From contig JAJDNM010000125.1 in NCBI GenBank assembly GCA_022340665.1, forward strand, positions 28,829 through 92,828: 64,000 nt of DNA. The letters run 5' to 3'. Positions 1 through 64,000 of this stretch are shown here, piece after piece (the stretch's first letter is position 1; each line of letters opens with the position of its first letter). A program made the position numbers and the translations under genes. The notes under the pieces were generated by a model, which saw only the letters and a list, made by a program, of their open reading frames with translations, made no database searches and was not told where the DNA came from. The DNA is from Acidobacteriota bacterium (GTDB lineage: Bacteria; Acidobacteriota; Thermoanaerobaculia; Thermoanaerobaculales; Sulfomarinibacteraceae).

Positions 1-448
1 ACACTCCATGCAACTGGACCCGCGGAGCGAGCACGTCTTCGAGGAAGTCCGAAATCGTCTCGATGACTTCCGAAGTCTGCACCGGCGAAACCAACAGCGG
101 AACGCTGGCCGCATCTGCCGCCGCCAACACGGTTTCCGGAGGACGAGTTCCCTTGGTCGACACCACGCACGGAATATCGAGTCCCATCAAGCGCTCGAGG
201 CGCAGGGACGCCTCCTGTTCGGAAAAGGTGGCCAAAAAGTTGTATTCCGACTCACCAAGTATCTGTAGCCTGCCGGGCTTGACGGCTTCCAGGTAGCCGG
301 CCAGGGCGAGGTCGGGTTTCTGGATCCTCGGATTTGTGATGCACGACTTCCCAAGGCCCTTGGCTCCGGCAACAACTTCGAGCTTGAGAGGAGCGAGGCG
401 GCGTTCGACGAGCAACCGTTCAACCGGAATCGGTTCCGGTGCTGTCAC
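1..448 (-). CDS. hprK: HPr kinase/phosphorylase, N-terminal part (gene runs off the left edge)
   Basis: Absent from the ORF track because it has no stop in the window. My minus-strand translation from GTG 448..446 reads VTAPEPIPVERLLVERRLAPLKLEVVAGAKGLGKSCITNPRIQKPDLALAGYLEAVKPGRLQILGESEYNFL...PLLVSPVQTSEVIETISDFLEDVLAPRVQLHGV. This is an HprK N-terminal-domain pattern (RIQKP.LAL.G, ...HGV). The GTG overlaps the ptsN stop (GTGA). The position after rpoN-hpf-ptsN is a usual PTS-Ntr neighbourhood. Confidence 0.7.
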   Translation of the reverse strand, partial: MTAPEPIPVERLLVERRLAPLKLEVVAGAKGLGKSCITNPRIQKPDLALAGYLEAVKPGRLQILGESEYNFLATFSEQEASLRLERLMGLDIPCVVSTKGTRPPETVLAAADAASVPLLVSPVQTSEVIETISDFLEDVLAPRVQLHGV

Positions 449-909
449 AATCCCTCCTCCTCCGCGGCCCTGTTGAGAGCGGCGACGGCTTCCTCGGCAT
501 CGACTGCGGTTTGAAGCTCCGTACGCAACTCGCGTCGTTTCAACACGCGAGCGATCTGCGACAGAACCTGAAGGTGGGCTGCGGGTTGATCCGGCGGCGA
601 CAAGACAACGAACAAGAACGAAACCGGGTCCTCGTCTGCTCCGCCGAAGGAGATACCTTCTTTCAACCGTGCGAGCGCGATCTCTATCTGCTGCAGGCCT
701 TGGGTCTTGCAGTGAGGGATTGCAAAGCCGTCGCCAACCGAGGTCGAACCGAGCTCCTCCCGTTCCTTGAGCGCGTCGACCACCTGTTCCGAGTCCAGCC
801 CGAGGGTCGGCGAAAATACGTCAGCCGCTGCTGTCAGGGCAGATCGAACGTCGGACGCATCGAGGTCGAGGTAGACGTGTTCGGGCTTGATGAGCTTGTG
901 GATTTTCAT
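445..909 (-). CDS. ptsN: PTS IIA-like nitrogen regulatory protein (EIIA-Ntr)
   Basis: 154 aa with an EIIA(Fru/Ntr) pattern, GDGFAIPHCKT, carrying the phosphorylatable His. It lies directly downstream of hpf and rpoN. Its ATG overlaps the hpf TAA by 1 nt. Confidence 0.85.
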   Translation of the reverse strand: MKIHKLIKPEHVYLDLDASDVRSALTAAADVFSPTLGLDSEQVVDALKEREELGSTSVGDGFAIPHCKTQGLQQIEIALARLKEGISFGGADEDPVSFLFVVLSPPDQPAAHLQVLSQIARVLKRRELRTELQTAVDAEEAVAALNRAAEEEGL

Positions 910-1457
910 TAGAACTCTGGCGTGATCAACCCCAGGTTTTTGTCCTGTCGACGGTAGATGACGTTGATCCGATCGTTCGAAGAGTTGCGGAACACGAGAA
1001 ATCCGTAGCTCGAATCGTCGAGCTGCAGGACAGCCTCCTCGATCGACATCGGTTTGATCGGAATGCTGCTACGCTCGACGATCTGCGGTTCTCCGCTTGC
1101 GATCGACTTCGGTTCGAGCACATCTACAGTCCATCCCTGGTCGATTTTCGCCTCAGACCCAGCCCTCTTCTTGTGATCCTTCAGTCGGGTTTTGGCACGC
1201 CGAGCCTGGATTTCAAGCTTGTCGACAGCTTCCTGGATGGCGGCGGTCACGTCCTTATTCTGTGCCGTCGACTGGACGACAAAATCCTTGCCCCTCACCG
1301 ATATATCGACGACGTGAAGATGGCGTTCCTGTTCGACTTCGACTCGGACATCCAGGATGTCGTTGAAGTATTTTTTGACCTTGGCTAGCTTTTTTTCGGC
1401 AACTTGCCGCGACTGATCGGTCAACGTGACCTTTCGGGCGATGTACTCGACTTTCAT
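909..1457 (-). CDS. hpf: Ribosome hibernation promoting factor, long form
   Basis: 182 aa. The N-terminal half is sigma-54-modulation/RaiA-like (MKVEYIARKVTLTD...VRVEVEQERHLHVVDISV). The C-terminal dimerisation domain (PQIVERSSIPIKPMSIEEAVLQLDDSSYGFLVFRN) is typical of long HPF. It lies next to rpoN. Confidence 0.9.
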   Translation of the reverse strand: MKVEYIARKVTLTDQSRQVAEKKLAKVKKYFNDILDVRVEVEQERHLHVVDISVRGKDFVVQSTAQNKDVTAAIQEAVDKLEIQARRAKTRLKDHKKRAGSEAKIDQGWTVDVLEPKSIASGEPQIVERSSIPIKPMSIEEAVLQLDDSSYGFLVFRNSSNDRINVIYRRQDKNLGLITPEF

Positions 1458-1467
1458 TCTGTTCTCC

Positions 1468-2982
1468 CTAGAAAACCTTTTTCCGCTTGTCTGACGAGGG
1501 AATCATCATCTCCTCCCGGTACTTCGCAACTGTACGTCGCGCGAGTCGAATTCCCTCCTTCTGCAACATACGCATGATCTTCGAGTCAGACAACGGTCGG
1601 GCCGGATCTTCTGCTTCCACGACTTTTCGAATCCGTTCTTTGACCACCATCGAAGAGACGTTCTCACCGTGCGCCGAATCGACACCCGAATGAAAGAAAT
1701 ATTTCATCGGGAACAGTCCCCGGGGAGTGTACATGTACATGTTGCTGACGACGCGGGAGATGGTCGATTCGTGCATCCCGATGTCTTCCGCGACCTGCCG
1801 CAACACCATCGGACGGAGGTGTTCTATCCCGTTTTCGAGAAATCCCTTCTGGAACGAGACGATGCTCTGCGCGACCTTATAGATCGTCCTCTGCCGCTGA
1901 TCGATGCTTTTCATGAGCCACATGGCCGACCGCATTTTGTCGCGTAGGAATTCGCTCGCCTTCGGATCCAGGTTCTTCCCCTCGAGCATGCGTTGATATC
2001 TGGAATTTATCCGCAGCTTCGGCAGACCATCGTCGTTCAGGGTGATGGTGTAGTCCTCGTCTATCTTGCGCACGTAGACGTCGGGTTCGATGTACTGGTT
2101 GTCGTCCTGGCGGAAGATCCGTCCCGGCTTCATCTCCAGTCCATGTATGACGTCGAGGATCGGCTTGATTTCGCCCACCTCGTCAAGCTCGAGAGCCTCG
2201 GCGAGGGCGTCCCATTTTTGATGCAGCAGCTCTTCCCAGTACGAACCAATAACCACGTGCGCTATCGCAAGCAGTTGTGCGTCCCCATTTTCTCCCGAGT
2301 GCAAGATCAGGTGGTCTACCTGAGCGCTGAGGCACTCCTGAAGACTCGACGCAGCGATCCCCGGGGGGTCGAGGGAGCGCACTACCGTGAGAGCTTCGGT
2401 GACACATGACTGATCGCAGCCGGTGCCCCGGATGATTTCCTCGTCCGTTGCACAAAGAAATCCGTCTTCGTCGAGGTTCCCGATGATGAATTCGCAGACC
2501 TCGACAATTTCAGGTCGCAGGTCGAGCATCTGGAGTTGCCAATGCAGGTGTTCGGCCAACCCACCGGAACTCGAGACCATGTTCTCGAGGCGGTTGTCCT
2601 GTTCGAACGAAGGGATCGCCATGGACGGGCCCTCGAAACGGACGTCACCCAGATAGTCCGAAAAGAATGCCTCGACATCGATGTCTTCGTACGTCTCTTC
2701 CGCGCTCGGCAAGGGACCATCCTCGGTCGCGGTATCGCTGCTCGTAGTCTCGCCCGCCGCATGCTCTTGCTCTTCAGAGCTCACACGATCCTCTGCGCCA
2801 TCACCGGCCGGATCGTCCGTCGCATCGTCGACGTCGAGAACGGGATTTTCGAGGATTTCCTGGGCAAGCGTTTCTTCGAGTTCGAGACGGGACAGCTGGA
2901 GCAATTTGATGGCCTGCTGCAGCGACGGTGTCATCACCAGTCGCTGAGCAAGTTTCAACCTGAGTTTCTGTTCCAGCGCCAT
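1468..2982 (-). CDS. rpoN: RNA polymerase sigma-54 factor
   Basis: 504 aa. Region I reads MALEQKLRLKLAQRLVMTPSLQQAIKLLQLS, followed by an acidic region II. The C-terminal HTH and RpoN box read ESTISRVVSN...ARRTVAKYRE. Confidence 0.95.
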   Translation of the reverse strand: MALEQKLRLKLAQRLVMTPSLQQAIKLLQLSRLELEETLAQEILENPVLDVDDATDDPAGDGAEDRVSSEEQEHAAGETTSSDTATEDGPLPSAEETYEDIDVEAFFSDYLGDVRFEGPSMAIPSFEQDNRLENMVSSSGGLAEHLHWQLQMLDLRPEIVEVCEFIIGNLDEDGFLCATDEEIIRGTGCDQSCVTEALTVVRSLDPPGIAASSLQECLSAQVDHLILHSGENGDAQLLAIAHVVIGSYWEELLHQKWDALAEALELDEVGEIKPILDVIHGLEMKPGRIFRQDDNQYIEPDVYVRKIDEDYTITLNDDGLPKLRINSRYQRMLEGKNLDPKASEFLRDKMRSAMWLMKSIDQRQRTIYKVAQSIVSFQKGFLENGIEHLRPMVLRQVAEDIGMHESTISRVVSNMYMYTPRGLFPMKYFFHSGVDSAHGENVSSMVVKERIRKVVEAEDPARPLSDSKIMRMLQKEGIRLARRTVAKYREEMMIPSSDKRKKVF

Positions 2983-3067
2983 ATCGCGAATTATCCCCTA
3001 ACCGTTCAACGGGAATCCCGCTCCTGTCCGATCTGTAATCCTGCTGCCGATGACCGGCCGGGCGGCC

Positions 3068-3739
3068 TCAGAGGGTGAAGTCTTCGCCGAGGTAAATTCG
3101 ACGGACATCCTTGTTTTCCGACAGATCGACGGGGTTTCCCGTAGCAAAAATCTTGCCGTCCTTGATTATATAGGCGCGATCGGTGATCTTCAATGTTTCC
3201 CGCACGTTGTGATCCGTGATTAAAACGCCTATTCCCAGAGACTTAAGGCGACGAATTATTCGTTGCAGGTCGAGAACGGCAAGCGGGTCGATCCCCGCGA
3301 ACGGTTCGTCGAGAAGAATGAAGGTCGGCTCGGTCGACAACGCCCTGGCAACCTCGAGACGCCGCCTCTCGCCGCCGGACAGGGTGGCTGCCTTTTGCGT
3401 CCTATGTTCTGTCAGCCCGAACTCTTCGAGAAGCCGATCGATTCGATCGTTGGCGACGCGGGTTTCCACGCCCAGGGACTCGAGAATGAGCCAGATGTTG
3501 TCTTCTACGGATAGGCGCTTGAATGAGCTGGGTTCCTGTGCCAGATAGGAAACACCCATCCGTGCGCGGCGGTACATCGGCTCCAATGTGATGTCCTGGT
3601 CGCCCAGGATGACGCGCCCTTCGTCAGGCTCGACCAGTCCCACCATCATGTAAAAAGTAGTGGTCTTGCCGGCTCCGTTCGGGCCGAGAAGACCGACGAT
3701 TTCGCCGGGCGAAATCCCGAGTGAGATCCCGTCGACCAC
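3068..3739 (-). CDS. lptB: LPS export ABC transporter ATP-binding protein
   Basis: Walker [12 protein letters not shown], signature [15 protein letters not shown], Walker [13 protein letters not shown]. The frame stays open upstream ([21 protein letters not shown] precedes the GTG at 3739) and aligns with the E. coli LptB N-terminus. The true start is therefore probably a non-ATG/GTG/TTG codon near 3790..3802. Confidence 0.9.
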
Positions 3740-3798
3740 CCAACGCCCCCGATAGGCCTTGCGCAGGCCCTTGGTGACCAGGTCTATGGCTTTCGGGC

Positions 3799-5745
3799 TC
3801 AGGGCTTCTCCTCCGGGTAGTAAATGGTCTCGGTTCCTCCGGCGACCGAGACCGTACCATCGGCCTGATTCCAGGTCAACGAGGAGCCGGAGACCACGTT
3901 ACCCGAAGGGTCGGTGAGCCGCACGGGATTTCCAGTGACGATCACCGACTGCTCCCCTACCTCCCGTCGTGCCTCCTGGCCGGTCATCCGACGACCTGTG
4001 GCCAGCTCGACGAGTTCAACGGCGCCAACCGCCTCGACGGCGGTGACCTCGCCGTCTTCATCGAAGAAGACCGACAGCTTGGCGGCTGACAGTGTGTGCT
4101 TCGGGTCGCTGTAATGAACGTTGCCCTGGTAGACCGCCGCTCCGCTCGCCTGTTCGTAATCGAGTGATCGTGCGACCACCACCACATCCTCCTCGGGGCT
4201 GCCCTCTATCTGGAGCTGCGAAGCAGGCATTGTCGTTCGCACGTGTCCGGCCGCCCGGACCGAAGTCGGATCGTTACGATAGAGCACATCATCAGCAACC
4301 AACAGGCGATGGCCCTGCCAAAGGCGGCTGTTCTCCCGCAAGTGATAGACCGCGCCCTCTTCTCGTATCTCGAGGATCTCTGACGCGAAGTGGGTCGGCC
4401 CTCCGTCGCCGCCGTCCTCGTCCATCAGTGTGACGCCGAAAATCGAGCCCTGAACGTTACCCCTCGCCTCCGCGCGCCCGTCGCGATTGAAAATCTGAGC
4501 CTGGTCACAACTCATCCGCCCACGTTCGCTGGACAACAGGACCCTTTCCGGCCCGGTCGGATCTCCATGCAGAAGGGTCAGTCCTGCCTGTGGTGAGAGG
4601 CGGGCACGGTAGCCTCGCCCTTCGAGTTCGCCGGAATGAAGCACGACGTCACGTAGAAGCTCCACGTCGGTCGCCTGACCGCCAGAGAACCACACCCGTC
4701 CCTCCGTTGCTTCCCCTATTCGCGGTGGGCCTTCTTCCGGGATCTCTCGAATGCAGACGCCATGCTCGGCTCGTAGGTTGAGGATTCCTTCGTCGGCAAG
4801 GATCGCGCGTAGGGTCCAGGTTCGGATAGTCCGTTCAAGATAGCCTTCACCGCCGCTGAAACGGACAGTGACCCACGGCCCGGTCGTGGTTGCGTCGATC
4901 TGCCAACGCCCGCTCGAATCCCGAATCGCAACTGCTCGTTCCATCCATGCTTCGACCGCTCCACCACTCGCAAGATTCGAAATGAACGCCTCGACACCTC
5001 CACTCAGATTGATTGCCCGTGGTGGTCCGTCGCCTTCTTCGAGGACAACCTCCATGTGGGGTGCGGTGACTTCAGCGTTTTGGAGCGACACTACACCACC
5101 ATTTCGCAGGAGTATCGTATGCGTCGGTCTCCGGTAGACAGCTGACGGGGCGGTGATAGTGGTTCCATCTTCGGCCGAGAAGGCCACGCCGTCGGATAGA
5201 TTGATCTCGTCCTTCTCGAGATCAAAGGCCGCGTTGTTTGCGCGTCCAAAGCTGGCACCGGAATAAAAAAATACCTCGGAGTTTGCGGTGAACTTTCTCG
5301 AACTGGCCTCGAAACGGCCCGCATCGGTCGTCAGCACCGCTCCGCTCGGCAGATCTATTCGAATACCGCCCTCGAGTCGGGCGTCGCGGGTTTCGGGGTT
5401 GAAGCTCGCCCCATCACAGGTCAGGATCGGCCCCGGTTCTCCATCACGAAAAAACTGGAGCCGCACTCCCTCGATCTCATGCCACCCCGAGGAAAGACCT
5501 AGTGTGCGCTTCGACATGAGCTCGAAGATCAACTTGCCGGCAACTCTTTCGACGTAATCGAATCCCGTATACACTCCGATAGCGCGGTCACCTCTACCGC
5601 TGGTAACGTCTCCACTGTCGACCTGGGTGAGGGGCGTCCTGAAACTTTGAAATCGTTGCGCAACGATAAACGCCATCGCCACAATCAACACGACAATGGC
5701 TGTCGCGGTCAGTCTCCGTACCCAGATTCGCGTCTTGACTCCCAT
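3799..5745 (-). CDS. Membrane-anchored LptC/LptA (OstA-like) multi-domain protein
   Basis: I place the start at ATG 5745, which has GAGGGTG upstream, giving [29 protein letters not shown] as a single N-terminal TM anchor. About 600 aa of beta-rich sequence follow. The C-terminus has an LptA/OstA pattern ([13 protein letters not shown]...[35 protein letters not shown]). It lies immediately upstream of lptB. Confidence 0.65.
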
Positions 5746-5880
5746 CGCCGCACCCTCACTCAGGCAGGCGATGTGGCATACATACCAGCCCATATTCCCG
5801 TTGGAAGCAGCCCACCTGGTTCTCCCCGCACCAGCCTACACTGCGTGCCGTTTGGTCGCGATATTCCATGGGTTTTTTGC

Positions 5881-6837
5881 TTAGCGGTCGGAATAAACAC
5901 CCATCGATCGAAACTTCCTGTAGCGCTTCGCAACCAGGGTGTCGGGTTTGACCTTTCGCAGGGCCTTGAGGTGTCGTCGGATTGCGGACGCTATTGAATC
6001 GGCCATCAGACCCGGGTCCATATGCGCCCCACCAGGTGGTTCTGGGATGATCTCGTCGATAACCCCCAGCTGCTTGAGGTCTTGCGCGGTCAATCGGAGC
6101 GCCTTCGCCGCATCCTCCGCGCGCGCCTGGTCCTTCCACAAAATCGCGGCGCACCCTTCAGGCGATATGACCGAGTAGATGGCATGTTCCAGCATCAATA
6201 CTCGATCGCCAATCCCGAGGGCGAGCGCACCGCCGGATCCGCCCTCCCCAGTGACCACGATGATGATCGGCACAGGCAGTGCTGCCATCTCGACCAGGTT
6301 GTTGGCAATCGCCTCTGCCTGGCCACGCTGTTCCGCGTCGATCCCCGGATACGCGCCCGGCGTGTCGACGAACGAGATGATGGGTCGCCGAAAGTGCGCG
6401 CCGAGTTTCATGATGCGCAGCGCCTTTCTGTATCCCTCGGGGCGGGGCATGCCGAAGTTTCGCCGCAGCTTCTCTGCGGTATCCCGGCCCTTTTGGTGAC
6501 CGACCACCACCACCGGATCTCCGTCAAACCGCGCCAACCCGGCGACGATTGCTGGGTCGTCGGCGAACCTGCGGTCACCATGAAGCTCGGTGAAATCGGT
6601 GAAGATGCTGTGGATATAGGCCATGGTGTACGGCCTGTCCGGGTGTCTTGCAAGCTGGCACTGCTGCCACGGAGTGATGTTCGCAAAGATCGAGTCGATG
6701 GCTGCTTCAAGCTCGCGTTTTGCCTTGGTCAGGTCCTCTTCGGTACCAGTGCCCGACGTACCCGTTCTCTCGAGCTGGTTGATACGAGCGCGAATCTCTT
6801 CAATTGGGTCAAGAAAGCCGGGGGTAGGAGTCGCCAT
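5881..6837 (-). CDS. accA: Acetyl-CoA carboxylase carboxyltransferase subunit alpha
   Basis: 318 aa with typical AccA blocks: ARHPDRPYT, GHQKGRDTAEKLRRNFGMPRPEGYRKALR, TPGAYPGIDAEQRGQAEAIA. Confidence 0.95.
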   Translation of the reverse strand: MATPTPGFLDPIEEIRARINQLERTGTSGTGTEEDLTKAKRELEAAIDSIFANITPWQQCQLARHPDRPYTMAYIHSIFTDFTELHGDRRFADDPAIVAGLARFDGDPVVVVGHQKGRDTAEKLRRNFGMPRPEGYRKALRIMKLGAHFRRPIISFVDTPGAYPGIDAEQRGQAEAIANNLVEMAALPVPIIIVVTGEGGSGGALALGIGDRVLMLEHAIYSVISPEGCAAILWKDQARAEDAAKALRLTAQDLKQLGVIDEIIPEPPGGAHMDPGLMADSIASAIRRHLKALRKVKPDTLVAKRYRKFRSMGVYSDR

Positions 6838-6917
6838 TAGGGGACTCTAACAGAAGCCACTCGATGACGTCAAAAATGCCTCATCTTCGGCCATAGCGAG
6901 GCGGTCAACTCGTTGAT

Positions 6918-8621
6918 TCAAGGACGCTTCTCTTCGTTCTCGAGACGAGCCACTCGCACCAGAGACGGTAGATAATCGGGTGGAGCTTCGAATCCGAGGA
7001 GCTGGAGAATCGTGCCGGCGACGTTGCCGAGCCCGGGTACTTCGACATCGTCATTTGTCCGGAAGCGGTTGGCATCCCTTCCAGTCAGGATCCAGGGAAC
7101 AGGCGAGAGGGTGTGGCTCGTCTTGATCACCGGGTTGCCGTTCTCATCGATCTTTGTAGCGCCGGTTTTCCTGTCGACCTCCCACATCATGTCGAGGTTG
7201 CCATGATCGGCGGTTACGATCACGGCGGCTCTCGCCTCAAAAGCCGCGGTCTCGATTTTCCCGACGCATTCGTCGACGATCTCCATAGCCCGAATGGAGG
7301 CCTCGAGAGAGCCAGTATGGCCCACCATGTCACCGTTTGCGAAGTTGACCCGGATAAAGCGGTGGCCACGGTGCGCAAGGTCTTCGATCACGACCTCGCA
7401 CACTTCGCGTGCCTTCATTTCCGGCTTGGTGTCGAATGGCACGGTGTCGGAAGGCACCTCCACCCAGTCCTCGAGCTGCTCGTCGAATGCTTCGGAATTG
7501 TTGCCGTTCCAGAAATAGGTCACATGGCCGAACTTCTGGGTTTCCGCGACCGCAAGCTGGTTGACTCCGTTGTGAACCAGGTACTCCGACACGGTGCGTG
7601 AGATGGCGGGAGGACTGACCAGATATAGCGGGGGTATCTGCAGGTCGCCGTCGTACTCCATCATCCCCGCGTACAGGGTCCGAGGCATTTCTACCCTGTC
7701 GAACTCGCTGAAATCCGTTTCGGTGAACGCACGCGAGATCTCGATGGCTCGATCACCGCGGAAGTTGAAGAACACCACCGAGTCTCCGTCGATGATTCGA
7801 CCGACCGGCTCCGCCTCTTCGTCGACGATCACGAACGGTGGGAGGTCCTGGTCTATGACACCAGGGTTTTCTTCTCGCAGCACCTCGACCGCCTCGGCGG
7901 CCGTGGAGAAGCCTCTCCCCTCTCCTATGACGTGGGTCATCCAGCCGCGACGAACCATGTCCCAATCGGCCTCATAACGATCCATGGTGATCTGCATGCG
8001 GCCACCGCCCGACGCGATTCGCGCGTCGATGGATGAGTTCGAGATCTCGGCGAGGACCGATTCGATTCGAGCGAGATATTCGTGAAAAGACCGCGGATCG
8101 ACGTCGCGCCCGTCGGCCAGCGCATGAAGGCGGATAGTACTGACCTCCTCTGCCGCGAGACGTCGAACAAGCGCCTCCACGTGATCGATATGGCTGTGGA
8201 CGTTGCCGTCCGAGAGCAATCCGATGAGGTGGAACGTGCCACCACCCGTCTTGACGCCGCTCACGATTCGCCGCCACGTTTCTCCCTCGAAAACCGATCC
8301 GTTGGCGATCGCCCGGCTCACCAGCTTGGCGCCCTGCTCGAAGACTCTTCCCGCGCCCATGGCGTTGTGGCCGACCTCCGAGTTCCCCATGTCACTGTCG
8401 CTCGGCAGGCCCACAGCCGTCCCGTGCGCCTTGAGATTCAGCGAAACCGGAGCGTCCGCCAGCAGGCGGTCGAGAGTCGGCGTCGCGGCAAGGTCGAATG
8501 CGTTTCCCTCGTAACCTTCCGCTCGGCCGCGGTAGAGGCCGACCCCATCGAGAATCACGAGGACGAGTTGGCCAGGCACACCGTCATATCCTCGTGTCTT
8601 TTCGAGCTTGAAATCGGTCAT
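6918..8621 (-). CDS. gpmI: 2,3-bisphosphoglycerate-independent phosphoglycerate mutase
   Basis: 567 aa. Blocks VLVILDGVG, MGNSEVGHNAMGAGR, SDGNVHSH, ADGRDV and TADHGN are typical of iPGM (alkaline-phosphatase superfamily). Confidence 0.9.
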   Translation of the reverse strand: MTDFKLEKTRGYDGVPGQLVLVILDGVGLYRGRAEGYEGNAFDLAATPTLDRLLADAPVSLNLKAHGTAVGLPSDSDMGNSEVGHNAMGAGRVFEQGAKLVSRAIANGSVFEGETWRRIVSGVKTGGGTFHLIGLLSDGNVHSHIDHVEALVRRLAAEEVSTIRLHALADGRDVDPRSFHEYLARIESVLAEISNSSIDARIASGGGRMQITMDRYEADWDMVRRGWMTHVIGEGRGFSTAAEAVEVLREENPGVIDQDLPPFVIVDEEAEPVGRIIDGDSVVFFNFRGDRAIEISRAFTETDFSEFDRVEMPRTLYAGMMEYDGDLQIPPLYLVSPPAISRTVSEYLVHNGVNQLAVAETQKFGHVTYFWNGNNSEAFDEQLEDWVEVPSDTVPFDTKPEMKAREVCEVVIEDLAHRGHRFIRVNFANGDMVGHTGSLEASIRAMEIVDECVGKIETAAFEARAAVIVTADHGNLDMMWEVDRKTGATKIDENGNPVIKTSHTLSPVPWILTGRDANRFRTNDDVEVPGLGNVAGTILQLLGFEAPPDYLPSLVRVARLENEEKRP

Positions 8622-8705
8622 CAGCCACCTCTCGGATCCGTCAACCTCGGATCCTTGCAGTGCATTCCGGAATGCCTTGGTATCAAGGTCCCGAGATCGA
8701 CGATC

Positions 8706-9521
8706 TCAAGTGGGCTTTGCGGGCGTGCTGCGCCGAGGACGGAGGAGCACGACGCTGATGTTGTCGTTACCACCTCTTTCGTTGGCCTCGACGATCAAAC
8801 GATCGCAAATGTCCTCGAGGCCGCCGCCCATTTCCAGCACCGCCGCGATCTCGTCATCGGTCAGCATGGAGTTGAGCCCATCGGAGCACAGAAGGTAGAG
8901 ATCTTCCTCCTGAACCTCATCTTCAAACACATCGACACGGGGCTCCGAGGTTCCCCCGAGGGCTTGAGTGACCACGTTCTTCAACGGATGGGTACGGGCG
9001 GCCTCTTCGGTGAGGAACCCCGCCTCGACCTGTTCATGGACCCAGGAATGATCGCTGGTCAGGAGAGCCAGACAGCCTCTGCGGAAACGGTACGCTCGGC
9101 TGTCGCCGACATGGCAGATCACCAGATTGGAGTCACCTGCGTGGTGAACGGCCACGACCACCGTTGTACCCATCCCCTTGAGATCTGCATCATTGTTCAT
9201 CGCGACAGTCACGCAATGATGGCCGGAAACGATGGCATCGACGATGAGATTCGCCGTGGCGCTGAGGTCGTTGTTCCAATGTTCCGGCCATGCATCGACG
9301 GGGTCCTCTTGAGGACCGCTTTTGAACGCTCTGACGATTTCCTCGGTTGCGACACGTGAGGCGACCTCTCCGGCCGCGTGCCCGCCCATTCCGTCCGCTA
9401 CCAGGTACACGCCGGCCTCGTGATCGAGGTAAAAGACATCCTCGTTGAGGCGGCGTTTCATGCCGACGTCCGTGGCACCAAACGCTTCGAGCTCGAACCG
9501 GTTCGTCGTGTTGAGGGCCAA
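8706..9521 (-). CDS. PP2C-family Ser/Thr protein phosphatase
   Basis: 271 aa with PP2C motifs: TDVGMKRRLNEDVF, VADGMGGHAAGEVAS, LLCSDGL, GGNDNISVVL. Confidence 0.9.
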   Translation of the reverse strand: MALNTTNRFELEAFGATDVGMKRRLNEDVFYLDHEAGVYLVADGMGGHAAGEVASRVATEEIVRAFKSGPQEDPVDAWPEHWNNDLSATANLIVDAIVSGHHCVTVAMNNDADLKGMGTTVVVAVHHAGDSNLVICHVGDSRAYRFRRGCLALLTSDHSWVHEQVEAGFLTEEAARTHPLKNVVTQALGGTSEPRVDVFEDEVQEEDLYLLCSDGLNSMLTDDEIAAVLEMGGGLEDICDRLIVEANERGGNDNISVVLLRPRRSTPAKPT

Positions 9522-9525
9522 ACTG

Positions 9526-10206
9526 TCAGCTCTTTCCCCGCAAGCGACTCAAGAGACTTCCACCCGTGTCCGCCTCGTCGCCTTCGGCTCGGCTGATGAC
9601 ATTTGTTGCCGCAGAGTTGGTGGGATCCAGCGCGAGCGCTTGGTTCGCGTAGCGCACGGCACGGCTCTTCATCCCCGCAGAGAGGGCGAGAACCGCCGCT
9701 TCCGCGATAATTGTCGCATTGCCGCTTTCGAGACTCATCGCTTTCTCGGCGTGCCGCAGAGCGTCGCGTTCTTTCCCGGTTACCTTTGCCAGTGCCTTGC
9801 CGAAAAAATAGTGTGCGCGAGCATTGTTGTCGTCGTGGTCGATGGCCATTTTGAGGTTATCGAGCGCAGCGGCGATCTTCCCCTCACGCAGCTCTTGGGA
9901 TCCCTTGGCGGCGAGGCGGCGTGAAATTTCCGACGCGTCCATCTGAGTGGAATCACCGCCCTTGGAGATAGTCTTGTCGTACTCCTCGCGACGCGTCGGG
10001 TCCCTGAGAACGTTAAAGGCCTCTGTAATCGTCTGGAATCGTTCTTCCGCCGAACCACGCTCGTCGCCGGAGAATCGATCCGGATGGTGCTTCAGGGCCA
10101 ACCTCCTGAACGCCTGGCGGATATCCTGGTCGGACGCATCACGTTCGACACCCAACGTGTCGTACATCGTCGTCTGGTTACGCATCCTGGATGACTCCCT
10201 CACCAC
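9526..10206 (-). CDS. J-domain protein with C-terminal TPR-like repeats
   Basis: J domain MYDTLGVERDASDQDIRQAFRRLALKHHPDRF with the HPD tripeptide, then TPR-like helices (ARAHYFFGKAL...AVRYANQALALDP). The start may be an internal ATG at 10185 or 10167. Confidence 0.8.
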   Translation of the reverse strand: MVRESSRMRNQTTMYDTLGVERDASDQDIRQAFRRLALKHHPDRFSGDERGSAEERFQTITEAFNVLRDPTRREEYDKTISKGGDSTQMDASEISRRLAAKGSQELREGKIAAALDNLKMAIDHDDNNARAHYFFGKALAKVTGKERDALRHAEKAMSLESGNATIIAEAAVLALSAGMKSRAVRYANQALALDPTNSAATNVISRAEGDEADTGGSLLSRLRGKS

Positions 10207-10279
10207 CAGCTTAAACTACCACGGTCAAAAAACCTTGGCAACGAAAGTGAATCGGTCCTGGATCGGAGTCAAACGCCCG

Positions 10280-11350
10280 TCAACGCCTCGTGTCGAGCAT
10301 TTTCTGGGCGATCTGCCGGGTAACCGGATTGAGGTTTCGGTCTCGCGAAACGCGAACCCGATCTCGGTAGTTGAGGCGCGGAATAATAGCCTTCGCTGTA
10401 TAGACCGGGGTCTTGGGGTTCAATGCCAGAGCGATTGCGATGGGATATTTCCGTATCCATCGGCGATTCGCCGAGATCTGCTGGATGACTTCCTGGGCAA
10501 CGCTTCGCGAAGCCGCGAACTGCTCGATTTCGGTATCGGTGAGTTTCGGGCACGCCAGTACCGATCGCTGGATCAGTCGGTTCCGACTGTTGATCAGGAT
10601 CGACCGCTCCTCCCGGGTGCCTCTCAGAGCGCAGATGATTCGTTCGTGGACGCTCATCTTGAGAATACGGGCGTGACCCTCCATCTCCATTCCCTTGACC
10701 GCATCTTCCAGCGCTTCATCCTCGAACCCCCGGTAGGGCATCTCGACTTCCTGCGGAATGTGGGCTCCGATCGCGCGGAGACTTTCGATCGCCTCGTCGA
10801 TGCTCGGCCCGGCCGCCGCTGCAGCCTCCTGTTCGGCCAACACCTTCTCGATGAACTCTTCCTCAAACTCCCGGACCCGTCTGAGGACCACCTGGTTAGC
10901 CTGCGGGTTTTCGCGAAGGTCCTCGAGGATATCGAGGCATCCAAGCACCCGGACCTGGTTGGTGATGATGATGTCCTGAACAACCGGCGTACCGTTTTTC
11001 GCCAAAACCCTTAGGGTTTCGTCAGACACGTTTGTGTGTGCGGCAACCGCCGCCCAGATTGCCTCACCGGCGCGAACCCTGATCAGTTGATCGAGAACCA
11101 GCGAATCAGGCGGATGGTCCCGCAGCCAGTCGAGAATCGTCGCCTCCTCCTCGCGGGCCACCGATGTCTCCGCCAATTTTGCCAGTTCCTGGTCAGGGTC
11201 CGAAGCGAGAATGCACTGCAGGCCCAGCAAGTCCTCGCGGGATACTGGGAGCAGTCCCTGGGCGGCAAACAACCGCACCTGCCTCGGAACTTGCCCTTTG
11301 ACGATGCCTTCAATCAGGTCGGCTCCGGTCACCGGCTTCTTGTCAGTCAT
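10280..11350 (-). CDS. Helical-repeat protein (HEAT/LRV-like), function unknown
   Basis: 356 aa ORF. It is alpha-helical and repeat-like with recurring NP.TP-type turns (ALALNPKTPVYTAKAIIPRL, LRENPQANQVV). Its start overlaps the rodZ-like stop by 8 nt. No catalytic motif recognised. Confidence 0.55.
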   Translation of the reverse strand: MTDKKPVTGADLIEGIVKGQVPRQVRLFAAQGLLPVSREDLLGLQCILASDPDQELAKLAETSVAREEEATILDWLRDHPPDSLVLDQLIRVRAGEAIWAAVAAHTNVSDETLRVLAKNGTPVVQDIIITNQVRVLGCLDILEDLRENPQANQVVLRRVREFEEEFIEKVLAEQEAAAAAGPSIDEAIESLRAIGAHIPQEVEMPYRGFEDEALEDAVKGMEMEGHARILKMSVHERIICALRGTREERSILINSRNRLIQRSVLACPKLTDTEIEQFAASRSVAQEVIQQISANRRWIRKYPIAIALALNPKTPVYTAKAIIPRLNYRDRVRVSRDRNLNPVTRQIAQKMLDTRR

Positions 11351-12155
11351 TTCGTGCCCTCGGGCCGAGAACTACGAGTCCTTCGCGGCTGACCTCCGCG
11401 TGGACCACCTGGCCAGGACGACCGAGCCCTTTGTACTCGACACCGTCGACCTCAATGACGACCGCGTCGGCATCCCCCACCGTCAGCTTGACCGGTCCCA
11501 TGAGTTCGATGCGCTCGGTTGTACCTCCACTGATCAGCCTCCCCCCGGCGACGCCGTCTCGGTCACGATAGTGAATCCAACACTCCATGTCAGGCTGAAC
11601 CTGCACCATCATGACGACTCGATCAGTTTCGCTGGCCACCTCGGTTGCGGTCGGGCGCAGCGACGGCGTGACCGGAACGCCCGGATCGGCGGATCCTGGG
11701 TTGGAACGGACAGGGCTCTCGGGTGCCAACTCAATCGCCGGCCCGGACGTGCGCAAGATCGCCACGGCCGCTATCACCAGAATCGCGATCGCGATGATCA
11801 CAGGCAGCCAGAATTGCCAACGGACAGATTGGGCAACCGGTGTTTCGTCCGCCTCGGCCATCAAATGAATCCCAGAGGCAAGCAGAAATCGGTCCCACGC
11901 CGCCTCGAACGCATCTGCCAACTGATCCGGATCGGCCCCGATGACCGCTGCGATCTGGAGCACGAAGTTGCGGCTGAAAACTTTTTGCGGCAGATACTGG
12001 AAGTCGCCTGACTCGAGGCATCCGAGGATATGTGTGGAGATCTTGGTTTCCTCGGCGATGTCCTCTAGGCTCAGCCCGGCGACGTTGCGCAATCGACGCA
12101 GCTCTTCACCAAAGGCCCTCGGATGATTGGGCACCCCCTCCATTGCTGTCATCAC
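11343..12155 (-). CDS. rodZ: RodZ-like cytoskeleton protein (HTH + TM + DUF4115-like C-terminus)
   Basis: N-terminal Xre-type HTH FGEELRRLRNVAGLSLEDIAEETKISTHILGCLESGDF, a single TM WQFWLPVIIAIAILVIAAVAIL, and a C-terminal beta domain (CWIHYRDRDG...LTVGDADAVVIEVDGV). The start may be the ATG at 12143. Confidence 0.75.
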   Translation of the reverse strand: MMTAMEGVPNHPRAFGEELRRLRNVAGLSLEDIAEETKISTHILGCLESGDFQYLPQKVFSRNFVLQIAAVIGADPDQLADAFEAAWDRFLLASGIHLMAEADETPVAQSVRWQFWLPVIIAIAILVIAAVAILRTSGPAIELAPESPVRSNPGSADPGVPVTPSLRPTATEVASETDRVVMMVQVQPDMECWIHYRDRDGVAGGRLISGGTTERIELMGPVKLTVGDADAVVIEVDGVEYKGLGRPGQVVHAEVSREGLVVLGPRARND

Positions 12156-12894
12156 CGGAGAAGTCTATCACCCTTCGCTGGCCGAGAGCTTCGCGTTCGA
12201 TCAATGATTCAGCAGCTTCCCGGACCTCTTCCGGGAGGTTCGGGTGCTCGAGAATTCTGCGCAGTTCGACCCGCGGCATCTGTACGAGAATGCTGAGTGC
12301 GATCGGCAGGGGTGTATGCGAGCACACCAACAGCGCCCGTCTGACCCTCAGATACGATCCCCATTTGTGATGTCTGGCAAGTTCCGGAAAAAAGCCGAGG
12401 GATGGTTCTCTGGTGTTGAGGATGACGAGGATGTCGTTCTCCACCAATCGAGGGTTGTCGAGCAGCGCGCACAAAACCTGTTCGTCGCCGGCGCCGACCA
12501 GAACCCGAAATATCTCCCTGTGGGCCCGCCGTGCAAGGGCAATTCGTTCGCCGAGAGACATCGATGAAACGAGGCTCAGGAGCTTCCGCTCCGCCTGGCG
12601 CCGAACGACTGGCGGTGTCCGCGGTGATTGCGAAAGTGACAGGAGGGACGTCCACGGCAGAGTGGCCATCAAATCCATCGCGCGGCCGAAGGTGAAACCG
12701 GGAAAGCCGGCGAGCAGCTCGCGAACCGCATGACCATCCAGGTTCCGCCGCTCGGTGGCAATAGACTCTGCAATCTGGGCAGTGCAGAACGGGGATCTCA
12801 GGACCTTCAGAAGATCGGCCTCCTCGAGCTGTCGGTCTCGTACCAACTTCAGGAGTTGCTCGGAATCCAGGTCGGAGATCGAACGCGAGTCCAT
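12106..12894 (-). CDS. Helical-repeat protein, function unknown (C-terminal module resembles 10280..11350)
   Basis: 262 aa ORF. LLDNPRLVENDILVIL and KWGSYLRVRRALLVCSHTPLPIALSIL...HPNLPEEVRE resemble RRWIRKYPIAIALALNPKTP...NLNPVTRQ of the other repeat protein. Its 3' end overlaps the rodZ-like 5' end. Confidence 0.5.
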   Translation of the reverse strand: MDSRSISDLDSEQLLKLVRDRQLEEADLLKVLRSPFCTAQIAESIATERRNLDGHAVRELLAGFPGFTFGRAMDLMATLPWTSLLSLSQSPRTPPVVRRQAERKLLSLVSSMSLGERIALARRAHREIFRVLVGAGDEQVLCALLDNPRLVENDILVILNTREPSLGFFPELARHHKWGSYLRVRRALLVCSHTPLPIALSILVQMPRVELRRILEHPNLPEEVREAAESLIEREALGQRRVIDFSGDDSNGGGAQSSEGLW

Positions 12895-13027
12895 ACCCCA
12901 TCGTACAGATTGAACACCTGCAATGGACGTGTTTCAACAAACAATTGACAATCGGAGGAATGACGCTGGGCCTTCCGAGGATCGGGTTGCTTCAGCTTTC
13001 TCGTGGGAACAGGGTTTGAAGCTGTTT

Positions 13028-14041
13028 CTATGTTGCTTCGGGCTCTTCGGGATCGAAAATTTCCCTCAATCGCTGACGCAAGCGAACCACCTCGAGAGAG
13101 GCGATTGCGGCGTCACCTGGGGGTAGCCGGCGAAGCGCGTGTTTGCGAAAGGCCATGCGTGTCAGCAGGCGTGAAATCACCGTGCGCTCATTCCTCGACG
13201 GCCACCAATTCCCTCGAACACGTTTGCGATAGTAGGGAATGACGTCGAGCACCCACCCCGGCACTGTTTCCAGTTCCACCTCGATCGCAAGCTCGCGCTT
13301 GAGAATTCGGTGTTCGGAGCTGAGAAAAAGCGCAAGCGCGATTGGATAAGCGAGATAAAGTACTCCAAGTGCGGCCAGCCAGGGTTTCGGACCCCCCCCC
13401 TCCCCCACCGGTCCAAACCGGACTAGGGACATGTTCCAGGCACCGTGGATTGCCGTCGCCAAGATGAGTCCACCGAGAATCCAGGCAGCTTTGGAGAGTC
13501 GACGTCCGCAGAGCGTTGCGTAACCGATGAACCCTCCGAAGGTCGCGCTGCAGATCGCATGGACGCCGGCTGAGAGCAGGGTTCGCCCACCAACAAGAAT
13601 GAGAATCCCGAGCGAGGTTTCGGCGCCGGCCCCGCCACCGATGCCGTAAACCACGTTTTCGGTGACCGCAAAGCCGAGCCCGGAGGCGGTGCCGTAAACC
13701 ACACCATCGGTGGGATTGTCGAACTTGTTCGAAAACACGACCACGAGCAGCACCCCAGCAGCCTTGGTTATCTCTTCAAGGAACGGCGTAACCAGGCCGA
13801 TTCCGATGAGCCCCAAATCTCCCGGGGCCTCGATTGTGTGCAACACACGGACGAAAATTGGGTACGCAAAAATGGCAGTGAGCGGAGCCGCTGACGCCCC
13901 CCACAAAAAGACCATCGCCACCAGGTGAATGGGCTCCCGGTCGTATCTGTCAACCCACCACACAAGTGCGACCACGACTAGGAGGATTGCGGCAGACACC
14001 GCAAGTGCCACCAAAAGTACCAGAACCATGGAAATATTCAC
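13028..14041 (-). CDS. prsW: PrsW-family intramembrane metalloprotease
   Basis: 337 aa polytopic membrane protein with PrsW blocks: WVDRYDREP, EEITKAAG, HAICSATFGGFIGYA, HGAWN. Confidence 0.8.
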   Translation of the reverse strand: MNISMVLVLLVALAVSAAILLVVVALVWWVDRYDREPIHLVAMVFLWGASAAPLTAIFAYPIFVRVLHTIEAPGDLGLIGIGLVTPFLEEITKAAGVLLVVVFSNKFDNPTDGVVYGTASGLGFAVTENVVYGIGGGAGAETSLGILILVGGRTLLSAGVHAICSATFGGFIGYATLCGRRLSKAAWILGGLILATAIHGAWNMSLVRFGPVGEGGGPKPWLAALGVLYLAYPIALALFLSSEHRILKRELAIEVELETVPGWVLDVIPYYRKRVRGNWWPSRNERTVISRLLTRMAFRKHALRRLPPGDAAIASLEVVRLRQRLREIFDPEEPEAT

Positions 14042-15003
14042 GGCAATACCAGCGGGAGATCACGCAGCGGACGATCGTCGAAGTATCTTCGCGCGGCCTC
14101 GACATCGAGGCGTATTTGGGCCATCAGCTGTGGAGTGGAATCGAATTCTCGCTCCTCACGCAACCGCCGGAGGAAGAACAGGCGTACCCATTCCCGGTAG
14201 ACGTCAGCCGTGAAATCCAACAGGTGGCTTTCAACCGTGGTCGACGAATTCTGATAGATCGTGGGTCGAACACCGATGTTGGTGACCGCTGTAAACGTCC
14301 GGTCAAACGACGGGATGTGAACCGCGGTTACGTAGACGCCATTGTCGGGCATGAGCTCGTTTTCTACCTCCATATTGAGGGTTGGAAAACCGAGAGTACG
14401 CCCGAGACGCTTGCCCTCCAGCACCGGGCCGTCGATGAAGACCGATCGGCCGAGCAGGCCTGCAGCGTCCTCGACCCGTCCTTCGGCAACCGCTTGCCGA
14501 ACTCTGGTCGAGGACACGACGCCTCCTGCGTGCTCGACGATTGGCGCGTAGTCCGCTTCGAAGCCGAGTTCGTTGCCCATCGATGTCAGCAGTTCGACAT
14601 CCCCACCGCGGTCCGCGCCAAATTTGAAGTTCTTTCCGATGTAGACGTCCCGGACCGCGAGCCTTTCCACCAGGACATCGCGGACGAAATCGGCTGCAGT
14701 CATTCTCGCGACCCGATGGGTAAACGGCAGCAGGAGACACGTTTCGATGCCGGTGCGCGCAATCAGCGCCAGGCGTTGCTCCAGAGTCGTGAGCAGGCGT
14801 GGCGCATCTGCCGGTCTGAGGAGCTTGACCGGATGGGGGTCAAAGGTCATCGCCATGGCCGGCGCGCCCAGCGCCTGAGCGCGTTCAGCGACGTAGGAAA
14901 GAATTGTCTGGTGACCGAGATGGACACCATCGAAATTACCGATGCTGAGGACGCCTCCCCTTGGAGGGTCGTCGTTTCCGAGGGGGTCGCGGAGCACTTC
15001 CAC
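14038..15003 (-). CDS. ribF: Bifunctional riboflavin kinase / FMN adenylyltransferase
   Basis: 321 aa. Blocks GNFDGVHLGHQ, TFDPHP, GRTLGFPTLN and the C-terminal riboflavin-kinase block (SHLLDF..D.Y). A 4-nt overlap with the prsW start. Confidence 0.95.
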   Translation of the reverse strand: MEVLRDPLGNDDPPRGGVLSIGNFDGVHLGHQTILSYVAERAQALGAPAMAMTFDPHPVKLLRPADAPRLLTTLEQRLALIARTGIETCLLLPFTHRVARMTAADFVRDVLVERLAVRDVYIGKNFKFGADRGGDVELLTSMGNELGFEADYAPIVEHAGGVVSSTRVRQAVAEGRVEDAAGLLGRSVFIDGPVLEGKRLGRTLGFPTLNMEVENELMPDNGVYVTAVHIPSFDRTFTAVTNIGVRPTIYQNSSTTVESHLLDFTADVYREWVRLFFLRRLREEREFDSTPQLMAQIRLDVEAARRYFDDRPLRDLPLVLP

Positions 15004-15013
15004 AGAGTTCCTC

Positions 15014-16429
15014 TCAGCCCATCACTGGGAGGCGCACCGCCGGTGCTTCGCCTGGCATCAGCACCCGTGCAATTCGCCCAACGATATCGTAAGGGTGGGC
15101 TTCGGTGACCTCGACCTCGACCAGCGATCCCGGAGCCGCCGTGCCGTCATTTATCAACAACCGCCCATCGATCTCCGGTGCCTGTCGCTGTAACCGGGCT
15201 TCGAGCAACAACTCCATTTCAGGCAACGCTCCCGATACCAGAGCCGGTAGATGCCTTCCGACGAGGTCGTTGTTGATCTCAAGGGCAATTTCCTGTTGCG
15301 TCTCGAGCAGGAGGTCATGCCGCCGTTCTTTTTCTTCGGCAGTTACGGGATCGCCAAGATCCGCCCCCGGGTTCTCTGCCTGCCACGAGTAGGTGAACGC
15401 TCCGAGATGGTCGAAACGGACCTCGCGAACGAAATCGAGGAGCTCTGCAAACTCGCCATCGCCCTCACCCGGGAAACCGACGATGAAGGTCGAGCGCAGC
15501 GTCAAATCGGGAACTCTCGAGCGGGCCCTGTCGATGAGTGCGCGGTAGGTCCTGGCGTCCCCGCCACGCTTCATCTTCTTGAGTACGGTACGGCTGGCAT
15601 GCTGCAACGGGATGTCGAGATAGGGAATGAACCGTTCCTCCCTTGCCATCAGGTCGAAGAGTCCCTCGTCGAGAGTCGCAGGATACGCGTAGAGGAAACG
15701 GATCCAGGGTAGGCTGGTTGCCGTGAGCAGCGATTCGATCAGTGATCGCAATCCGTTTCGCAATCCGAGGTCCTCTCCGTATCGAGTGGTGTCCTGGGCG
15801 ATCAGTACCAATTCCCTGACGCCTTGCGATTCCAGTGCGCGCGCCTCAGCCAGCAGATCTGGGATAGGGCGCGATCTGAAGCTGCCCCGCATCGCGGGAA
15901 TGTGGCAGAAAGAGCAGGGGTTGTCGCAGCCCTCTGCCACCTTGAGGTAGGCGTACGACCCGGTTGACACGATTCGCGTATTGCGATGGTCGTAAACCCT
16001 CACTGCGCCTCGTTGATCGGGCACGTGAGACCCAAGCTCACCTCGGACCGCCTCGGTGATCCGTTCCAGTTCGTCGAGGCCCACGAAGGCGTCGATCTCC
16101 GGAATCTCTTCCTTCAACTCGCGAGCGTAGGCCTGGGCCATACAACCTGTGACGATGAGCTGCCGAACGCTCCCCCCACCTTTCGCGTCGGCGACTTCGA
16201 GAATCGAGTCGATGGATTCACGTTTGGCGTCATCGATGAAACCGCACGTATTGACGATCACTACATCCGCGCGAGTGGCGTCAGAGGTCAACTCTATCCC
16301 GTCACGTGCGAGATGACCGAGCATCGTCTCACCGTCGACGAGGTTTTTGGCACATCCGAGACTGATCATTCCCACTCGTACGCGGGGATTTCTCGATGGC
16401 GCCGGATTGCTGCTTCCTTTCAATGTCAT
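15014..16429 (-). CDS. rimO: Ribosomal protein S12 methylthiotransferase (radical SAM, MTTase family)
   Basis: 471 aa. UPF0004 N-domain (ISLGCAKNLVDGE), radical SAM CxxxCxxC (EGCDNPCSFCHIP), and a C-terminal TRAM-like domain. Confidence 0.9.
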   Translation of the reverse strand: MTLKGSSNPAPSRNPRVRVGMISLGCAKNLVDGETMLGHLARDGIELTSDATRADVVIVNTCGFIDDAKRESIDSILEVADAKGGGSVRQLIVTGCMAQAYARELKEEIPEIDAFVGLDELERITEAVRGELGSHVPDQRGAVRVYDHRNTRIVSTGSYAYLKVAEGCDNPCSFCHIPAMRGSFRSRPIPDLLAEARALESQGVRELVLIAQDTTRYGEDLGLRNGLRSLIESLLTATSLPWIRFLYAYPATLDEGLFDLMAREERFIPYLDIPLQHASRTVLKKMKRGGDARTYRALIDRARSRVPDLTLRSTFIVGFPGEGDGEFAELLDFVREVRFDHLGAFTYSWQAENPGADLGDPVTAEEKERRHDLLLETQQEIALEINNDLVGRHLPALVSGALPEMELLLEARLQRQAPEIDGRLLINDGTAAPGSLVEVEVTEAHPYDIVGRIARVLMPGEAPAVRLPVMG

Positions 16430-16550
16430 CCACTCTCCAAAGCTGGAATTTTAACCCGGTTTATATCGAAGGGCCGGCCGTCCGGACTCTCATCCTTGCC
16501 GGTCGATACACATCGGGCGATTCTTCTCTATATTCCCCTGCCGGCGTTGG

Positions 16551-17672
16551 TCAGTAGAAGTACTCGGCTACGGCCGAAGCAGCCTGCCGCGAAGCGCCTG
16601 GTCCTCCGAGAAGTCTCCTGGCTTCCGCCAAGCCAGAAAGTTGAGCCGCCGCACTGCCGCTGAGCATATCTGCGGAAACGGATTCCAGTCTTTCAGGGCA
16701 CCATTCCTGTTGGAGAAGTTCCGGAACCAGGGTTTTGCCAACAATGAGATTCACCAAAGCGACGTTCGGTACCCGGACCAAAAGCTTGGCCAGAGCGAAG
16801 GAGATTGGCTGTAACCGGTATCCGACAATCATCGGCACATCGAGGAGTGTGCACTCCAGGGTCGCGGTGCCGCTCGCAGTCCACGCCATCTGGCTCGAGG
16901 CGAGCTCGATTCGTCGGGCTTCCCCTTGCACTCTTCGAAGCCTGCTGTCAGGCCGTCCATATCGAGAGAGGGTGGCGTCAATCTCGGCTCCCATCCCGGG
17001 CGCCTCGACGAGGACGGCTTCGTGGATATCGGACGAATCGATCCTCTGCAGAGTTCTCAACATAATGGGCAGGAGCTGCCGCACCTCCATCGCCCTCGAA
17101 CCCGGAAGCATGGCCAGTCGGCCCGTGATGGTGGCCGGCAGTTGATTGCGTAGTCCGACCCGATCGATCTCATCAACCAGCGGGTGTCCCACATAGCGCG
17201 CCGGGACACCGTGGGATTCGTAAAAGGGAACCTCGAACGGGAGAATGCACAACACTTCCTTGGCCAGTTTTCGAACCGTGCCTATTCGTCCCTGGCGCCA
17301 CGCCCACAACTGGGGAGACACATAGAGGACCACTGCAATACCGAGCGAACCGAGACGCGCGGCGAGGCGGAGATTGAAGTCGGGAGAGTCGATGAGAACG
17401 GCGACGTCCGGCCGACGCCGGCGGGCCTCCTTAGCCAGTAGGTTCATCACCTGACGAATTCTCGGAAGCTCGCGCACAACCTCGACCAGACCCATGTGCG
17501 CGAGTTCTTCTGTTGAGGCGACGAGGGACAGGCCGGCTGCGCGAAGCCGCTCGCCGCCGACACCGAATGCCTCGAGTCGAGGTTCCATCTGACGAAGCTC
17601 GGCGAGCATGTTGCCAGCGTGGATGTCGCCTGACACCTCGCCGGCTACGATCATTACCTGAGGCGCGTTCAT
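16551..17672 (-). CDS. lpxB: Lipid-A-disaccharide synthase
   Basis: 373 aa. MIVAGEVSGDIHAGNM, DSPDFNLRLA, YVSPQLWAWR and the C-terminal GTATLE block are typical LpxB. Confidence 0.9.
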   Translation of the reverse strand: MNAPQVMIVAGEVSGDIHAGNMLAELRQMEPRLEAFGVGGERLRAAGLSLVASTEELAHMGLVEVVRELPRIRQVMNLLAKEARRRRPDVAVLIDSPDFNLRLAARLGSLGIAVVLYVSPQLWAWRQGRIGTVRKLAKEVLCILPFEVPFYESHGVPARYVGHPLVDEIDRVGLRNQLPATITGRLAMLPGSRAMEVRQLLPIMLRTLQRIDSSDIHEAVLVEAPGMGAEIDATLSRYGRPDSRLRRVQGEARRIELASSQMAWTASGTATLECTLLDVPMIVGYRLQPISFALAKLLVRVPNVALVNLIVGKTLVPELLQQEWCPERLESVSADMLSGSAAAQLSGLAEARRLLGGPGASRQAASAVAEYFY

Positions 17673-18046
17673 CGTTTCGCATCGCTCTCGAAAAAGTGTG
17701 CTGCAACTATCATAGAGGCTGCCCCGGCCGCCGCGCCGATCGAATTCGCCATCAGGTCGCTCAGCTCTACTGTTCGTTGTGGCTGCAGAATCTGGAGACC
17801 TTCAACCAATCCTCCGTAAACAAGGGCCACCGCGAAAGCGACGAATGCACCTCTCCAGATTCCGCCCGCTGGCATGAACAGGACGGTGAGCAAAACGGCT
17901 TGTACGCCGTAGGCTATCGAATGGGCAACGTTGTCGGGAATCCTGGGCGCGACGTCACCGACGGATGGCAGAATGCCGAGAACGAGCAATACGATTGCGT
18001 AGATCAGATTCAGGACGATCACGAGGCCGCGGTGCCGGGCCGACAT
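17669..18046 (-). CDS. VanZ-like small membrane protein
   Basis: About 125 aa with 4 predicted TM segments. The HSIAYGV and ADLMANSIGA blocks resemble the VanZ family. I chose ATG 18046, which forms an ATGA overlap with the upstream stop. The stop overlaps the lpxB start by 4 nt. Confidence 0.5.
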   Translation of the reverse strand: MSARHRGLVIVLNLIYAIVLLVLGILPSVGDVAPRIPDNVAHSIAYGVQAVLLTVLFMPAGGIWRGAFVAFAVALVYGGLVEGLQILQPQRTVELSDLMANSIGAAAGAASMIVAAHFFESDAKR

Positions 18047-18213
18047 CAGGGAAAGGGATACATCAACCAACCCAACACGGAGGCCCCAACCACCATGATG
18101 AGAAAGGTCTTCAAGAAGAGCTTGCGCCGGCCCGTCGGAGTGGATCGCCAGAGAAAGGCAAAGAACACTGACACAAGAAGCGCATGCCAGAGCATGAGAA
18201 AGAGGTGGTCCAT
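18046..18213 (-). CDS. Small hydrophobic protein (2 TM), function unknown
   Basis: MDHLFLMLWHALLVSVFFAFLW...FLIMVVGASVLGWLMYPFP. The ATG at 18213 lies 2 nt after the upstream stop. It is sandwiched in a tightly coupled gene chain. Confidence 0.4.
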   Translation of the reverse strand: MDHLFLMLWHALLVSVFFAFLWRSTPTGRRKLFLKTFLIMVVGASVLGWLMYPFP

Positions 18214-18214
18214 G

Positions 18215-18685
18215 TCAGTCCTTCTGGCCTCTGGCAATGTCCGAGACATCGAGGATTGTCAACAGATTCATGAGACCTGCGGTGTAGAGGAAGGTGTTGC
18301 CGTACGCGAATCCCGCGTCGGAGGGATTACCGCCGCCCTGGATGGCGAAAGGAAAGCCGTGAAAAAGACCACCGACGCCATTCAACCAGACCAATCTGCC
18401 GAGCGACAGGACTCCGTTGCCCAGGCAGGCGAGAGCTGCCAACCACGAAAACGGGCTCTGGGGCTTAGGCGTGCCGATCTCACCCCCGAACAACACTCCG
18501 GTCACGAAGCCGCAGAGGATTACCACCGCGAACACGATCGCGCGCTTTTTCTTTCCCAATAGCCAGTGGCCGGAGCCAGGGATGAACCACGCTACCGCGA
18601 GCAATCGCCACGAAGCGCGCTGACCGTCAGTAGCCTTGTCCTTCCCGGCCTTCCCTTTGCTCGTGTTCTTGTCTGCCGCTGTCAT
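18215..18685 (-). CDS. Membrane protein, function unknown
   Basis: 156 aa with a Lys-rich N-terminus and then about 4 TM segments (WFIPGSGHWLLGKKKRAIVFAVVILCGF...). The start overlaps the HIT gene stop by 4 nt. Confidence 0.5.
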   Translation of the reverse strand: MTAADKNTSKGKAGKDKATDGQRASWRLLAVAWFIPGSGHWLLGKKKRAIVFAVVILCGFVTGVLFGGEIGTPKPQSPFSWLAALACLGNGVLSLGRLVWLNGVGGLFHGFPFAIQGGGNPSDAGFAYGNTFLYTAGLMNLLTILDVSDIARGQKD

Positions 18686-19188
18686 GGCTGCGAGCCTCCG
18701 TCCTCCAGCTCTTCCTTCATCCGTTCAAAGGTCCGGCTGAGATCCTCCGGAATGACCCGCGTTCCGCCGACCACGGTCATCATGTTGCTGTCCCCACGCC
18801 ATCTGGGGACTATATGCAAATGGAGGTGCTCTTCGATCCCGGCTCCGGCGGCCTCTCCGACATTGAAGCCGACGTTAAAGCCATGGGGTTTGTAAATCTG
18901 GCGCTGTGCGGCCATGAGGTCCTGCGCGGTTCGCATCATTTCCGTCAAGGTCTCCCCGTCGACGTCGAAAAGCTCGCTGCAATGGTGGATCGGCGCCACC
19001 ATCGCGTGCCCGGATGTGTACGGGTAGCGGTTCAGTAGAGCGAAGGATTTAGAATTGCGGGAAAGAGTCAGGGTTTGCCGGTCATCGCGCGAAGCGAAGG
19101 CATCGCAAAAAATGCACTCACTGCGGTCACGATCATCGGCCTTCGACACGTACTCGAGCCGCCATGGGGCGAAGAGAATCTCGACCAC
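18682..19188 (-). CDS. HIT-family (histidine triad) nucleotide hydrolase/transferase
   Basis: 168 aa. Histidine triad HLHLHIVPRW, N-terminal CIFC zinc-knuckle-like motif, NRYPYTSGH block. Confidence 0.85.
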   Translation of the reverse strand: MVEILFAPWRLEYVSKADDRDRSECIFCDAFASRDDRQTLTLSRNSKSFALLNRYPYTSGHAMVAPIHHCSELFDVDGETLTEMMRTAQDLMAAQRQIYKPHGFNVGFNVGEAAGAGIEEHLHLHIVPRWRGDSNMMTVVGGTRVIPEDLSRTFERMKEELEDGGSQP

Positions 19189-19194
19189 TGATGC

Positions 19195-19479
19195 TCACTG
19201 CTGCAGCAACTCTTCCCTGAGGTGCTTTCCTGGCTTGAAGTAGGGAATTTTCTTCGGCGGCACGTGGACCTGCTCACCGGTTTTCGGATTGCGGCCGGTT
19301 CGCTCACCGCGTTGTCGGATCCGAAATGACCCGAAACCTCGCAGCTCCACCTTTTCGTTCCGCCGCAACGCAGTGATGATGCTCTCCAGAATCACCTGTA
19401 CGACCTCGTCCGCCTGCTTCCGAGGGACGTCGGCAGCACCCGCAACCGTCTCCACCAGATCAGCCTTGGTCATCGTCAT
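19195..19479 (-). CDS. ihfB: Integration host factor subunit beta (HU/IHF family)
   Basis: 94 aa from ATG 19479, with AAGGAG 9 nt upstream. VELRGFGSFRIRQRGERTGRNPKTGEQVHVPPKKIPYFKPGKHLRE matches the IHF-beta pattern. The cmk-rpsA-ihfB order is the same as in E. coli. Confidence 0.85.
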   Translation of the reverse strand: MTMTKADLVETVAGAADVPRKQADEVVQVILESIITALRRNEKVELRGFGSFRIRQRGERTGRNPKTGEQVHVPPKKIPYFKPGKHLREELLQQ

Positions 19480-19522
19480 TTCGCCGTGCTCCTTACTTCT
19501 CCGCAGTTCAGATCCTCTGCCC

Positions 19523-21583
19523 TCAGGCCTTTTTCTCTTCGTCATCACTTCCGGAATCGGTCGGCTCTTCGGCTGTTTCCTCGGAGTCCCCCTCGTCTAC
19601 CGTCTCGGTCGCCGGCGCTTCTTCGGCATCAGCGCCGGCCGCAGTCTCTTCGTTATTTCCAGCCTCCTCCTCGACCTCGACAGAAGCCGTTTCTTCCGAG
19701 TCAGGCACATTTTCCTCTGACTCTTCGGCCGAGGCCTGTTGCTCTTCTACATTCGAGGCTTCAGTCGAATCGGCGGCCTCATCGGTCACCTCTGAATTCG
19801 CCGCAACCGGCTCTTCTTCCGACGCGGGGGGATCGGCCGCGAGTTCAACCACCTCATCCGCCGGCTCGGCTTCCTCTTCGACCAGCCCTCCTGCGCGAAG
19901 CGCCGCTGCCATCGCAGTCTCCGCGCCGGTGGTCTCGCCTGCCTCGGTTGCGGCGTCTGCCTCAACGTCATCTTGATCGATGCCATGCATCGACAGTCCG
20001 ATCCGGCTCTCATGCCAGTCGATCCTGAGAATCCTGCAGCGCACCGGCTGCCCGCCCGCATACATTTCGGCCAGCGCCAACCCCTCATCGCGGTCGATCT
20101 CGGATATGTGGCACAGTCCCTCCACGCCAGGCGCCAGCTCAACGAAGATCCCAAAATCGGTGACATTCGTGATCGCACCCGTCACCACATCGCCGACACC
20201 ATGCGTGTTCGCGTACTCCTCCCATTCGTTCGGAAGCAGCTCCTTCATCGACAGGGAAATCCGCTGATTATATGAATCGATCGATGTGATGACCGCCTCG
20301 ACCTCGTCGCCCTTCTGCACCACCTCGCTCGGGTGGTTGATTCGTCGCGTCCAGGACATATCCGATATATGAACGAGGCCATCAACACCGGGCACAATCT
20401 CGACAAACGCACCGAAGTCGGTGAGGTTTCGCACTGTACCCGTGACCTTCGCGCTGACGCTGTAGGTCTCGGCGACCTGTTCCCACGGGTTGGGTTCGGT
20501 CGCGCGAAGTGAGAGGGAAAGGCGTCGCTTTTCGGAATCGACCTCTGAAACAACGACTTCGACCTCTTGACCGATCTCGAGAATCGAACGCGGGTTCTTG
20601 ACCTTCTTCGTCCACGACATCTCGCTGACGTGGATCAAACCCTCGACGCCTTCCTCCAATACAACGAAAGCACCGTAATCGACGATACTGACAACCTTGC
20701 CCTCGACGCGTTTACCGACCGGGTACTTTTCAGGCACCAGTACCCAGGGGTCCTCGAAACGCTGTTTGTATCCGAGGGAGACTCTTTCGCGATCACGGTC
20801 GAATCGCAGCACCACAACATCGACCTCGTCGCCGACCTTGAAGTACTCGGTCGGATGTCCGACCCGACCCCAGGAAATATCCGTGATATGGAGAAGCCCG
20901 TCGAGACCGCCGAGGTCGATGAACACCCCGTAGTCAGTGAGATTCTTGACCACGCCGCTGACCAGTCCACCCTCTTCGAGGGTTTCCATGGTCTTCTCCT
21001 TGATCTTGCCCTGCTCCTCTTCGAGAATCGCCTTGCGAGACAAGACCACATTCGACCGCCGGCGATCAAAGGAGATGATGCGGGCCTCGATCTCTTGACC
21101 GAGATAGTCCTCCAGTCGGCGATTCGGCAGCAGATCCACCAGGGAGCCGGGCAGAAAGGCGCGAACGCCGATATCGACCGACAGCCCGCCCTTGACTCGA
21201 TCCAGGACGGGTCCCTTGACCGGAGCTCCTGACTTGTAGGCTTCTTCAATCGCTCGCCACGTCTTGAGCTTGGTTGCGCGATCGCGCGAGAGACGAACGC
21301 GTCCCTCCGATTCATCGAGCCGTTCGACGAACACCTCGACCTCGTCGTTGACCTTGATCTGGACCTCGCCAGTCTCAGGATCCGTAAACTCCGCGGCCGA
21401 TACACTGCCCTCACATTTGTAACCGATGTCAACCAGGACTTCCTCGCTGTCGACCGCAACGACCGTGCCCCGAATGACCTCGCCTTCTTTGAGAGATTGG
21501 AGGGAAGACTCCATGAGCTGTTCCATCGACAGCTCGTCTGATCCGTTCTCCTGTTGATCTTGTCCGTTTGTTTCCGCGTCCAT
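19523..21583 (-). CDS. rpsA: 30S ribosomal protein S1 with a long acidic C-terminal tail
   Basis: Start set at ATG 21583, with GGAGG upstream. Six S1/OB repeats are present (GEVIRGTVVAV..., GAPVKGPVLDRV..., GLVSGVVKNLTDYGVFIDL..., VGKRVEGKVVSIVDYGAFV..., SAKVTGTVRNLTDFGAFVE..., GDVVTGAITNVTDFGIFVE...). A low-complexity tail of about 150 aa rich in Glu, Asp, Ala and Thr follows. Confidence 0.9.
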   Translation of the reverse strand: MDAETNGQDQQENGSDELSMEQLMESSLQSLKEGEVIRGTVVAVDSEEVLVDIGYKCEGSVSAAEFTDPETGEVQIKVNDEVEVFVERLDESEGRVRLSRDRATKLKTWRAIEEAYKSGAPVKGPVLDRVKGGLSVDIGVRAFLPGSLVDLLPNRRLEDYLGQEIEARIISFDRRRSNVVLSRKAILEEEQGKIKEKTMETLEEGGLVSGVVKNLTDYGVFIDLGGLDGLLHITDISWGRVGHPTEYFKVGDEVDVVVLRFDRDRERVSLGYKQRFEDPWVLVPEKYPVGKRVEGKVVSIVDYGAFVVLEEGVEGLIHVSEMSWTKKVKNPRSILEIGQEVEVVVSEVDSEKRRLSLSLRATEPNPWEQVAETYSVSAKVTGTVRNLTDFGAFVEIVPGVDGLVHISDMSWTRRINHPSEVVQKGDEVEAVITSIDSYNQRISLSMKELLPNEWEEYANTHGVGDVVTGAITNVTDFGIFVELAPGVEGLCHISEIDRDEGLALAEMYAGGQPVRCRILRIDWHESRIGLSMHGIDQDDVEADAATEAGETTGAETAMAAALRAGGLVEEEAEPADEVVELAADPPASEEEPVAANSEVTDEAADSTEASNVEEQQASAEESEENVPDSEETASVEVEEEAGNNEETAAGADAEEAPATETVDEGDSEETAEEPTDSGSDDEEKKA

Positions 21584-21669
21584 CACCCTTTCGTGCCTCC
21601 TCGCTAGATCCATCCGATATGAACCTAGCCTCCGTAATTTGATGACCTTACGGTTTCCCGCGCGTCGAG

Positions 21670-22401
21670 TCAAGCGGGTTGGTTCGACCTCCCATCAAGA
21701 ATAATCGCGACCTCTTCCAGAAGCCTCTCCACGACCTCGTCCAGGCTCGAATCCGTCGTGTCAACGACGACCGATCCTCGTGCGACTTGGAGTGGAGATT
21801 CCGAACGTGATGTGTCTTGACGGTCGCGCCGCTGCTGCTGAATCCTGACATCTTCAAGACTCGTCTCGGGGTCTTTTTCTTTGAGGTCTCGATGACGACG
21901 CCGTGCCCTTTCCTCGGCGCTCGCGGTGAGGAAGACCTTCAGATCGGCATCGGGAAAGACGACGGTTCCAATGTCGCGCCCCTCCATGACTCCACCGTTG
22001 GCCTGCCCGAGCTCCCTTTGCAGTGGAACCAATGCGCTCCTCACTTCCGGCAGCGCCGAGACGGCCGAGGCCATCAGGGAGCACTCCGGAGTCCGGATGT
22101 CGCCACTCACGTCCTGATTGTCGATCAGAACCGCGGTGCCCTCATCCGTGGCCTCGACCTCCAGGAGGTGAGAATGCATCAACTCCACCACCCTCGCGAC
22201 AGCGGCCTCGTCGAGCGGCGGCTCGAGACCTTCCCTCAGAGCCATCAGCGCCACCGCACGGTACATGGCACCTGTGTCGAGGTAGGGAACTCCCAACCGT
22301 TGCGCGAGCATCCGCGCGACGGTGGACTTGCCGGCTCCGGCGGGGCCGTCGATTGCAATGATAGGCGGTGAAGGTCGAGGATCGGCGACGCTTTGAGTCA
22401 A
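21670..22401 (-). CDS. cmk: Cytidylate kinase
   Basis: 243 aa. IAIDGPAGAGKSTVARMLAQRLGVPYLDTGAMYRAV and GRDIGTVVFPDA blocks. The stop overlaps the long-ORF version of rpsA by 4 nt. Confidence 0.95.
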   Translation of the reverse strand: MTQSVADPRPSPPIIAIDGPAGAGKSTVARMLAQRLGVPYLDTGAMYRAVALMALREGLEPPLDEAAVARVVELMHSHLLEVEATDEGTAVLIDNQDVSGDIRTPECSLMASAVSALPEVRSALVPLQRELGQANGGVMEGRDIGTVVFPDADLKVFLTASAEERARRRHRDLKEKDPETSLEDVRIQQQRRDRQDTSRSESPLQVARGSVVVDTTDSSLDEVVERLLEEVAIILDGRSNQPA

Positions 22402-24072
22402 ATCGGGGTCCTTAAAAAAAAATGCGAACCGTCATTGTACAGCGTGCACTATGCTCGTGCAGTGAACGGGATAAAGAATAGACGCCTGTTGCAGGCCGAA
22501 CGCCGCACGTTCGTGGTCCCACGCGCCGGCGGACTTCGAGTCGGAATGGGTTATGCAAATACTTACAGGATCGGAATGTCGTCTCTCGCTTACCAGTGGT
22601 CGGTCGAGCTGGCTGCCGGGATCGGCGACATAGGAGTCGAGAGGTTTTTTGCTGACCCGGAGCTGAGCCCTGGAAGGACGATCGAAGCCCACTCCGCGCT
22701 CGGAGACCTCGATGTGCTCGCCTGGAGCTGTTCCTTCGAGCTCGACACCGCCAATCTGCTCGCAACCCTCGACGCCGCGGGGATTCCGCGCCGCAGCAGT
22801 GAGCGCACCTCGCGGCACCCGCTGTTGGTGATGGGCGGCGCGGTCGCCTCGATCAACCCGCTTCCGCTGGCGCCCGCCATCGATGTTTTCGTGCTCGGTT
22901 CGGCCGAGCTGCTGTGGCCTCCCCTCCTCCATTTGATTCAAGAAAATCCGAGTCGCGATCGGTTGTTGCTTGAACTCGCGGATCGGGACGGTTTCTTCGT
23001 TCCCCGTCACCACCTCGAAGTCGGGGGTCGACCGCAAAAGGTGCGACGGGTCGAAAAACGCGATGTGCACATGGCGGACCCAGCCATGGTCCCGGTCTCT
23101 CATGTCGTCACACCACACACTGAATACAGCAACCGTGGCCTGGTCGAAATGTCCCGCGGTTGCCCGGAAAAGTGCAGATACTGCTGGGTGAGCTACAACT
23201 ACGGTCGTCTGCGGTGCTATCCGAAGGATGCGATCCTCGATCGTGTCGACCGGTTGCATCGAATGACGGACCGGGTAGGCTTCGTGGCGACCGCGGTCGG
23301 CGACCATCCGGATCTGGCGGAGATTCTCGAAGAATGCCGCCGACGGGAGATCAACGTTGCACTCTCCTCCCTGCGCATACCGGCGATGCGGGAGGAGGTC
23401 CTCAAACCATTGGCCGAGTCCGGCGCGCGTTCGATCACAATCGCACCGGAGACGGGCACTGACGAGCTTCGTCGCAAGCTCAACAAACCGATCACCAACG
23501 CCTCGATCCTCGAAGCAGTCGACACGGCCCTTCGCTGCGGCATCGAAAACCTCAAGATGTATTTCATCATCGGCTTGCCAGGAGAGACCGATGGTGACCT
23601 GAAAGGCATCGTCGACCTCCTTCGACAGGCGCAGGAAATCTTGGTCTCCCGCGGACGCGATCGCGGACACGTCGGTACAATTTCGGCCGGTTTCAACGTC
23701 CTCGTACCCAAGCCCTATACCCCGTACGCCCGTGAGGCGATGCTGGATCGACAGGAAGCCCGTCGACGAATGGAGCTGGTTGAAAGCGGAGTTCGCGACA
23801 TCTCCAATCTCCGGACTGAACGGCCGGCCTATCGTGAGGCCGTCTGGCAGGCATTTCTCAGTCGAGGGGACGTGACCGCCTTCGATGTTCTCGCGACGGC
23901 GGCTTCAGGGTGCTCGCTCGGACAGGTGCTCAAGACTCATCGAACGGCCATAGAGGCCTCCGCGCTAAATCACTTCGAGGGCGAACCCGCCTGGCAATTC
24001 GTCACCTCGGCTCCGGTGCGGGAGACATCTCGACGGAAGCCCCCCGTGCCAGGCAGCAACGTGCAAGAGTAG
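22393..24072 (+). CDS. Radical SAM protein with N-terminal B12-binding-like domain (function unknown)
   Basis: Cluster motif EMSRGCPEKCRYCWVSYNYG. The N-terminus reads LRVGMGYANTYRIGMSSLAYQ, as in the uncharacterised B12-like radical SAM families. The track start 22393 overlaps divergent cmk, so the true start is more likely the in-frame GTG at 22444 or 22462. Confidence 0.8.
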   Translation: MSQIGVLKKKCEPSLYSVHYARAVNGIKNRRLLQAERRTFVVPRAGGLRVGMGYANTYRIGMSSLAYQWSVELAAGIGDIGVERFFADPELSPGRTIEAHSALGDLDVLAWSCSFELDTANLLATLDAAGIPRRSSERTSRHPLLVMGGAVASINPLPLAPAIDVFVLGSAELLWPPLLHLIQENPSRDRLLLELADRDGFFVPRHHLEVGGRPQKVRRVEKRDVHMADPAMVPVSHVVTPHTEYSNRGLVEMSRGCPEKCRYCWVSYNYGRLRCYPKDAILDRVDRLHRMTDRVGFVATAVGDHPDLAEILEECRRREINVALSSLRIPAMREEVLKPLAESGARSITIAPETGTDELRRKLNKPITNASILEAVDTALRCGIENLKMYFIIGLPGETDGDLKGIVDLLRQAQEILVSRGRDRGHVGTISAGFNVLVPKPYTPYAREAMLDRQEARRRMELVESGVRDISNLRTERPAYREAVWQAFLSRGDVTAFDVLATAASGCSLGQVLKTHRTAIEASALNHFEGEPAWQFVTSAPVRETSRRKPPVPGSNVQE

Positions 24073-24101
24073 CCTTCGGAGTGAGGTGGATCGCTGGCCG
24101 T

Positions 24102-24119
24102 AGTGCCCGGGTGGGCACT
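24102..24119. terminator. GC-rich hairpin between convergent genes (possible factor-independent terminator without U-tract)
   Basis: AGTGCCC-GGGT-GGGCACT: a 7-bp perfect stem with a 4-nt loop. It lies in the 67-nt gap between the radical SAM stop (24072) and the DUF1573 stop (24140). No flanking T or A run. Confidence 0.35.
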
Positions 24120-24139
24120 GCTGGCTCGACCAGGTGGTC

Positions 24140-25234
24140 TCACCGGCGCCGTCCGACGGAGAATCCTCTCAGAGTTCCTTCTCGAGAGGACGCGATGAAC
24201 ACTGGCACCTCCACGGGTTCCCTTTCGTTTTCCCTTGTGCTGATACGTAACCACCCTTCGATCGTGCCGGCAAACTCCCTCGAGCGAGCGTCCGGCACCA
24301 ACTCCACGCGCAACATCTGCCGTACTCCGGGTTTTGGCGAAACGGCCGAAGCTGAAAAGACGTCGGGATGCGAGACTTTTACGGCGGTGACGGAAAACTC
24401 CTCGCCCGCGTTGTTTTGTAGGGTCACTACGGCCGAGATGCCGTCTCCGGTGCCGCTCGGAGACGACCACAGCCTCGCTCCGCGGGGGCGTGGTTCGATC
24501 ACAGGTCGCACTCGCGCGGCATAGGGTACGTCGACTGCTGTGGCAATCGGGTGGTTGGTCTTCAGCTTGACCTTTCCTGTCCAAGATCCGACAGGTGCGT
24601 CGTCCTCAAGGGCCAGTTCGAGCCACACATCTCCTGGAACGGCTTCCACCCCATCGTATTCTTCTCGCCTCTCGACCGTCTCGGTTTTCGCAAACAAAGC
24701 CTGGTTCCCGGTCTCCGCCTGCAGCACCTCCAGCGCCTGACCGTCGGCCCTTCGCAGCAACACTCGCGCGGTCTTCCTCTCCCCTTTCATTGCCGAGATA
24801 ACGAGCCGGTCGTGCGGCAGGACGCGCAACGGAGTTTCGACATTGACCGAGAAGCGGAGATTGATGTCAGAGGCACTTGAGGCATCCGTGCGAACCGCGA
24901 CCGATTTCGAGACCCTCCGATTGAGAAGAGGTGCGGTGTGCAGCCTCGCTACGAGCTTTCCCGACTCACCTGCCGGGATGACCGAATCATACTCGGCCAG
25001 CGTGCATCCTCAAGATGGTTTCGCGCGGATAATGTGAACGTCTTCCGTACCGTCGTTGTGGAACACGAAGACTGCCTCGGCAACCGTGCCGGCGACGATC
25101 GTGCCCAGATCCAGCTCGCGGCTCTCCACCCGAAACGACGGATTGCCATCCCCTTCAGCGGCCGCCAGCGGCGCGGAAAGAATGATTCCGAAGGTCGCAG
25201 CCGCCAACGTGGCTGCATGAAGAACACGCACCAT
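24140..25234 (-). CDS. Secreted DUF1573-domain protein with in-frame TGA at 25010..25012 (candidate selenocysteine codon; otherwise a pseudogene)
   Basis: Track ORFs 25010..25234 and 24140..24829 are in the same frame, with no other stop between them. Read-through gives a signal peptide MVRVLHAATLAAATFGIILSAPLAAAEG, then LDLGTIVAGTVAEAVFVFHNDGTEDVHIIRAKPS-[TGA]-GCTLAEYDSVIPAGESGKLVARL. The DUF1573 hallmark is F.N.G...L.I..V..SCGCT....PI.PG..G.I.V, so the TGA occupies the first Cys. Read-through totals 364 codons. Confidence 0.6.
24976..25012 (-). promoter_or_regulatory. Candidate bacterial SECIS hairpin immediately 3' of the in-frame UGA
   Basis: mRNA: UGA GGAU GCACGCU GGCCGA GUAUGAU UCGGUC AUCC. 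The lower stem is GGAU/AUCC (4 bp). The 11-nt spacer from the UGA is GGAU plus the 7-nt 5' bulge GCACGCU. The upper stem is GGCCGA/UCGGUC (6 bp, one G-U) and starts at nt 12 after the UGA. The 7-nt apical loop begins with GU. This geometry resembles the E. coli fdhF-type SECIS (minimal upper stem-loop 11 nt from the UGA, G/U in the loop). Confidence 0.5.
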
Positions 25235-25303
25235 AGTTGCCTCCAGGGGTTCTTGGGTAACCGCCCGTTTCAGTTCCGGCTACCGATCGCCACGTCGATT
25301 GTA

Positions 25304-26083
25304 TCAGCCGGCGATCCGGTACTCCCCGAGGATCTGGCCTCGGGTACTCACGACCAGGCACTCAACTGGAACGTTTCGTTTTGAGCGACACGCCGCCTCT
25401 TCTGCCAGCCGCACCAAACCGCCGCAGCACGGAACCTCCATCACCATGACCTTGAGGCTACGGATCTTCGCTTCGTCGATCATCGTCATCAGCTTCTGCA
25501 GGTAGATCTCCTGGTTGCTATCGAGCTTGGGACACGCAATGGCCAGGGAAGAGCCGGCAAGATATCGCTGGTGGAAGTCGCCAACCGCGAAAGCGACACA
25601 GTCGGCGGCCAGGAGAACATCCTGGTCCTGGAAGAACGGCGCGGTCGGTTGCACGAGATGGAGTTGGACCGGCCAGTGGCGCAACCGGGAGGGTTGTCCG
25701 TCCGCGTCGATCATAGGACTTGCCACCGGCGTTTGGTGGAACTGAGGTCGTGACCCTGGGCAGCCTCCACCGACTGGAATCGGTGCCTGATCCAGGATAT
25801 TGAATTGACGGCGAGAAATGTCGGGGGAGCCACCCTTTTGCCTCTGCGCGAGGTGCCGTTCGACCGCTTGTTCATCGAATGCACCAGCCTCCCGCTCAAC
25901 GACCTTGAGTGCACCCTGGGGGCAGTGGCCGAGACAGGCACCGAGCCCGTCGCAATAGACGTCGCTGATCAGACGCGCCTTGCCGTCGATGAGCGCGATT
26001 GCTCCTTCGGCACAGGCGGTAATACAATCGCCGCACCCGTCGCAGAGTGCTTCGTCTATTTCGATGACCTCTCGGACTGCCAT
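25304..26083 (-). CDS. 2x[4Fe-4S] ferredoxin-domain protein with Cys-rich C-terminal domain
   Basis: 259 aa. CDGCGDCITAC and CDGLGACLGHCP are dicluster ferredoxin motifs. The C-terminal domain carries ADCVAF, ACPKLD and EVPCCGGL cysteines. Confidence 0.75.
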   Translation of the reverse strand: MAVREVIEIDEALCDGCGDCITACAEGAIALIDGKARLISDVYCDGLGACLGHCPQGALKVVEREAGAFDEQAVERHLAQRQKGGSPDISRRQFNILDQAPIPVGGGCPGSRPQFHQTPVASPMIDADGQPSRLRHWPVQLHLVQPTAPFFQDQDVLLAADCVAFAVGDFHQRYLAGSSLAIACPKLDSNQEIYLQKLMTMIDEAKIRSLKVMVMEVPCCGGLVRLAEEAACRSKRNVPVECLVVSTRGQILGEYRIAG

Positions 26084-26086
26084 GAT

Positions 26087-26533
26087 CTACTCCTCCTGCT
26101 TCTGATCACGCAACATCGTCAGCAGCATGCGGCTCGGCTCCGACGCCCGAAGCGCATGCGGAACGTTGGCCGGCATCCGTACGATTTCACCTGGACCGAC
26201 CCTAACCGGTGCTCCCCCGATGACGATGTCTAACCGACCATCAACGACCTGGACAAGTGCGTCGAACGGGGCCGTGTGTTCCGATAGGCTCTGACCGCCA
26301 TCGAATGCGAACAGTGTCACGCTGCCACCGTTGGTTTTCGCCAATACCCGGCTGACGATAGCGCCTTCGGCGATCTGCACGAGCTCGATCAACGCGCTGG
26401 AGTGGTCCGCCGCCAGAGCTTCGTTGGTGTCTGCGGAAGTTTTCTTCATTGCCGGATCCTTCAACGGTTCGTCATCGCTCCCGAGCATTCTGTGGTCTGC
26501 AACGGTCTTTTGTCCTTGATGAAGGTCAAGCAC
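26087..26533 (-). CDS. Cupin-domain protein
   Basis: Cupin beta-barrel pattern: LFAFDGGQSLSEHTAPFDALVQVVDGRLDIVIGG...GEIVRMPANVPHAL. An internal ATG at 26449 (MKKTSADTNE) is an alternative start. The track start overlaps the LarA-like stop by 8 nt. Confidence 0.65.
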   Translation of the reverse strand: MLDLHQGQKTVADHRMLGSDDEPLKDPAMKKTSADTNEALAADHSSALIELVQIAEGAIVSRVLAKTNGGSVTLFAFDGGQSLSEHTAPFDALVQVVDGRLDIVIGGAPVRVGPGEIVRMPANVPHALRASEPSRMLLTMLRDQKQEE

Positions 26534-27794
26534 CCCGGGGACGTGGATACACCGCGCCCGACGCCATCACTGCGACACTCTCTCCTTGGTGCCGCTCACG
26601 CCATTCTTCTATAACGGAATCAGGGTCCTGGATCGGTTCGAAACCCAGCCGCAGCGCCACGTCGGAATCGATGTTGGAGCAAAGCCTGACGCGGTAGCGA
26701 GAAGATTTTTCGACGATTCGAAGCGTCGTGTGTCCATACTGCACCCACTCGCGTGACAGTTTCTCGAGAATCCTCGCCGGCGTAGGGTTCTCCACGAATG
26801 GCGCCATGGCCGGTGATCCCAGGCCTCCGGCAAGCGAAGCAACCCACAGCATTTCGCCTCCGGGCTCGAGGAATCGGCACGCCGCGTCGAGCGACTTGTG
26901 AGCCTGGATCAGAGTGTCGTCTGTTGGGGCGCCACCCGACGACGCAACCATGAGATTGTAGCGCCGCCCGAGCGGGACCTGAAACCACGTCCGTACGCGG
27001 TCGACGGCGGCTTCAAATGCCTGTTGCCACGGTCCGGCACCTGCCCATGCAATTCCCCCGTCTCGTCCTTCAACAAGGCAGAGGGCGAATTCCGGGGACC
27101 GGAGGCTCACACCGCGGCGGATCTCCTCGGCAACCGGATTTCCTACGAGGACTCCAGGCTCACACCCGGGGTGCCTGGCTGCACCGTCTGTTCCGGGATC
27201 GAGGACCAGCGCGTGATTGGCCTGGATCTCAGTGTGCCCGGATACACCTGGGAAGACCATCTTGGGTCCACCGCCGAAACCCGCGAAGTAGTGGTGGCGC
27301 ACGGCGCCCACTGTGACCAGAAAGTCGGTCTCGACCGCGCTCGGATGAAGGCGCAACGGAAGTCCCGGGCGAATCTCACCTACGGTAACCAAATTGGTTG
27401 CCCGGCTTTCATGTTGGGCGATCCGGATCGAAGGCGAGAGCGGTCCGAGGAGCTCGGTGAGTGATTCCGGCCCCACTGGCGGATGGGTTCCATTCGCCAC
27501 AAGTACCGTGATCGATCGATCCTCGATTCCGGCGCGGGTCAGGTGTTCGATCAATATCGGAAGGACCGACGGGAGATCGGTCTTGCGCGTTGCGTCCGGG
27601 ACAATCACGGTGGCGGTCTTTCTTCCTCGTCCGATTTCCGCAAGGGGAGGGCCGAAGACCGGATTCTCGAGGGCTGCTTCTGCCAACTTCGACGGATCGC
27701 GACCTGGCGGTGCCGAAGGCGCAAGAGCACGAACTCGGAATCCCCGCAGGTCGAGCGGAACGTGCTCGTCGCCGAACGGCAATTTGACAATCAC
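26526..27794 (-). CDS. LarA-like protein (DUF2088, nickel-pincer-cofactor-dependent racemase/epimerase family)
   Basis: By eye it aligns with L. plantarum LarA: IVPDATRKTDLPSVLPILIEHL / ITVLVANGTHPP / HHYFAGFGGGPKMVFPGV (cofactor-tethering Lys region) / ANHALV. I moved the start to GTG 27794 (MIVKLPFGDE) because the TTG at 27839 would overlap the divergent AMMECR1 gene. Confidence 0.7.
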   Translation of the reverse strand: MIVKLPFGDEHVPLDLRGFRVRALAPSAPPGRDPSKLAEAALENPVFGPPLAEIGRGRKTATVIVPDATRKTDLPSVLPILIEHLTRAGIEDRSITVLVANGTHPPVGPESLTELLGPLSPSIRIAQHESRATNLVTVGEIRPGLPLRLHPSAVETDFLVTVGAVRHHYFAGFGGGPKMVFPGVSGHTEIQANHALVLDPGTDGAARHPGCEPGVLVGNPVAEEIRRGVSLRSPEFALCLVEGRDGGIAWAGAGPWQQAFEAAVDRVRTWFQVPLGRRYNLMVASSGGAPTDDTLIQAHKSLDAACRFLEPGGEMLWVASLAGGLGSPAMAPFVENPTPARILEKLSREWVQYGHTTLRIVEKSSRYRVRLCSNIDSDVALRLGFEPIQDPDSVIEEWRERHQGESVAVMASGAVYPRPRGA

Positions 27795-27820
27795 CCGGAC
27801 ACGATACCATTCTGTCCGAG

Positions 27821-28384
27821 ATGCATACCGGCTCGCCAACCCAGGAAATCGATCAACAGGAGAGAGGGTTTCTCCTCTCGCTGGCGAGAGAGTCGATTCG
27901 GTGTCGCCTCGCGGGTGAGCCCACGCCCTCTCCCGAATCGGTCGGCGGCGTGCTCAGCGAGATCAGGGGGGCATTCGTCACCCTCAAGATTGACGGGCGG
28001 CTGAGGGGATGTATCGGCCATGTGGTTGGCGTCGAACCGTTATGGCAAGCTGTACGGAGCAACGCCGTCGCGGCCGCGTTTGATGATCCCAGGTTCGAAC
28101 CGCTTCGAGACGACGAGCTGGACAACGTACATATCGAAATCTCGGCGCTCAGTCCTCTGCGTAGGGTCGATACCGACGATGTCATCCTGGGCAGAGACGG
28201 CATACTCATCGAGCGCGGTCCCCGCCGCGGACTCTTGCTTCCTCAAGTCGCAGTCGAGTATGGGTGGGACCGCGAGACCTTTCTCGATCACACCTGCCGC
28301 AAGGCCGGCCTCGATCCCGGCTGTTGGCGTCATGCGGATACCATTGTCTGGGCATTTTCGGCGGAGGTTTTTGGCGAGTTGTGA
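27821..28384 (+). CDS. AMMECR1-domain protein
   Basis: 187 aa. GAFVTLKIDGRLRGCIGH and DPRFEPL...L.I.ISALSPL are AMMECR1 hallmarks. Confidence 0.85.
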   Translation: MHTGSPTQEIDQQERGFLLSLARESIRCRLAGEPTPSPESVGGVLSEIRGAFVTLKIDGRLRGCIGHVVGVEPLWQAVRSNAVAAAFDDPRFEPLRDDELDNVHIEISALSPLRRVDTDDVILGRDGILIERGPRRGLLLPQVAVEYGWDRETFLDHTCRKAGLDPGCWRHADTIVWAFSAEVFGEL

Positions 28385-28463
28385 CTCCGAACTGCGACGC
28401 GGCGTCGCCCAAGTCCGACGGTATTCGCTGGATTGGATGCGCCTGGCGTTATGATGGCGGCCG

Positions 28464-29207
28464 ATGGCGTTAGGTGGATTGATGCTGGTCGAACCGTCGT
28501 TGCCCGGGAATCTCGGTGCGGCGATGCGGGTGGCGGCCAACTTTGGCGTCAGGCGTATAGAGCTCGTCCGCCCGTCCGTTTTGCCCGACGACCCTGACGT
28601 CCTCAACTGGGCTTGCGGGGCCGAGCGCTTCGTAGATTGTCGGATATTCGAGCACTTCAACCAAGCGGCCAAGCGATATCACACTCTCGCCGCCTCGGCT
28701 TCGGGCCGCGGGCGGAGAAATTTGCCGGTTGTCTCACCCGACGAAGCAGGTCCCCTGTTGTTCCAACGGGGCATCGAGGGTGTCGCCTTGGTCTTCGGTA
28801 ACGAGACCAGAGGCCTCAGCCGCGATGATCTCGATAGATGCGATCTCGTCGTCCGCATTCCCACTGAAGCGGCATTTCCGGTGCTCAACCTCGCACAGGC
28901 GGTGGCCATACTCGTTTCGAGCTTTCGAGCGGAGGTTGATGACGGCGATCCCACGCTCCCCCAGCCTGCCTCTCAGGACGCGGTAGAAGGGCTGATGGGT
29001 CACCTCGAACAGAGCCTTCTGACAATCGGATTTCTGGATCCGCTGAGTCCGAAGAGGATTTTGCGGCAAATCCGGCGCCTTTTCGGAAGGGCTGGGATCA
29101 CTCACAGCGAGGTCAGGATTCTGCGCGGGATCTGCCGCCAGATGGAGTGGGCCGCCGGAGCCAAGCCGGGACGGTTCAGCACCGGTGAAGGCGACGAAGA
29201 AGGGTGA
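28464..29207 (+). CDS. SpoU/TrmH-class RNA 2'-O-methyltransferase (TrmJ-like)
   Basis: 247 aa. LVEPSLPGNLGAAMRVAANFG, LVFGNETRGLS and LNLAQAVAI are SPOUT motifs 1-3. Confidence 0.75.
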   Translation: MALGGLMLVEPSLPGNLGAAMRVAANFGVRRIELVRPSVLPDDPDVLNWACGAERFVDCRIFEHFNQAAKRYHTLAASASGRGRRNLPVVSPDEAGPLLFQRGIEGVALVFGNETRGLSRDDLDRCDLVVRIPTEAAFPVLNLAQAVAILVSSFRAEVDDGDPTLPQPASQDAVEGLMGHLEQSLLTIGFLDPLSPKRILRQIRRLFGRAGITHSEVRILRGICRQMEWAAGAKPGRFSTGEGDEEG

Positions 29208-29263
29208 CAGGGGCAAGGTAGCAGAGGAGATGCCGGTCGGGAAGCGGTCTCCTCCCCTCTCCC

Positions 29264-30517
29264 CTATCGCACACCGATTTCGCGCGGCAGGCGATCGGCG
29301 AGACGTAAAAGGCTGGCATCGGTCGGGTGGCGATCGAGCGCGCGTGACAAGGTCATCGCCGCCTCCGGATAGTTGCCGGTCCGAAGCTGGAGCTCGACCA
29401 GGCGCGCAGCGAGCAGGGGTGATTCCGGTTCGATCTCGACCGCCCGAGCCAACGCGAGCAGCGCATCGGATGGTTTGCCAGCCTGTTCGGCCACGGCGGC
29501 AATCCTCACCAGAAGCGAGGTGTTCGCGGGCTGGAGGCCCCAGGCCTTCCTCAGGTACTCGAGGGCACCGTCGAGATCCCCCCTGCCCTGAGCAAGAGCC
29601 GAGAGCGTCACATATGGCGTCGGTGACCGTGGTTCGAGCTCGAGGGCCGTCTGCGCTGCTTCCAGCGCCCCCGCGGCGTCGCCGTTCAGATCGCGGGCTA
29701 TTGCCACGATCGACCACGCCCGTGCGCGGGCTGCAGCGGGCAGCGCACGCCGAGTTGCTATCGGCAGGGCCAGATCGGACGCCCCGTCATAGTCACTGGT
29801 ATCAAGTGCCCAACTCGCGAGCTCAAGTTCTATATCGGGATGCCCGCGCAATTCAGAGATAATTGCAAGCGCGCTCTGCTTGTCACCGGATATCCGAAGC
29901 TCCCGCGCGAGCGCCAAGGAATTCCTGATCCTCTGCCGGGGATAGATCGTCGATCTCAATCGCAGGCTCCGGAGGCGAATTCGTTGCAGGTCAGCACCCG
30001 TGAGCGACGCTGCAAACCCCTCGAGACCCGGATCGATGGCTTCGCCAAACGCAACCTCCTCAAGGGCCTCTTCGCGCCCTCCAATTGCGAATAGGTAGAG
30101 AGCTTTGAAGCGGTGCAGCCGAGCTGATGTCGGATTGCGAACCAGTGCGGCGTTCAGTGCTTCGGCGGATTCGTCGAACCGTCCCTCGGCCAGACGCTCC
30201 CGCGCAAGGTTGAGAAAACCCGCTGCATCGGCGGGCAGCCAATGACGCTGCAACTTGCCAAACCGCCCTGCGGCACGCCGTATCGAATCCGAAGGCACGC
30301 CGCGAAGTGCCCCCATGTCGAGCAGGCGACTCCTGACCACGAGCGCCGGGAGACTCACCAGAGGTCCCTCTGCGAGCCTGTCCGCTGCCGCTTTCGGATT
30401 GACTTCTAGGAGGGAACTGATGGAATTTTGAACCCGCCCCCCGACGGTATCGAGAAGGCACACCAGGACTGCGAACATGCACAGCCACACCCAGACCATG
30501 GGACGCCAAAGAATCAC
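29264..30517 (-). CDS. Membrane-anchored TPR-repeat protein
   Basis: 417 aa. N-terminal TM MVWVWLCMFAVLVCLL, then multiple TPR-like A/L-rich repeats (ALEYLRKAWGLQP, ALLALARAVEIEP ...). The start overlaps the MurB-like stop by 4 nt. Confidence 0.7.
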   Translation of the reverse strand: MILWRPMVWVWLCMFAVLVCLLDTVGGRVQNSISSLLEVNPKAAADRLAEGPLVSLPALVVRSRLLDMGALRGVPSDSIRRAAGRFGKLQRHWLPADAAGFLNLARERLAEGRFDESAEALNAALVRNPTSARLHRFKALYLFAIGGREEALEEVAFGEAIDPGLEGFAASLTGADLQRIRLRSLRLRSTIYPRQRIRNSLALARELRISGDKQSALAIISELRGHPDIELELASWALDTSDYDGASDLALPIATRRALPAAARARAWSIVAIARDLNGDAAGALEAAQTALELEPRSPTPYVTLSALAQGRGDLDGALEYLRKAWGLQPANTSLLVRIAAVAEQAGKPSDALLALARAVEIEPESPLLAARLVELQLRTGNYPEAAMTLSRALDRHPTDASLLRLADRLPREIGVR

Positions 30518-31476
30518 GGCGAAATCGCCCTGCCGTCATCGTCGACGAAGCACAAAGCTGTCTCCAACACAACTCCGGTGTGCTGCGCGACCCGATCCTT
30601 CACCAGGCGCGTGAGATCAAGGACGTCCTCCGCGCGAGCCGCCTTCGACGTACAGATACGGTTGCCATGGGTGCGCGAGAGGCGGGCTCCGCGGACTCTC
30701 AGGTCGGAACAGCCGGCGGCCGCAACGTGAGCCTCTGCGCTCCCGTCCGGCGGATCCATGAAAAGGGGTTCAGCGGTACGCGGTTGCCTCTGTCCTGCGT
30801 GTCTTCCGCGCACGAAATGTTTGGCGCTCTCGCGCCGGAGAGAATCGCAAACCAGCTGCATTCGTGCCCGCACCAGCACCCTACGTTCCAGGCTGACGGC
30901 CGGTGCCTCGCCGTCGCGCCTTCGATCGGACAGGTACACGCGCTCATTCGGATGGCCCGGGCGTGCAAGATCGATCCAATCCACGATCCCGCCAAGAGGT
31001 CGTTGGCCGTGCACGAGGGCGTGGACCGCGCCGCCGACCGAGCTCCTGGACAACATGAGGTTGCCGGTTCCGTTCATGCCCGTTCGTGCCGCAGCGCGAC
31101 ACACCTGTGCCAGGTTGGCACCACCCCCCGCAACCGCACCATCGAGATCGAGCTCCCACAACCCGAGATTTCCACTGAGATTGAGAACCGGAATTCTCAA
31201 CCCGCGGTCGGAAGGCACGAGACGGCTGCCAGCCCCCAACACCAGCCACCGTTCACCGTGTGTCGCAAGTACATCGAGGGCACGCTGAAGCCCGTCAGCA
31301 CTGCGACAACGGATGAGCAGGTCGGCCAGTCCCCCGACTCCCAAAACCGTCCAGGCCCTCAAATCCACTCGTTCGTGGATTTCAGGCTCACCATTCTCCT
31401 GGATGCCTCGGAGGTCCTTTTTGAGAATGGAGAGGCCGTTTTGCACGAATACTTCCAGCCGCCTGAAATCTGGCAT
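30514..31476 (-). CDS. MurB-like FAD-binding protein (divergent UDP-N-acetylenolpyruvoylglucosamine reductase homolog)
   Basis: 320 aa. The FAD_binding_4-like N-terminus reads WTVLGVGGLADLLI...WLVLGAGSRLV. The C-terminal MurB block reads RGARLSRTHGNRICTS..A.AEDVLDL...V....GVVLE. By eye, the GS.F.NP serine motif is replaced by AEPLFMDP (see findings). Confidence 0.55.
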   Translation of the reverse strand: MPDFRRLEVFVQNGLSILKKDLRGIQENGEPEIHERVDLRAWTVLGVGGLADLLIRCRSADGLQRALDVLATHGERWLVLGAGSRLVPSDRGLRIPVLNLSGNLGLWELDLDGAVAGGGANLAQVCRAAARTGMNGTGNLMLSRSSVGGAVHALVHGQRPLGGIVDWIDLARPGHPNERVYLSDRRRDGEAPAVSLERRVLVRARMQLVCDSLRRESAKHFVRGRHAGQRQPRTAEPLFMDPPDGSAEAHVAAAGCSDLRVRGARLSRTHGNRICTSKAARAEDVLDLTRLVKDRVAQHTGVVLETALCFVDDDGRAISP

Positions 31477-31485
31477 GACGATTGC

Positions 31486-31533
31486 TTATAGACTTGGGTG
31501 CCGGGCACACAACGATCCGGTACACGACATCAT
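31486..31533 (-). CDS. Candidate 15-codon upstream mini-ORF (MMSCTGSLCARHPSL)
   Basis: ATGATG is preceded directly by the purine run AGGAGGAAGGAGGAGGT (31534..31550). The TAA ends 9 nt before the MurB-like ATG, which has no SD of its own (GCAATCGTC). Whether it is translated is unknown. Confidence 0.25.
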   Translation of the reverse strand: MMSCTGSLCARHPSL

Positions 31534-31550
31534 ACCTCCTCCTTCCTCCT

Positions 31551-31576
31551 GCGGGCCTCACGGCCCGCACCTTTTT
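31551..31576. terminator. GC hairpin with one-sided T-run downstream of the sigma-54 activator gene
   Basis: GCGGGCC-TCAC-GGCCCGC (7-bp perfect stem), followed on the plus strand by ACCTTTTT. On the coding (minus) strand the A-run precedes the stem and the SD-like purine run follows it. It could terminate or stabilise the upstream transcript. The orientation is ambiguous. Confidence 0.3.
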
Positions 31577-31606
31577 GCCCGCTCGATGCCTCACGGCGCG
31601 ACATCA

Positions 31607-34600
31607 CTATCGATCAGCCTTCCTCGAAATACCCAGATTCCTCAGATGATAGAGGAGCGCTTGGCGCGATATGCCGAGCTCACGAGCTGTTGCGCTGCGG
31701 TTACCGTTGTTCCGTTCCAGTGCAGCGGAAAGGAATTTTCGCCTGAAATCCCGCTGCGCATCTTCCCAGGTGCCAGACGATACGTTTTCCGTCTCGGCGA
31801 TGGGTAGGTGATCAGGGCGGATTACACCGCCGGACGCCCGAACCAGGGCGACCTCAATCGCGTGCCTCAGCTCCCGTACATTTCCGGGCCACGAATATTT
31901 GCGAAGCATGGCTTCCGTCTCCCGGCTCCAGGTACCCGCCCGGACGCCATGTCGAGCGATCGCTTCCTTTTCGAAGAGGTCTCGCAAGAGGGAGATATCT
32001 TCACGACGCTCCCGAAGCGGTGGAATCGTGAGTTCGGGAGCGGCGATTCGGAAATACAGGTCCTGTCGAAACGCCCCCTCCCTCACTCGGCGGGCAAGAT
32101 CCTGATGTGTTGCGGAAATAATCCGAACGTCGACCTTCTGAGGATGTGTCGCTCCAACCGCGCGCACCTCCTGGCCTTCGAGGAAGCGCAACAGCTTGAC
32201 CTGCAGAGGAGGATCGAGGTCGCCGACCTCATCGAGGAACAGGGTGCCGCGATCGGCTGTCACAGCCAGGCCCTGGCGCGATCGGTCCGCGCCAGTAAAT
32301 GCTCCTTTGACTGATCCGAAAAGCTCGGCCTCGAGCAAGTTTGAAGGGATTGCCGCGATGTTGACCGGCACAAACGTACCCGGTCGTCTGGAAAGGCGAT
32401 GCAGGGCGCGAGCCGCGACCTCCTTGCCCACGCCGGTTTCTCCGACCAGGAGAATGGGGAGATGGCTCGGACCGAGCTCGAGGAGTTCCTTTCGCACCCG
32501 CCGGGCCGCGCGGGAGATGCCGAGAAAACCCGTTTCCTCGACCTCGAGTTCGTCTTTCGTCGCCGATGCAGGAGCGAAAATTTCGAGGATCCCGGTCAAC
32601 AGGCGCCATTTCGCATCGTCCTGTGCCTCGCCGCCCAGTGGCACCACAACGATGCGTCCGCGGCGGATCGCCGTCCCCGGCGGCCCTCCGCCGACGCCCC
32701 ACAAGATTTCGTTACTTCCGGCGTCCCGGAGCTCGAGGCCGGATAGGCCGAGAGCCGAGAGCAGATGTTCGATCTGGCGTGATTCGAGTTCGTCGGGTCC
32801 TGCGCGCTCGACGATTTCCGCGAGAGCTTCGACGATACCCCTGTCACCGCCTGTTCCAAGGGTGAGAACCTCGGCCCATCCCACCATCCCGCCTTCACGA
32901 AGCACTCGCATTGCCTGAGCGCGTGTCGTTTCGGGAATCGTTAAACGGGTACGCCCACAGTATTCTGCGAGCGCGAGGCCGAATGCCGACGGTTTGGTCA
33001 TCCTAGAGGTGATTTGGAGCGCTCCGGCCCCGCCGACCCCGTTCCAGGCATCGGCGAGCAACTCCGCCGCAATTGCCACTCCCCAGCCGTCGGCCTGCCA
33101 CGAACCCGTCTCACGGCCAGCGATCGTCTCTACCAGGCCAACCCAGGCTTCGCCTTCTTGTCCTCCGCCCTTCAGAAGCCCGTGCGCCCGGGCAAGCTCG
33201 CCGTTGAAGACAGCAGCCACGCCCCGAAGAAGGCGAAGCGCCTCCGCGAACCTCGGGTCCTCCTCGTCGACCCTGGCTGCGAATTCGTCGAGCAGCCGGC
33301 GAAACTCCGCGAGCTCCCCTTTCGCCAATGCAAGCCGCGACAATTCTCCGAGGATCCAGGGGTCGTCCGGCTGGCCCTTCCCGAGTGCCCGAAACCGATC
33401 TTCGGCACGCCGGAGCTCGAGCTGGTCGAGATCACCGACCGCGAGGTTGTAGAGCACCCGCTGGGTGACGTGCTCGAAGCCCGCCGCCTGAAGCAGCCGA
33501 TAGGCTCTGAGCTGGTGGGCATCGCCATCACGACTCCGACCCTCATCGAGCGCGACAGAGCCCAGGTCGTGCTCGATCATGCCAAGTATTCCGGGACCCA
33601 TACGATCGTCGACCAGCAACTCGAACAAACGCCGCGACGCCCGTGGTCGGTCGCGGTCCGAAAGCTGTCTCGCGTGGCGGTGGGCGAGGGTGGCGCGGAG
33701 GACCGGATGGTCTCCTGCCACACGTCTCCTCCATTCCGGTTGATCGAAGCTTGCGTCGTCCGCAGCCCAGGCGAACTCGATTTCGAGTCTCCGACGAAGG
33801 AGAGGAGGCAACCGGTCCCTGGCCTGCTCTATCAGGGAGCGCGCTTTCTCGAGTCTGTCCCCACCGTGCCTGCGGTCATCGTTGTAGACGAGGATTGCAG
33901 TTTCCGCCACCGCCCGTGGGGCGTACTCGAGAGCCGCGGATTCTGGCAGCTCGGGGCGGCGATCGGATGGATCGTCGATCGCATCGAGCCACTTGCGAAA
34001 AGTTTCGGCCTGTTTCCCGGAGATGGCGTCGATCGCTTGCCGAGCGCAGCCGACGTCGAGGACGGCGAGGCAGGCTTCCGCGAAAAGAACTCCGATCTCG
34101 CGTCCGAGAGCTCCAGGGGCAACGATCGCAAGGAGATCTCGCACTGAGATCGCATCGAGGAGGTCCAACCGCTCTCTTGCCCATTTTCTGAGGGGCTCGA
34201 TGTCACCTCTCCCGAGCGCCAGATGAAGGAGTCGGCGCGGGTTTTCCTTCGGATAGAGATCCGCTACCGCCGTATGCAGAGGGTCCGGTTCGAGAAGGCG
34301 TATGTCCGCCAGGCGCCATCGTCCGCCACGGTCGACGATTGCCAACTCACCGATCTGTTCGTCGATCGATCTCTGTTTGAGACCGGAATGCAGAGTCACG
34401 AATCCGGGTGGCAGGCCATCCGGTGACAGCGCGAGAACCTGCGCCACCTTATTGGTGCGTGGCTTGCTCCCGAAATCGCTACCGGCATCACCGATCGACT
34501 CGTACACCGTCCGAGCCGCATCGGTGAGCGATCCGCGATCGACCCGGTCGAACGGGTCGAACCGATTCGTGCGTTGCTCGACGAATCGACGGGCTTCTTC

Positions 34601-35476
34601 CAGGGGTACTCCGGCAACTGCGAGATGACGAAACGGAATCTGTGGATCGAAACAGGGTGGACGTGGCGGGTGCCAGCCGCTCGGAAACCTGCCGACTACC
34701 ACTGCACTGCACCGCTCGCCTTTCACCCAGCGAGACACTGACGCCAGTTCGTCGGCCGACGCCTCTCCGACCAGGATCAGGGTGCCACGGCCTCCGACCG
34801 GTGGCGGCGCGACGGACCTCCCGAAATCGTTACCCGCTGCCCAGAGCCGAGCATGACCCCTTCGTCTGCTGATTTCGGCCCACAATCCTCCAGCCAGGCG
34901 GCGCGCAAGTTCGGGCGAGGGTACCTGCCAGTAATCGATCGCGCCAGCCGCAGGAATCGGCAGGCCGTCCCACCGAAATGCCCACAGTGCCCGCGCAACG
35001 GATCGGTCCAACGGCCGCTTCAGATCGCGGAGTTGTCGGCTCAGAGCGGCCTCGAGGAAGAATCCGGGCTCCCCTTTGCTCGCATCGATAGATGCCACGG
35101 GCAGGTTGACGGCTTCGCTGATGGCCGAGATGAGAGCAGTCCGCGTGGCCACCGCCGCCGCCTCTCCCCCCCCGAGTCGCGAGAAGACCCTCGACATTGG
35201 CACCGGATACCGTGCCAGTTGCACGCTCACGCCTTCCGGAGTACGGACAAATCTCGCATCCCGAATGGCGGCCTTCCCGGGCCACAGATCGAACTCTGCC
35301 AGAAGTGACGCCGCCGCCGTGAGCTGGAGGGCCGCTCCCAGCCGGTGCTTGCGGCTCAGCACGCGGGCCGTGACCCGATCGCCCTCGATGTCGCTCTCGT
35401 ACGGTCCCTCAACGATTCGCGGAATCGGCACCGCCGGATGTTCCACCAGCATCGCGGCGGGAGTCGGGATCCTCAA
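31607..35476 (-). CDS. Giant sigma-54-dependent transcriptional activator (bEBP) with ~940-aa uncharacterised N-terminal region
   Basis: 1289 aa. The C-terminal AAA+ sigma-54 interaction domain has Walker A LLVGETGVGKE, the GAFTGA loop (KGAFTGA), Walker B LFLDEVGDL and WPGNVRELRHAIE. A Fis-type HTH follows (NGNRSATARELGISRQALLYHLRNLGI). The N-terminus has TPR-like helices (about residues 640-760) but no REC, PAS or GAF pattern that I recognise. The TTG start overlaps the aroA stop (TTGA); ATG 35452 is an alternative. Confidence 0.85.
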   Translation of the reverse strand: MRIPTPAAMLVEHPAVPIPRIVEGPYESDIEGDRVTARVLSRKHRLGAALQLTAAASLLAEFDLWPGKAAIRDARFVRTPEGVSVQLARYPVPMSRVFSRLGGGEAAAVATRTALISAISEAVNLPVASIDASKGEPGFFLEAALSRQLRDLKRPLDRSVARALWAFRWDGLPIPAAGAIDYWQVPSPELARRLAGGLWAEISRRRGHARLWAAGNDFGRSVAPPPVGGRGTLILVGEASADELASVSRWVKGERCSAVVVGRFPSGWHPPRPPCFDPQIPFRHLAVAGVPLEEARRFVEQRTNRFDPFDRVDRGSLTDAARTVYESIGDAGSDFGSKPRTNKVAQVLALSPDGLPPGFVTLHSGLKQRSIDEQIGELAIVDRGGRWRLADIRLLEPDPLHTAVADLYPKENPRRLLHLALGRGDIEPLRKWARERLDLLDAISVRDLLAIVAPGALGREIGVLFAEACLAVLDVGCARQAIDAISGKQAETFRKWLDAIDDPSDRRPELPESAALEYAPRAVAETAILVYNDDRRHGGDRLEKARSLIEQARDRLPPLLRRRLEIEFAWAADDASFDQPEWRRRVAGDHPVLRATLAHRHARQLSDRDRPRASRRLFELLVDDRMGPGILGMIEHDLGSVALDEGRSRDGDAHQLRAYRLLQAAGFEHVTQRVLYNLAVGDLDQLELRRAEDRFRALGKGQPDDPWILGELSRLALAKGELAEFRRLLDEFAARVDEEDPRFAEALRLLRGVAAVFNGELARAHGLLKGGGQEGEAWVGLVETIAGRETGSWQADGWGVAIAAELLADAWNGVGGAGALQITSRMTKPSAFGLALAEYCGRTRLTIPETTRAQAMRVLREGGMVGWAEVLTLGTGGDRGIVEALAEIVERAGPDELESRQIEHLLSALGLSGLELRDAGSNEILWGVGGGPPGTAIRRGRIVVVPLGGEAQDDAKWRLLTGILEIFAPASATKDELEVEETGFLGISRAARRVRKELLELGPSHLPILLVGETGVGKEVAARALHRLSRRPGTFVPVNIAAIPSNLLEAELFGSVKGAFTGADRSRQGLAVTADRGTLFLDEVGDLDPPLQVKLLRFLEGQEVRAVGATHPQKVDVRIISATHQDLARRVREGAFRQDLYFRIAAPELTIPPLRERREDISLLRDLFEKEAIARHGVRAGTWSRETEAMLRKYSWPGNVRELRHAIEVALVRASGGVIRPDHLPIAETENVSSGTWEDAQRDFRRKFLSAALERNNGNRSATARELGISRQALLYHLRNLGISRKADR

Positions 35477-36762
35477 GGGATCGGCCTCACCTCGTCCTCG
35501 GTCGCCATGAGGTCATGCCAGGTCTTCCAGAAGCCCGGGAAGGACTTCGTGACGCAATCGGGTTCGTCGAGCCGAAGAGGCCCGCAGGCCAATGCCGCGA
35601 CCGCCATCGCCATCGCGACCCTGTGGTCGCCGGCCGCAGTCACGAGCGCAGGTGCCGAAGCCTCTGTTCCGACTGTCGATGCGATTCGGAGATTCCCGTT
35701 CTCGCGGTCGAACTTCGCGCCGAGCCGCTCGAGATTGTCGACCATGACCGTCAGCCGATCGCTCTCTTTGTGCTTGAGATTGTCGAGGCCGGAAAACCAC
35801 GACCCCGGCTGTGCGCAGGCTGCGGCTGCGACCAGTGCCGGAAAGAGGTCGGGGGTGTCTCGAAGATCGGCAACAATCGGGGCCGCGAGGGGACCTCGAA
35901 CGACGAGTCGGTCGATATCCCAGGCTGCTTCGAGTCCTGCTGCGACGAAAATCTCGAGAATCGCACGATCCCCCTGTCGGCTTTCGGGATCGAGAGGACG
36001 CATCGCCACCTCTCCACCGGCGACGGCCACCCCTGCAAGGAAGAAGGCTGCTGCCGACCAGTCACCCTCCACGACATAGCGGGATCTCTCAAGCGGACCG
36101 GGCGCCACCGCCCACAGCCGACGATCCTCGCTGACGCGAACGTCGCCGCCAAATGCCCGCAGGACGTCCAGGGTGAGATCCAGGTAGGGGGCCGAAGGCA
36201 ATGGCCCGGATACCGCGAGTTTCAGGCCCTTCGACATCAACGGAGCCGCCATAAGAAGCGAGGAAACGTACTGGGAGGACACCTCGGGGCGCACCTCGGC
36301 GGTGCCGCCTGCGAGGAGTGAGCCCTCGATCTCGACCGGCAGAGCACCGTCATTCGAAGATATTTCGGCGCCCAGATCGGCCAATGTGTCGAGAAGCGGA
36401 GCCATCGGTCGCTCGCGCAGCCTGGTGGAGCCGTCGACTGTGGAGTGCCCAGGGCTTGCCGCGAGCAACCCGACGATCAGGCGGGATCCGGTCCCGGATT
36501 CACCGAGATCCAGCTCCACCGGGTCGGCGGGCACGGAGCGCTCACCGATCTCGATCTCGGTACCCCAGTCGAGCCGCCAACCGGCTCTCGCCAGCGCGGA
36601 TGCCAGAAACCGCGTGTCATCGCAATCGAGGGGCGAGACAATGGTTCCGCCGTTCGCAACGGCGGCTGCCACCAGAGCGCGGTTGGTGAGGCTTTTCGAT
36701 GTCGGGAGGGCAACCTTTCCCCGAAGTGCGGACGGATGGGCCGGGAGCAATCGCTCTGCCAT
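35473..36762 (-). CDS. aroA: 3-phosphoshikimate 1-carboxyvinyltransferase (EPSP synthase)
   Basis: Start set at ATG 36762 (MAERLLPAHPSALRGKVALPTSKSLTNRALVAAAVANG), forming an ATGA overlap with the upstream stop. Later blocks LGESGTGSRL, DHRVAMAMAV. Confidence 0.9.
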   Translation of the reverse strand: MAERLLPAHPSALRGKVALPTSKSLTNRALVAAAVANGGTIVSPLDCDDTRFLASALARAGWRLDWGTEIEIGERSVPADPVELDLGESGTGSRLIVGLLAASPGHSTVDGSTRLRERPMAPLLDTLADLGAEISSNDGALPVEIEGSLLAGGTAEVRPEVSSQYVSSLLMAAPLMSKGLKLAVSGPLPSAPYLDLTLDVLRAFGGDVRVSEDRRLWAVAPGPLERSRYVVEGDWSAAAFFLAGVAVAGGEVAMRPLDPESRQGDRAILEIFVAAGLEAAWDIDRLVVRGPLAAPIVADLRDTPDLFPALVAAAACAQPGSWFSGLDNLKHKESDRLTVMVDNLERLGAKFDRENGNLRIASTVGTEASAPALVTAAGDHRVAMAMAVAALACGPLRLDEPDCVTKSFPGFWKTWHDLMATEDEVRPIP

Positions 36763-37505
36763 CAGCCGTCGCCGACGTTGGACCGCGTTCGTTCGAGGGT
36801 GGTATCCACCAGGAACCAACCCCCATCCGGTTGCACCTGCACGCTGGTTCGGGTCTCGAGCCATCCGGGAACGATCATTGCGAGCCGATCGCCGTCACGC
36901 ATCGCCCACCCGTCGTGAAAATGACCCCAGAGCATCACATCAATCCCGTCCGCCCAGGCCTCTGCGGCGGTTCGCTCCAGATCCTTTATCGGTTTGACGT
37001 AGCGAAATCGTTTGTTGGTGGACGCAAGACGAGCTTCCATCCCCCGGACGATGGCCACAGCGACAGATTGCGGGAGAAAGTGGGCCCAACGCCGGGCGAT
37101 CTCGGCCTTGGACACTCGCGACCAAAACCGGTACTGGAAATCACGGCTGTTCACCAGATCGCCGTGGTCGAGACGATACCGCCGTTCGCCTGCTATGAAC
37201 TCGAATCGGCGACCGGACCAGTCAATCTCCGCCGCCAGATCCGGCTCGTCGAGGAAGAAGTCCCGGTTGCCCTCGATGACAACGATGCGGACGCCCTCGC
37301 GCCGCACGTCGCGCCACGCATCGATGACCTGTCGGACACCGGCTGTCCAGAATTTCGACATGCCGATGAGGTACTGGAAAGCATCACCGAGGTAGATGAT
37401 CTCCCCCACACCCTTCGATGCGGACCTGCGCACCACCTCACACATCGCGGCGACGTCGTTTTCGCCCTGGCCAACGTGCGAATCGGCGATGATCAGGCGT
37501 TTCAC
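36762..37505 (-). CDS. lpxH: UDP-2,3-diacylglucosamine hydrolase-like metallophosphoesterase
   Basis: From GTG 37505: (M)KRLIIADSHVG..., YLGDAFQYLIG, GNRDFFL, GHFH. These are calcineurin-like motifs in the LpxH arrangement (compare E. coli LFIADLHL / YILGDLFEAWIG / HGNRDFLLG). Confidence 0.65.
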   Translation of the reverse strand: MKRLIIADSHVGQGENDVAAMCEVVRRSASKGVGEIIYLGDAFQYLIGMSKFWTAGVRQVIDAWRDVRREGVRIVVIEGNRDFFLDEPDLAAEIDWSGRRFEFIAGERRYRLDHGDLVNSRDFQYRFWSRVSKAEIARRWAHFLPQSVAVAIVRGMEARLASTNKRFRYVKPIKDLERTAAEAWADGIDVMLWGHFHDGWAMRDGDRLAMIVPGWLETRTSVQVQPDGGWFLVDTTLERTRSNVGDG

Positions 37506-37717
37506 GCCGTCATGGTAACGCACACCCAATCAAGCGACCGATTCTCGACACTCGATGCTCGATCCGCCGACCCCGCCTTGACCAACTTGAAAGACGATCT
37601 TTCGGTGTTCGGTATCGATGAACGACGATCGAGCGTCGAGCGACCCGGGAAGAGCGACACTCCGGTGTTGGCGAATCACGAAACGAGGATTGAGCCGATC
37701 GCCTCGCCGACGCTTTC

Positions 37718-38803
37718 TTAGCCGTTGTTCCGCGCAAACTCGGTCATGAAATCGGCCAGCACCTCCACGCCCTCGAGCGGCATCGCGTTGTAGATCGAAG
37801 CGCGGCAACCGCCCACCGAGCGGTGGCCCTTGAGCCCGACCATTCCCGCTGCCTTGCCCTCAGCCACGAACTTGGCCTCGAGATCTTCGGTCGGGAGGCG
37901 GAAGACGACGTTCATGTAGGAGCGGCTGTTTTCGGCCACCGGACAGCTGTAAAACTCCGGGTTGTCCTTCATCACGCCGTACAGGAGATCTCCCTTGGTC
38001 CGGTTGATTTTTTCGATCGCTGCCAGGCCCCCCTGTTGCTGCAGCCAGAAGAGGACGTTGCGCACCATGTAGATGGCGAAAGTAGGAGGCGTGTTATAGA
38101 GCGAGTTCTTCGCGGAGTAGGTGCCGTAAGACAGCATCGACGGCAGGTTCTCATTCGCCGTTTCAAGCCAGGATTTCCTGAGAATAACGATCGTCACCCC
38201 CGACGGACCGATGTTCTTCTGCGCGCCGGCATAGATCAGGTGGAAGCGGTTGGCGTCAAACGGACGCCACAGAATGTCCGATGACATGTCGGCGACCAGC
38301 GGCACCCCGTAGGTGACCGGGAAACTGTGGTACTGCGTGCCCTTGATCGTGTTGTTGCTGGTGATGTGAACGTATGCGGCGTTCGGATCAAGATCAAGCT
38401 CCTCCTGGCCGGGAATGCGTGTAAAACCCTCGTCCTCACTCGAGCCTGCAATCCGGCCGGTGGCAATGATGTTCGCTTCCTTGAGGGCTTTCTGCGACCA
38501 GGTTCCGGTGTTGACGTAGTCCGCAGATCCGCCATGGGGTACGAAGTTCATCGGCAACATCGCGAACTGCATCGACGCACCGCCCTGAATGAAGAGCACC
38601 TGATGGTCGTCGTCGAGGCCAAGGAGTTCGGTCATGAGGGCGATCGCCTCTTGGTGGACCGCGTCGTACTCCGGAGACCGATGAGAGGTCTCCATCACCG
38701 ACATGCCGGTGCCTTCCCAATCGGGGATGTCGGCCTTGGCACGTTCGAGCGCGGGCGGCGGCAGGGTTGCCGGTCCAGCGTAAAAATTCCACGTATGGCT
38801 CAT
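37718..38803 (-). CDS. serC: Phosphoserine aminotransferase
   Basis: 361 aa. NFYAGPATLP, QGGASMQF and the PLP-Lys region GAQKNIGPSGVT are typical SerC. Confidence 0.95.
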   Translation of the reverse strand: MSHTWNFYAGPATLPPPALERAKADIPDWEGTGMSVMETSHRSPEYDAVHQEAIALMTELLGLDDDHQVLFIQGGASMQFAMLPMNFVPHGGSADYVNTGTWSQKALKEANIIATGRIAGSSEDEGFTRIPGQEELDLDPNAAYVHITSNNTIKGTQYHSFPVTYGVPLVADMSSDILWRPFDANRFHLIYAGAQKNIGPSGVTIVILRKSWLETANENLPSMLSYGTYSAKNSLYNTPPTFAIYMVRNVLFWLQQQGGLAAIEKINRTKGDLLYGVMKDNPEFYSCPVAENSRSYMNVVFRLPTEDLEAKFVAEGKAAGMVGLKGHRSVGGCRASIYNAMPLEGVEVLADFMTEFARNNG

Positions 38804-38818
38804 GTCTTCCTCCCGACC

Positions 38819-39700
38819 TCAGGCGGTCTGATGTGCGAAATCTTCGAGAATTCTGACGACCACGTCGCCGATTCGCAACATGTTTTCACCGCTTGACGCC
38901 CCAAGGTGAGGCGTCATGATCACGTTTTTCGCGTCGTACAAAGGACAGGAATCAGCGGGTGGATCCGAGTCATAAACGTCGGTCGCGTATGCACGAACCT
39001 TCCCTGATTCGAGTGCTGCGACGATGTCGTTTTCAATCACGCATTTACCGCGAGCTGTGTTGATGATCACCACGCCATCCCTGAGCTGCGCGATCGTCTC
39101 TGCGTTGATCATGCCCTCGGTAGTTTCCGTGAGCGGCACATGAAGCGAAATGTAGTCGGCCTCTTCGAAGAGCTCCTCGAGGCTGACCAGATCGACGAAC
39201 TCATGGCTCTTGAGCAGCGGATCGTACGCGATGACACGCATTCCGAAGGCGATGGCGCGACGCGCGAGCTCCGTGCCGATGTTGCCGGCACCGATCAGGC
39301 CAAGGGTCTTGCCCATGAGCTCGGTGCGTTTGAGTTCCTTTTTGAGCCATTGCCGGTTCGTCATCCCGATGTGTCCTTCGACCAGCCGGGTCGGTACGGC
39401 GAGCATGAGTGCGAAAGCGAGCTCGGCCACTGAGACGGCGGACGCTTCCGCGGTATTGAATACCTGAATTCCTTTCGAACGTGCATACTCCACATCTATG
39501 TTGTCGAGACCCACACCGCCGCGAATGATCAGGCGCAGTTTTCTAGCCTGGTCGATATATTCGCGGGTGCATTTGGTCTTCGATCTCACCAGTACGACGT
39601 CCACATCCCCCAGCTGACTTGTGTCAGCGGTCACCTCGCCAAAGACCTCCAGGTTTGCCGGTAGAGACGGGTCGAATGCGTCAGAAATCAGGATTTTCAT
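38819..39700 (-). CDS. serA: D-3-phosphoglycerate dehydrogenase (short form, no ACT domain)
   Basis: 293 aa 2-hydroxyacid dehydrogenase. NAD fold GLIGAGNIGTELARRA, catalytic-region blocks ISLHVPLT, NTARG and TPHLGAS. It lies directly upstream of serC. Confidence 0.8.
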   Translation of the reverse strand: MKILISDAFDPSLPANLEVFGEVTADTSQLGDVDVVLVRSKTKCTREYIDQARKLRLIIRGGVGLDNIDVEYARSKGIQVFNTAEASAVSVAELAFALMLAVPTRLVEGHIGMTNRQWLKKELKRTELMGKTLGLIGAGNIGTELARRAIAFGMRVIAYDPLLKSHEFVDLVSLEELFEEADYISLHVPLTETTEGMINAETIAQLRDGVVIINTARGKCVIENDIVAALESGKVRAYATDVYDSDPPADSCPLYDAKNVIMTPHLGASSGENMLRIGDVVVRILEDFAHQTA

Positions 39701-39717
39701 CGTCTCCTCCCCCGCCC

Positions 39718-40959
39718 CTATTCACTCAACGGCCTCACGATGAGGCCGGAACGCAGCTTCGGCTCGAACCAGGTCGATTTCGGCGGCATCACCAGGCCCG
39801 CATCGGCCACTGCGAAGAGCTGATCGATCGAGGTCGGGTGGAGTGCAAATGCCACCGCCCACTCACCCGAATCGACCTTCCTTTCGAGCTCGACCAGACC
39901 GCGAATCCCGCCGACAAAGTCGATGCGCTCGTCCGACCGCGGATCTCCGATATCAAGCACCGGCGCGAGCAGATTCTCTTGCAGTATCGCCACGTCGAGG
40001 CTGCGCACCGGGTCGTTTGCCGGGAAACTCCCCTCCTTGGCGATCAGCCGGTACCATTTACCGTCGAGGTACATCCCGAAACACCGTTTTCGTTCAGGCT
40101 TGCCATTTTCGACCGGCTGCGTATCGAAATTTTCGCCAACCGCCGCCATCAAGGCTTCCGCATCGAGACCGTTGAGGTCGCGCACCACCCGGTTGTAATC
40201 GAGGATCATCATCTGATCGTCCGGGAATATGACCGACAGGAAGTAGTTGTAGGGCTCCTCTCCAGAGTGGTTCGGATTGGCGTCGCGCCGCAGGGAGCGG
40301 ATCCTGGTCCCGGCGGCCGAACGGTGATGGCCATCCGCGACGTAGAGCTCCGGCACTCGAGTAAACGCGTTGGCCAGGGCATCCCGATCGGCCGGGTCGC
40401 TAATCACCCAGAGAACGTGTTGGATGCCGTCGGGAGCCACGAAATCGTAGATCGGCTCGTCAGCAGTGAGCCGGTCCACCAGTCGGTCGATCTCCGGACG
40501 TGCTTTGTAGGTCAGAAACACGGGGCCGGTGTTGGCGTCGAGAGCATCAATGTGGCGAGTCCGATCGTCTTCCTTTACCGGGCGCGTGTGTTCGTGCTTT
40601 TTGATGAGATCCGCCTCGTACTCGTCGACGCTCGCGCCGGCCACCAGGCCCGTCTGAACGTGGTCCCCCATGCGCTGGCGGTACAGGTAGAACGCAGGAG
40701 CTTCCTCCTGGATGAGCACACCGTCACTCATCAGCCGTTTGAGGTTCTCGGCGCCCTTCGCATAGACCACAGGCGCGTAGATATCGGTGCCCTTCTCGAG
40801 GTCGATCTCTGGCTTGACTACGTGCAGGAAAGACACCGGGTTTTCCGCCGCCATGTGCCGTGCCTCTTCGCTCGAAAGCACGTCGTATGGGGGGCTCGCG
40901 ACCTCGGCACAAACATCGGGGCGTGGGCGCCACGCCTTGAACGGTTTGAGCTTTGCCAT
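39718..40959 (-). CDS. DUF1015-family protein (function unknown)
   Basis: Start set at ATG 40959, with GGAGAAG upstream. MAKLKPFKAWRPRPD...VASPPYDVLSSEEAR and ADGHHR blocks are typical of DUF1015/COG4198. An 18-nt gap separates it from serA. Confidence 0.8.
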   Translation of the reverse strand: MAKLKPFKAWRPRPDVCAEVASPPYDVLSSEEARHMAAENPVSFLHVVKPEIDLEKGTDIYAPVVYAKGAENLKRLMSDGVLIQEEAPAFYLYRQRMGDHVQTGLVAGASVDEYEADLIKKHEHTRPVKEDDRTRHIDALDANTGPVFLTYKARPEIDRLVDRLTADEPIYDFVAPDGIQHVLWVISDPADRDALANAFTRVPELYVADGHHRSAAGTRIRSLRRDANPNHSGEEPYNYFLSVIFPDDQMMILDYNRVVRDLNGLDAEALMAAVGENFDTQPVENGKPERKRCFGMYLDGKWYRLIAKEGSFPANDPVRSLDVAILQENLLAPVLDIGDPRSDERIDFVGGIRGLVELERKVDSGEWAVAFALHPTSIDQLFAVADAGLVMPPKSTWFEPKLRSGLIVRPLSE

Positions 40960-41082
40960 GGACTTCTCCGAACACACCCGGTCGTTTCACCGGGTAGGGC
41001 TCCGGCGGCGACCGCCGAGCACGTGAAATCTATCACATGCTCGCTGCGCAGGCCACTATTTCCGTTTCGCTCGGGAGATTTC

Positions 41083-41706
41083 TCAGGGGGCTATCACGAA
41101 CCTGATGCGGATCGGAGCGCCCCAGCCCTTCTTCGGCAGAACATTGAGGAAAAACGGCCTTCCCTCCCCCAGATTTCGGGGCCTCTCGAAGTACAAGAGG
41201 TCCGCCATCGCATGTCGTTGACGAAGCGTCACGGTGTCCATGACGGTGTTGCCCCGTGTCGACCGCATGTTCGGGAAGAAATTGGAGGGCTCGAGGCGGC
41301 GGTTCCAGCGCCAGCTCTCCCAGGGGATACCTGCAAAGGACACCGTACGGGAATCCATCACCGCCCGATCGTAGTTCTTGCGCATCTCCTTGATCGACGG
41401 CATGACGTAGATGATGTCGTCGAGATCGCTCAACCAAAAGCTCTCGCGGGTGAGCGTCACCGGTTTCGAGTAATGGTTCTCGACCGCCACGACCACCGGT
41501 AGATAGGGTTCTCCGGTGCGTTGAACCGTCAAACTGAGGTTCGCCCAGACCTTGCCGTTCTCATCCTCTGCGATGAACAGGATCTTCGATGGATCCTCGG
41601 GTGGTTGTGCGGACTCCTGGGCCAACGGCACGCCGACCGCGAGGAGGGTCACGATGGTCGCGGAGGCGACCAGGACGGTCTGCGCCTTGTGTTTTAACGT
41701 GGACAT
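41083..41706 (-). CDS. Secreted protein, function unknown
   Basis: ATG 41706 with GGAGGG upstream. Signal-like N-terminus MSTLKHKAQTVLVASATIVTLLAVGVPLAQE. No motif recognised. Confidence 0.5.
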   Translation of the reverse strand: MSTLKHKAQTVLVASATIVTLLAVGVPLAQESAQPPEDPSKILFIAEDENGKVWANLSLTVQRTGEPYLPVVVAVENHYSKPVTLTRESFWLSDLDDIIYVMPSIKEMRKNYDRAVMDSRTVSFAGIPWESWRWNRRLEPSNFFPNMRSTRGNTVMDTVTLRQRHAMADLLYFERPRNLGEGRPFFLNVLPKKGWGAPIRIRFVIAP

Positions 41707-41770
41707 GATTCCCTCCTCGACGCCGCACAGTATACGCGTAGAATGTGCGCCGGCCGGGACTTGGAGGAAG

Positions 41771-42931
41771 ATGGAATCAAAGGACCTCAAACGCGCCCTC
41801 TTCGCCACGCTCTTCTTCGGCGCGGCCTCGGGCATCTTCACCGCGACTCTCAACAACTACCTCGCGGAAGTTCATCAGCTCGGAGCAGAGGCACGTGGCT
41901 GGCTCGAATTCCCGCGGGAGCTCCCCGGATTCCTCATCCTGTTCGTCGCAGGGGGAATGCTGACCGTCTTCCGCGAGACGCAAATGGCCGCATCCGCGAT
42001 GGTTTTGACGGCCCTCGGCGCAATCGGCCTCGGCTTTTTCGCTCCGACCCACGCCATGCTGATCGTGTTCATCGTGATCTGGTCGCTCGGGGACCACATC
42101 ATCTTTGCCGTCGAGGGACCGATCGGCCTCAAGCTGGCCGCCGGCGGCAGGGAGGGCCGCCGGCTTGGACAGTTCGGAGGCGCCCGTAACCTCGGTACGA
42201 TTCTCGGTGTCGGCGTCATCTTCGTGCTCGCCAAAACCGTCGGCGATCGATACTCGATTTTCTACGCCGTAGCGGCCGGCGCGGCCCTGATTGCAGGCCT
42301 CCTTTACGCTCAGCTTCGGGTCGGCCGGGGAGACATTCCGTCGCGACGCCTGGTATTCAAGCGAAAGTACAGCCTTTTCTACGTCATCTCGGCTCTTTTC
42401 GGCATTCGCAAACAGATTTTCCTCGCCTTTGGCGCCTGGGTTCTGGTCGAAATCCACGGAGTATCGGTGAGTACCATCGCGCTCCTTTACTTCATCGCCG
42501 CGACACTCGGCGTCATCCTGCGCCCACTCCTCGGCGAGGTCATCGATTGGCTCGGTGAGCGTACGGTCCTGGCGGCCGACGAGATCCTGCTGATCGCCAT
42601 CTGCATGACCTATGCCTTCGCCGGCGACATCTTGACCGGTGGTGCGGTGCTCTTCGCTCTCTATTCGGCCTATATTCTCGATATCGTGCTCTTCGCATTG
42701 CGGGTGGCGCGGACCACCTACCTCAAGAAGATTGCCGAGGATCCTGCCGACATCACGCCGACCATTTCAATGGGCATTACCATCGACCACGCAGTCGCGA
42801 TGACGCTCCCGGTCCTCTCTGGATACATTTGGGAAGCCTACGGGTACCAATGGGTTTTCATCCTCGCCGGCGCTATGGCATTTGTCGGTTTCTTCGTCTG
42901 CCTGAGGATCCGGACGCCAGAGAGACCGTAG
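41771..42931 (+). CDS. MFS-type transporter
   Basis: ATG 41771 with GGAGGAAG upstream. 386 aa with about 12 hydrophobic segments and a GGREGRRLGQFGGARNLG loop between TM2 and TM3, in the MFS style. The upstream part of the track ORF (41552..) overlaps the divergent gene and was rejected. Confidence 0.75.
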   Translation: MESKDLKRALFATLFFGAASGIFTATLNNYLAEVHQLGAEARGWLEFPRELPGFLILFVAGGMLTVFRETQMAASAMVLTALGAIGLGFFAPTHAMLIVFIVIWSLGDHIIFAVEGPIGLKLAAGGREGRRLGQFGGARNLGTILGVGVIFVLAKTVGDRYSIFYAVAAGAALIAGLLYAQLRVGRGDIPSRRLVFKRKYSLFYVISALFGIRKQIFLAFGAWVLVEIHGVSVSTIALLYFIAATLGVILRPLLGEVIDWLGERTVLAADEILLIAICMTYAFAGDILTGGAVLFALYSAYILDIVLFALRVARTTYLKKIAEDPADITPTISMGITIDHAVAMTLPVLSGYIWEAYGYQWVFILAGAMAFVGFFVCLRIRTPERP

Positions 42932-42999
42932 CTCTGACGGATCCCAAAATCACCTCACCAGCTACAGCAGGGACCTCGTGATTGACGAGGGCTGAGGAT

Positions 43000-45246
43000 T
43001 CACCAGAGCCAGGCGTAACCGATCTTGAGGAAAACCGAGCGGCCGGTCGTGATCATGTCGAAGTCCTGATTCTCTTCCCGGCCGTGGCTGTACCCGGCGA
43101 AGAACACGGTTCTCGGGTTGACCTTGTATGAGAAGAGGAGCTGAGCGAATAGGCTGCGCTCCTTCGCATCGACTTCTTCCTCGTAGAGGTCCCGGTTTCT
43201 CCAGATGTCCTCGTATTGGATGATCGCGCGCACGAAAGCCCGAGTGTTGAACTGCCAGACAGCAGTCGTCTGCGGTACATTGGCTTCGAACAGCCGTCCA
43301 CCCGAAACATCGAGCGTCGAATAGAGATGGGAAAACTCCCACTTGAGGTGGCGTCCGAAATTCAAATCGAGGTTGACGCCCAACCGAACGCGATCTCCGG
43401 GCTGCACGTTCGTGTAATCGACTCCGTCGCCGAAAACGCCATTTACCCGAATCGAGAACGAGGCGTTAGGGCTGACCCGGCCCTGAAATCGTGTGGTGAA
43501 CTGGTTTTCGAATCGAGATCCCTCGTAGACCTCCGTGCGGTCAACGAACTCGAGGTGGAAGAACGACTGGAATGGGCCCTGCACCTGGAACCAAGTCTGG
43601 GTCTCCTTATCGAGCAGGCCACCGTTCTCATCCGATGCCCATTCGAGGTTTCCGCCGACCTCGATGCGGTTGTACCAGTTTCGTGCGTCCCCCCACCAGG
43701 TGTATCCTCCAACCAACTCACCTTTGCGATATCCGACCCGGGTGACGAATCCGAGGTCGGCGCGGAAGTCCTCATCGCGGTCCGTGTACTCCGCCACTGC
43801 AAACCAGTCTCTTGCGGTGTGGGCGTATTCGATGGTCAGGGCGTGTCCTGAAATTTCCTTTGCATCCAAATCAAAGGTTTCCATCATTTCAGGGGAATAG
43901 GTGGTGTTCGACCAGGCCGCGTTGACCAAGAACGAGTCCTGGTTGGAGGGTCGCAAGAGCGCGTCAATGCTGCTGAGCCGGCTGGAAAATCCTTCCTCAC
44001 CCCGTCGCTGGGACAACAGTGCTCCGATTGAGGAATCGGCTCCGAGATCATAGCGATACCGGCCGACGAGGGACACGTTGGCCGAGTCGAATGTCTCGGA
44101 ATCGGACCCGTTGACGCCCGGCACGATGAGATTCGTGACTTCGTCATACGCGGCGATGATCCCCGCGGTGTTCCGTCCCACCTTCCCGGTGAACTTGAAT
44201 GCCATCAGCGGGTCGGCGATCATGCGGGTGTAGACAAGGTTTCCACCAGTCCGAAAGTAGTCCGCACTCTCCAGAAAGAATGGCCGCTTCTCCGTGAAGA
44301 AGAGCTCGAACGTCTCGTTAAGGGCGAGTTGAATCGCATCCGCCTCGATCTGTGAAAAGTCCGGGTTGAAAGCGCTCGTGAGGGTGAAGTTCGGAGTGAC
44401 CCCCCAGGTTGCGGTCACCCCGAGATCGAGGTCATTGTCCTTCTCGAGGGTAAGGTCCGGAGGGAAGTCCGCGCGCTCCTCAAGCGCAAAACCGGTCACG
44501 GTCGGGACCACCTCGATGTTCCGGCCCCGCGAAATGCCCTCGAACCCGACAATTTTTTCTTCTTGAGCCAGGTAGCTGTTGGCCCCCCGATCGCGTGGAA
44601 AGAGACCGATGTGATAGTCGTGGTCGCGGGGAAAGGAACGCGTACAGTCGAGGCCCCATATCTGCGGCCCTTCGATGGCCTGGAAACGGATCTGAGTGAA
44701 AGGGATGGCGATCTCCACCTCGTAACCACGATCTGTGATGCGCCCCGCCGAAGACCAGATGGCGTCCCACGCGCGATCGTAGCTTCCGCCGGAACCACTC
44801 TGGCCCATGCTCGACACCCCGTCGGCCTGGACCCCCAGTGGATTGACCATGAACTCGTAGGCGCGGCGTTGATCGTTGAAGGTGTCGATCGTGATCCCGA
44901 CAATGTCATCGCCCCGCATGTCGTCGTGGTCGCGGTAGCGCGCTCTGATCTTCTCGGGCTCCTGATCGAAGGCACGAAAGGCAACCAGCAGATGAATATC
45001 GTCGTAGGTGATGTGGACCACCGTTCGAACCGGCGGCTTGATGTTCTCTCCCGGTCGAACCTCGAAATCCAGCTCGAGAGTGAGTGCGTCATCCCAGGCC
45101 CGTTCTTCGATGATCCCGTCAACCACGACCGCCGACGTGGCTCGGGGAACCCGGAACGGCTCTTTCGAGGCGCCCTCGTCTCGTGCGAACGCCTGGGAAG
45201 CGGCAGCCAAGGCAAAGCTCAACCAAGCCATCACCAGAATGGGCAT
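43000..45246 (-). CDS. Outer-membrane protein, CBM9-like N-domain + DUF5916-type beta-barrel
   Basis: Signal peptide MPILVMAWLSFALAAASQAFA from ATG 45246. The N-domain reads VVVDGIIEERAWDDALTL...VHITYDDIHLLVAFRAFD. A long beta-rich region ends in FLKIGYAWLW (aromatic C-terminus typical of OMPs). Confidence 0.65.
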   Translation of the reverse strand: MPILVMAWLSFALAAASQAFARDEGASKEPFRVPRATSAVVVDGIIEERAWDDALTLELDFEVRPGENIKPPVRTVVHITYDDIHLLVAFRAFDQEPEKIRARYRDHDDMRGDDIVGITIDTFNDQRRAYEFMVNPLGVQADGVSSMGQSGSGGSYDRAWDAIWSSAGRITDRGYEVEIAIPFTQIRFQAIEGPQIWGLDCTRSFPRDHDYHIGLFPRDRGANSYLAQEEKIVGFEGISRGRNIEVVPTVTGFALEERADFPPDLTLEKDNDLDLGVTATWGVTPNFTLTSAFNPDFSQIEADAIQLALNETFELFFTEKRPFFLESADYFRTGGNLVYTRMIADPLMAFKFTGKVGRNTAGIIAAYDEVTNLIVPGVNGSDSETFDSANVSLVGRYRYDLGADSSIGALLSQRRGEEGFSSRLSSIDALLRPSNQDSFLVNAAWSNTTYSPEMMETFDLDAKEISGHALTIEYAHTARDWFAVAEYTDRDEDFRADLGFVTRVGYRKGELVGGYTWWGDARNWYNRIEVGGNLEWASDENGGLLDKETQTWFQVQGPFQSFFHLEFVDRTEVYEGSRFENQFTTRFQGRVSPNASFSIRVNGVFGDGVDYTNVQPGDRVRLGVNLDLNFGRHLKWEFSHLYSTLDVSGGRLFEANVPQTTAVWQFNTRAFVRAIIQYEDIWRNRDLYEEEVDAKERSLFAQLLFSYKVNPRTVFFAGYSHGREENQDFDMITTGRSVFLKIGYAWLW

Positions 45247-45310
45247 GGCATGAGACACAACCCTTACCTGGATTCCGCTCCCCTGGCGCATTTCTTAATG
45301 CGTCCGCCGC

Positions 45311-47935
45311 CTATTTCAGGCTCGGCAACAGCAGCGAGTTGAACACCAATTTGAAAGTGGCCGGCGTTGATCCCCGGAACTGCGGCCGGAAGCCGATGAG
45401 GACGAGCTGGCCCTTGCCTGCGCGCAGCCAGACCATGTTCGGACGGTGCTGGAGCTGCTTCTCACCCGCAATGTAACCGCTCAACAGAAGGTCGCGTTCC
45501 GGGTAGGTCGCGATCACCCGTCGGTCGGTGTCGAGGATCGGGATCGAGGTCGCGAAGACAGGTGTGCCGCGGGAGAAAACCCCGCCCTCAGCCGGCATCC
45601 CCCAGGTCAAGGGATGGTCCTGAATGAAATCGGCTGCCAGGAAGGCTCCAGGAACCGAAACGCCCTCCAGGCGCTCGCTCACGTCACGCACGGGCAGCTC
45701 GAGTGTCTCGGCCTCGTCGCCCCCGTTCGGCATCGGCAGGCCGTTTGTGAAGAGACTGGTCGAGCGGCCCCACGACACCACGACGCCGCCGTCCGTGATG
45801 AAGTCGGTCAGCTTGGCTCTGCCCTCCTTCGTGATCGGCTGGCGGAACTTCGGGGGATAGTCGTTTGTGACGTATCGGTCACCCCTCTTGTACTTGCCCT
45901 TGGTCAGGATGTCCTCGCTCGCGTCGGGAAAGACGATGACGTCAAACTCACCTTTCAGATTCGTGCCCTCGAAGTCCTCCGGATGGAGCACCTTGTACGG
46001 TATGCCGTAGGTGTCGAAGAGGTACCGCGTCCAGCCGGCATCCATGTCGTGAAAATGGGTCTCGACGAGTCCGATACTCGGCATCCGCACGGGTAACCGG
46101 GCGTCCGTGATCTCCGACTCGAAGACCGTCGGTTCGATCGTCGACTGTTCGACGATCAGCCGGAGGGCGTCCCGCGACCCTGAACCAGCCAGAACAGCGA
46201 AGCTCCCGGACGGCAGGGCACCGAAGGGATGGGCAAACCGCTCCACAGTGAAGCCGGCAGAGAGAGCCGCGAAGACCGCCTTGTAGGACTGGTTGCAGGT
46301 TGACGGGTAAGCGACCGCCCAGACGTTCTCCGGGAGCACCGTGGAGGCAGAGAGTTCGTCACTCGTCACCGCTGCGAGCAGTGCTTCGAGCTCTTCGGAA
46401 CGCGTATCAACCTCGATCGAGCGCACGCCCATGTGTAACGGGAGCGACCAGCTGGTGATGTCATAGGGCCTGATGAGCTCGCCACCGGGCGTATAGTGCC
46501 GCTCGGGGTAGCGCTGGCTCTCCATGACCTCTTTGACAAAAGTGCGATATGGCTGGCTCAACCTTACCACTACGTCGCCGGCCACGAAATGGTGATCATC
46601 GACAATCACCTCGCCCGTCAGGCGTTCGACATCGACACCGTGCCGCTCGAGCAACTGCACGAGGGCGACCCGCTCGCCCGGATCGCGCTGCGATCGAGGG
46701 ATCACGAAGTAATAAGGAGCCTCGGAGCGGCCCTTCTCGAACTCCCTCCGGCAGTGGTCGTTGCGAAACTCCAGAATCTCCTTGCGGTGACGCGATGCGG
46801 TACCGAGAATCGAGTCCATCGACGAATGCTCGAGCGCGATGATGTCATCGAGGCCCCACCGCCCGCCTGGCCACGGAATCGGCATGTTGACACCCTTCTT
46901 GTACTCGGACAGTCCCTTGCCGCGGGCCGTAAGCTCGGTCGGCTCGACGAAAATCGGCGTCGCCGTGCGGCAGCTCGCCGCTTCGGTGAGAAAGCTGATC
47001 ACTCCCTTGTAGATCGAGGTCTCTGTCGACCCGGGCCAATAGTCGTCGAACAGCCAGTGACTGGCCACCCCTTGCAGGCCGTCGGCAGCCAAGTCGCGCG
47101 AGAGATTCGACCCGAACACGGCCGACCACGTCCACATACCCTCGTCGACGTTCTCGGCAATCGGGTCGTGATTAGGTGGCACAAAGTACCGCGGACCGGT
47201 GGAGCCCATCTGGTGTTTCTCCACCAGCACCTGTGGGTACCATCTGGTGCTGTAGAGATCGGAGATGACCCTGGTGTCCTCCTGGGTCAAAGTGACAAAA
47301 TCGCGGTTGTTGTCGTGACCGACATACTTGTGGTAGACCCGCGGCAAGCTCGAGCCCTCGTACGGCGTCCCGACGTACTCGCGGTAGTTTTCCACCACCA
47401 TGTCCATGCCGTCCGGGTTGTGGCAAAGCACCATCATCAGGACCACGTCGTCGAGCTGGGCCAGGGTTTCAGCGTCATCCGTCGTCGCCAAACGATGAGC
47501 ATAAGCCGGGAGACTTTGGCTGGGGCCGACCTCTCCTGAGTGCATCGAAAGTGTCTCCATGACGAACACACGGCCTTCACGGATGAGGTTGGCACGGGTC
47601 TCCTCCGGGATATCCGGATCGAGTGCGAGGCGGCGGTTGACCTCCTGCAGTTCATCGAGACGGGCCAGGTTTTCGGGAGACGATATGAAGGCAACGTACA
47701 TCCGCCGACCAAGCGGCGTCGTGCCAACCTCACGCATCTCCACCCGGTCCGAGGCCGCTGCGATTTCGAGCATGTAGTCCGACAGTTCACCGTAGTCTAT
47801 GAGCTGACGATCACTTCCCGGCACGAACCCGAAAACGCTCTCGGGGCTCGGAATGTCAGTGTCTTGGGTGAAGGCGAGCGTCGAAAGGCTCGCACAGAGT
47901 ATGGCCAGAAAAGCGAAACCGCGCATGATTTTCAT
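45311..47935 (-). CDS. M14-family zinc carboxypeptidase-like secreted protein (large)
   Basis: ATG 47935 with GGGAGGAGGGGG upstream. Signal peptide MKIMRGFAFLAILCASLSTLAFTQ. The HSGE (HxxE) zinc motif, HNPDG block and DNNRD block fit M14. A C-terminal extension of about 500 aa has unknown function. Confidence 0.7.
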   Translation of the reverse strand: MKIMRGFAFLAILCASLSTLAFTQDTDIPSPESVFGFVPGSDRQLIDYGELSDYMLEIAAASDRVEMREVGTTPLGRRMYVAFISSPENLARLDELQEVNRRLALDPDIPEETRANLIREGRVFVMETLSMHSGEVGPSQSLPAYAHRLATTDDAETLAQLDDVVLMMVLCHNPDGMDMVVENYREYVGTPYEGSSLPRVYHKYVGHDNNRDFVTLTQEDTRVISDLYSTRWYPQVLVEKHQMGSTGPRYFVPPNHDPIAENVDEGMWTWSAVFGSNLSRDLAADGLQGVASHWLFDDYWPGSTETSIYKGVISFLTEAASCRTATPIFVEPTELTARGKGLSEYKKGVNMPIPWPGGRWGLDDIIALEHSSMDSILGTASRHRKEILEFRNDHCRREFEKGRSEAPYYFVIPRSQRDPGERVALVQLLERHGVDVERLTGEVIVDDHHFVAGDVVVRLSQPYRTFVKEVMESQRYPERHYTPGGELIRPYDITSWSLPLHMGVRSIEVDTRSEELEALLAAVTSDELSASTVLPENVWAVAYPSTCNQSYKAVFAALSAGFTVERFAHPFGALPSGSFAVLAGSGSRDALRLIVEQSTIEPTVFESEITDARLPVRMPSIGLVETHFHDMDAGWTRYLFDTYGIPYKVLHPEDFEGTNLKGEFDVIVFPDASEDILTKGKYKRGDRYVTNDYPPKFRQPITKEGRAKLTDFITDGGVVVSWGRSTSLFTNGLPMPNGGDEAETLELPVRDVSERLEGVSVPGAFLAADFIQDHPLTWGMPAEGGVFSRGTPVFATSIPILDTDRRVIATYPERDLLLSGYIAGEKQLQHRPNMVWLRAGKGQLVLIGFRPQFRGSTPATFKLVFNSLLLPSLK

Positions 47936-48243
47936 GATCCCCCTCCTCCCTGCGACATCTATTGTATGCACCGTGTCAAACAGCGGCCTGGCCCAGGCCG
48001 TCGGGCGTTTCGCGGCGAGTTCTCGAAACGGAATGATCAATGTCTGTGCGGCCTCGAGCCCATCGGGAACGTCGACCGGTGCAGCCACTACCCGAGGCCA
48101 TGACGAAGTGAAGGGATTCACAATTAGGGCTGGACGTGACGAAATTTCCGCGTATCCTAATTTTCAGCTGCGGGGAGGTGTCGCCCAGAGGTGATGCATT
48201 TCGGTCGTTTTTTGGCTCCGAAAGTCGATAAGGAAGTCCATTC

Positions 48244-48453
48244 TTGGATATAGCAAGTCTTTTGTCTGCCTGCACGATCGCCATGGTTGCCGTGTTCGTT
48301 CTTCTCGGCTTCCTGGCCGTTCTGATTGAACTGATCACCAGGTTGTTCCCGGATCGACAGCTGCCGGTTGACCCCGCCGTCGCTGCGGCCATCTCGAGCG
48401 CAGTGGCCACAATTTTTCCGGGAGCGCACGTCACCCGAATCGAGGAGGATTGA
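48244..48453 (+). CDS. oadG: Na+-translocating decarboxylase small (gamma-like) subunit
   Basis: 69 aa with a TTG start and AAGGAAG upstream. A single TM VAVFVLLGFLAVLIELI, then AAAISSAV, as in OadG. Overlaps the oadA start by 4 nt. Confidence 0.6.
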   Translation: MDIASLLSACTIAMVAVFVLLGFLAVLIELITRLFPDRQLPVDPAVAAAISSAVATIFPGAHVTRIEED

Positions 48454-50297
48454 TGATCTTCACCGAAGACCCGAAAAAGATCCGCGTCATGTTTACCCCG
48501 TTCCGCGACGGGCTGCAGAGCTCGTTCGGAGGCAAGGTCCGGCTTGCCGACATCTTGCCGGCGATGGAGTTCGCAGCCAAGGAAGCCGGCATCCGCCACT
48601 TCGAATTCGGCGGTGGCGCACGCTACCAGGCGCCGTTCTTCTACGTCGGCGAGGATCCGTTTGAGTGCATGGACAAAATGCGCGAAGCCGTTGGACCGGA
48701 TGTCGATCTGCAGATCCTGACCCGATCGGTTTCCGGAGTCACGCTGACCACTCAGCGGTTGGATGCCCTCGAACTTCAGGCCAAGCTCATGGTTCGGCAC
48801 GGCACGACCTGGGATCGCAACTTCGATTTCATGAACGATGTTGACAACCTGGCGAAGACAGGCAAACCGATCGTCGATGCCGGTATGCACCACCAAGTCT
48901 GTGTAGCGCTGATGGGTCTACCGTTCAAGGACGACACCGTTCACACCGCGGACTTTTACGTCAGCATCATCCAGCGCCTGCTGGACATGGGCGTGCATTT
49001 CGATTCGGTGTGTATGAAAGACGCCTCGGGCACCACCGACCCGAGGACCTGTTACGAGACCGCCAGGGGCCTGAGGAAGATCTTGCCGCCCGAAGTCTTA
49101 CTGTGGCAGCACACCCACGACACCGCATCCATGGCCGTGTCCTGCTATATGGCGGGCATCGAGGGCGGTGTCGACGGAATCGATCTTTCCGTTCGGCCGA
49201 TGGCATCCGGGACCGTACAGCCCGATGTCCGCTCGATGTGGCACGCCCTCAAGGGAACCGGCTACTCGCTCGACATCGACCACACCAAGATGGACGAGAT
49301 CGAAAACATGCTCAACGAGAGCATGGCCGAGTACGAATTCAACCCTGTGACCACAACCGCCGATGCGCGCGTGGTCGGCTTTCCGATGCCCGGTGGCGCG
49401 ATCGGACCGAACGTCCACATGATGAAGGAGGCCGGCATCCTCGATCGTTACTCCGACGTACTCGCCGAGTTCCCGGTCGTGGTGAAGGCAGGTGGCGCGT
49501 GGACCAGCGTTACCCCTGGCAGCCAGCAGTATTGGCTCCAGGCGTTCAACAACGTCCTTCTGGGGCGGTGGAAAAAGATAAACGACGGCTACGGGAAATC
49601 CGTGCTGGGCTACTTCGGTCGTCCTCCGCTGCCCCCCGATCCCGAGGTCGTCAAGATCGCGTCGGAGCAGCTCGAAAAACCTCCATTCACTGGCGATCCG
49701 CTCGAAGCCGCTCCTGACAGCCTCGAACCGGCAAAGGCCGCTCTCGAAGAACGGGGCCTTCCGGTTACCGAGGAGAACGTATTCCTGGTGGCTTCGGCGA
49801 TCATTCCCGGCAAGAACATGGACCTCAACGAAGGAATCAAGCTGCTCACCGGCAAGGGCAAGATCGTGCTGCCATTGAAAAAGAAGGACGAGGCCGCGGC
49901 GCCCGCGTCAACAGCCACTCCGACGACAGCCGGGCAGCCGTTCACCAGTCCCGTGACGACGACCTGCACAGTCGTCGAGAACGGAAACCGCCGCAGCTTC
50001 ACGGTTACCATCGAGCCGCCCGCATTTGGAGCGGCTGAAGCAATCCAAACCGCCGCTGCGCCGCAGCCGAGCAACGGCACACCGGTGCACTCCCCCTTCC
50101 AGGGCAAGACCGAGCTCGTCGAAATCAATGTCAAGGTCGGTGATGCGGTGACTCAGGGGCAGGTGGTCGCTGCCGTGGAGGCGATGAAAGCCAAACACGA
50201 TGTCAAGGCGCCGTGCGCCGGGAAGGTCCTCACGATCGACGCCGACCTCGGTTCCGACATCGAGGCTGGCAGCTCCATCATGACCATAGGGGGTTAG
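48450..50297 (+). CDS. oadA: Oxaloacetate decarboxylase alpha subunit (carboxyltransferase + biotinyl domain)
   Basis: 615 aa. The TIM-barrel carboxyltransferase blocks read FRDGLQS, HTHDTASMAV. An Ala/Pro/Thr linker follows. The C-terminal biotinyl domain reads VAAVEAMKAKHDVKAPCAGKV. Confidence 0.85.
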   Translation: MMIFTEDPKKIRVMFTPFRDGLQSSFGGKVRLADILPAMEFAAKEAGIRHFEFGGGARYQAPFFYVGEDPFECMDKMREAVGPDVDLQILTRSVSGVTLTTQRLDALELQAKLMVRHGTTWDRNFDFMNDVDNLAKTGKPIVDAGMHHQVCVALMGLPFKDDTVHTADFYVSIIQRLLDMGVHFDSVCMKDASGTTDPRTCYETARGLRKILPPEVLLWQHTHDTASMAVSCYMAGIEGGVDGIDLSVRPMASGTVQPDVRSMWHALKGTGYSLDIDHTKMDEIENMLNESMAEYEFNPVTTTADARVVGFPMPGGAIGPNVHMMKEAGILDRYSDVLAEFPVVVKAGGAWTSVTPGSQQYWLQAFNNVLLGRWKKINDGYGKSVLGYFGRPPLPPDPEVVKIASEQLEKPPFTGDPLEAAPDSLEPAKAALEERGLPVTEENVFLVASAIIPGKNMDLNEGIKLLTGKGKIVLPLKKKDEAAAPASTATPTTAGQPFTSPVTTTCTVVENGNRRSFTVTIEPPAFGAAEAIQTAAAPQPSNGTPVHSPFQGKTELVEINVKVGDAVTQGQVVAAVEAMKAKHDVKAPCAGKVLTIDADLGSDIEAGSSIMTIGG

Positions 50298-50298
50298 G

Positions 50299-51456
50299 AT
50301 GCAGGCTCTAGCCGCTCTGCTCACTCAGTCCGGATTCGTTGGTCTGAGCTGGCAGAACCTGGTGATGTTTGCCATCGGTGGCATCCTGATCTATCTCGCC
50401 GTCCGCAAGGGGTACGAGCCTCTTCTGTTGATACCCATCGGTTTCGGGGCGATTCTCGCCAACCTCCCCAATGCGATGATGGGTGCGTCCGCGGACTGGA
50501 TCGCAGCCGCCGAAGGTGGCAGGCATCCACTCCTGCAGCTGATTTATGACGCGGGCATCAAGACCGAGCTCTTGCCTCCAATAATCTTCCTCGGGGTCGG
50601 CGCACTCACCGATTTTCGTCCACTCCTGGGGAGGCCGATCACCTTTCTCCTCGGCGCCGCCGCCCAGTTCGGCATCGCGATCGCGGCCCTCGGGGCGTTC
50701 TTCGTGTTCGGCTTCGATCCCCGGGAAGCAGCAGCTATAGGCATCATCGGAGGGGCAGACGGCCCGACCTCGATCTTTCTCGCGTCCCTCATGGCTCCGC
50801 ACCTTCTCGGCGCCATCGCCGTCGCCGCCTACAGTTACATGTCGCTCGTGCCGATCATCCAACCGCCGATCATGAGATTGCTCACGACGAAGCATGAGCG
50901 GGCGATCGACATGCCACAGGCCAAGTCGGTCTCCAAGACCGCGGTCATTCTCTTCCCGGTCATTACAGCGGTCGCAGCCGCGCTCGCAGTCCCGCCGTGC
51001 GCCCCTCTCATCGGTATGCTGATGTTCGGAAATCTTTTGCGCGAGTCCGGAGTCACGGATCGCCTCGCAAAGACAGCAGGCGGCGCCCTCGTGAATATTG
51101 TTACGATTTTCCTTGGCGTCGTGGTTGGCGCCACGATGGAGGGCACCGCCTTCATCCGGCCGCAGACAATCTTCATTCTTGTACTGGGAGCGGTGGCGTT
51201 TTCGTTCAGTACTTTTGGTGGTGTCGTTTTTGCCAAGTTGCTGAACCTTCTCCTGCCACGCGATCGCAAAATCAACCCGTGCATCGGTGCGGCGGGAGTA
51301 TCCGCGGTTCCCATGGCGGCCCGTGTCGTGCAGGACTTCGTGGCGAACGAGACAGACTCGAAGGTCAATCCGCTGATGGCGGCGATGGGGCCGAACGTCG
51401 CCGGCGTCATCGGTTCGGCCGTTGCGGCCGGCGTGTTCCTCGCCCTCCTGGGGTGA
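50299..51456 (+). CDS. oadB: Na+-translocating decarboxylase beta subunit
   Basis: 385 aa polytopic membrane protein. YEPLLLIPIGFGAILANLP, GADGPTSIF and GAAGVSAVPMAARV are OadB/GcdB/MmdB family blocks. Confidence 0.9.
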   Translation: MQALAALLTQSGFVGLSWQNLVMFAIGGILIYLAVRKGYEPLLLIPIGFGAILANLPNAMMGASADWIAAAEGGRHPLLQLIYDAGIKTELLPPIIFLGVGALTDFRPLLGRPITFLLGAAAQFGIAIAALGAFFVFGFDPREAAAIGIIGGADGPTSIFLASLMAPHLLGAIAVAAYSYMSLVPIIQPPIMRLLTTKHERAIDMPQAKSVSKTAVILFPVITAVAAALAVPPCAPLIGMLMFGNLLRESGVTDRLAKTAGGALVNIVTIFLGVVVGATMEGTAFIRPQTIFILVLGAVAFSFSTFGGVVFAKLLNLLLPRDRKINPCIGAAGVSAVPMAARVVQDFVANETDSKVNPLMAAMGPNVAGVIGSAVAAGVFLALLG

Positions 51457-51479
51457 CAGACGCTCTCGAGAGGATTGCG

Positions 51480-52832
51480 CTACTCGGGAGTCCCCAGATA
51501 GCTCAGGAGAAGCGCCTTCTTTTCCTCCATCAGCTCGCGCCTGCGCGCCTCCAGGACCAACCGTAGGAGGGGTTCGGTGTTCGACGGCCGGACGTTGAAC
51601 CACCAGTCGTCATACTGGACTGTTATGCCATCGAGGTAGTCGATCGATCCGTCCGAGAACTCTTCGGCCAGGTGGCGAATCATTCCCTCTTTGTCATCGA
51701 CGTGGAAGTTGATCTCGCCCGTCGAACAGTAGCGGCTGAGAGGCGCCACCAGTTCCGAGAGCGTCTTTCCGGTCTCCCGCATGTGATTGAGGACCTCGAT
51801 CACGGTCATGATCGACGAGTCAGCGGTGAAATTGCGTCGGTAATAGAAATGGCCGGCAAGCTCACCGCCGAACGGCGAACCGTGTTCGCGCATCGTTGCC
51901 TTCATGAAAGAGTGCCCGACGCGCTCCCTCACCGGCCGCCCACCGGCCTCCTCGATGGCCTCTTTCGTGGCCCAGGATGAACGAAGGTCGTAGACAATGG
52001 CCGCACCCGGTTCGTCTTTGAGGAAACCTGGCGCGAGCAGGCCCGTAATCTTGTCCGCGGAGATAGAGTGGCCCTTCTCGTCGATGAGAATCGCGCGATC
52101 GGCGTCTCCGTCGAAGGCGACCCCCAGGTCGCAGCTGTGCTCGGACACCGCCTGCGCCACGTCGACGAGATTCTCCTCCTTGAGCGGGTTCGCCTCGTGA
52201 TTGGGAAAGGTCCCGTCGAGTTCGAAGTACAGCGTCACCAGATCGGCATTGAGCTGCTCCAGAATCGGCAGGTAGATCGTTCCCATGCCATTTGCGGCAT
52301 CAGCGGCGATTTTCAGCCGTGGCTCGTTCACCGTCATCTCAGCGAGGACATGCTCGGTGTATTCCTTGAAGACCGATCGCTCCTCTTCGTCCGCCTTCGG
52401 AGCCAGATGGGTGGGAACATCCGAGTTCGTTACCAGTTCCTCGAGCCGCTCAATTCCGGTGTCATAAGAGACCGGAATCGCCTCGCGGCGCGACATCTTG
52501 AATCCGTTATAGACGGCTGGATTGTGGCTCGCCGTCACCTGGATGCCACCCGAGGCACCGAGGAAACCGATGCCGAAGTAGTTCTGGGGCGTGTCAGCCA
52601 CGCCGATGTCGATCACAGAAACCCCGCGCGCACGCAACCCGTCCTTGAGGGCCCTCGACATCGGAACCGAGTGCGACCGCATGTCGCGCGAGACCACCAC
52701 GACCGGCCCGAGAGCGAGGTCTTCCTCGTCGAGCAGATCACGGTAGTGGTATCCGACCAGGAAGGCGGTTGTTTCGTCGAGCTCATCGGGGTAGGTTCCG
52801 CGAATGTCGTAGGCCTTGAAGATCCCAGCCAT
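51480..52832 (-). CDS. Phosphomannomutase / phosphoglucomutase
   Basis: 450 aa. FKAYDIRG, active-site TASHNPAVYNGFK, metal loop FDGDADR, GGELAGH block. Confidence 0.9.
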   Translation of the reverse strand: MAGIFKAYDIRGTYPDELDETTAFLVGYHYRDLLDEEDLALGPVVVVSRDMRSHSVPMSRALKDGLRARGVSVIDIGVADTPQNYFGIGFLGASGGIQVTASHNPAVYNGFKMSRREAIPVSYDTGIERLEELVTNSDVPTHLAPKADEEERSVFKEYTEHVLAEMTVNEPRLKIAADAANGMGTIYLPILEQLNADLVTLYFELDGTFPNHEANPLKEENLVDVAQAVSEHSCDLGVAFDGDADRAILIDEKGHSISADKITGLLAPGFLKDEPGAAIVYDLRSSWATKEAIEEAGGRPVRERVGHSFMKATMREHGSPFGGELAGHFYYRRNFTADSSIMTVIEVLNHMRETGKTLSELVAPLSRYCSTGEINFHVDDKEGMIRHLAEEFSDGSIDYLDGITVQYDDWWFNVRPSNTEPLLRLVLEARRRELMEEKKALLLSYLGTPE

Positions 52833-52852
52833 GGCTGTCCCTTTCTCGTAAG

Positions 52853-52887
52853 GTGAAAATACTGTGCGCAGTGAAGGTTATCACTGC
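52853..52887 (-). terminator. Possible intrinsic terminator after the S9 peptidase gene
   Basis: On the minus strand: GCAGTGA-TAACCT-TCACTGC (7-bp stem, plus coordinates 52868..52887). GCACAGTATTTTCACC follows, with a short U-run 8 nt after the stem. It lies about 70 nt downstream of the stop at 52955. Confidence 0.35.
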
Positions 52888-52954
52888 ACCCAGTAAACAA
52901 TAATCAGACATCAGTTTCGAATCCCGCTACCGATCGCTGTCTGCGAATGACCGA

Positions 52955-55087
52955 TCACTGTTCTCTTTTCTCGCTCTCGTCTCCGTTGTCGTTGAACACT
53001 TGATTGCGGAGGAAGGCTTCCGGGTCCCAAGGTGCTTCACCACCACCGAGCCACTCGTGGAACCAGTCGAGATGGACCAGATAGTAGAACGCCATTTCGT
53101 ACCAGCTCGGCCAGTGCCCGGCATGGGGAAAAACCACCAACCGGGACGGCACATCCTGCACCTGGAGATCGGTGAAGAAGTGGAGGCTTTGCGTAAATGG
53201 CACCCGATAATCCTGTTCGCCGGTGATGACGAGGGTCGGCGTCGTGAAATTTTCGGCATAGGCCGACGGAGACCACCGTTCGTAGTACTCCGAATTCCAC
53301 GGCGTGCCGCACAGGTCCTTTTCGACGAACCACAGCTCCTCGGTCGCACCCCACATAGAGCGCAGATCGTAGACCCCCATCATCGAGGCGATGGCTTTGA
53401 AACGGTCCGTGTGGCCTGCAAACCACATCATCATGTAGCCGCCGTAGGACCATCCCATCGTGCCCATCCGCTCGGAATCCACGTACGGCAGTTCTTCGAG
53501 AGCGTCGGTCACGCGCATCAGGTCACGATAGACACGACCACCCCAATCGCAAGCGATCGCGTCCACGAAGTCCTGACCGAAGCCCGATGATCCGGTCGGA
53601 TTCGGAAACGCGACAACGTAACCCTTGCCCGGATAGACCTGCCAGTCTCCCCGGTAGCGGTCGCGCCAGGGTGATTGAGGCCCTCCATGGACGTTGAGGA
53701 TCAACGGGTACTTCTTCGCTGGATCGAAGTCGTGCGGCTTGACCAGGAAGACCTGAATCTTCGCACCTGCCTCGCCCTCCACCCAGAACGTCTCCGCCGG
53801 ACGGAAGTCGACCTCTTCAGCCAACGCCTTGTTGAACTCTGTCAATCGCCGCGGCTCACCACCTCTCGTGGACATGGTGAAGACCTCGGACGGTTCTCCG
53901 ACGCGGGTTCTCGTATAGAAAAGTGACTGATTATCGGGTGTCAGTGTCCAGCCGGATATTGCACCGTCGGCAACGATCTGCTTCGCCTCGCCGTTCGAGA
54001 GTTCGACACGGAACACCGGGTTCTCGCCCTTCACGTCGGCCGTGAAGAAGAGCGCGGAAGAGTCAGCCGCCCACCTCAGATCGTGAATCCAGTTGTCGAA
54101 ATTGGAACCGTCGGTCAGGTAGCGAACGGTCTTTGCACGACGATCGTAAAGTGCGATCCTGAAAAGGTCTGACTCATACCCTGCCGTCTCCTGGCTGCGG
54201 TAGGCTATGTAACGTCCGTTAGGAGAGTAGACTGGGCCGCCATCCCAGCCCGGATTCGCGGCAGTGATGTTGACGCCCTGGCCACCACCGACCGGGATCA
54301 ACCAGAGATCGGAGTTAGTTGAACGAGCCTGATCCTCGTCGTGATTCGACACCACGCAAAGCTCGGTGCTGTCGGGCGAGAACACGAACCCGCCGCCACC
54401 GCCGACCGCGAAGGTCGGGCTGTCCCAGCGGCCAGGTGTCAGGTCACGAACCAGCTCGCCGGTCTTGGCGTCGACCAGGAGAGTATGGGTAAACCGGCCC
54501 TCCCTCCAAGATGTCCAGTGCCGATAGAGCAGCTCGTCTGTCATCCGCGCGGTGAGCGGCCCACCGGCCACCGCATCCGCTATCCGGGTGTTGCATGCCT
54601 CGTCGGCGCCACACTCGGGGTAGACATCCGCTTGCACCGCGATCCACCTGCCGTCCGGTGACCAGACGGGATCGGACGGTTGCAGCTCGGTATCGGTCAA
54701 CTGTCTCGCTTCGCCCCCTGCTACGGGAAGCAGATAGAGCTGCGTTCCCTCTCCCCTTTCGGAAACGAAGAGCAGCGACGTGCCGTCCGGAGAGAAAGTT
54801 GGCGAACCGTCGTGGTGGCGTCCGGCGGTCATCTGCCGCAAGTTCGTGCCATCCGCGTCCATCAGCCAGATTTCGCTCCAGCTCTTGCCCTTTTCGAGCT
54901 CGTACCGGCTCACGGAATAGGCGACCATTTTGCCGTCCGGGCTGACAGCTGGCGAGCCGACAAACGTCGTGCGGTAATAATCGGCAATTTCGAACGCCCG
55001 CTTCCCCGGCGCCTCACACCTGCCATTCTGGGCAAGTGAGGCGACAACTGCTGTTGTCAGAATCCCGATGATGATTCGAAACTTCAT
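52955..55087 (-). CDS. S9-family serine peptidase with N-terminal TolB-like beta-propeller
   Basis: Start set at ATG 55087 (signal peptide MKFRIIIGILTTAVVASLAQ). Propeller repeats SPDGK..., SPDGT..., SPDGR.... The catalytic block is GWSYGGYM (GxSxGG) with later D and H regions (GEQDYRVP, HAGHW). The ORF-track extension to 55699 has no stop but overlaps SRAP on the other strand. Confidence 0.85.
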   Translation of the reverse strand: MKFRIIIGILTTAVVASLAQNGRCEAPGKRAFEIADYYRTTFVGSPAVSPDGKMVAYSVSRYELEKGKSWSEIWLMDADGTNLRQMTAGRHHDGSPTFSPDGTSLLFVSERGEGTQLYLLPVAGGEARQLTDTELQPSDPVWSPDGRWIAVQADVYPECGADEACNTRIADAVAGGPLTARMTDELLYRHWTSWREGRFTHTLLVDAKTGELVRDLTPGRWDSPTFAVGGGGGFVFSPDSTELCVVSNHDEDQARSTNSDLWLIPVGGGQGVNITAANPGWDGGPVYSPNGRYIAYRSQETAGYESDLFRIALYDRRAKTVRYLTDGSNFDNWIHDLRWAADSSALFFTADVKGENPVFRVELSNGEAKQIVADGAISGWTLTPDNQSLFYTRTRVGEPSEVFTMSTRGGEPRRLTEFNKALAEEVDFRPAETFWVEGEAGAKIQVFLVKPHDFDPAKKYPLILNVHGGPQSPWRDRYRGDWQVYPGKGYVVAFPNPTGSSGFGQDFVDAIACDWGGRVYRDLMRVTDALEELPYVDSERMGTMGWSYGGYMMMWFAGHTDRFKAIASMMGVYDLRSMWGATEELWFVEKDLCGTPWNSEYYERWSPSAYAENFTTPTLVITGEQDYRVPFTQSLHFFTDLQVQDVPSRLVVFPHAGHWPSWYEMAFYYLVHLDWFHEWLGGGEAPWDPEAFLRNQVFNDNGDESEKREQ

Positions 55088-55153
55088 GGCACCTCCAGAA
55101 ACCGCGACATGATACTCGATCGAAGAAATCTGGAGATCGACTACCATGGCCCC

Positions 55154-55822
55154 ATGTGTGGCCGTTTCGCGTTGATCGTCGATGCCTCGGTGCTGGCCGA
55201 TGTCTTCGAGGTGGAAGTCCCGCAGGAGATCAAACCTCGCTTCAACATCGCCCCGACCCAGACCGCCCCGATCGTTCGTCGCGGCAACCAAGGGAACCGA
55301 GAGCTGGCTTCCGCACGCTGGGGCCTGGTGCCCTCCTGGTCCAAGGATGAAAAGATCGGCGCAAGGATGATCAACGCCCGCGGCGAAACGGTTGCCGAAA
55401 AACCTTCGTTTCGATCCGCGGTCAAGACCCGCAGGTGTCTGGTGCCTGCCAGCGGTTTTTATGAGTGGGTGCGAACCGGAGAAACCAAGCAACCCCACTT
55501 CATCCACTTCTCGGACGGTCGGACGTTTGCCTTTGCCGGGCTGTGGGAACGGTGGCACAAGGGCGATGGCGACCCGCTGGACACCTTTACGATCATTACG
55601 ACGACCCCCAACGAGCTCATGCAAGAACTCCACGACAGGATGCCCGTGATTCTTCCACCCGATCGATACGCGGAGTGGGTGCATCCCGATCCTTTGCATC
55701 CGAATCGTCTCCAGGAGCTCCTCGCGCCCTGTTCGGTTGAAGGGATGGAGGAATATCCGGTGAGCACCTACGTCAACAGACCGACCAACGACGGCGCGGA
55801 GTGCATTGCACCCCTTGCCTGA
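55154..55822 (+). CDS. SOS response-associated peptidase (SRAP/YedK family, abasic-site DNA-protein crosslinking)
   Basis: Start set at ATG 55154 so the protein begins MCGRFAL, since the family requires Cys2 as the N-terminal nucleophile. Also ARWGLVPSW, INARGETV, PASGFYEW, MPVIL. Confidence 0.85.
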   Translation: MCGRFALIVDASVLADVFEVEVPQEIKPRFNIAPTQTAPIVRRGNQGNRELASARWGLVPSWSKDEKIGARMINARGETVAEKPSFRSAVKTRRCLVPASGFYEWVRTGETKQPHFIHFSDGRTFAFAGLWERWHKGDGDPLDTFTIITTTPNELMQELHDRMPVILPPDRYAEWVHPDPLHPNRLQELLAPCSVEGMEEYPVSTYVNRPTNDGAECIAPLA

Positions 55823-55946
55823 GCGGTCGATACGGGCACGCCATCGATGGCGGAACTCGTTGGTCGGACTGTTGCCGCGCTCGCGCAGGAATCAACACCG
55901 CGCTGGCTACGTATACTGAAACGAACGAGAAAATCCGGGAGGACGC

Positions 55947-56957
55947 ATGAGTGACGCGACGTGGTACGTAGCGGTGGCTGGGAAGACGATCGGTCCGATG
56001 AGTGAGGGTGAGCTGGTGGATGCCTTTCGATCCGGTACCTACGCACCGAATACCCAGGTTTATTGCGAGGGTGTTACCGAGTGGGCACCCGCAAACTCCG
56101 TGGCTGAGCTCAAGACCCGGATTCCGTCTCCACCGCCGTCACCGCCCCGCGTCGGCGGCCAGGCCGATCAGGTCGAGTACCAAATCCACGGCGACGAAAT
56201 GCAGTTCGTCGAGGTAGAGCTCGACCCCGGCGAGGGGGTCGTCGCGGAGGCCGGTGCGATGATGTACATGGGTGAGGGCATCGAGATGGAAACCATCTTC
56301 GGTGACGGTTCCGCCCAGCAGTCGTCGGTGATGGACAAGCTGGTGGGAGCCGGCAAGCGCCTCCTCACCGGAGAGAGCCTCTTCATGACCGTGTTCTCGA
56401 ACCGCGGGGCGGGCACCAGCCGCGCCGCCTTCGCCTCGCCCTACCCCGGCAAGATCATTCCGGTCGTTCTTGGTACTCACGGTGGTGCGATCATCTGTCA
56501 AAAGGACGCCTTTCTCTGCGCCGCCAAAGGGGTGTCGGTCAGTATCGCCTTCCAGAAACGGGTCGGCACCGCCCTCTTCGGCGGCGAAGGTTTCATCATG
56601 CAGAAGCTCGAGGGTGATGGGCTCGTCTTCGTGCATGCCGGCGGCACCATCGTCGAGCGCCGGCTCGGACCCGGCGAGAGGCTACGAGTCGACACCGGCT
56701 GCCTGGTCGCACTCGAAACCTCGGTCGACTACGACATCGAATTCGTCGGCGGCGTCAAGTCGGCGATCTTCGGGGGCGAGGGTTTCTTTTTCGCCCGCCT
56801 GCATGGACCGGGCAAGGTGTGGCTCCAGTCCCTCCCCTTCTCCCGCCTGGCCGGGCGCATCTGGCAGGCTGCACCCCAGACCGGTGGTCAGACCAAGGGT
56901 GAGGGCTCGATTCTCGGCAAGATGGGTGGCATCGGCGGGATCTTCGACGGAGACTAG
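55947..56957 (+). CDS. GYF_2 (DUF4339) domain fused to AIM24/TIGR00266-family domain
   Basis: N-terminus WYVAVAGKTIGPMSEGELVDAFRSGTYAPNTQVYCEGVTEWAPANSVAEL fits the GYF-like pattern. After a Pro-rich linker the sequence reads YQIHGDEMQFVEVELDPGEGVVAEAGAMMYM...GEGFIMQKLEGDGLVFVHAGG...GEGFFFARLHGPGKVWLQSLP, the AIM24 pattern. Confidence 0.7.
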   Translation: MSDATWYVAVAGKTIGPMSEGELVDAFRSGTYAPNTQVYCEGVTEWAPANSVAELKTRIPSPPPSPPRVGGQADQVEYQIHGDEMQFVEVELDPGEGVVAEAGAMMYMGEGIEMETIFGDGSAQQSSVMDKLVGAGKRLLTGESLFMTVFSNRGAGTSRAAFASPYPGKIIPVVLGTHGGAIICQKDAFLCAAKGVSVSIAFQKRVGTALFGGEGFIMQKLEGDGLVFVHAGGTIVERRLGPGERLRVDTGCLVALETSVDYDIEFVGGVKSAIFGGEGFFFARLHGPGKVWLQSLPFSRLAGRIWQAAPQTGGQTKGEGSILGKMGGIGGIFDGD

Positions 56958-57123
56958 TGGCCACGCGCCACCGGCCGCGGCGCAAGACCAGAGGTCGAGA
57001 ATTCAGAGTTGAGGGTTCAGAGTTGAGAGTTGTCAGGGCGCTATCGACAATTCGGACGGGTGGAGAAAATCCCCAAACTCTAAACTCTTGACTTTCGGAT
57101 CGGTTCCATCGCGAAAAGACTTT

Positions 57124-59973
57124 TCACCTTTTCCCCACCCGCTTCGCAAACTCATCCAGCACTCGCAGGTACGGTTCGATCGAGGGAATGAAATGGCGTT
57201 CCTCGCGGGAGTGGGGACCGATGCCGCTCTGCCCCCACACCACCTGGTTCCCCCCGGGTGCGAAACGGGCTGACGAGCCCGGTTTTTTCTTGCCGATCAC
57301 GGCCGGCCCACCGGAGATGGACGTGACCGATGCAATGAGGTGCGTGAGGTAGGGATTGTCCGGCGGACACTTGACCCCCGCCTCCATCACCTCCACCGTC
57401 TCTTCGAGGCCGAGCTCGTTGCACAGGGAACGCACCTCTGCGACCAGGGCCTCGAGATCGTCGTCAGGGATCGGTCGGACCTCGAGGCCGAGAACTCCCA
57501 ACCCGGCGGTGATGTTGTAGACCCCCCGTTCGCCCACATTCAGGTATGGAAAACGGGCCGACGTCTCCCAGCCATTCATGCTCGACAGGGTGAGGTGGCG
57601 GTTGCATGACGAGCCAAGAACGGATTTGATCTCGATCAGGCTGTCGAGCAGGTCCCTCGGACCGGCCCCGGTCCCCGTGTGTCCGCAGGCACCACGGGCG
57701 GTGATCTCCATTCTCAAAACTCCGCGGCTCTCGGTGCATACCTTACCGAAGAGCTCATTGCCCTCCTCGCCCGTGCGCTCGCCGACGACCATCAAGCCAG
57801 GCTTCCATCCGCTCTCGTTTTCGAGCGTTTTGAGCACGTGCGGGGTGCCGAAGGGTTCGCCCTCTCCATTCTCCTCGTTGCCGACGAGCAGCAGATTGAT
57901 CGGAGGGTACGGTGGACCTCCGGCCATGACCTCGCTCATCCACACCATGTAGCTTGCAACAACGGTCTTCATATCGGCTGCGCCCCGGCCCCACAGGTAG
58001 TCACCCTGAATCATCGGCTCGAACTGGCTGTCGTCGGGTTCGGGTCGCACCACGTCGAAATGGCCGCAGAGGGTGACTTCAGCCGAGTCCTGGCTGGGGA
58101 ACCTGGCCAAGACCGCTGGGTACCGGCCGCGGTCGAAAAACCGCACATCCAGTCCGTGCCGAGACAGGAAGTTGGCGACGAACCCGGCACAGGAAAAGAC
58201 CTGATCGATACGTTCGTCCTCGCAGTTCGTGATCGAGGGGATGCGCACCATGTCGGTCGCGAGCAGGAGGACATCTCGGGTACGGTCACTCACCCCCTCG
58301 ATCTCGAGCGCCGGTCGAGCCGGCCTTCCGACCCGCACCGGAAGCGAGGGCCGACGCTCGGCCATCTCGCGGAGGCCGAGGACCAGCGGTGCCAGCTTGT
58401 TCCACTCGGACCTGTAAAGTCCGGGCGACGACGCGATCTCTGCTACCTCATGCGCCACCCGACTTCGTCGCTCGTCGAACCACTCCACCAACAGCTCCGG
58501 AGGCACGACGACCCTTCCATCCTGGGTGCGTCGCACGTCTCCCCCGAGCCGCTCGAGCACCCACGCCCTGGTTGCCCCAGCAGGATTCGTGCCGCCGTCC
58601 CTCATCTTCCGCAGGGGCTCGAGGTCGTCGGCGTATCCGAGCCCGTCAGCCAGCGATTCGACCTCCGCCAGGATTTCCCCCAGCTGATCGCGAACGGTGA
58701 CCTTTCCGCCGTGCGCAGGGTGTTCGATCTCCGCATCGAGTCCCCGCCTCGACGCTTCCTGCTCGTTGCGCCGCGCACGGAGAATGTCTTCCGGGCAGTA
58801 GGTATATCCCGAGCCGTACTCCGGATCGGCGTAGGCGCGAAGCATCAGGAGTTCTTTGAGCAAAATCTTGGCGACCGAGAGTTCGAGATTGTCGCCGCCC
58901 TCGTCGGTGCGCACTTCCACCCGTTCCATCGGCAAATCGACCCGTGCACAGAGGTTCTCCACCACCAGTGCCCTTTCGGCCTCTTCGATGCTGCCGTGCG
59001 CACCAGTTGAATAGATTCCTCGTCGGTAGAGTTCTTTCAGTTGGTCGCTGGTCGCAGAGATGTTCCGCCGAACCGGGGCGACGTCGGACCGAGCACGGAC
59101 GGGTGTCCAGTTGTTGGCGCCAAAGCGGATCCCGGATCGAACCAGCTCATAGGAGATGTCGATGTACTCATCGTGGCTCGCGTAGAGGCCGGGTACGTCG
59201 AGGGGTTCCGGATTCGGAAACGATGCCAGGCGCCGCGAGTCATGATCCGTGAGCACAGTCTCGACCGTTCCGTTCACCTCTTCCGACGCGAACGGTGAAG
59301 CCGCGCTGACCGCGATGAATACGGGACACGCCGGCCTGAGAAGCCGAGTTGCCCGGATCACCGCCTGGTTTCGGTAGTCGACCAGCGTCTTTCCCCTTCT
59401 TTGCGACAGCGGCAGGTGGAGAAAATCTAGCGATAGGAGAGCTTCGGGAAAGCTGTGGTTGGTATGGACGCCGGCCGTCGCAAGATTGGCGCCGTAGAGC
59501 TCGACGCAGCGGCGGAGGTACCGTTGGCGTGCCAGGTTCCACCCGCGCGGAATGTCATCCGCTGTGACCTCGACGGAACTCGGAATATTGCCGTGCAGCG
59601 CGAGGAACGAGGTACCGTGGCCTTGACCGATCTCCGAAAGTGTGTCGAGCAGGATGCCCTCCAGCAGTCGCGCTTGAGCAGCGGTGGCGCGGGCCGAAAA
59701 GCACGGCGTCGTGGTGAGCTCGGTCATCCATCGGAAGACCTCGAGCTGAAAATGCCCGCGAACCCACTCTGGAAGCCCCTCGCCGTTGAGATAGTCGGCG
59801 AAAGGCCTCGCCTCTGGGCCGTAGCCGACCTGGCAGACCGGCACGAGATTCTTGTCGAGAATGTTGAACTCGATCTCGAGGCCCGAGGTACCGCTCTCCG
59901 GGTCCCCACGTTCCGAGTTTTCGAGCGCTAGATGGACCTTGTCAATGAAGCGAGTCCACTCTGTGCCGGTCAC
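57124..59973 (-). CDS. Fusion protein: GshA-like glutamate-cysteine-ligase-family domain (N) + M20 (ArgE/DapE-like) metallopeptidase domain (C)
   Basis: 949 aa. The N-terminal ~560 aa align by eye with E. coli GshA blocks: GLEIEFNIL vs GLERETLRV, TAGVHTNHSFP vs ISGVHYNFSLP, VFIAVSAASPFA vs YLFGASPA, MERVEVRTDEGG vs IEYIEVRSLDINP. The C-terminal ~380 aa carry M20 motifs: LCGHFDVV, GRGAADMK, VGNEENGE. Confidence 0.7.
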   Translation of the reverse strand: MTGTEWTRFIDKVHLALENSERGDPESGTSGLEIEFNILDKNLVPVCQVGYGPEARPFADYLNGEGLPEWVRGHFQLEVFRWMTELTTTPCFSARATAAQARLLEGILLDTLSEIGQGHGTSFLALHGNIPSSVEVTADDIPRGWNLARQRYLRRCVELYGANLATAGVHTNHSFPEALLSLDFLHLPLSQRRGKTLVDYRNQAVIRATRLLRPACPVFIAVSAASPFASEEVNGTVETVLTDHDSRRLASFPNPEPLDVPGLYASHDEYIDISYELVRSGIRFGANNWTPVRARSDVAPVRRNISATSDQLKELYRRGIYSTGAHGSIEEAERALVVENLCARVDLPMERVEVRTDEGGDNLELSVAKILLKELLMLRAYADPEYGSGYTYCPEDILRARRNEQEASRRGLDAEIEHPAHGGKVTVRDQLGEILAEVESLADGLGYADDLEPLRKMRDGGTNPAGATRAWVLERLGGDVRRTQDGRVVVPPELLVEWFDERRSRVAHEVAEIASSPGLYRSEWNKLAPLVLGLREMAERRPSLPVRVGRPARPALEIEGVSDRTRDVLLLATDMVRIPSITNCEDERIDQVFSCAGFVANFLSRHGLDVRFFDRGRYPAVLARFPSQDSAEVTLCGHFDVVRPEPDDSQFEPMIQGDYLWGRGAADMKTVVASYMVWMSEVMAGGPPYPPINLLLVGNEENGEGEPFGTPHVLKTLENESGWKPGLMVVGERTGEEGNELFGKVCTESRGVLRMEITARGACGHTGTGAGPRDLLDSLIEIKSVLGSSCNRHLTLSSMNGWETSARFPYLNVGERGVYNITAGLGVLGLEVRPIPDDDLEALVAEVRSLCNELGLEETVEVMEAGVKCPPDNPYLTHLIASVTSISGGPAVIGKKKPGSSARFAPGGNQVVWGQSGIGPHSREERHFIPSIEPYLRVLDEFAKRVGKR

Positions 59974-59998
59974 GAACGTCTCCCTCTGCGCGTCGGAC

Positions 59999-61354
59999 TC
60001 ACAACGATGACAGAGCCTGCCACAGCCGTTCGAGCGCCCCTCTCGTGGTCTCGGGCGGGAGCGCGTAGGAAAAACGAATCCAGTTCTTGCCGAAACCGGA
60101 GAAATAGACGCCGGGTACGACGGCGATCCCGTAAGACTCGGCGAGCGTCGTGCCGAGCTCGGACGTGTCCCCGTATCCCGCCTTCTCGAGCCACGGGCTC
60201 ATGTCGAGAAAGGCGTAGTAGCCGTTCCCGAGGATGTGATTGATTTCGTGGTCGGCAAGAAAATCCCTGACGACCACGCGACTCGCGTTGGTCGGTTCGA
60301 TAATCGGCGCGGCGGCTTTCCTGAATCCCATCCGGTATGCCGCCATCGCCACCGCAAGGCTGTAGAACGAGGGGATGACAGCGTGTGATGCGCGGCTCTG
60401 GATGAAGCGTATGACCTCCTCGGACGCGAGCAGGTGGGCGTTCCGGATGTTGCTCGCGCCGAGCGATTTGGTGAGGCCATCGAGGAAGATACAGCGGTCT
60501 CGTTCGGCCGGCTCGAGATCTTTCATCAACGCGTTGAGGTCGTGCGGCTCATCCTCCGTCACGCGGTGGTAGATCCAGTCGAACAGCACGTATGGGATGC
60601 CGATTGAAAACGCGGCCCGGGCGAGCTCGATTTGACGTTCGAGACGCATGCTGCGGCCGGTCGGGTTGTCGGGACTGGTGATCACCAGCAGCGCTATACG
60701 GCGGTCGCTGTCGGCGGCTGCCTCGGCACAGGCATGAATGCCCTCTGGCGTGAGAGTCCATGCGTTTTCTTCGTCGCCGGGCGCCAGCATCACATTCGCG
60801 CCAACCGAGTAGGGGCCCCAGTTGTAGGAGATCCAGGGCACCCTGGAAACGACTACGAAATCGCCACGCCGCTTGTGCCCGAGGAACTGCACGGCGTCAT
60901 AAGCCTTGACCAAGGCGTCACGCCCGCCCTGGCAAGCGATGACGTTAGCCGGTCCCCACCCGGTCGAAGCGTCCAGACCCCAGTAATCTTCGACGACCGC
61001 CCGTCGGTAGGCCGGCGTACCGAACGGTTTGTCGTAGCCGGTTCCGTGCTCGATCTGCAGTCGTTGGGCCGCCTCGAGGAGCTCGCGAGAAACGCCGGGC
61101 AGGCTGGCACCACCGTCGCCCTGACTCGCATCGAAAACGCTACCGCCGGGTTCGCGAGCGAGATAGACCTTGAGGGCCTCGTTGATTTCGAACATCCGGC
61201 TTCCCGGAATCGGCAACATTCTCTCCGGGCTGGAATCCAGGCCAACCAACTGGTCAATATCGACGACCAGCGCCGGGACACTGGAGTCGCTCGCATCGCC
61301 CTTTTTCGTACTCAAATCTGCCTCCCACCGAAAACCTGCTGCGACCGAACCCAC
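59999..61354 (-). CDS. PLP-dependent aminotransferase, class I/II fold
   Basis: 451 aa. NPTG block (ITSPDNPTGRS), D..Y block (LFDWIYHRV), PLP-Lys region DGLTKSLGASNIRNA, and IRFSYA near the C-terminus. The start is uncertain. A 25-nt gap separates it from the ligase-M20 gene. Confidence 0.8.
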   Translation of the reverse strand: MGSVAAGFRWEADLSTKKGDASDSSVPALVVDIDQLVGLDSSPERMLPIPGSRMFEINEALKVYLAREPGGSVFDASQGDGGASLPGVSRELLEAAQRLQIEHGTGYDKPFGTPAYRRAVVEDYWGLDASTGWGPANVIACQGGRDALVKAYDAVQFLGHKRRGDFVVVSRVPWISYNWGPYSVGANVMLAPGDEENAWTLTPEGIHACAEAAADSDRRIALLVITSPDNPTGRSMRLERQIELARAAFSIGIPYVLFDWIYHRVTEDEPHDLNALMKDLEPAERDRCIFLDGLTKSLGASNIRNAHLLASEEVIRFIQSRASHAVIPSFYSLAVAMAAYRMGFRKAAAPIIEPTNASRVVVRDFLADHEINHILGNGYYAFLDMSPWLEKAGYGDTSELGTTLAESYGIAVVPGVYFSGFGKNWIRFSYALPPETTRGALERLWQALSSL

Positions 61355-61445
61355 ACCTCAGATGCCATTCTCTCCTCCGAATTCAATGCTCGCCTATTGT
61401 GCCATCGAATGCCTGCGCGTGCCTCGCCTTCTTCGGGTCGATCTC

Positions 61446-63566
61446 TCAGTCCGCGGCCAGCACGACTTCGATCGGGAAATACTCTCTGAGACCCTCGATG
61501 ACTTCTCCGAGTTCGCCTGAGGCTTCGAGCTCGGCAGCCAGTACCTTCGTCCGGCGGATCAGGTCACGCTCTCGGAATATGTTGGCAAATCTGAAACCGG
61601 CCGGTCCCCACTGTTTCGTGCCGATGAGTTCGCCGGGCCCACGGAGCTTGAGGTCCGCCTCGGCAATCGCGAACCCGTCCGTACTTTCACAGACCACCTC
61701 CAGACGTCGTAGAGCGTCCTCACCGATTCCCTCGTCGGCCAACAGGATGCACCACGCCTGTCGTGTGCCGCGCCCCACCCTGCCGCGCAGCTGATGCAGT
61801 TGCGACAGGCCGAAGCGCTGGGGAGACTCGATCACCATCACCGATGCCTCGGGGACGTCCACGCCGACCTCGACGATGGTGGTCGACAACAGCACCGGTG
61901 CCGTGCCCCGCCTGAACCGGGCGATCGTCTCCTCCCGCTGGGATCGATCGAGGCGGCCATGCAGCACACCAACCTCGATTCCCTGCAAGGCCTGCCGGTA
62001 GGCTGCCTCACGTTCGGTCAGCGCCGCCGCCTCGATCTCTTCGCTGGCATCGATGATCGGGAAGACGACGTAGACCCTCCCTCCACCTTCGATCTCGTGC
62101 TTCAAGAAATCGAGTACTCGAGGACGAGCGTCGCCGAATCGGAGGTGGGTGTGTACTGGCCGCCGGCCCGGGGGCATCTCGTCGATGATCGACAGGTCGA
62201 GATCACCGTAGACGGTCAACGCGAGCGACCGGGGAATCGGCGTGGCTGTCATCACCAGCAGGTGTGGGGCACGGCCTTTCCCGACCAACGCCTGCCTTTG
62301 GGCGACGCCGAACCGGTGCTGCTCGTCAACTACTACCAGACCGAGCTGCCGGAAGGTCACTGACTCCTGGAAAAGAGCGTGCGTGCCGACTACCATCCGC
62401 ACAGATCCATCGGCGAGGCCCTCACGTACGGACCGCTGGGCGGCCGGCACCATCGATCCGGTGAGTCGGTGGGTGGTAAATCCGACTGCGGAAAAAATGT
62501 CTTCGAACGTCCGGGCATGTTGCTCGGCCAGCAGCTCCGTCGGCGCCATGAATGCCACCTGATGGCCTGAATCGAGCGCCATCAGCATCGCCAGGGCGGC
62601 TACCACCGTCTTGCCGGAGCCAACGTCACCCTGCAACAGCCGAGACATCGGCCTGCCGCTCCCGAGATCCATCTTCATCTCGTCGAGGACGTTGAGCTGA
62701 GCACCGGTCAGCTCGAACGGCACGAGCTTCGCAATTCGCGTCGGATTGACGATTTCGGTGTCGATCACGGCAGCGCCCGCCGCCCTACGTGCGAGTCGAC
62801 GCATGTGCATCGCGCACGCGAACGCCAGCAGCTCGTCGAAAGCCAGCCGACGGTGAAAAGGGCTGTTTCCACTGTTGAAGTCTTCGAGCCCGCTATCTTG
62901 GGCCGCCAACTCACACGGCGGGCTCGGGAGGTGCAACTCGCGCAGCGCGTCGCACAGAGGCGGGAGGCCGAAACGCGCTCGCACCGCGGCAGGAAGGGGA
63001 TCGCGGCAGGTTTCGGTCGCCTCGACACATTGCGCTATCAGATTCCTCAGCCGACGTCCTCCAAACCTGCCGAGGCGCCGATAGACGGGTACTACCCGTT
63101 CCTCTCCGTCGGCGACCTCCTCGACTTCCGGGTTGACCAGCTGCAACACTCCGCCACGACGTTCGCGAACCTGTCCGTAGAGATAGAGCTCCGGTTCGTC
63201 GGATAGGCGGCGGTGAATCCATCGCTGATTGAACCAAACCACTGCGAGCAGGCCACTGCCGTCATCGATCACGCCATCGACGATGACCATCCTGCGCCGC
63301 GGGATACGACGAACCTTCAGGTTGGTGACCCGACCTTTGAGCAGGATCCAGGATGCGGCCTCCGGATGACGAGCCAGGCTCCACACCTTCGTCCTGTCTT
63401 CGTAGCGCCGTGGCAGATGCAGCAGAAGATCGAGAACCGTGTGGAAGCCCTCGCTGGCGAGGTCCTCGGCGCTGCGCGGGCCGACACCCTTCAATTTGAC
63501 CAGAGGATCGTCGGGGCGCAGCGCGTCTCGCGCCGAAGTCAATCTGCGTCGATCTCGAACCGGCAC
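61446..63566 (-). CDS. recG: ATP-dependent DNA helicase RecG
   Basis: 706 aa. Wedge domain, then helicase motifs LLQGDVGSGKT, VVDEQHRFGV, MTATPIPR, GRVGRG and the C-terminal TRG-type region. Confidence 0.95.
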   Translation of the reverse strand: MPVRDRRRLTSARDALRPDDPLVKLKGVGPRSAEDLASEGFHTVLDLLLHLPRRYEDRTKVWSLARHPEAASWILLKGRVTNLKVRRIPRRRMVIVDGVIDDGSGLLAVVWFNQRWIHRRLSDEPELYLYGQVRERRGGVLQLVNPEVEEVADGEERVVPVYRRLGRFGGRRLRNLIAQCVEATETCRDPLPAAVRARFGLPPLCDALRELHLPSPPCELAAQDSGLEDFNSGNSPFHRRLAFDELLAFACAMHMRRLARRAAGAAVIDTEIVNPTRIAKLVPFELTGAQLNVLDEMKMDLGSGRPMSRLLQGDVGSGKTVVAALAMLMALDSGHQVAFMAPTELLAEQHARTFEDIFSAVGFTTHRLTGSMVPAAQRSVREGLADGSVRMVVGTHALFQESVTFRQLGLVVVDEQHRFGVAQRQALVGKGRAPHLLVMTATPIPRSLALTVYGDLDLSIIDEMPPGRRPVHTHLRFGDARPRVLDFLKHEIEGGGRVYVVFPIIDASEEIEAAALTEREAAYRQALQGIEVGVLHGRLDRSQREETIARFRRGTAPVLLSTTIVEVGVDVPEASVMVIESPQRFGLSQLHQLRGRVGRGTRQAWCILLADEGIGEDALRRLEVVCESTDGFAIAEADLKLRGPGELIGTKQWGPAGFRFANIFRERDLIRRTKVLAAELEASGELGEVIEGLREYFPIEVVLAAD

Positions 63567-63994
63567 TGGATGGTGCCGAAGACCACCGTGTCGCCGTTGG
63601 TTACCGGCGCCGGCTTGCCGGCCGCCAGCCGTTCGCCGTTGACGAAGGTACCGTTCATCGTGCCAACATCCTCGATGACGTTGTACCCGCCGTCGTCGTC
63701 ACGTCGAATTCTCGCGTGTCGACGAGATATCGATCGCTTGCCATCGACCGGCGTGAGGTCGATGTCCGGGTGGATGCCGGTCACGGGATCTATCCTGCCG
63801 ATGGTGGTCTCGCGCGAGTCCGCGAGCGGAAACGTGATGCCGGAGCTGATCTCGACCAGACGCGCGTTGGGATCGGGCTCCGCGCCGCTCTCAGTGTCCT
63901 TGATGCCGGATTCATCGATGTCGACTTCATGCCCGACCGCCTTTTCGAGCAGCGCCGTGGTCTGCTGGAGGCGTACGACAAGCTTGCGCATCAT
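63539..63994 (-). CDS. FHA-domain protein
   Basis: 151 aa. The C-terminal FHA pattern reads TIGR...D..L....ISRRHARI...G.Y.IEDVGTMNGTFVNGERL...L.NGD.V.FG. The stop overlaps the recG long-ORF start. Confidence 0.8.
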   Translation of the reverse strand: MMRKLVVRLQQTTALLEKAVGHEVDIDESGIKDTESGAEPDPNARLVEISSGITFPLADSRETTIGRIDPVTGIHPDIDLTPVDGKRSISRRHARIRRDDDGGYNVIEDVGTMNGTFVNGERLAAGKPAPVTNGDTVVFGTIQCRFEIDAD

Positions 63995-64000
63995 ACGAAT

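Follow-up and report, generated by a model that had tools for sequence, protein, structure and literature searches.

A split DUF1573 gene of Acidobacteriota probably encodes an exported selenoprotein and carries a conserved two-hairpin RNA element behind its UGA codon

The minus-strand locus at 25234..24140 of the window (the whole stretch of 64,000 nucleotides analyzed here) is most probably a single gene whose exported product has three immunoglobulin-like (Ig-like) domains, the first of which (DUF1573) would carry a UGA-encoded selenocysteine (Sec) in a U-G-C motif. Judged from sequence comparison, a probability of roughly 0.87 is assigned to this reading, and public databases have very probably split the gene wrongly in two. 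The initial annotation had proposed a Sec-encoding UGA at the DUF1573 C-G-C motif of a protein with a signal peptide, a proposal that is now supported by the conservation of the TGA, purifying selection, Cys-type orthologs in synteny and a block of suppressed synonymous change.

Translation of the frame yields 365 codons with one internal stop, a TGA at 25012..25010, which is the sole in-frame stop before the terminal TGA. The list of open reading frames (ORFs) cuts the locus into 25010..25234 (74 aa) and 24140..24829; retranslation agrees with the earlier statement that both pieces share one frame with a single TGA and no other stop between them. Around the internal stop the translation reads ...VHIIRAKPS*GCTLAEYDSVIPAGESGK..., and both this translation and the Cys-type relatives place the TGA at the first Cys of the S-C-G-C-T motif of DUF1573, as had been claimed. 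The "next ATG" that had been assigned to position 24829 is in fact a TTG start codon. TGA is also, as stated before, a normal stop elsewhere in the window, where it terminates many genes (those for iPGM, PP2C, IHF, HIT, S1 and SerA as well as the Fer4 gene). The gene and the features of its product are as follows.

24140..25234, minus strand: complete read-through ORF with one internal UGA, 364 codons plus the terminal TGA at 24140..24142
25157..25234, minus strand: predicted Sec-type signal peptide, residues 1-26 (MVRVLHAATLAAATFGIILSAPLAAA/EG), read by eye from the sequence
24839..25132, minus strand: DUF1573 (PF07610) Ig-like domain, residues 35-132, spanning the UGA (Pfam, 56.3 bits)
25010..25012, minus strand: in-frame UGA at residue 75, candidate codon for Sec, with which the U-G-C motif begins (translation and ortholog comparison)
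25004..25006, minus strand: TGC codon for Cys77, partner of the candidate Sec in U-G-C (TGC in 43 of 43 copies)
24143..24838, minus strand: residues 133-364, folded as two more Ig-like beta-sandwiches (AlphaFold2 model of P0024, a Cys ortholog, and Foldseek)

With Cys put in place of the stop, the protein matches the Pfam profile of DUF1573 with 56.3 bits (cutoff 26.1) over positions 2-98 of 98. As this profile matches in full length across the stop, the TGA lies inside one single domain. The C-G-C motif of DUF1573 follows an N.G...I..(K)PS strand; at this point the window protein reads S-[UGA]-G-C-T, and the Cys-type relatives P0024, P0195, P0040/41 and L074 have C-G-C. Cys77 is the only Cys of the read-through protein. 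The predicted signal peptide has, on inspection of the sequence, a charged n-region, a hydrophobic core and an A-x-A site, a pattern which recurs in about 20 divergent N-terminal fragments. A structural model was built by AlphaFold2 for P0024 (pLDDT 87.4), which stands in for the window protein; in it the residues equivalent to the signal peptide (1-28) are disordered, and the positions corresponding to U75 and C77 are modeled within a turn that connects two beta-strands and just behind it. A Foldseek search against the PDB returned tandem Ig repeats of the HYDIN/ASH type, generic matches which give no functional lead, and a PDB search with the protein sequence yielded zero matches. After export by the Sec pathway and cleavage of the signal peptide, U75 and C77 would be the only redox-active residues, and together they would probably form a putative selenenylsulfide/selenol-thiol center for periplasmic redox or metal(loid) chemistry.

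The TGA is kept at the homologous codon in 73 of the 74 related loci that were first fetched (from Thermoanaerobaculia/Sulfomarinibacter, Holophagae and metagenomes; 34-99% protein identity) and in four more distant loci (L075 and L077-L079). A Cys occupies this codon in P0024, P0195, P0040/41, L074 and L080, with P0024 and P0195 being located in the same gene neighborhood as the TGA-type gene. Thus both kinds of homologs that the initial annotation expected, Cys-containing ones aligning across the UGA (P0024, P0195, L080) and further TGA-containing ones, were found. Each of 43 distinct full-length copies contains exactly one in-frame stop and zero frameshifts, and the proposed comparison of substitution rates on both sides of the TGA revealed purifying selection on either side (dN/dS of 0.17 upstream and 0.27 downstream). 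About 70 database fragments, mostly of 74 aa, terminate at ...KPS right before the site, and so do about 100 clusters formed at 50% identity. The loci were retrieved with the peptide patterns AEYDSVIP and AGGSGKL; as both lie within the RNA element described below, amino-acid conservation in that region is biased, which does not apply to synonymous sites. Retrieval by these patterns favors Sec-type copies; searches with the N-terminal part gave the same picture.

Directly after the UGA, a block of 42 nt is almost frozen, including its synonymous sites. Pairwise nucleotide identity in this block is 94.5%, compared with 56.5% for the ORF and 55-67% in the flanks. Third-position entropy amounts to 0.23 bits versus 1.49 elsewhere, with 1.26 being the lowest value of any other 14-codon window, and dS is 0.04 in the block and 0.72 elsewhere. 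The suppression of synonymous change is limited to codons +5..+18 and the 42-nt element consists of two adjacent hairpins.

24956..24997, minus strand: block of suppressed synonymous change, codons +5..+18 (+13..+54 after the UGA), the extent of the conserved RNA element
24979..24999, minus strand: hairpin 1, UGGCCGAGU-AUG-AUUCGGUCA (+11..+31 after the UGA), 9 bp, -9.8 kcal/mol
24959..24978, minus strand: hairpin 2, UCCCGGC-AGGUGA-GUCGGGA (+32..+51), with the loop GGU at +40..+42, 7 bp, -11.0 kcal/mol

Both hairpins are paired to about 98% in 56 sequences, so that a hairpin is conserved among TGA-containing orthologs as expected, though in the form of two hairpins. Hairpin 1 contains one covarying pair (GC in 37, CG in 10 and AU in 1), and in L062 and L079 an A-U pair is replaced by G-C via paired amino-acid changes; its loop varies freely. 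The loop of hairpin 2 contains the codon GGT in 42 of 43 copies. In L058 (GGC) and L079 (GGU) the register of its stem is shifted, with a GG-first loop being kept. The nucleotides of the linker and of the hairpin 2 loop are fixed beyond what a generic stem-loop needs. DNA of Cys-type genes was available from two loci, L080, the sole Cys-type syntenic ortholog with readable DNA, and the distant L074: in L080 hairpin 1 and the loop GGU are both lost, and in L074 the two-hairpin fold is absent. The folding energy of the single sequence is unexceptional (z-scores of -1.17 relative to dinucleotide-shuffled and -1.8 relative to synonymously recoded sequences); the weight of the evidence for an RNA structure is comparative, not thermodynamic. 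Covariation is confined to a small part of the structure, the rest being invariant, so that few independent events back the pairing. Rfam returned zero matches at gathering thresholds and none around the site at E-values up to 10. The window contains the hairpin 2 motif only once, and the 42-nt element was not found in viral contigs.

A recoding structure just downstream of the UGA had been predicted from the start, and a conserved element with its first hairpin beginning at +11 does exist, yet its anatomy differs: it has two hairpins, of which the one with the GGU loop had been overlooked. The upper hairpin of 6 bp with a 7-nt loop starting with GU is replaced by a predicted fold of 9 bp with the 3-nt loop AUG, and a GU-first loop is not conserved. 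For the proposed lower stem GGAU/AUCC the middle pair can form in only 12 of 56 orthologs, and this stem clashes with the second conserved hairpin. In the SECIS element of E. coli the hairpin starts 11 nt after the UGA. The claimed match to this geometry holds for the start of hairpin 1, but neither for the loop G, which is lacking at the first two positions, nor for the lower stem, which is not conserved.

The published bacterial SECIS consensus demands a loop of 3-9 nt, an upper stem of 4-16 bp and a minimum free energy (MFE) of -7.5 kcal/mol or lower (PMC13188914, Fig. 2 legend), and asks that one and the same hairpin have a G at loop position 1 or 2 and a distance of 16-37 nt from the UGA to the loop (PMC13188914). 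Stem size, loop size and MFE are in the required range for both hairpins, which have 9 bp with a 3-nt loop and 7 bp with a 6-nt loop, respectively. Hairpin 1 is correctly spaced with 20 nt between UGA and loop, but its loop (ACG/AUG) has a G only in the third place. The loop of hairpin 2 (AGGUGR) obeys the G rule, but starts 38 nt from the UGA, where 37 is the limit. Neither hairpin alone fits the published consensus in full. Like the fdhF SECIS of E. coli and the consensus, the element is made of stem-loops that directly follow the UGA within the coding sequence; hairpin 1 shares its 11-nt start with E. coli, hairpin 2 carries GG(U) among its first loop positions as the consensus demands, and both are more stable than -7.5 kcal/mol. 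Unlike the known element it has two adjacent hairpins instead of one, the correctly spaced hairpin lacks the loop G while the one with the GGU loop lies at 38 nt, and no lower stem enclosing the UGA is conserved.

A SelB-type factor with Sec-tRNA(Sec) would bind the 42-nt element and deliver Sec at the UGA. Hairpin 2 may be the likelier contact of SelB, since its GGU loop is fixed even synonymously, in contrast to the freely variable loop of hairpin 1. Hairpin 1 could then serve as a structural spacer: with its 21 nt folded out, hairpin 2 lies about 10-11 nt from the UGA, the same distance as in E. coli. It is tentatively conceivable, though rather doubtful, that the recoding signal represents a distinct bipartite SECIS class, in which a rigid spacer hairpin of 21 nt, starting 11 nt behind the UGA, has a second hairpin stacked directly on it with the invariant GGU loop (+40..+42) as SelB contact, and in which hardly any of the 42 nt changed in at least two acidobacterial classes, even though protein identity fell to about 35%. 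On the same tentative proposal, the roughly 100 divergent clusters would form a large group of periplasmic U-G-C selenoproteins of sediment Acidobacteriota that is uncatalogued and escapes current annotation pipelines.

The incomplete fit of either hairpin to the SECIS consensus, together with the fixation of every nucleotide including the linker and the hairpin 2 loop and the lack of a matching Rfam family, would also be in line with a role of the element besides or instead of SelB recruitment (pausing, regulation, or the binding of a small RNA or protein), with one or neither hairpin being a true SECIS. This appears unlikely. The element begins 11 nt behind the UGA, reaches no farther than 54 nt and has decayed in the Cys-type L080; its position near the UGA and this decay tie it to UGA decoding, and according to a published review some bacterial SECIS elements lie outside the consensus. 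What is inserted could also be an amino acid other than Sec, as the inserted residue is not readable from the sequence alone: a SelB-like factor with a tRNA(Sec)-like tRNA(Cys) (selC*) could insert Cys, or a hairpin-stimulated near-cognate read-through could insert Cys or Trp. For anaerobic bacteria, Cys tRNAs that resemble tRNA(Sec) and may suppress opal codons have been described, and for Acidobacteria unusual suppressor tRNAs. However, selC* has been reported in Firmicutes, Thermodesulfobacteria, Nitrospirae and Proteobacteria, not in Acidobacteria, the site aligns with the Cys of the motif like classical Sec/Cys pairs, and a costly UGA with an RNA element in about 100 divergent clusters is hard to explain where TGC would provide Cys for free. 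Non-Sec recoding is thus considered quite improbable.

Two readings without any recoding have hardly any probability left. The public annotation as two hypothetical ORFs would fit a pseudogene or a TGA that is a sequencing or assembly error in an ordinary Cys gene (TGC/TGT). Yet more than 70 independent assemblies show the TGA, the 43 distinct copies are free of frameshifts and extra stops, and dN/dS is well below 1 on both sides of it. This reading is already refuted by the comparative data: neither the assembly error nor the decay downstream of the stop, which the initial annotation had named as refuting observations, was found. Two separate genes, one for a secreted 74-aa peptide and one for a downstream protein starting from an internal TTG, CTG or GTG, are exactly what gene callers predict. 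Such a split would run through the middle of a beta-sandwich domain and leave the downstream piece without a signal peptide, its called start codons differ between orthologs, and the Cys-type orthologs are single proteins. The earlier view that these are not two independent genes is therefore upheld by the DUF1573 domain spanning the stop and by the undivided Cys-type orthologs, and a pair of genes is extremely improbable next to the preferred reading of one Sec-encoding gene.

DUF1573 with the motif UGC is already included in lists of prokaryotic selenoproteins (PMC9312934, PMC13188914) and traces back to OS_HP2, which was defined in deltaproteobacterial worm symbionts (Zhang and Gladyshev, 2007, NAR); NCBIfam holds the model NF041425 "OS_HP2 family (seleno)protein". 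The suggestion of the initial annotation that DUF1573 might be absent from such lists is thus not supported, and the locus, although rightly recognized, belongs to a selenoprotein family that was known before. Selenoproteins have been reported for some Acidobacteria, and literature searches found neither selenocysteine in Sulfomarinibacter, Thermoanaerobaculia or Holophagae nor experimental Se incorporation for any DUF1573 protein. Against NF041425 the window protein scores 61.2 bits, five Sec-type orthologs 56.7-79.2 bits and the Cys-type P0024 53.7 bits, all below the cutoff of 100; the distant Cys-type P0040 reaches 33.6 bits. As the cutoff of the curated model excludes the clade, its members are labeled hypothetical or DUF1573: every database record examined for the clade was a fragment with such a label, and none was annotated as a selenoprotein.

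Compared through the NF041425 model and published descriptions, OS_HP2 and the window protein share the PF07610 domain and the replacement of the first Cys of CGC by Sec to give U-G-C. Both were predicted from an in-frame TGA with a downstream stem-loop. In contrast to OS_HP2, the window protein and six tested orthologs stay below the NF041425 cutoff (54-79 bits versus 100), two extra Ig-like domains are present in the clade, and the hosts are Acidobacteriota instead of deltaproteobacterial worm symbionts. Selenoproteins of the DsbA-like/thiol-disulfide isomerase-like type are likewise predicted to be extracytoplasmic with Sec near a resolving Cys. Unlike the window protein, they are thioredoxin folds rather than Ig-like beta-sandwiches and DsbA-like ones have U-x-x-C instead of U-x-C, and DUF1573 has no known catalytic function. 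A U-G-C center on an exported Ig-like scaffold would be a handle on the function of DUF1573. Selenoprotein genes are routinely mis-called as two ORFs, and here a whole clade is affected (about 70 fragments, about 100 clusters); with this corrected, Thermoanaerobaculia (Sulfomarinibacter) and Holophagae, which are abundant in marine sediments, would gain a selenoprotein. The nearly invariant two-hairpin element furthermore offers a natural test of how far bacterial SECIS geometry departs from that of E. coli.

Pfam annotation of about 50 ORFs of the window revealed no selA, selB or selD, and ARAGORN found no tRNA, including tRNA-Sec, in the window or in 25 related loci. A scan of the window for further split selenoprotein genes, i.e., same-frame ORF pairs joined by one TGA with at least 80 codons per side (which would miss cases like the present one), returned only ordinary neighbors (PP2C/iPGM, IHF/HIT, SerA/SerC) or the antisense shadow of a sigma-54 activator gene, and these were rejected. 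Upstream of the selenoprotein gene, three genes on the same strand (25304..27839) were identified by Pfam.

26526..27839, minus strand: LarA_N-like gene
26087..26566, minus strand: cupin gene
25304..26083, minus strand: Fer4/AF_0155 gene

A scan for promoters and terminators around them remained at chance level. Their order is kept in loci of Thermoanaerobaculia and Holophagae and also beside Cys-type orthologs, and the three genes probably form an operon with the selenoprotein gene.

Translation of 25234..24140 (−) gives one frame of 365 codons. It is interrupted only once, by a TGA at 25012..25010 (...VHIIRAKPS-TGA-GGA-TGC-ACG; S-U-G-C-T), and the single in-frame TGA that the initial annotation had placed at the S-C-G-C-T site was thereby seen again. 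Mechanically called, the frame appears as two pieces:

25010..25234 (−), mechanical ORF piece 1, 74 aa
24140..24829 (−), mechanical ORF piece 2, start codon TTG

The codon at 24829 had been taken for an ATG start, which is incorrect. When the stop is replaced by Cys, Pfam DUF1573 matches residues 35-132 of the read-through protein at profile positions 2-98 of 98 (56.3 bits, cutoff 26.1). As this match spans the whole profile, the TGA falls in the middle of the domain. Genome-wide reassignment of UGA, which had been called unlikely from normal TGA stops elsewhere in the window, is excluded, since TGA is the commonest ordinary stop there and ends the iPGM, PP2C, IHF, HIT, S1, SerA and Fer4 genes.

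Nearly all database relatives of the read-through product are 262-313 aa long and begin just past the stop (MAEYDSVIPAG...). P0024, a relative of 369 aa with 41% identity, reads ...KPSCGCTVAEFD. A query restricted to the DUF1573 domain (residues 27-134) yielded ~70 fragments, mostly of 74 aa, and every one that was read ends in ...KPS. When a profile of these fragments was searched against 1.84 billion cluster representatives (50% identity), ~100 further short proteins were found to stop at the same profile position; those inspected each carry a signal peptide and each end in ...[RK]A[KA]P[ST]. The DNA of 74 related loci was compared, originating from MAGs (Ca. Sulfomarinibacter/Sulfomarinibacteraceae, other Thermoanaerobaculia, Holophagae and unclassified Acidobacteriota), one Chondromyces-labelled bin and metagenomes. 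The homologous codon is TGA in 73 of them and TGT in L074 (29% identical), and TGA is also found there in four more distant loci. The expectation of Cys-containing homologs across the UGA and of other TGA-containing orthologs was borne out. Each of 43 distinct full-length copies contains exactly one in-frame stop and zero frameshifts. The comparison of dN/dS on either side of the TGA, which had been proposed for relatives, gave 0.17 over the 45 codons upstream and 0.27 from codon +19, counted from the UGA, to the end (n = 112 pairs whose dS is in the range 0.15-0.9). The genes of two proteins with Cys at this position, P0024 and P0195, have the same surroundings, with a cupin gene followed by Fer4/AF_0155 and the DUF1573 gene.

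In combination, the database relatives, the conserved TGA, the copies with one stop and no frameshift, the dN/dS values and the syntenic Cys-type proteins rule out an assembly error, a pseudogene and two independent genes. With a probability of roughly 0.87 the locus is a selenoprotein gene in which UGA is read as Sec; this interpretation, already advanced in the initial annotation, is supported by the conserved TGA, the dN/dS on both sides, the Cys-type syntenic orthologs and a conserved RNA element. Insertion of Cys at the UGA by a tRNA(Sec)-like tRNA(Cys) would also be compatible with the sequence alone but is unlikely. The window contains no tRNA, and neither SelA, SelB nor SelD is among its ~50 annotated ORFs.

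Two database fragments, P0160 and P0185, have the N-terminus of the Sec-clade fragments but turn into unrelated sequence ahead of the Sec site, and probably come from metagenome contigs that are frameshifted or chimeric. L008 (DATIVB010000056.1, from a MAG labelled Chondromyces sp.) differs from L007, a Thermoanaerobaculia MAG locus, at only 3 positions in the 75 nt around the TGA and has the same neighbours, which suggests that its contig is mis-binned or mis-classified.

Doubts whether the family appears on selenoprotein lists were unfounded. DUF1573 (PF07610) is listed among prokaryotic selenoprotein families with the motif UGC (PMC9312934, PMC13188914), both reviews crediting Zhang & Gladyshev 2007 and the Olavius symbiont metagenome, where the family is OS_HP2, and NCBIfam contains NF041425, 'OS_HP2 family (seleno)protein'. 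The window protein reaches 61.2 bits against NF041425, below the cutoff of 100, and six orthologs reach 54-79 bits; they are a divergent clade outside this curated subfamily. This is probably why the pieces are labelled hypothetical or DUF1573 in every database record seen. Selenoproteins have been reported for some Acidobacteria, and a literature search found no mention of selenocysteine in Sulfomarinibacter or Thermoanaerobaculia. The novelty is confined to a mis-annotated clade, newly added to a known family of predicted selenoproteins, whose recoding element is unusual in having two hairpins.

Third-position entropy is 0.23 bits in codons +5..+18, compared to a gene average of 1.49 bits and a minimum of 1.26 in any 14-codon window elsewhere in the gene. 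Codons inside this block are fixed (GCC 42/42, GAG 43/43, TCG 43/43, GGT 42/43, GCA 41/42), whereas fully conserved residues outside it use several codons (Gly −31, Gly −26, Pro −2, Leu +19), and dS is 0.04 within the block versus 0.72 downstream. Pairs of sequences share on average 94.5% of their nucleotides in the block, compared to 55-67% in the 42-nt blocks on either side and 56.5% over the whole ORF; the loci were retrieved by degenerate back-translations of peptides inside the block, which inflates amino-acid conservation there, while synonymous positions should be unbiased. Single-sequence and alignment folds alike predict two directly adjacent hairpins:

24999..24979 (−), +11..+31, hairpin 1, UGGCCGAGU-AUG-AUUCGGUCA, 9 bp
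24978..24959 (−), +32..+51, hairpin 2, UCCCGGC-AGGUGA-GUCGGGA, 7 bp

A structure 3′ of the UGA, as initially claimed, is hence present and is conserved in TGA-type loci, but its anatomy is that of two hairpins with no supported lower stem: only 12 of the 56 sequences form the third pair of the proposed GGAU/AUCC stem, which also competes with both conserved hairpins. Among 56 distinct sequences 97.9% of the cells are paired, compared to 24-55% with partners slid by 1-3 columns. Most hairpin pairs are invariant; covariation is seen in one pair, located at synonymous positions (G-C 37, C-G 10, A-U 1, unpaired 8). Divergent members provide stronger evidence than this single pair. L062 and L079 both combine GAG->GGG (E->G) with TCG->CCG (S->P), so that G-C replaces an A-U pair. 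Following a change from Ala to Pro, hairpin 2 of L058 and L079 is in a shifted register, with GG still at the start of its loop. The loop of hairpin 1 is variable (ACG, AUG, UCG, CAUGA); GGU in that of hairpin 2 is constant at +40..+42, with L058 (GGC) as the sole exception seen. The same stretch of the Cys-type syntenic locus L080 reads GCT GAC TAC GAT CGG GTG ATC CCG GCG GGA GGG ACC, with hairpin 1 destroyed and GGU lost, and the two-hairpin fold is likewise missing from the distant Cys-type L074. The lone window sequence does not fold with exceptional stability (z = −1.17 and z = −1.8).

The window copy, L016 and L039 depart from the consensus hairpin 1 (24976..24990, −) by GAC->GAT (G-C to G-U) and by the loop AUG instead of ACG, and the window hairpin 1 is the weakest in the set (−9.8 versus −12.1 kcal/mol). 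The invariant hairpin 2 loop AGGUGR (24962..24967, −) is Shine-Dalgarno-like, which is taken as coincidence because no plausible in-frame start codon follows it.

In the published bacterial SECIS consensus, a stem of 4-16 bp carries a loop of 3-9 nt with a G within its first two positions, the UGA-to-loop distance is 16-37 nt and the MFE is at most −7.5 kcal/mol; some bacterial elements lie outside this model (PMC13188914). Hairpin 1 agrees with it in everything save the loop G, and hairpin 2 in everything save the spacing, which is 38 nt. No Rfam family matches the element. Given the constraint on the nucleotides of its loop, hairpin 2 may be the factor-binding hairpin, with hairpin 1 as a putative 21-nt spacer; if the latter were folded out, hairpin 2 would begin ~10-11 nt from the UGA. 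This is the distance in E. coli.

Judged from the sequence, the N-terminus looks like a Sec-type signal peptide (MVRVLHAATLAAATFGIILSAPLAAA|EG), as do those of the divergent fragments. In its AlphaFold2 model (pLDDT 87.4), the Cys ortholog P0024 has three beta-sandwich domains, and the secondary structure of the model places the Sec-equivalent position in the turn that joins strands 66-73 and 77-82. Foldseek returned only generic HYDIN/ASH-type tandem Ig repeats, a PDB sequence search gave no match, and a literature search gave no function for DUF1573. U75 and C77 are the only Sec/Cys residues of the window protein. Their chemistry is most likely that of a single exposed selenenylsulfide/selenol-thiol centre, which may serve redox exchange or metal(loid) binding.

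The candidate selenoprotein gene is preceded on the same strand by three genes, with gaps of a few to ~70 nt, and faces a convergent one:

25304..27839 (−), LarA_N-like, cupin and Fer4/AF_0155 genes, directly before the selenoprotein gene
22393..24072 (+), B12-binding radical SAM gene, convergent; TIGR03960-like at 207.6 bits (under the cutoff of 462)

Thermoanaerobaculia and Holophagae share the LarA_N-like/cupin/Fer4 order (loci L004-L015 and L078), which also occurs beside Cys-type orthologs. Between lineages, these neighbours are 55-87% identical and the selenoprotein only 36-57%. The radical SAM gene has syntenic counterparts at most of the orthologous loci. Its end lies 67 nt away from the selenoprotein stop, and the gap contains a perfect 7-bp inverted repeat (AGTGCCC-ACC-GGGCACT) without a T-tract. 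Elsewhere in the window, three same-frame (+) segments joined by TGAs (32945..34741) were considered as a multi-Sec candidate and rejected as the antisense shadow of a sigma-54-dependent activator gene (1289 aa, 31607..35476, −).
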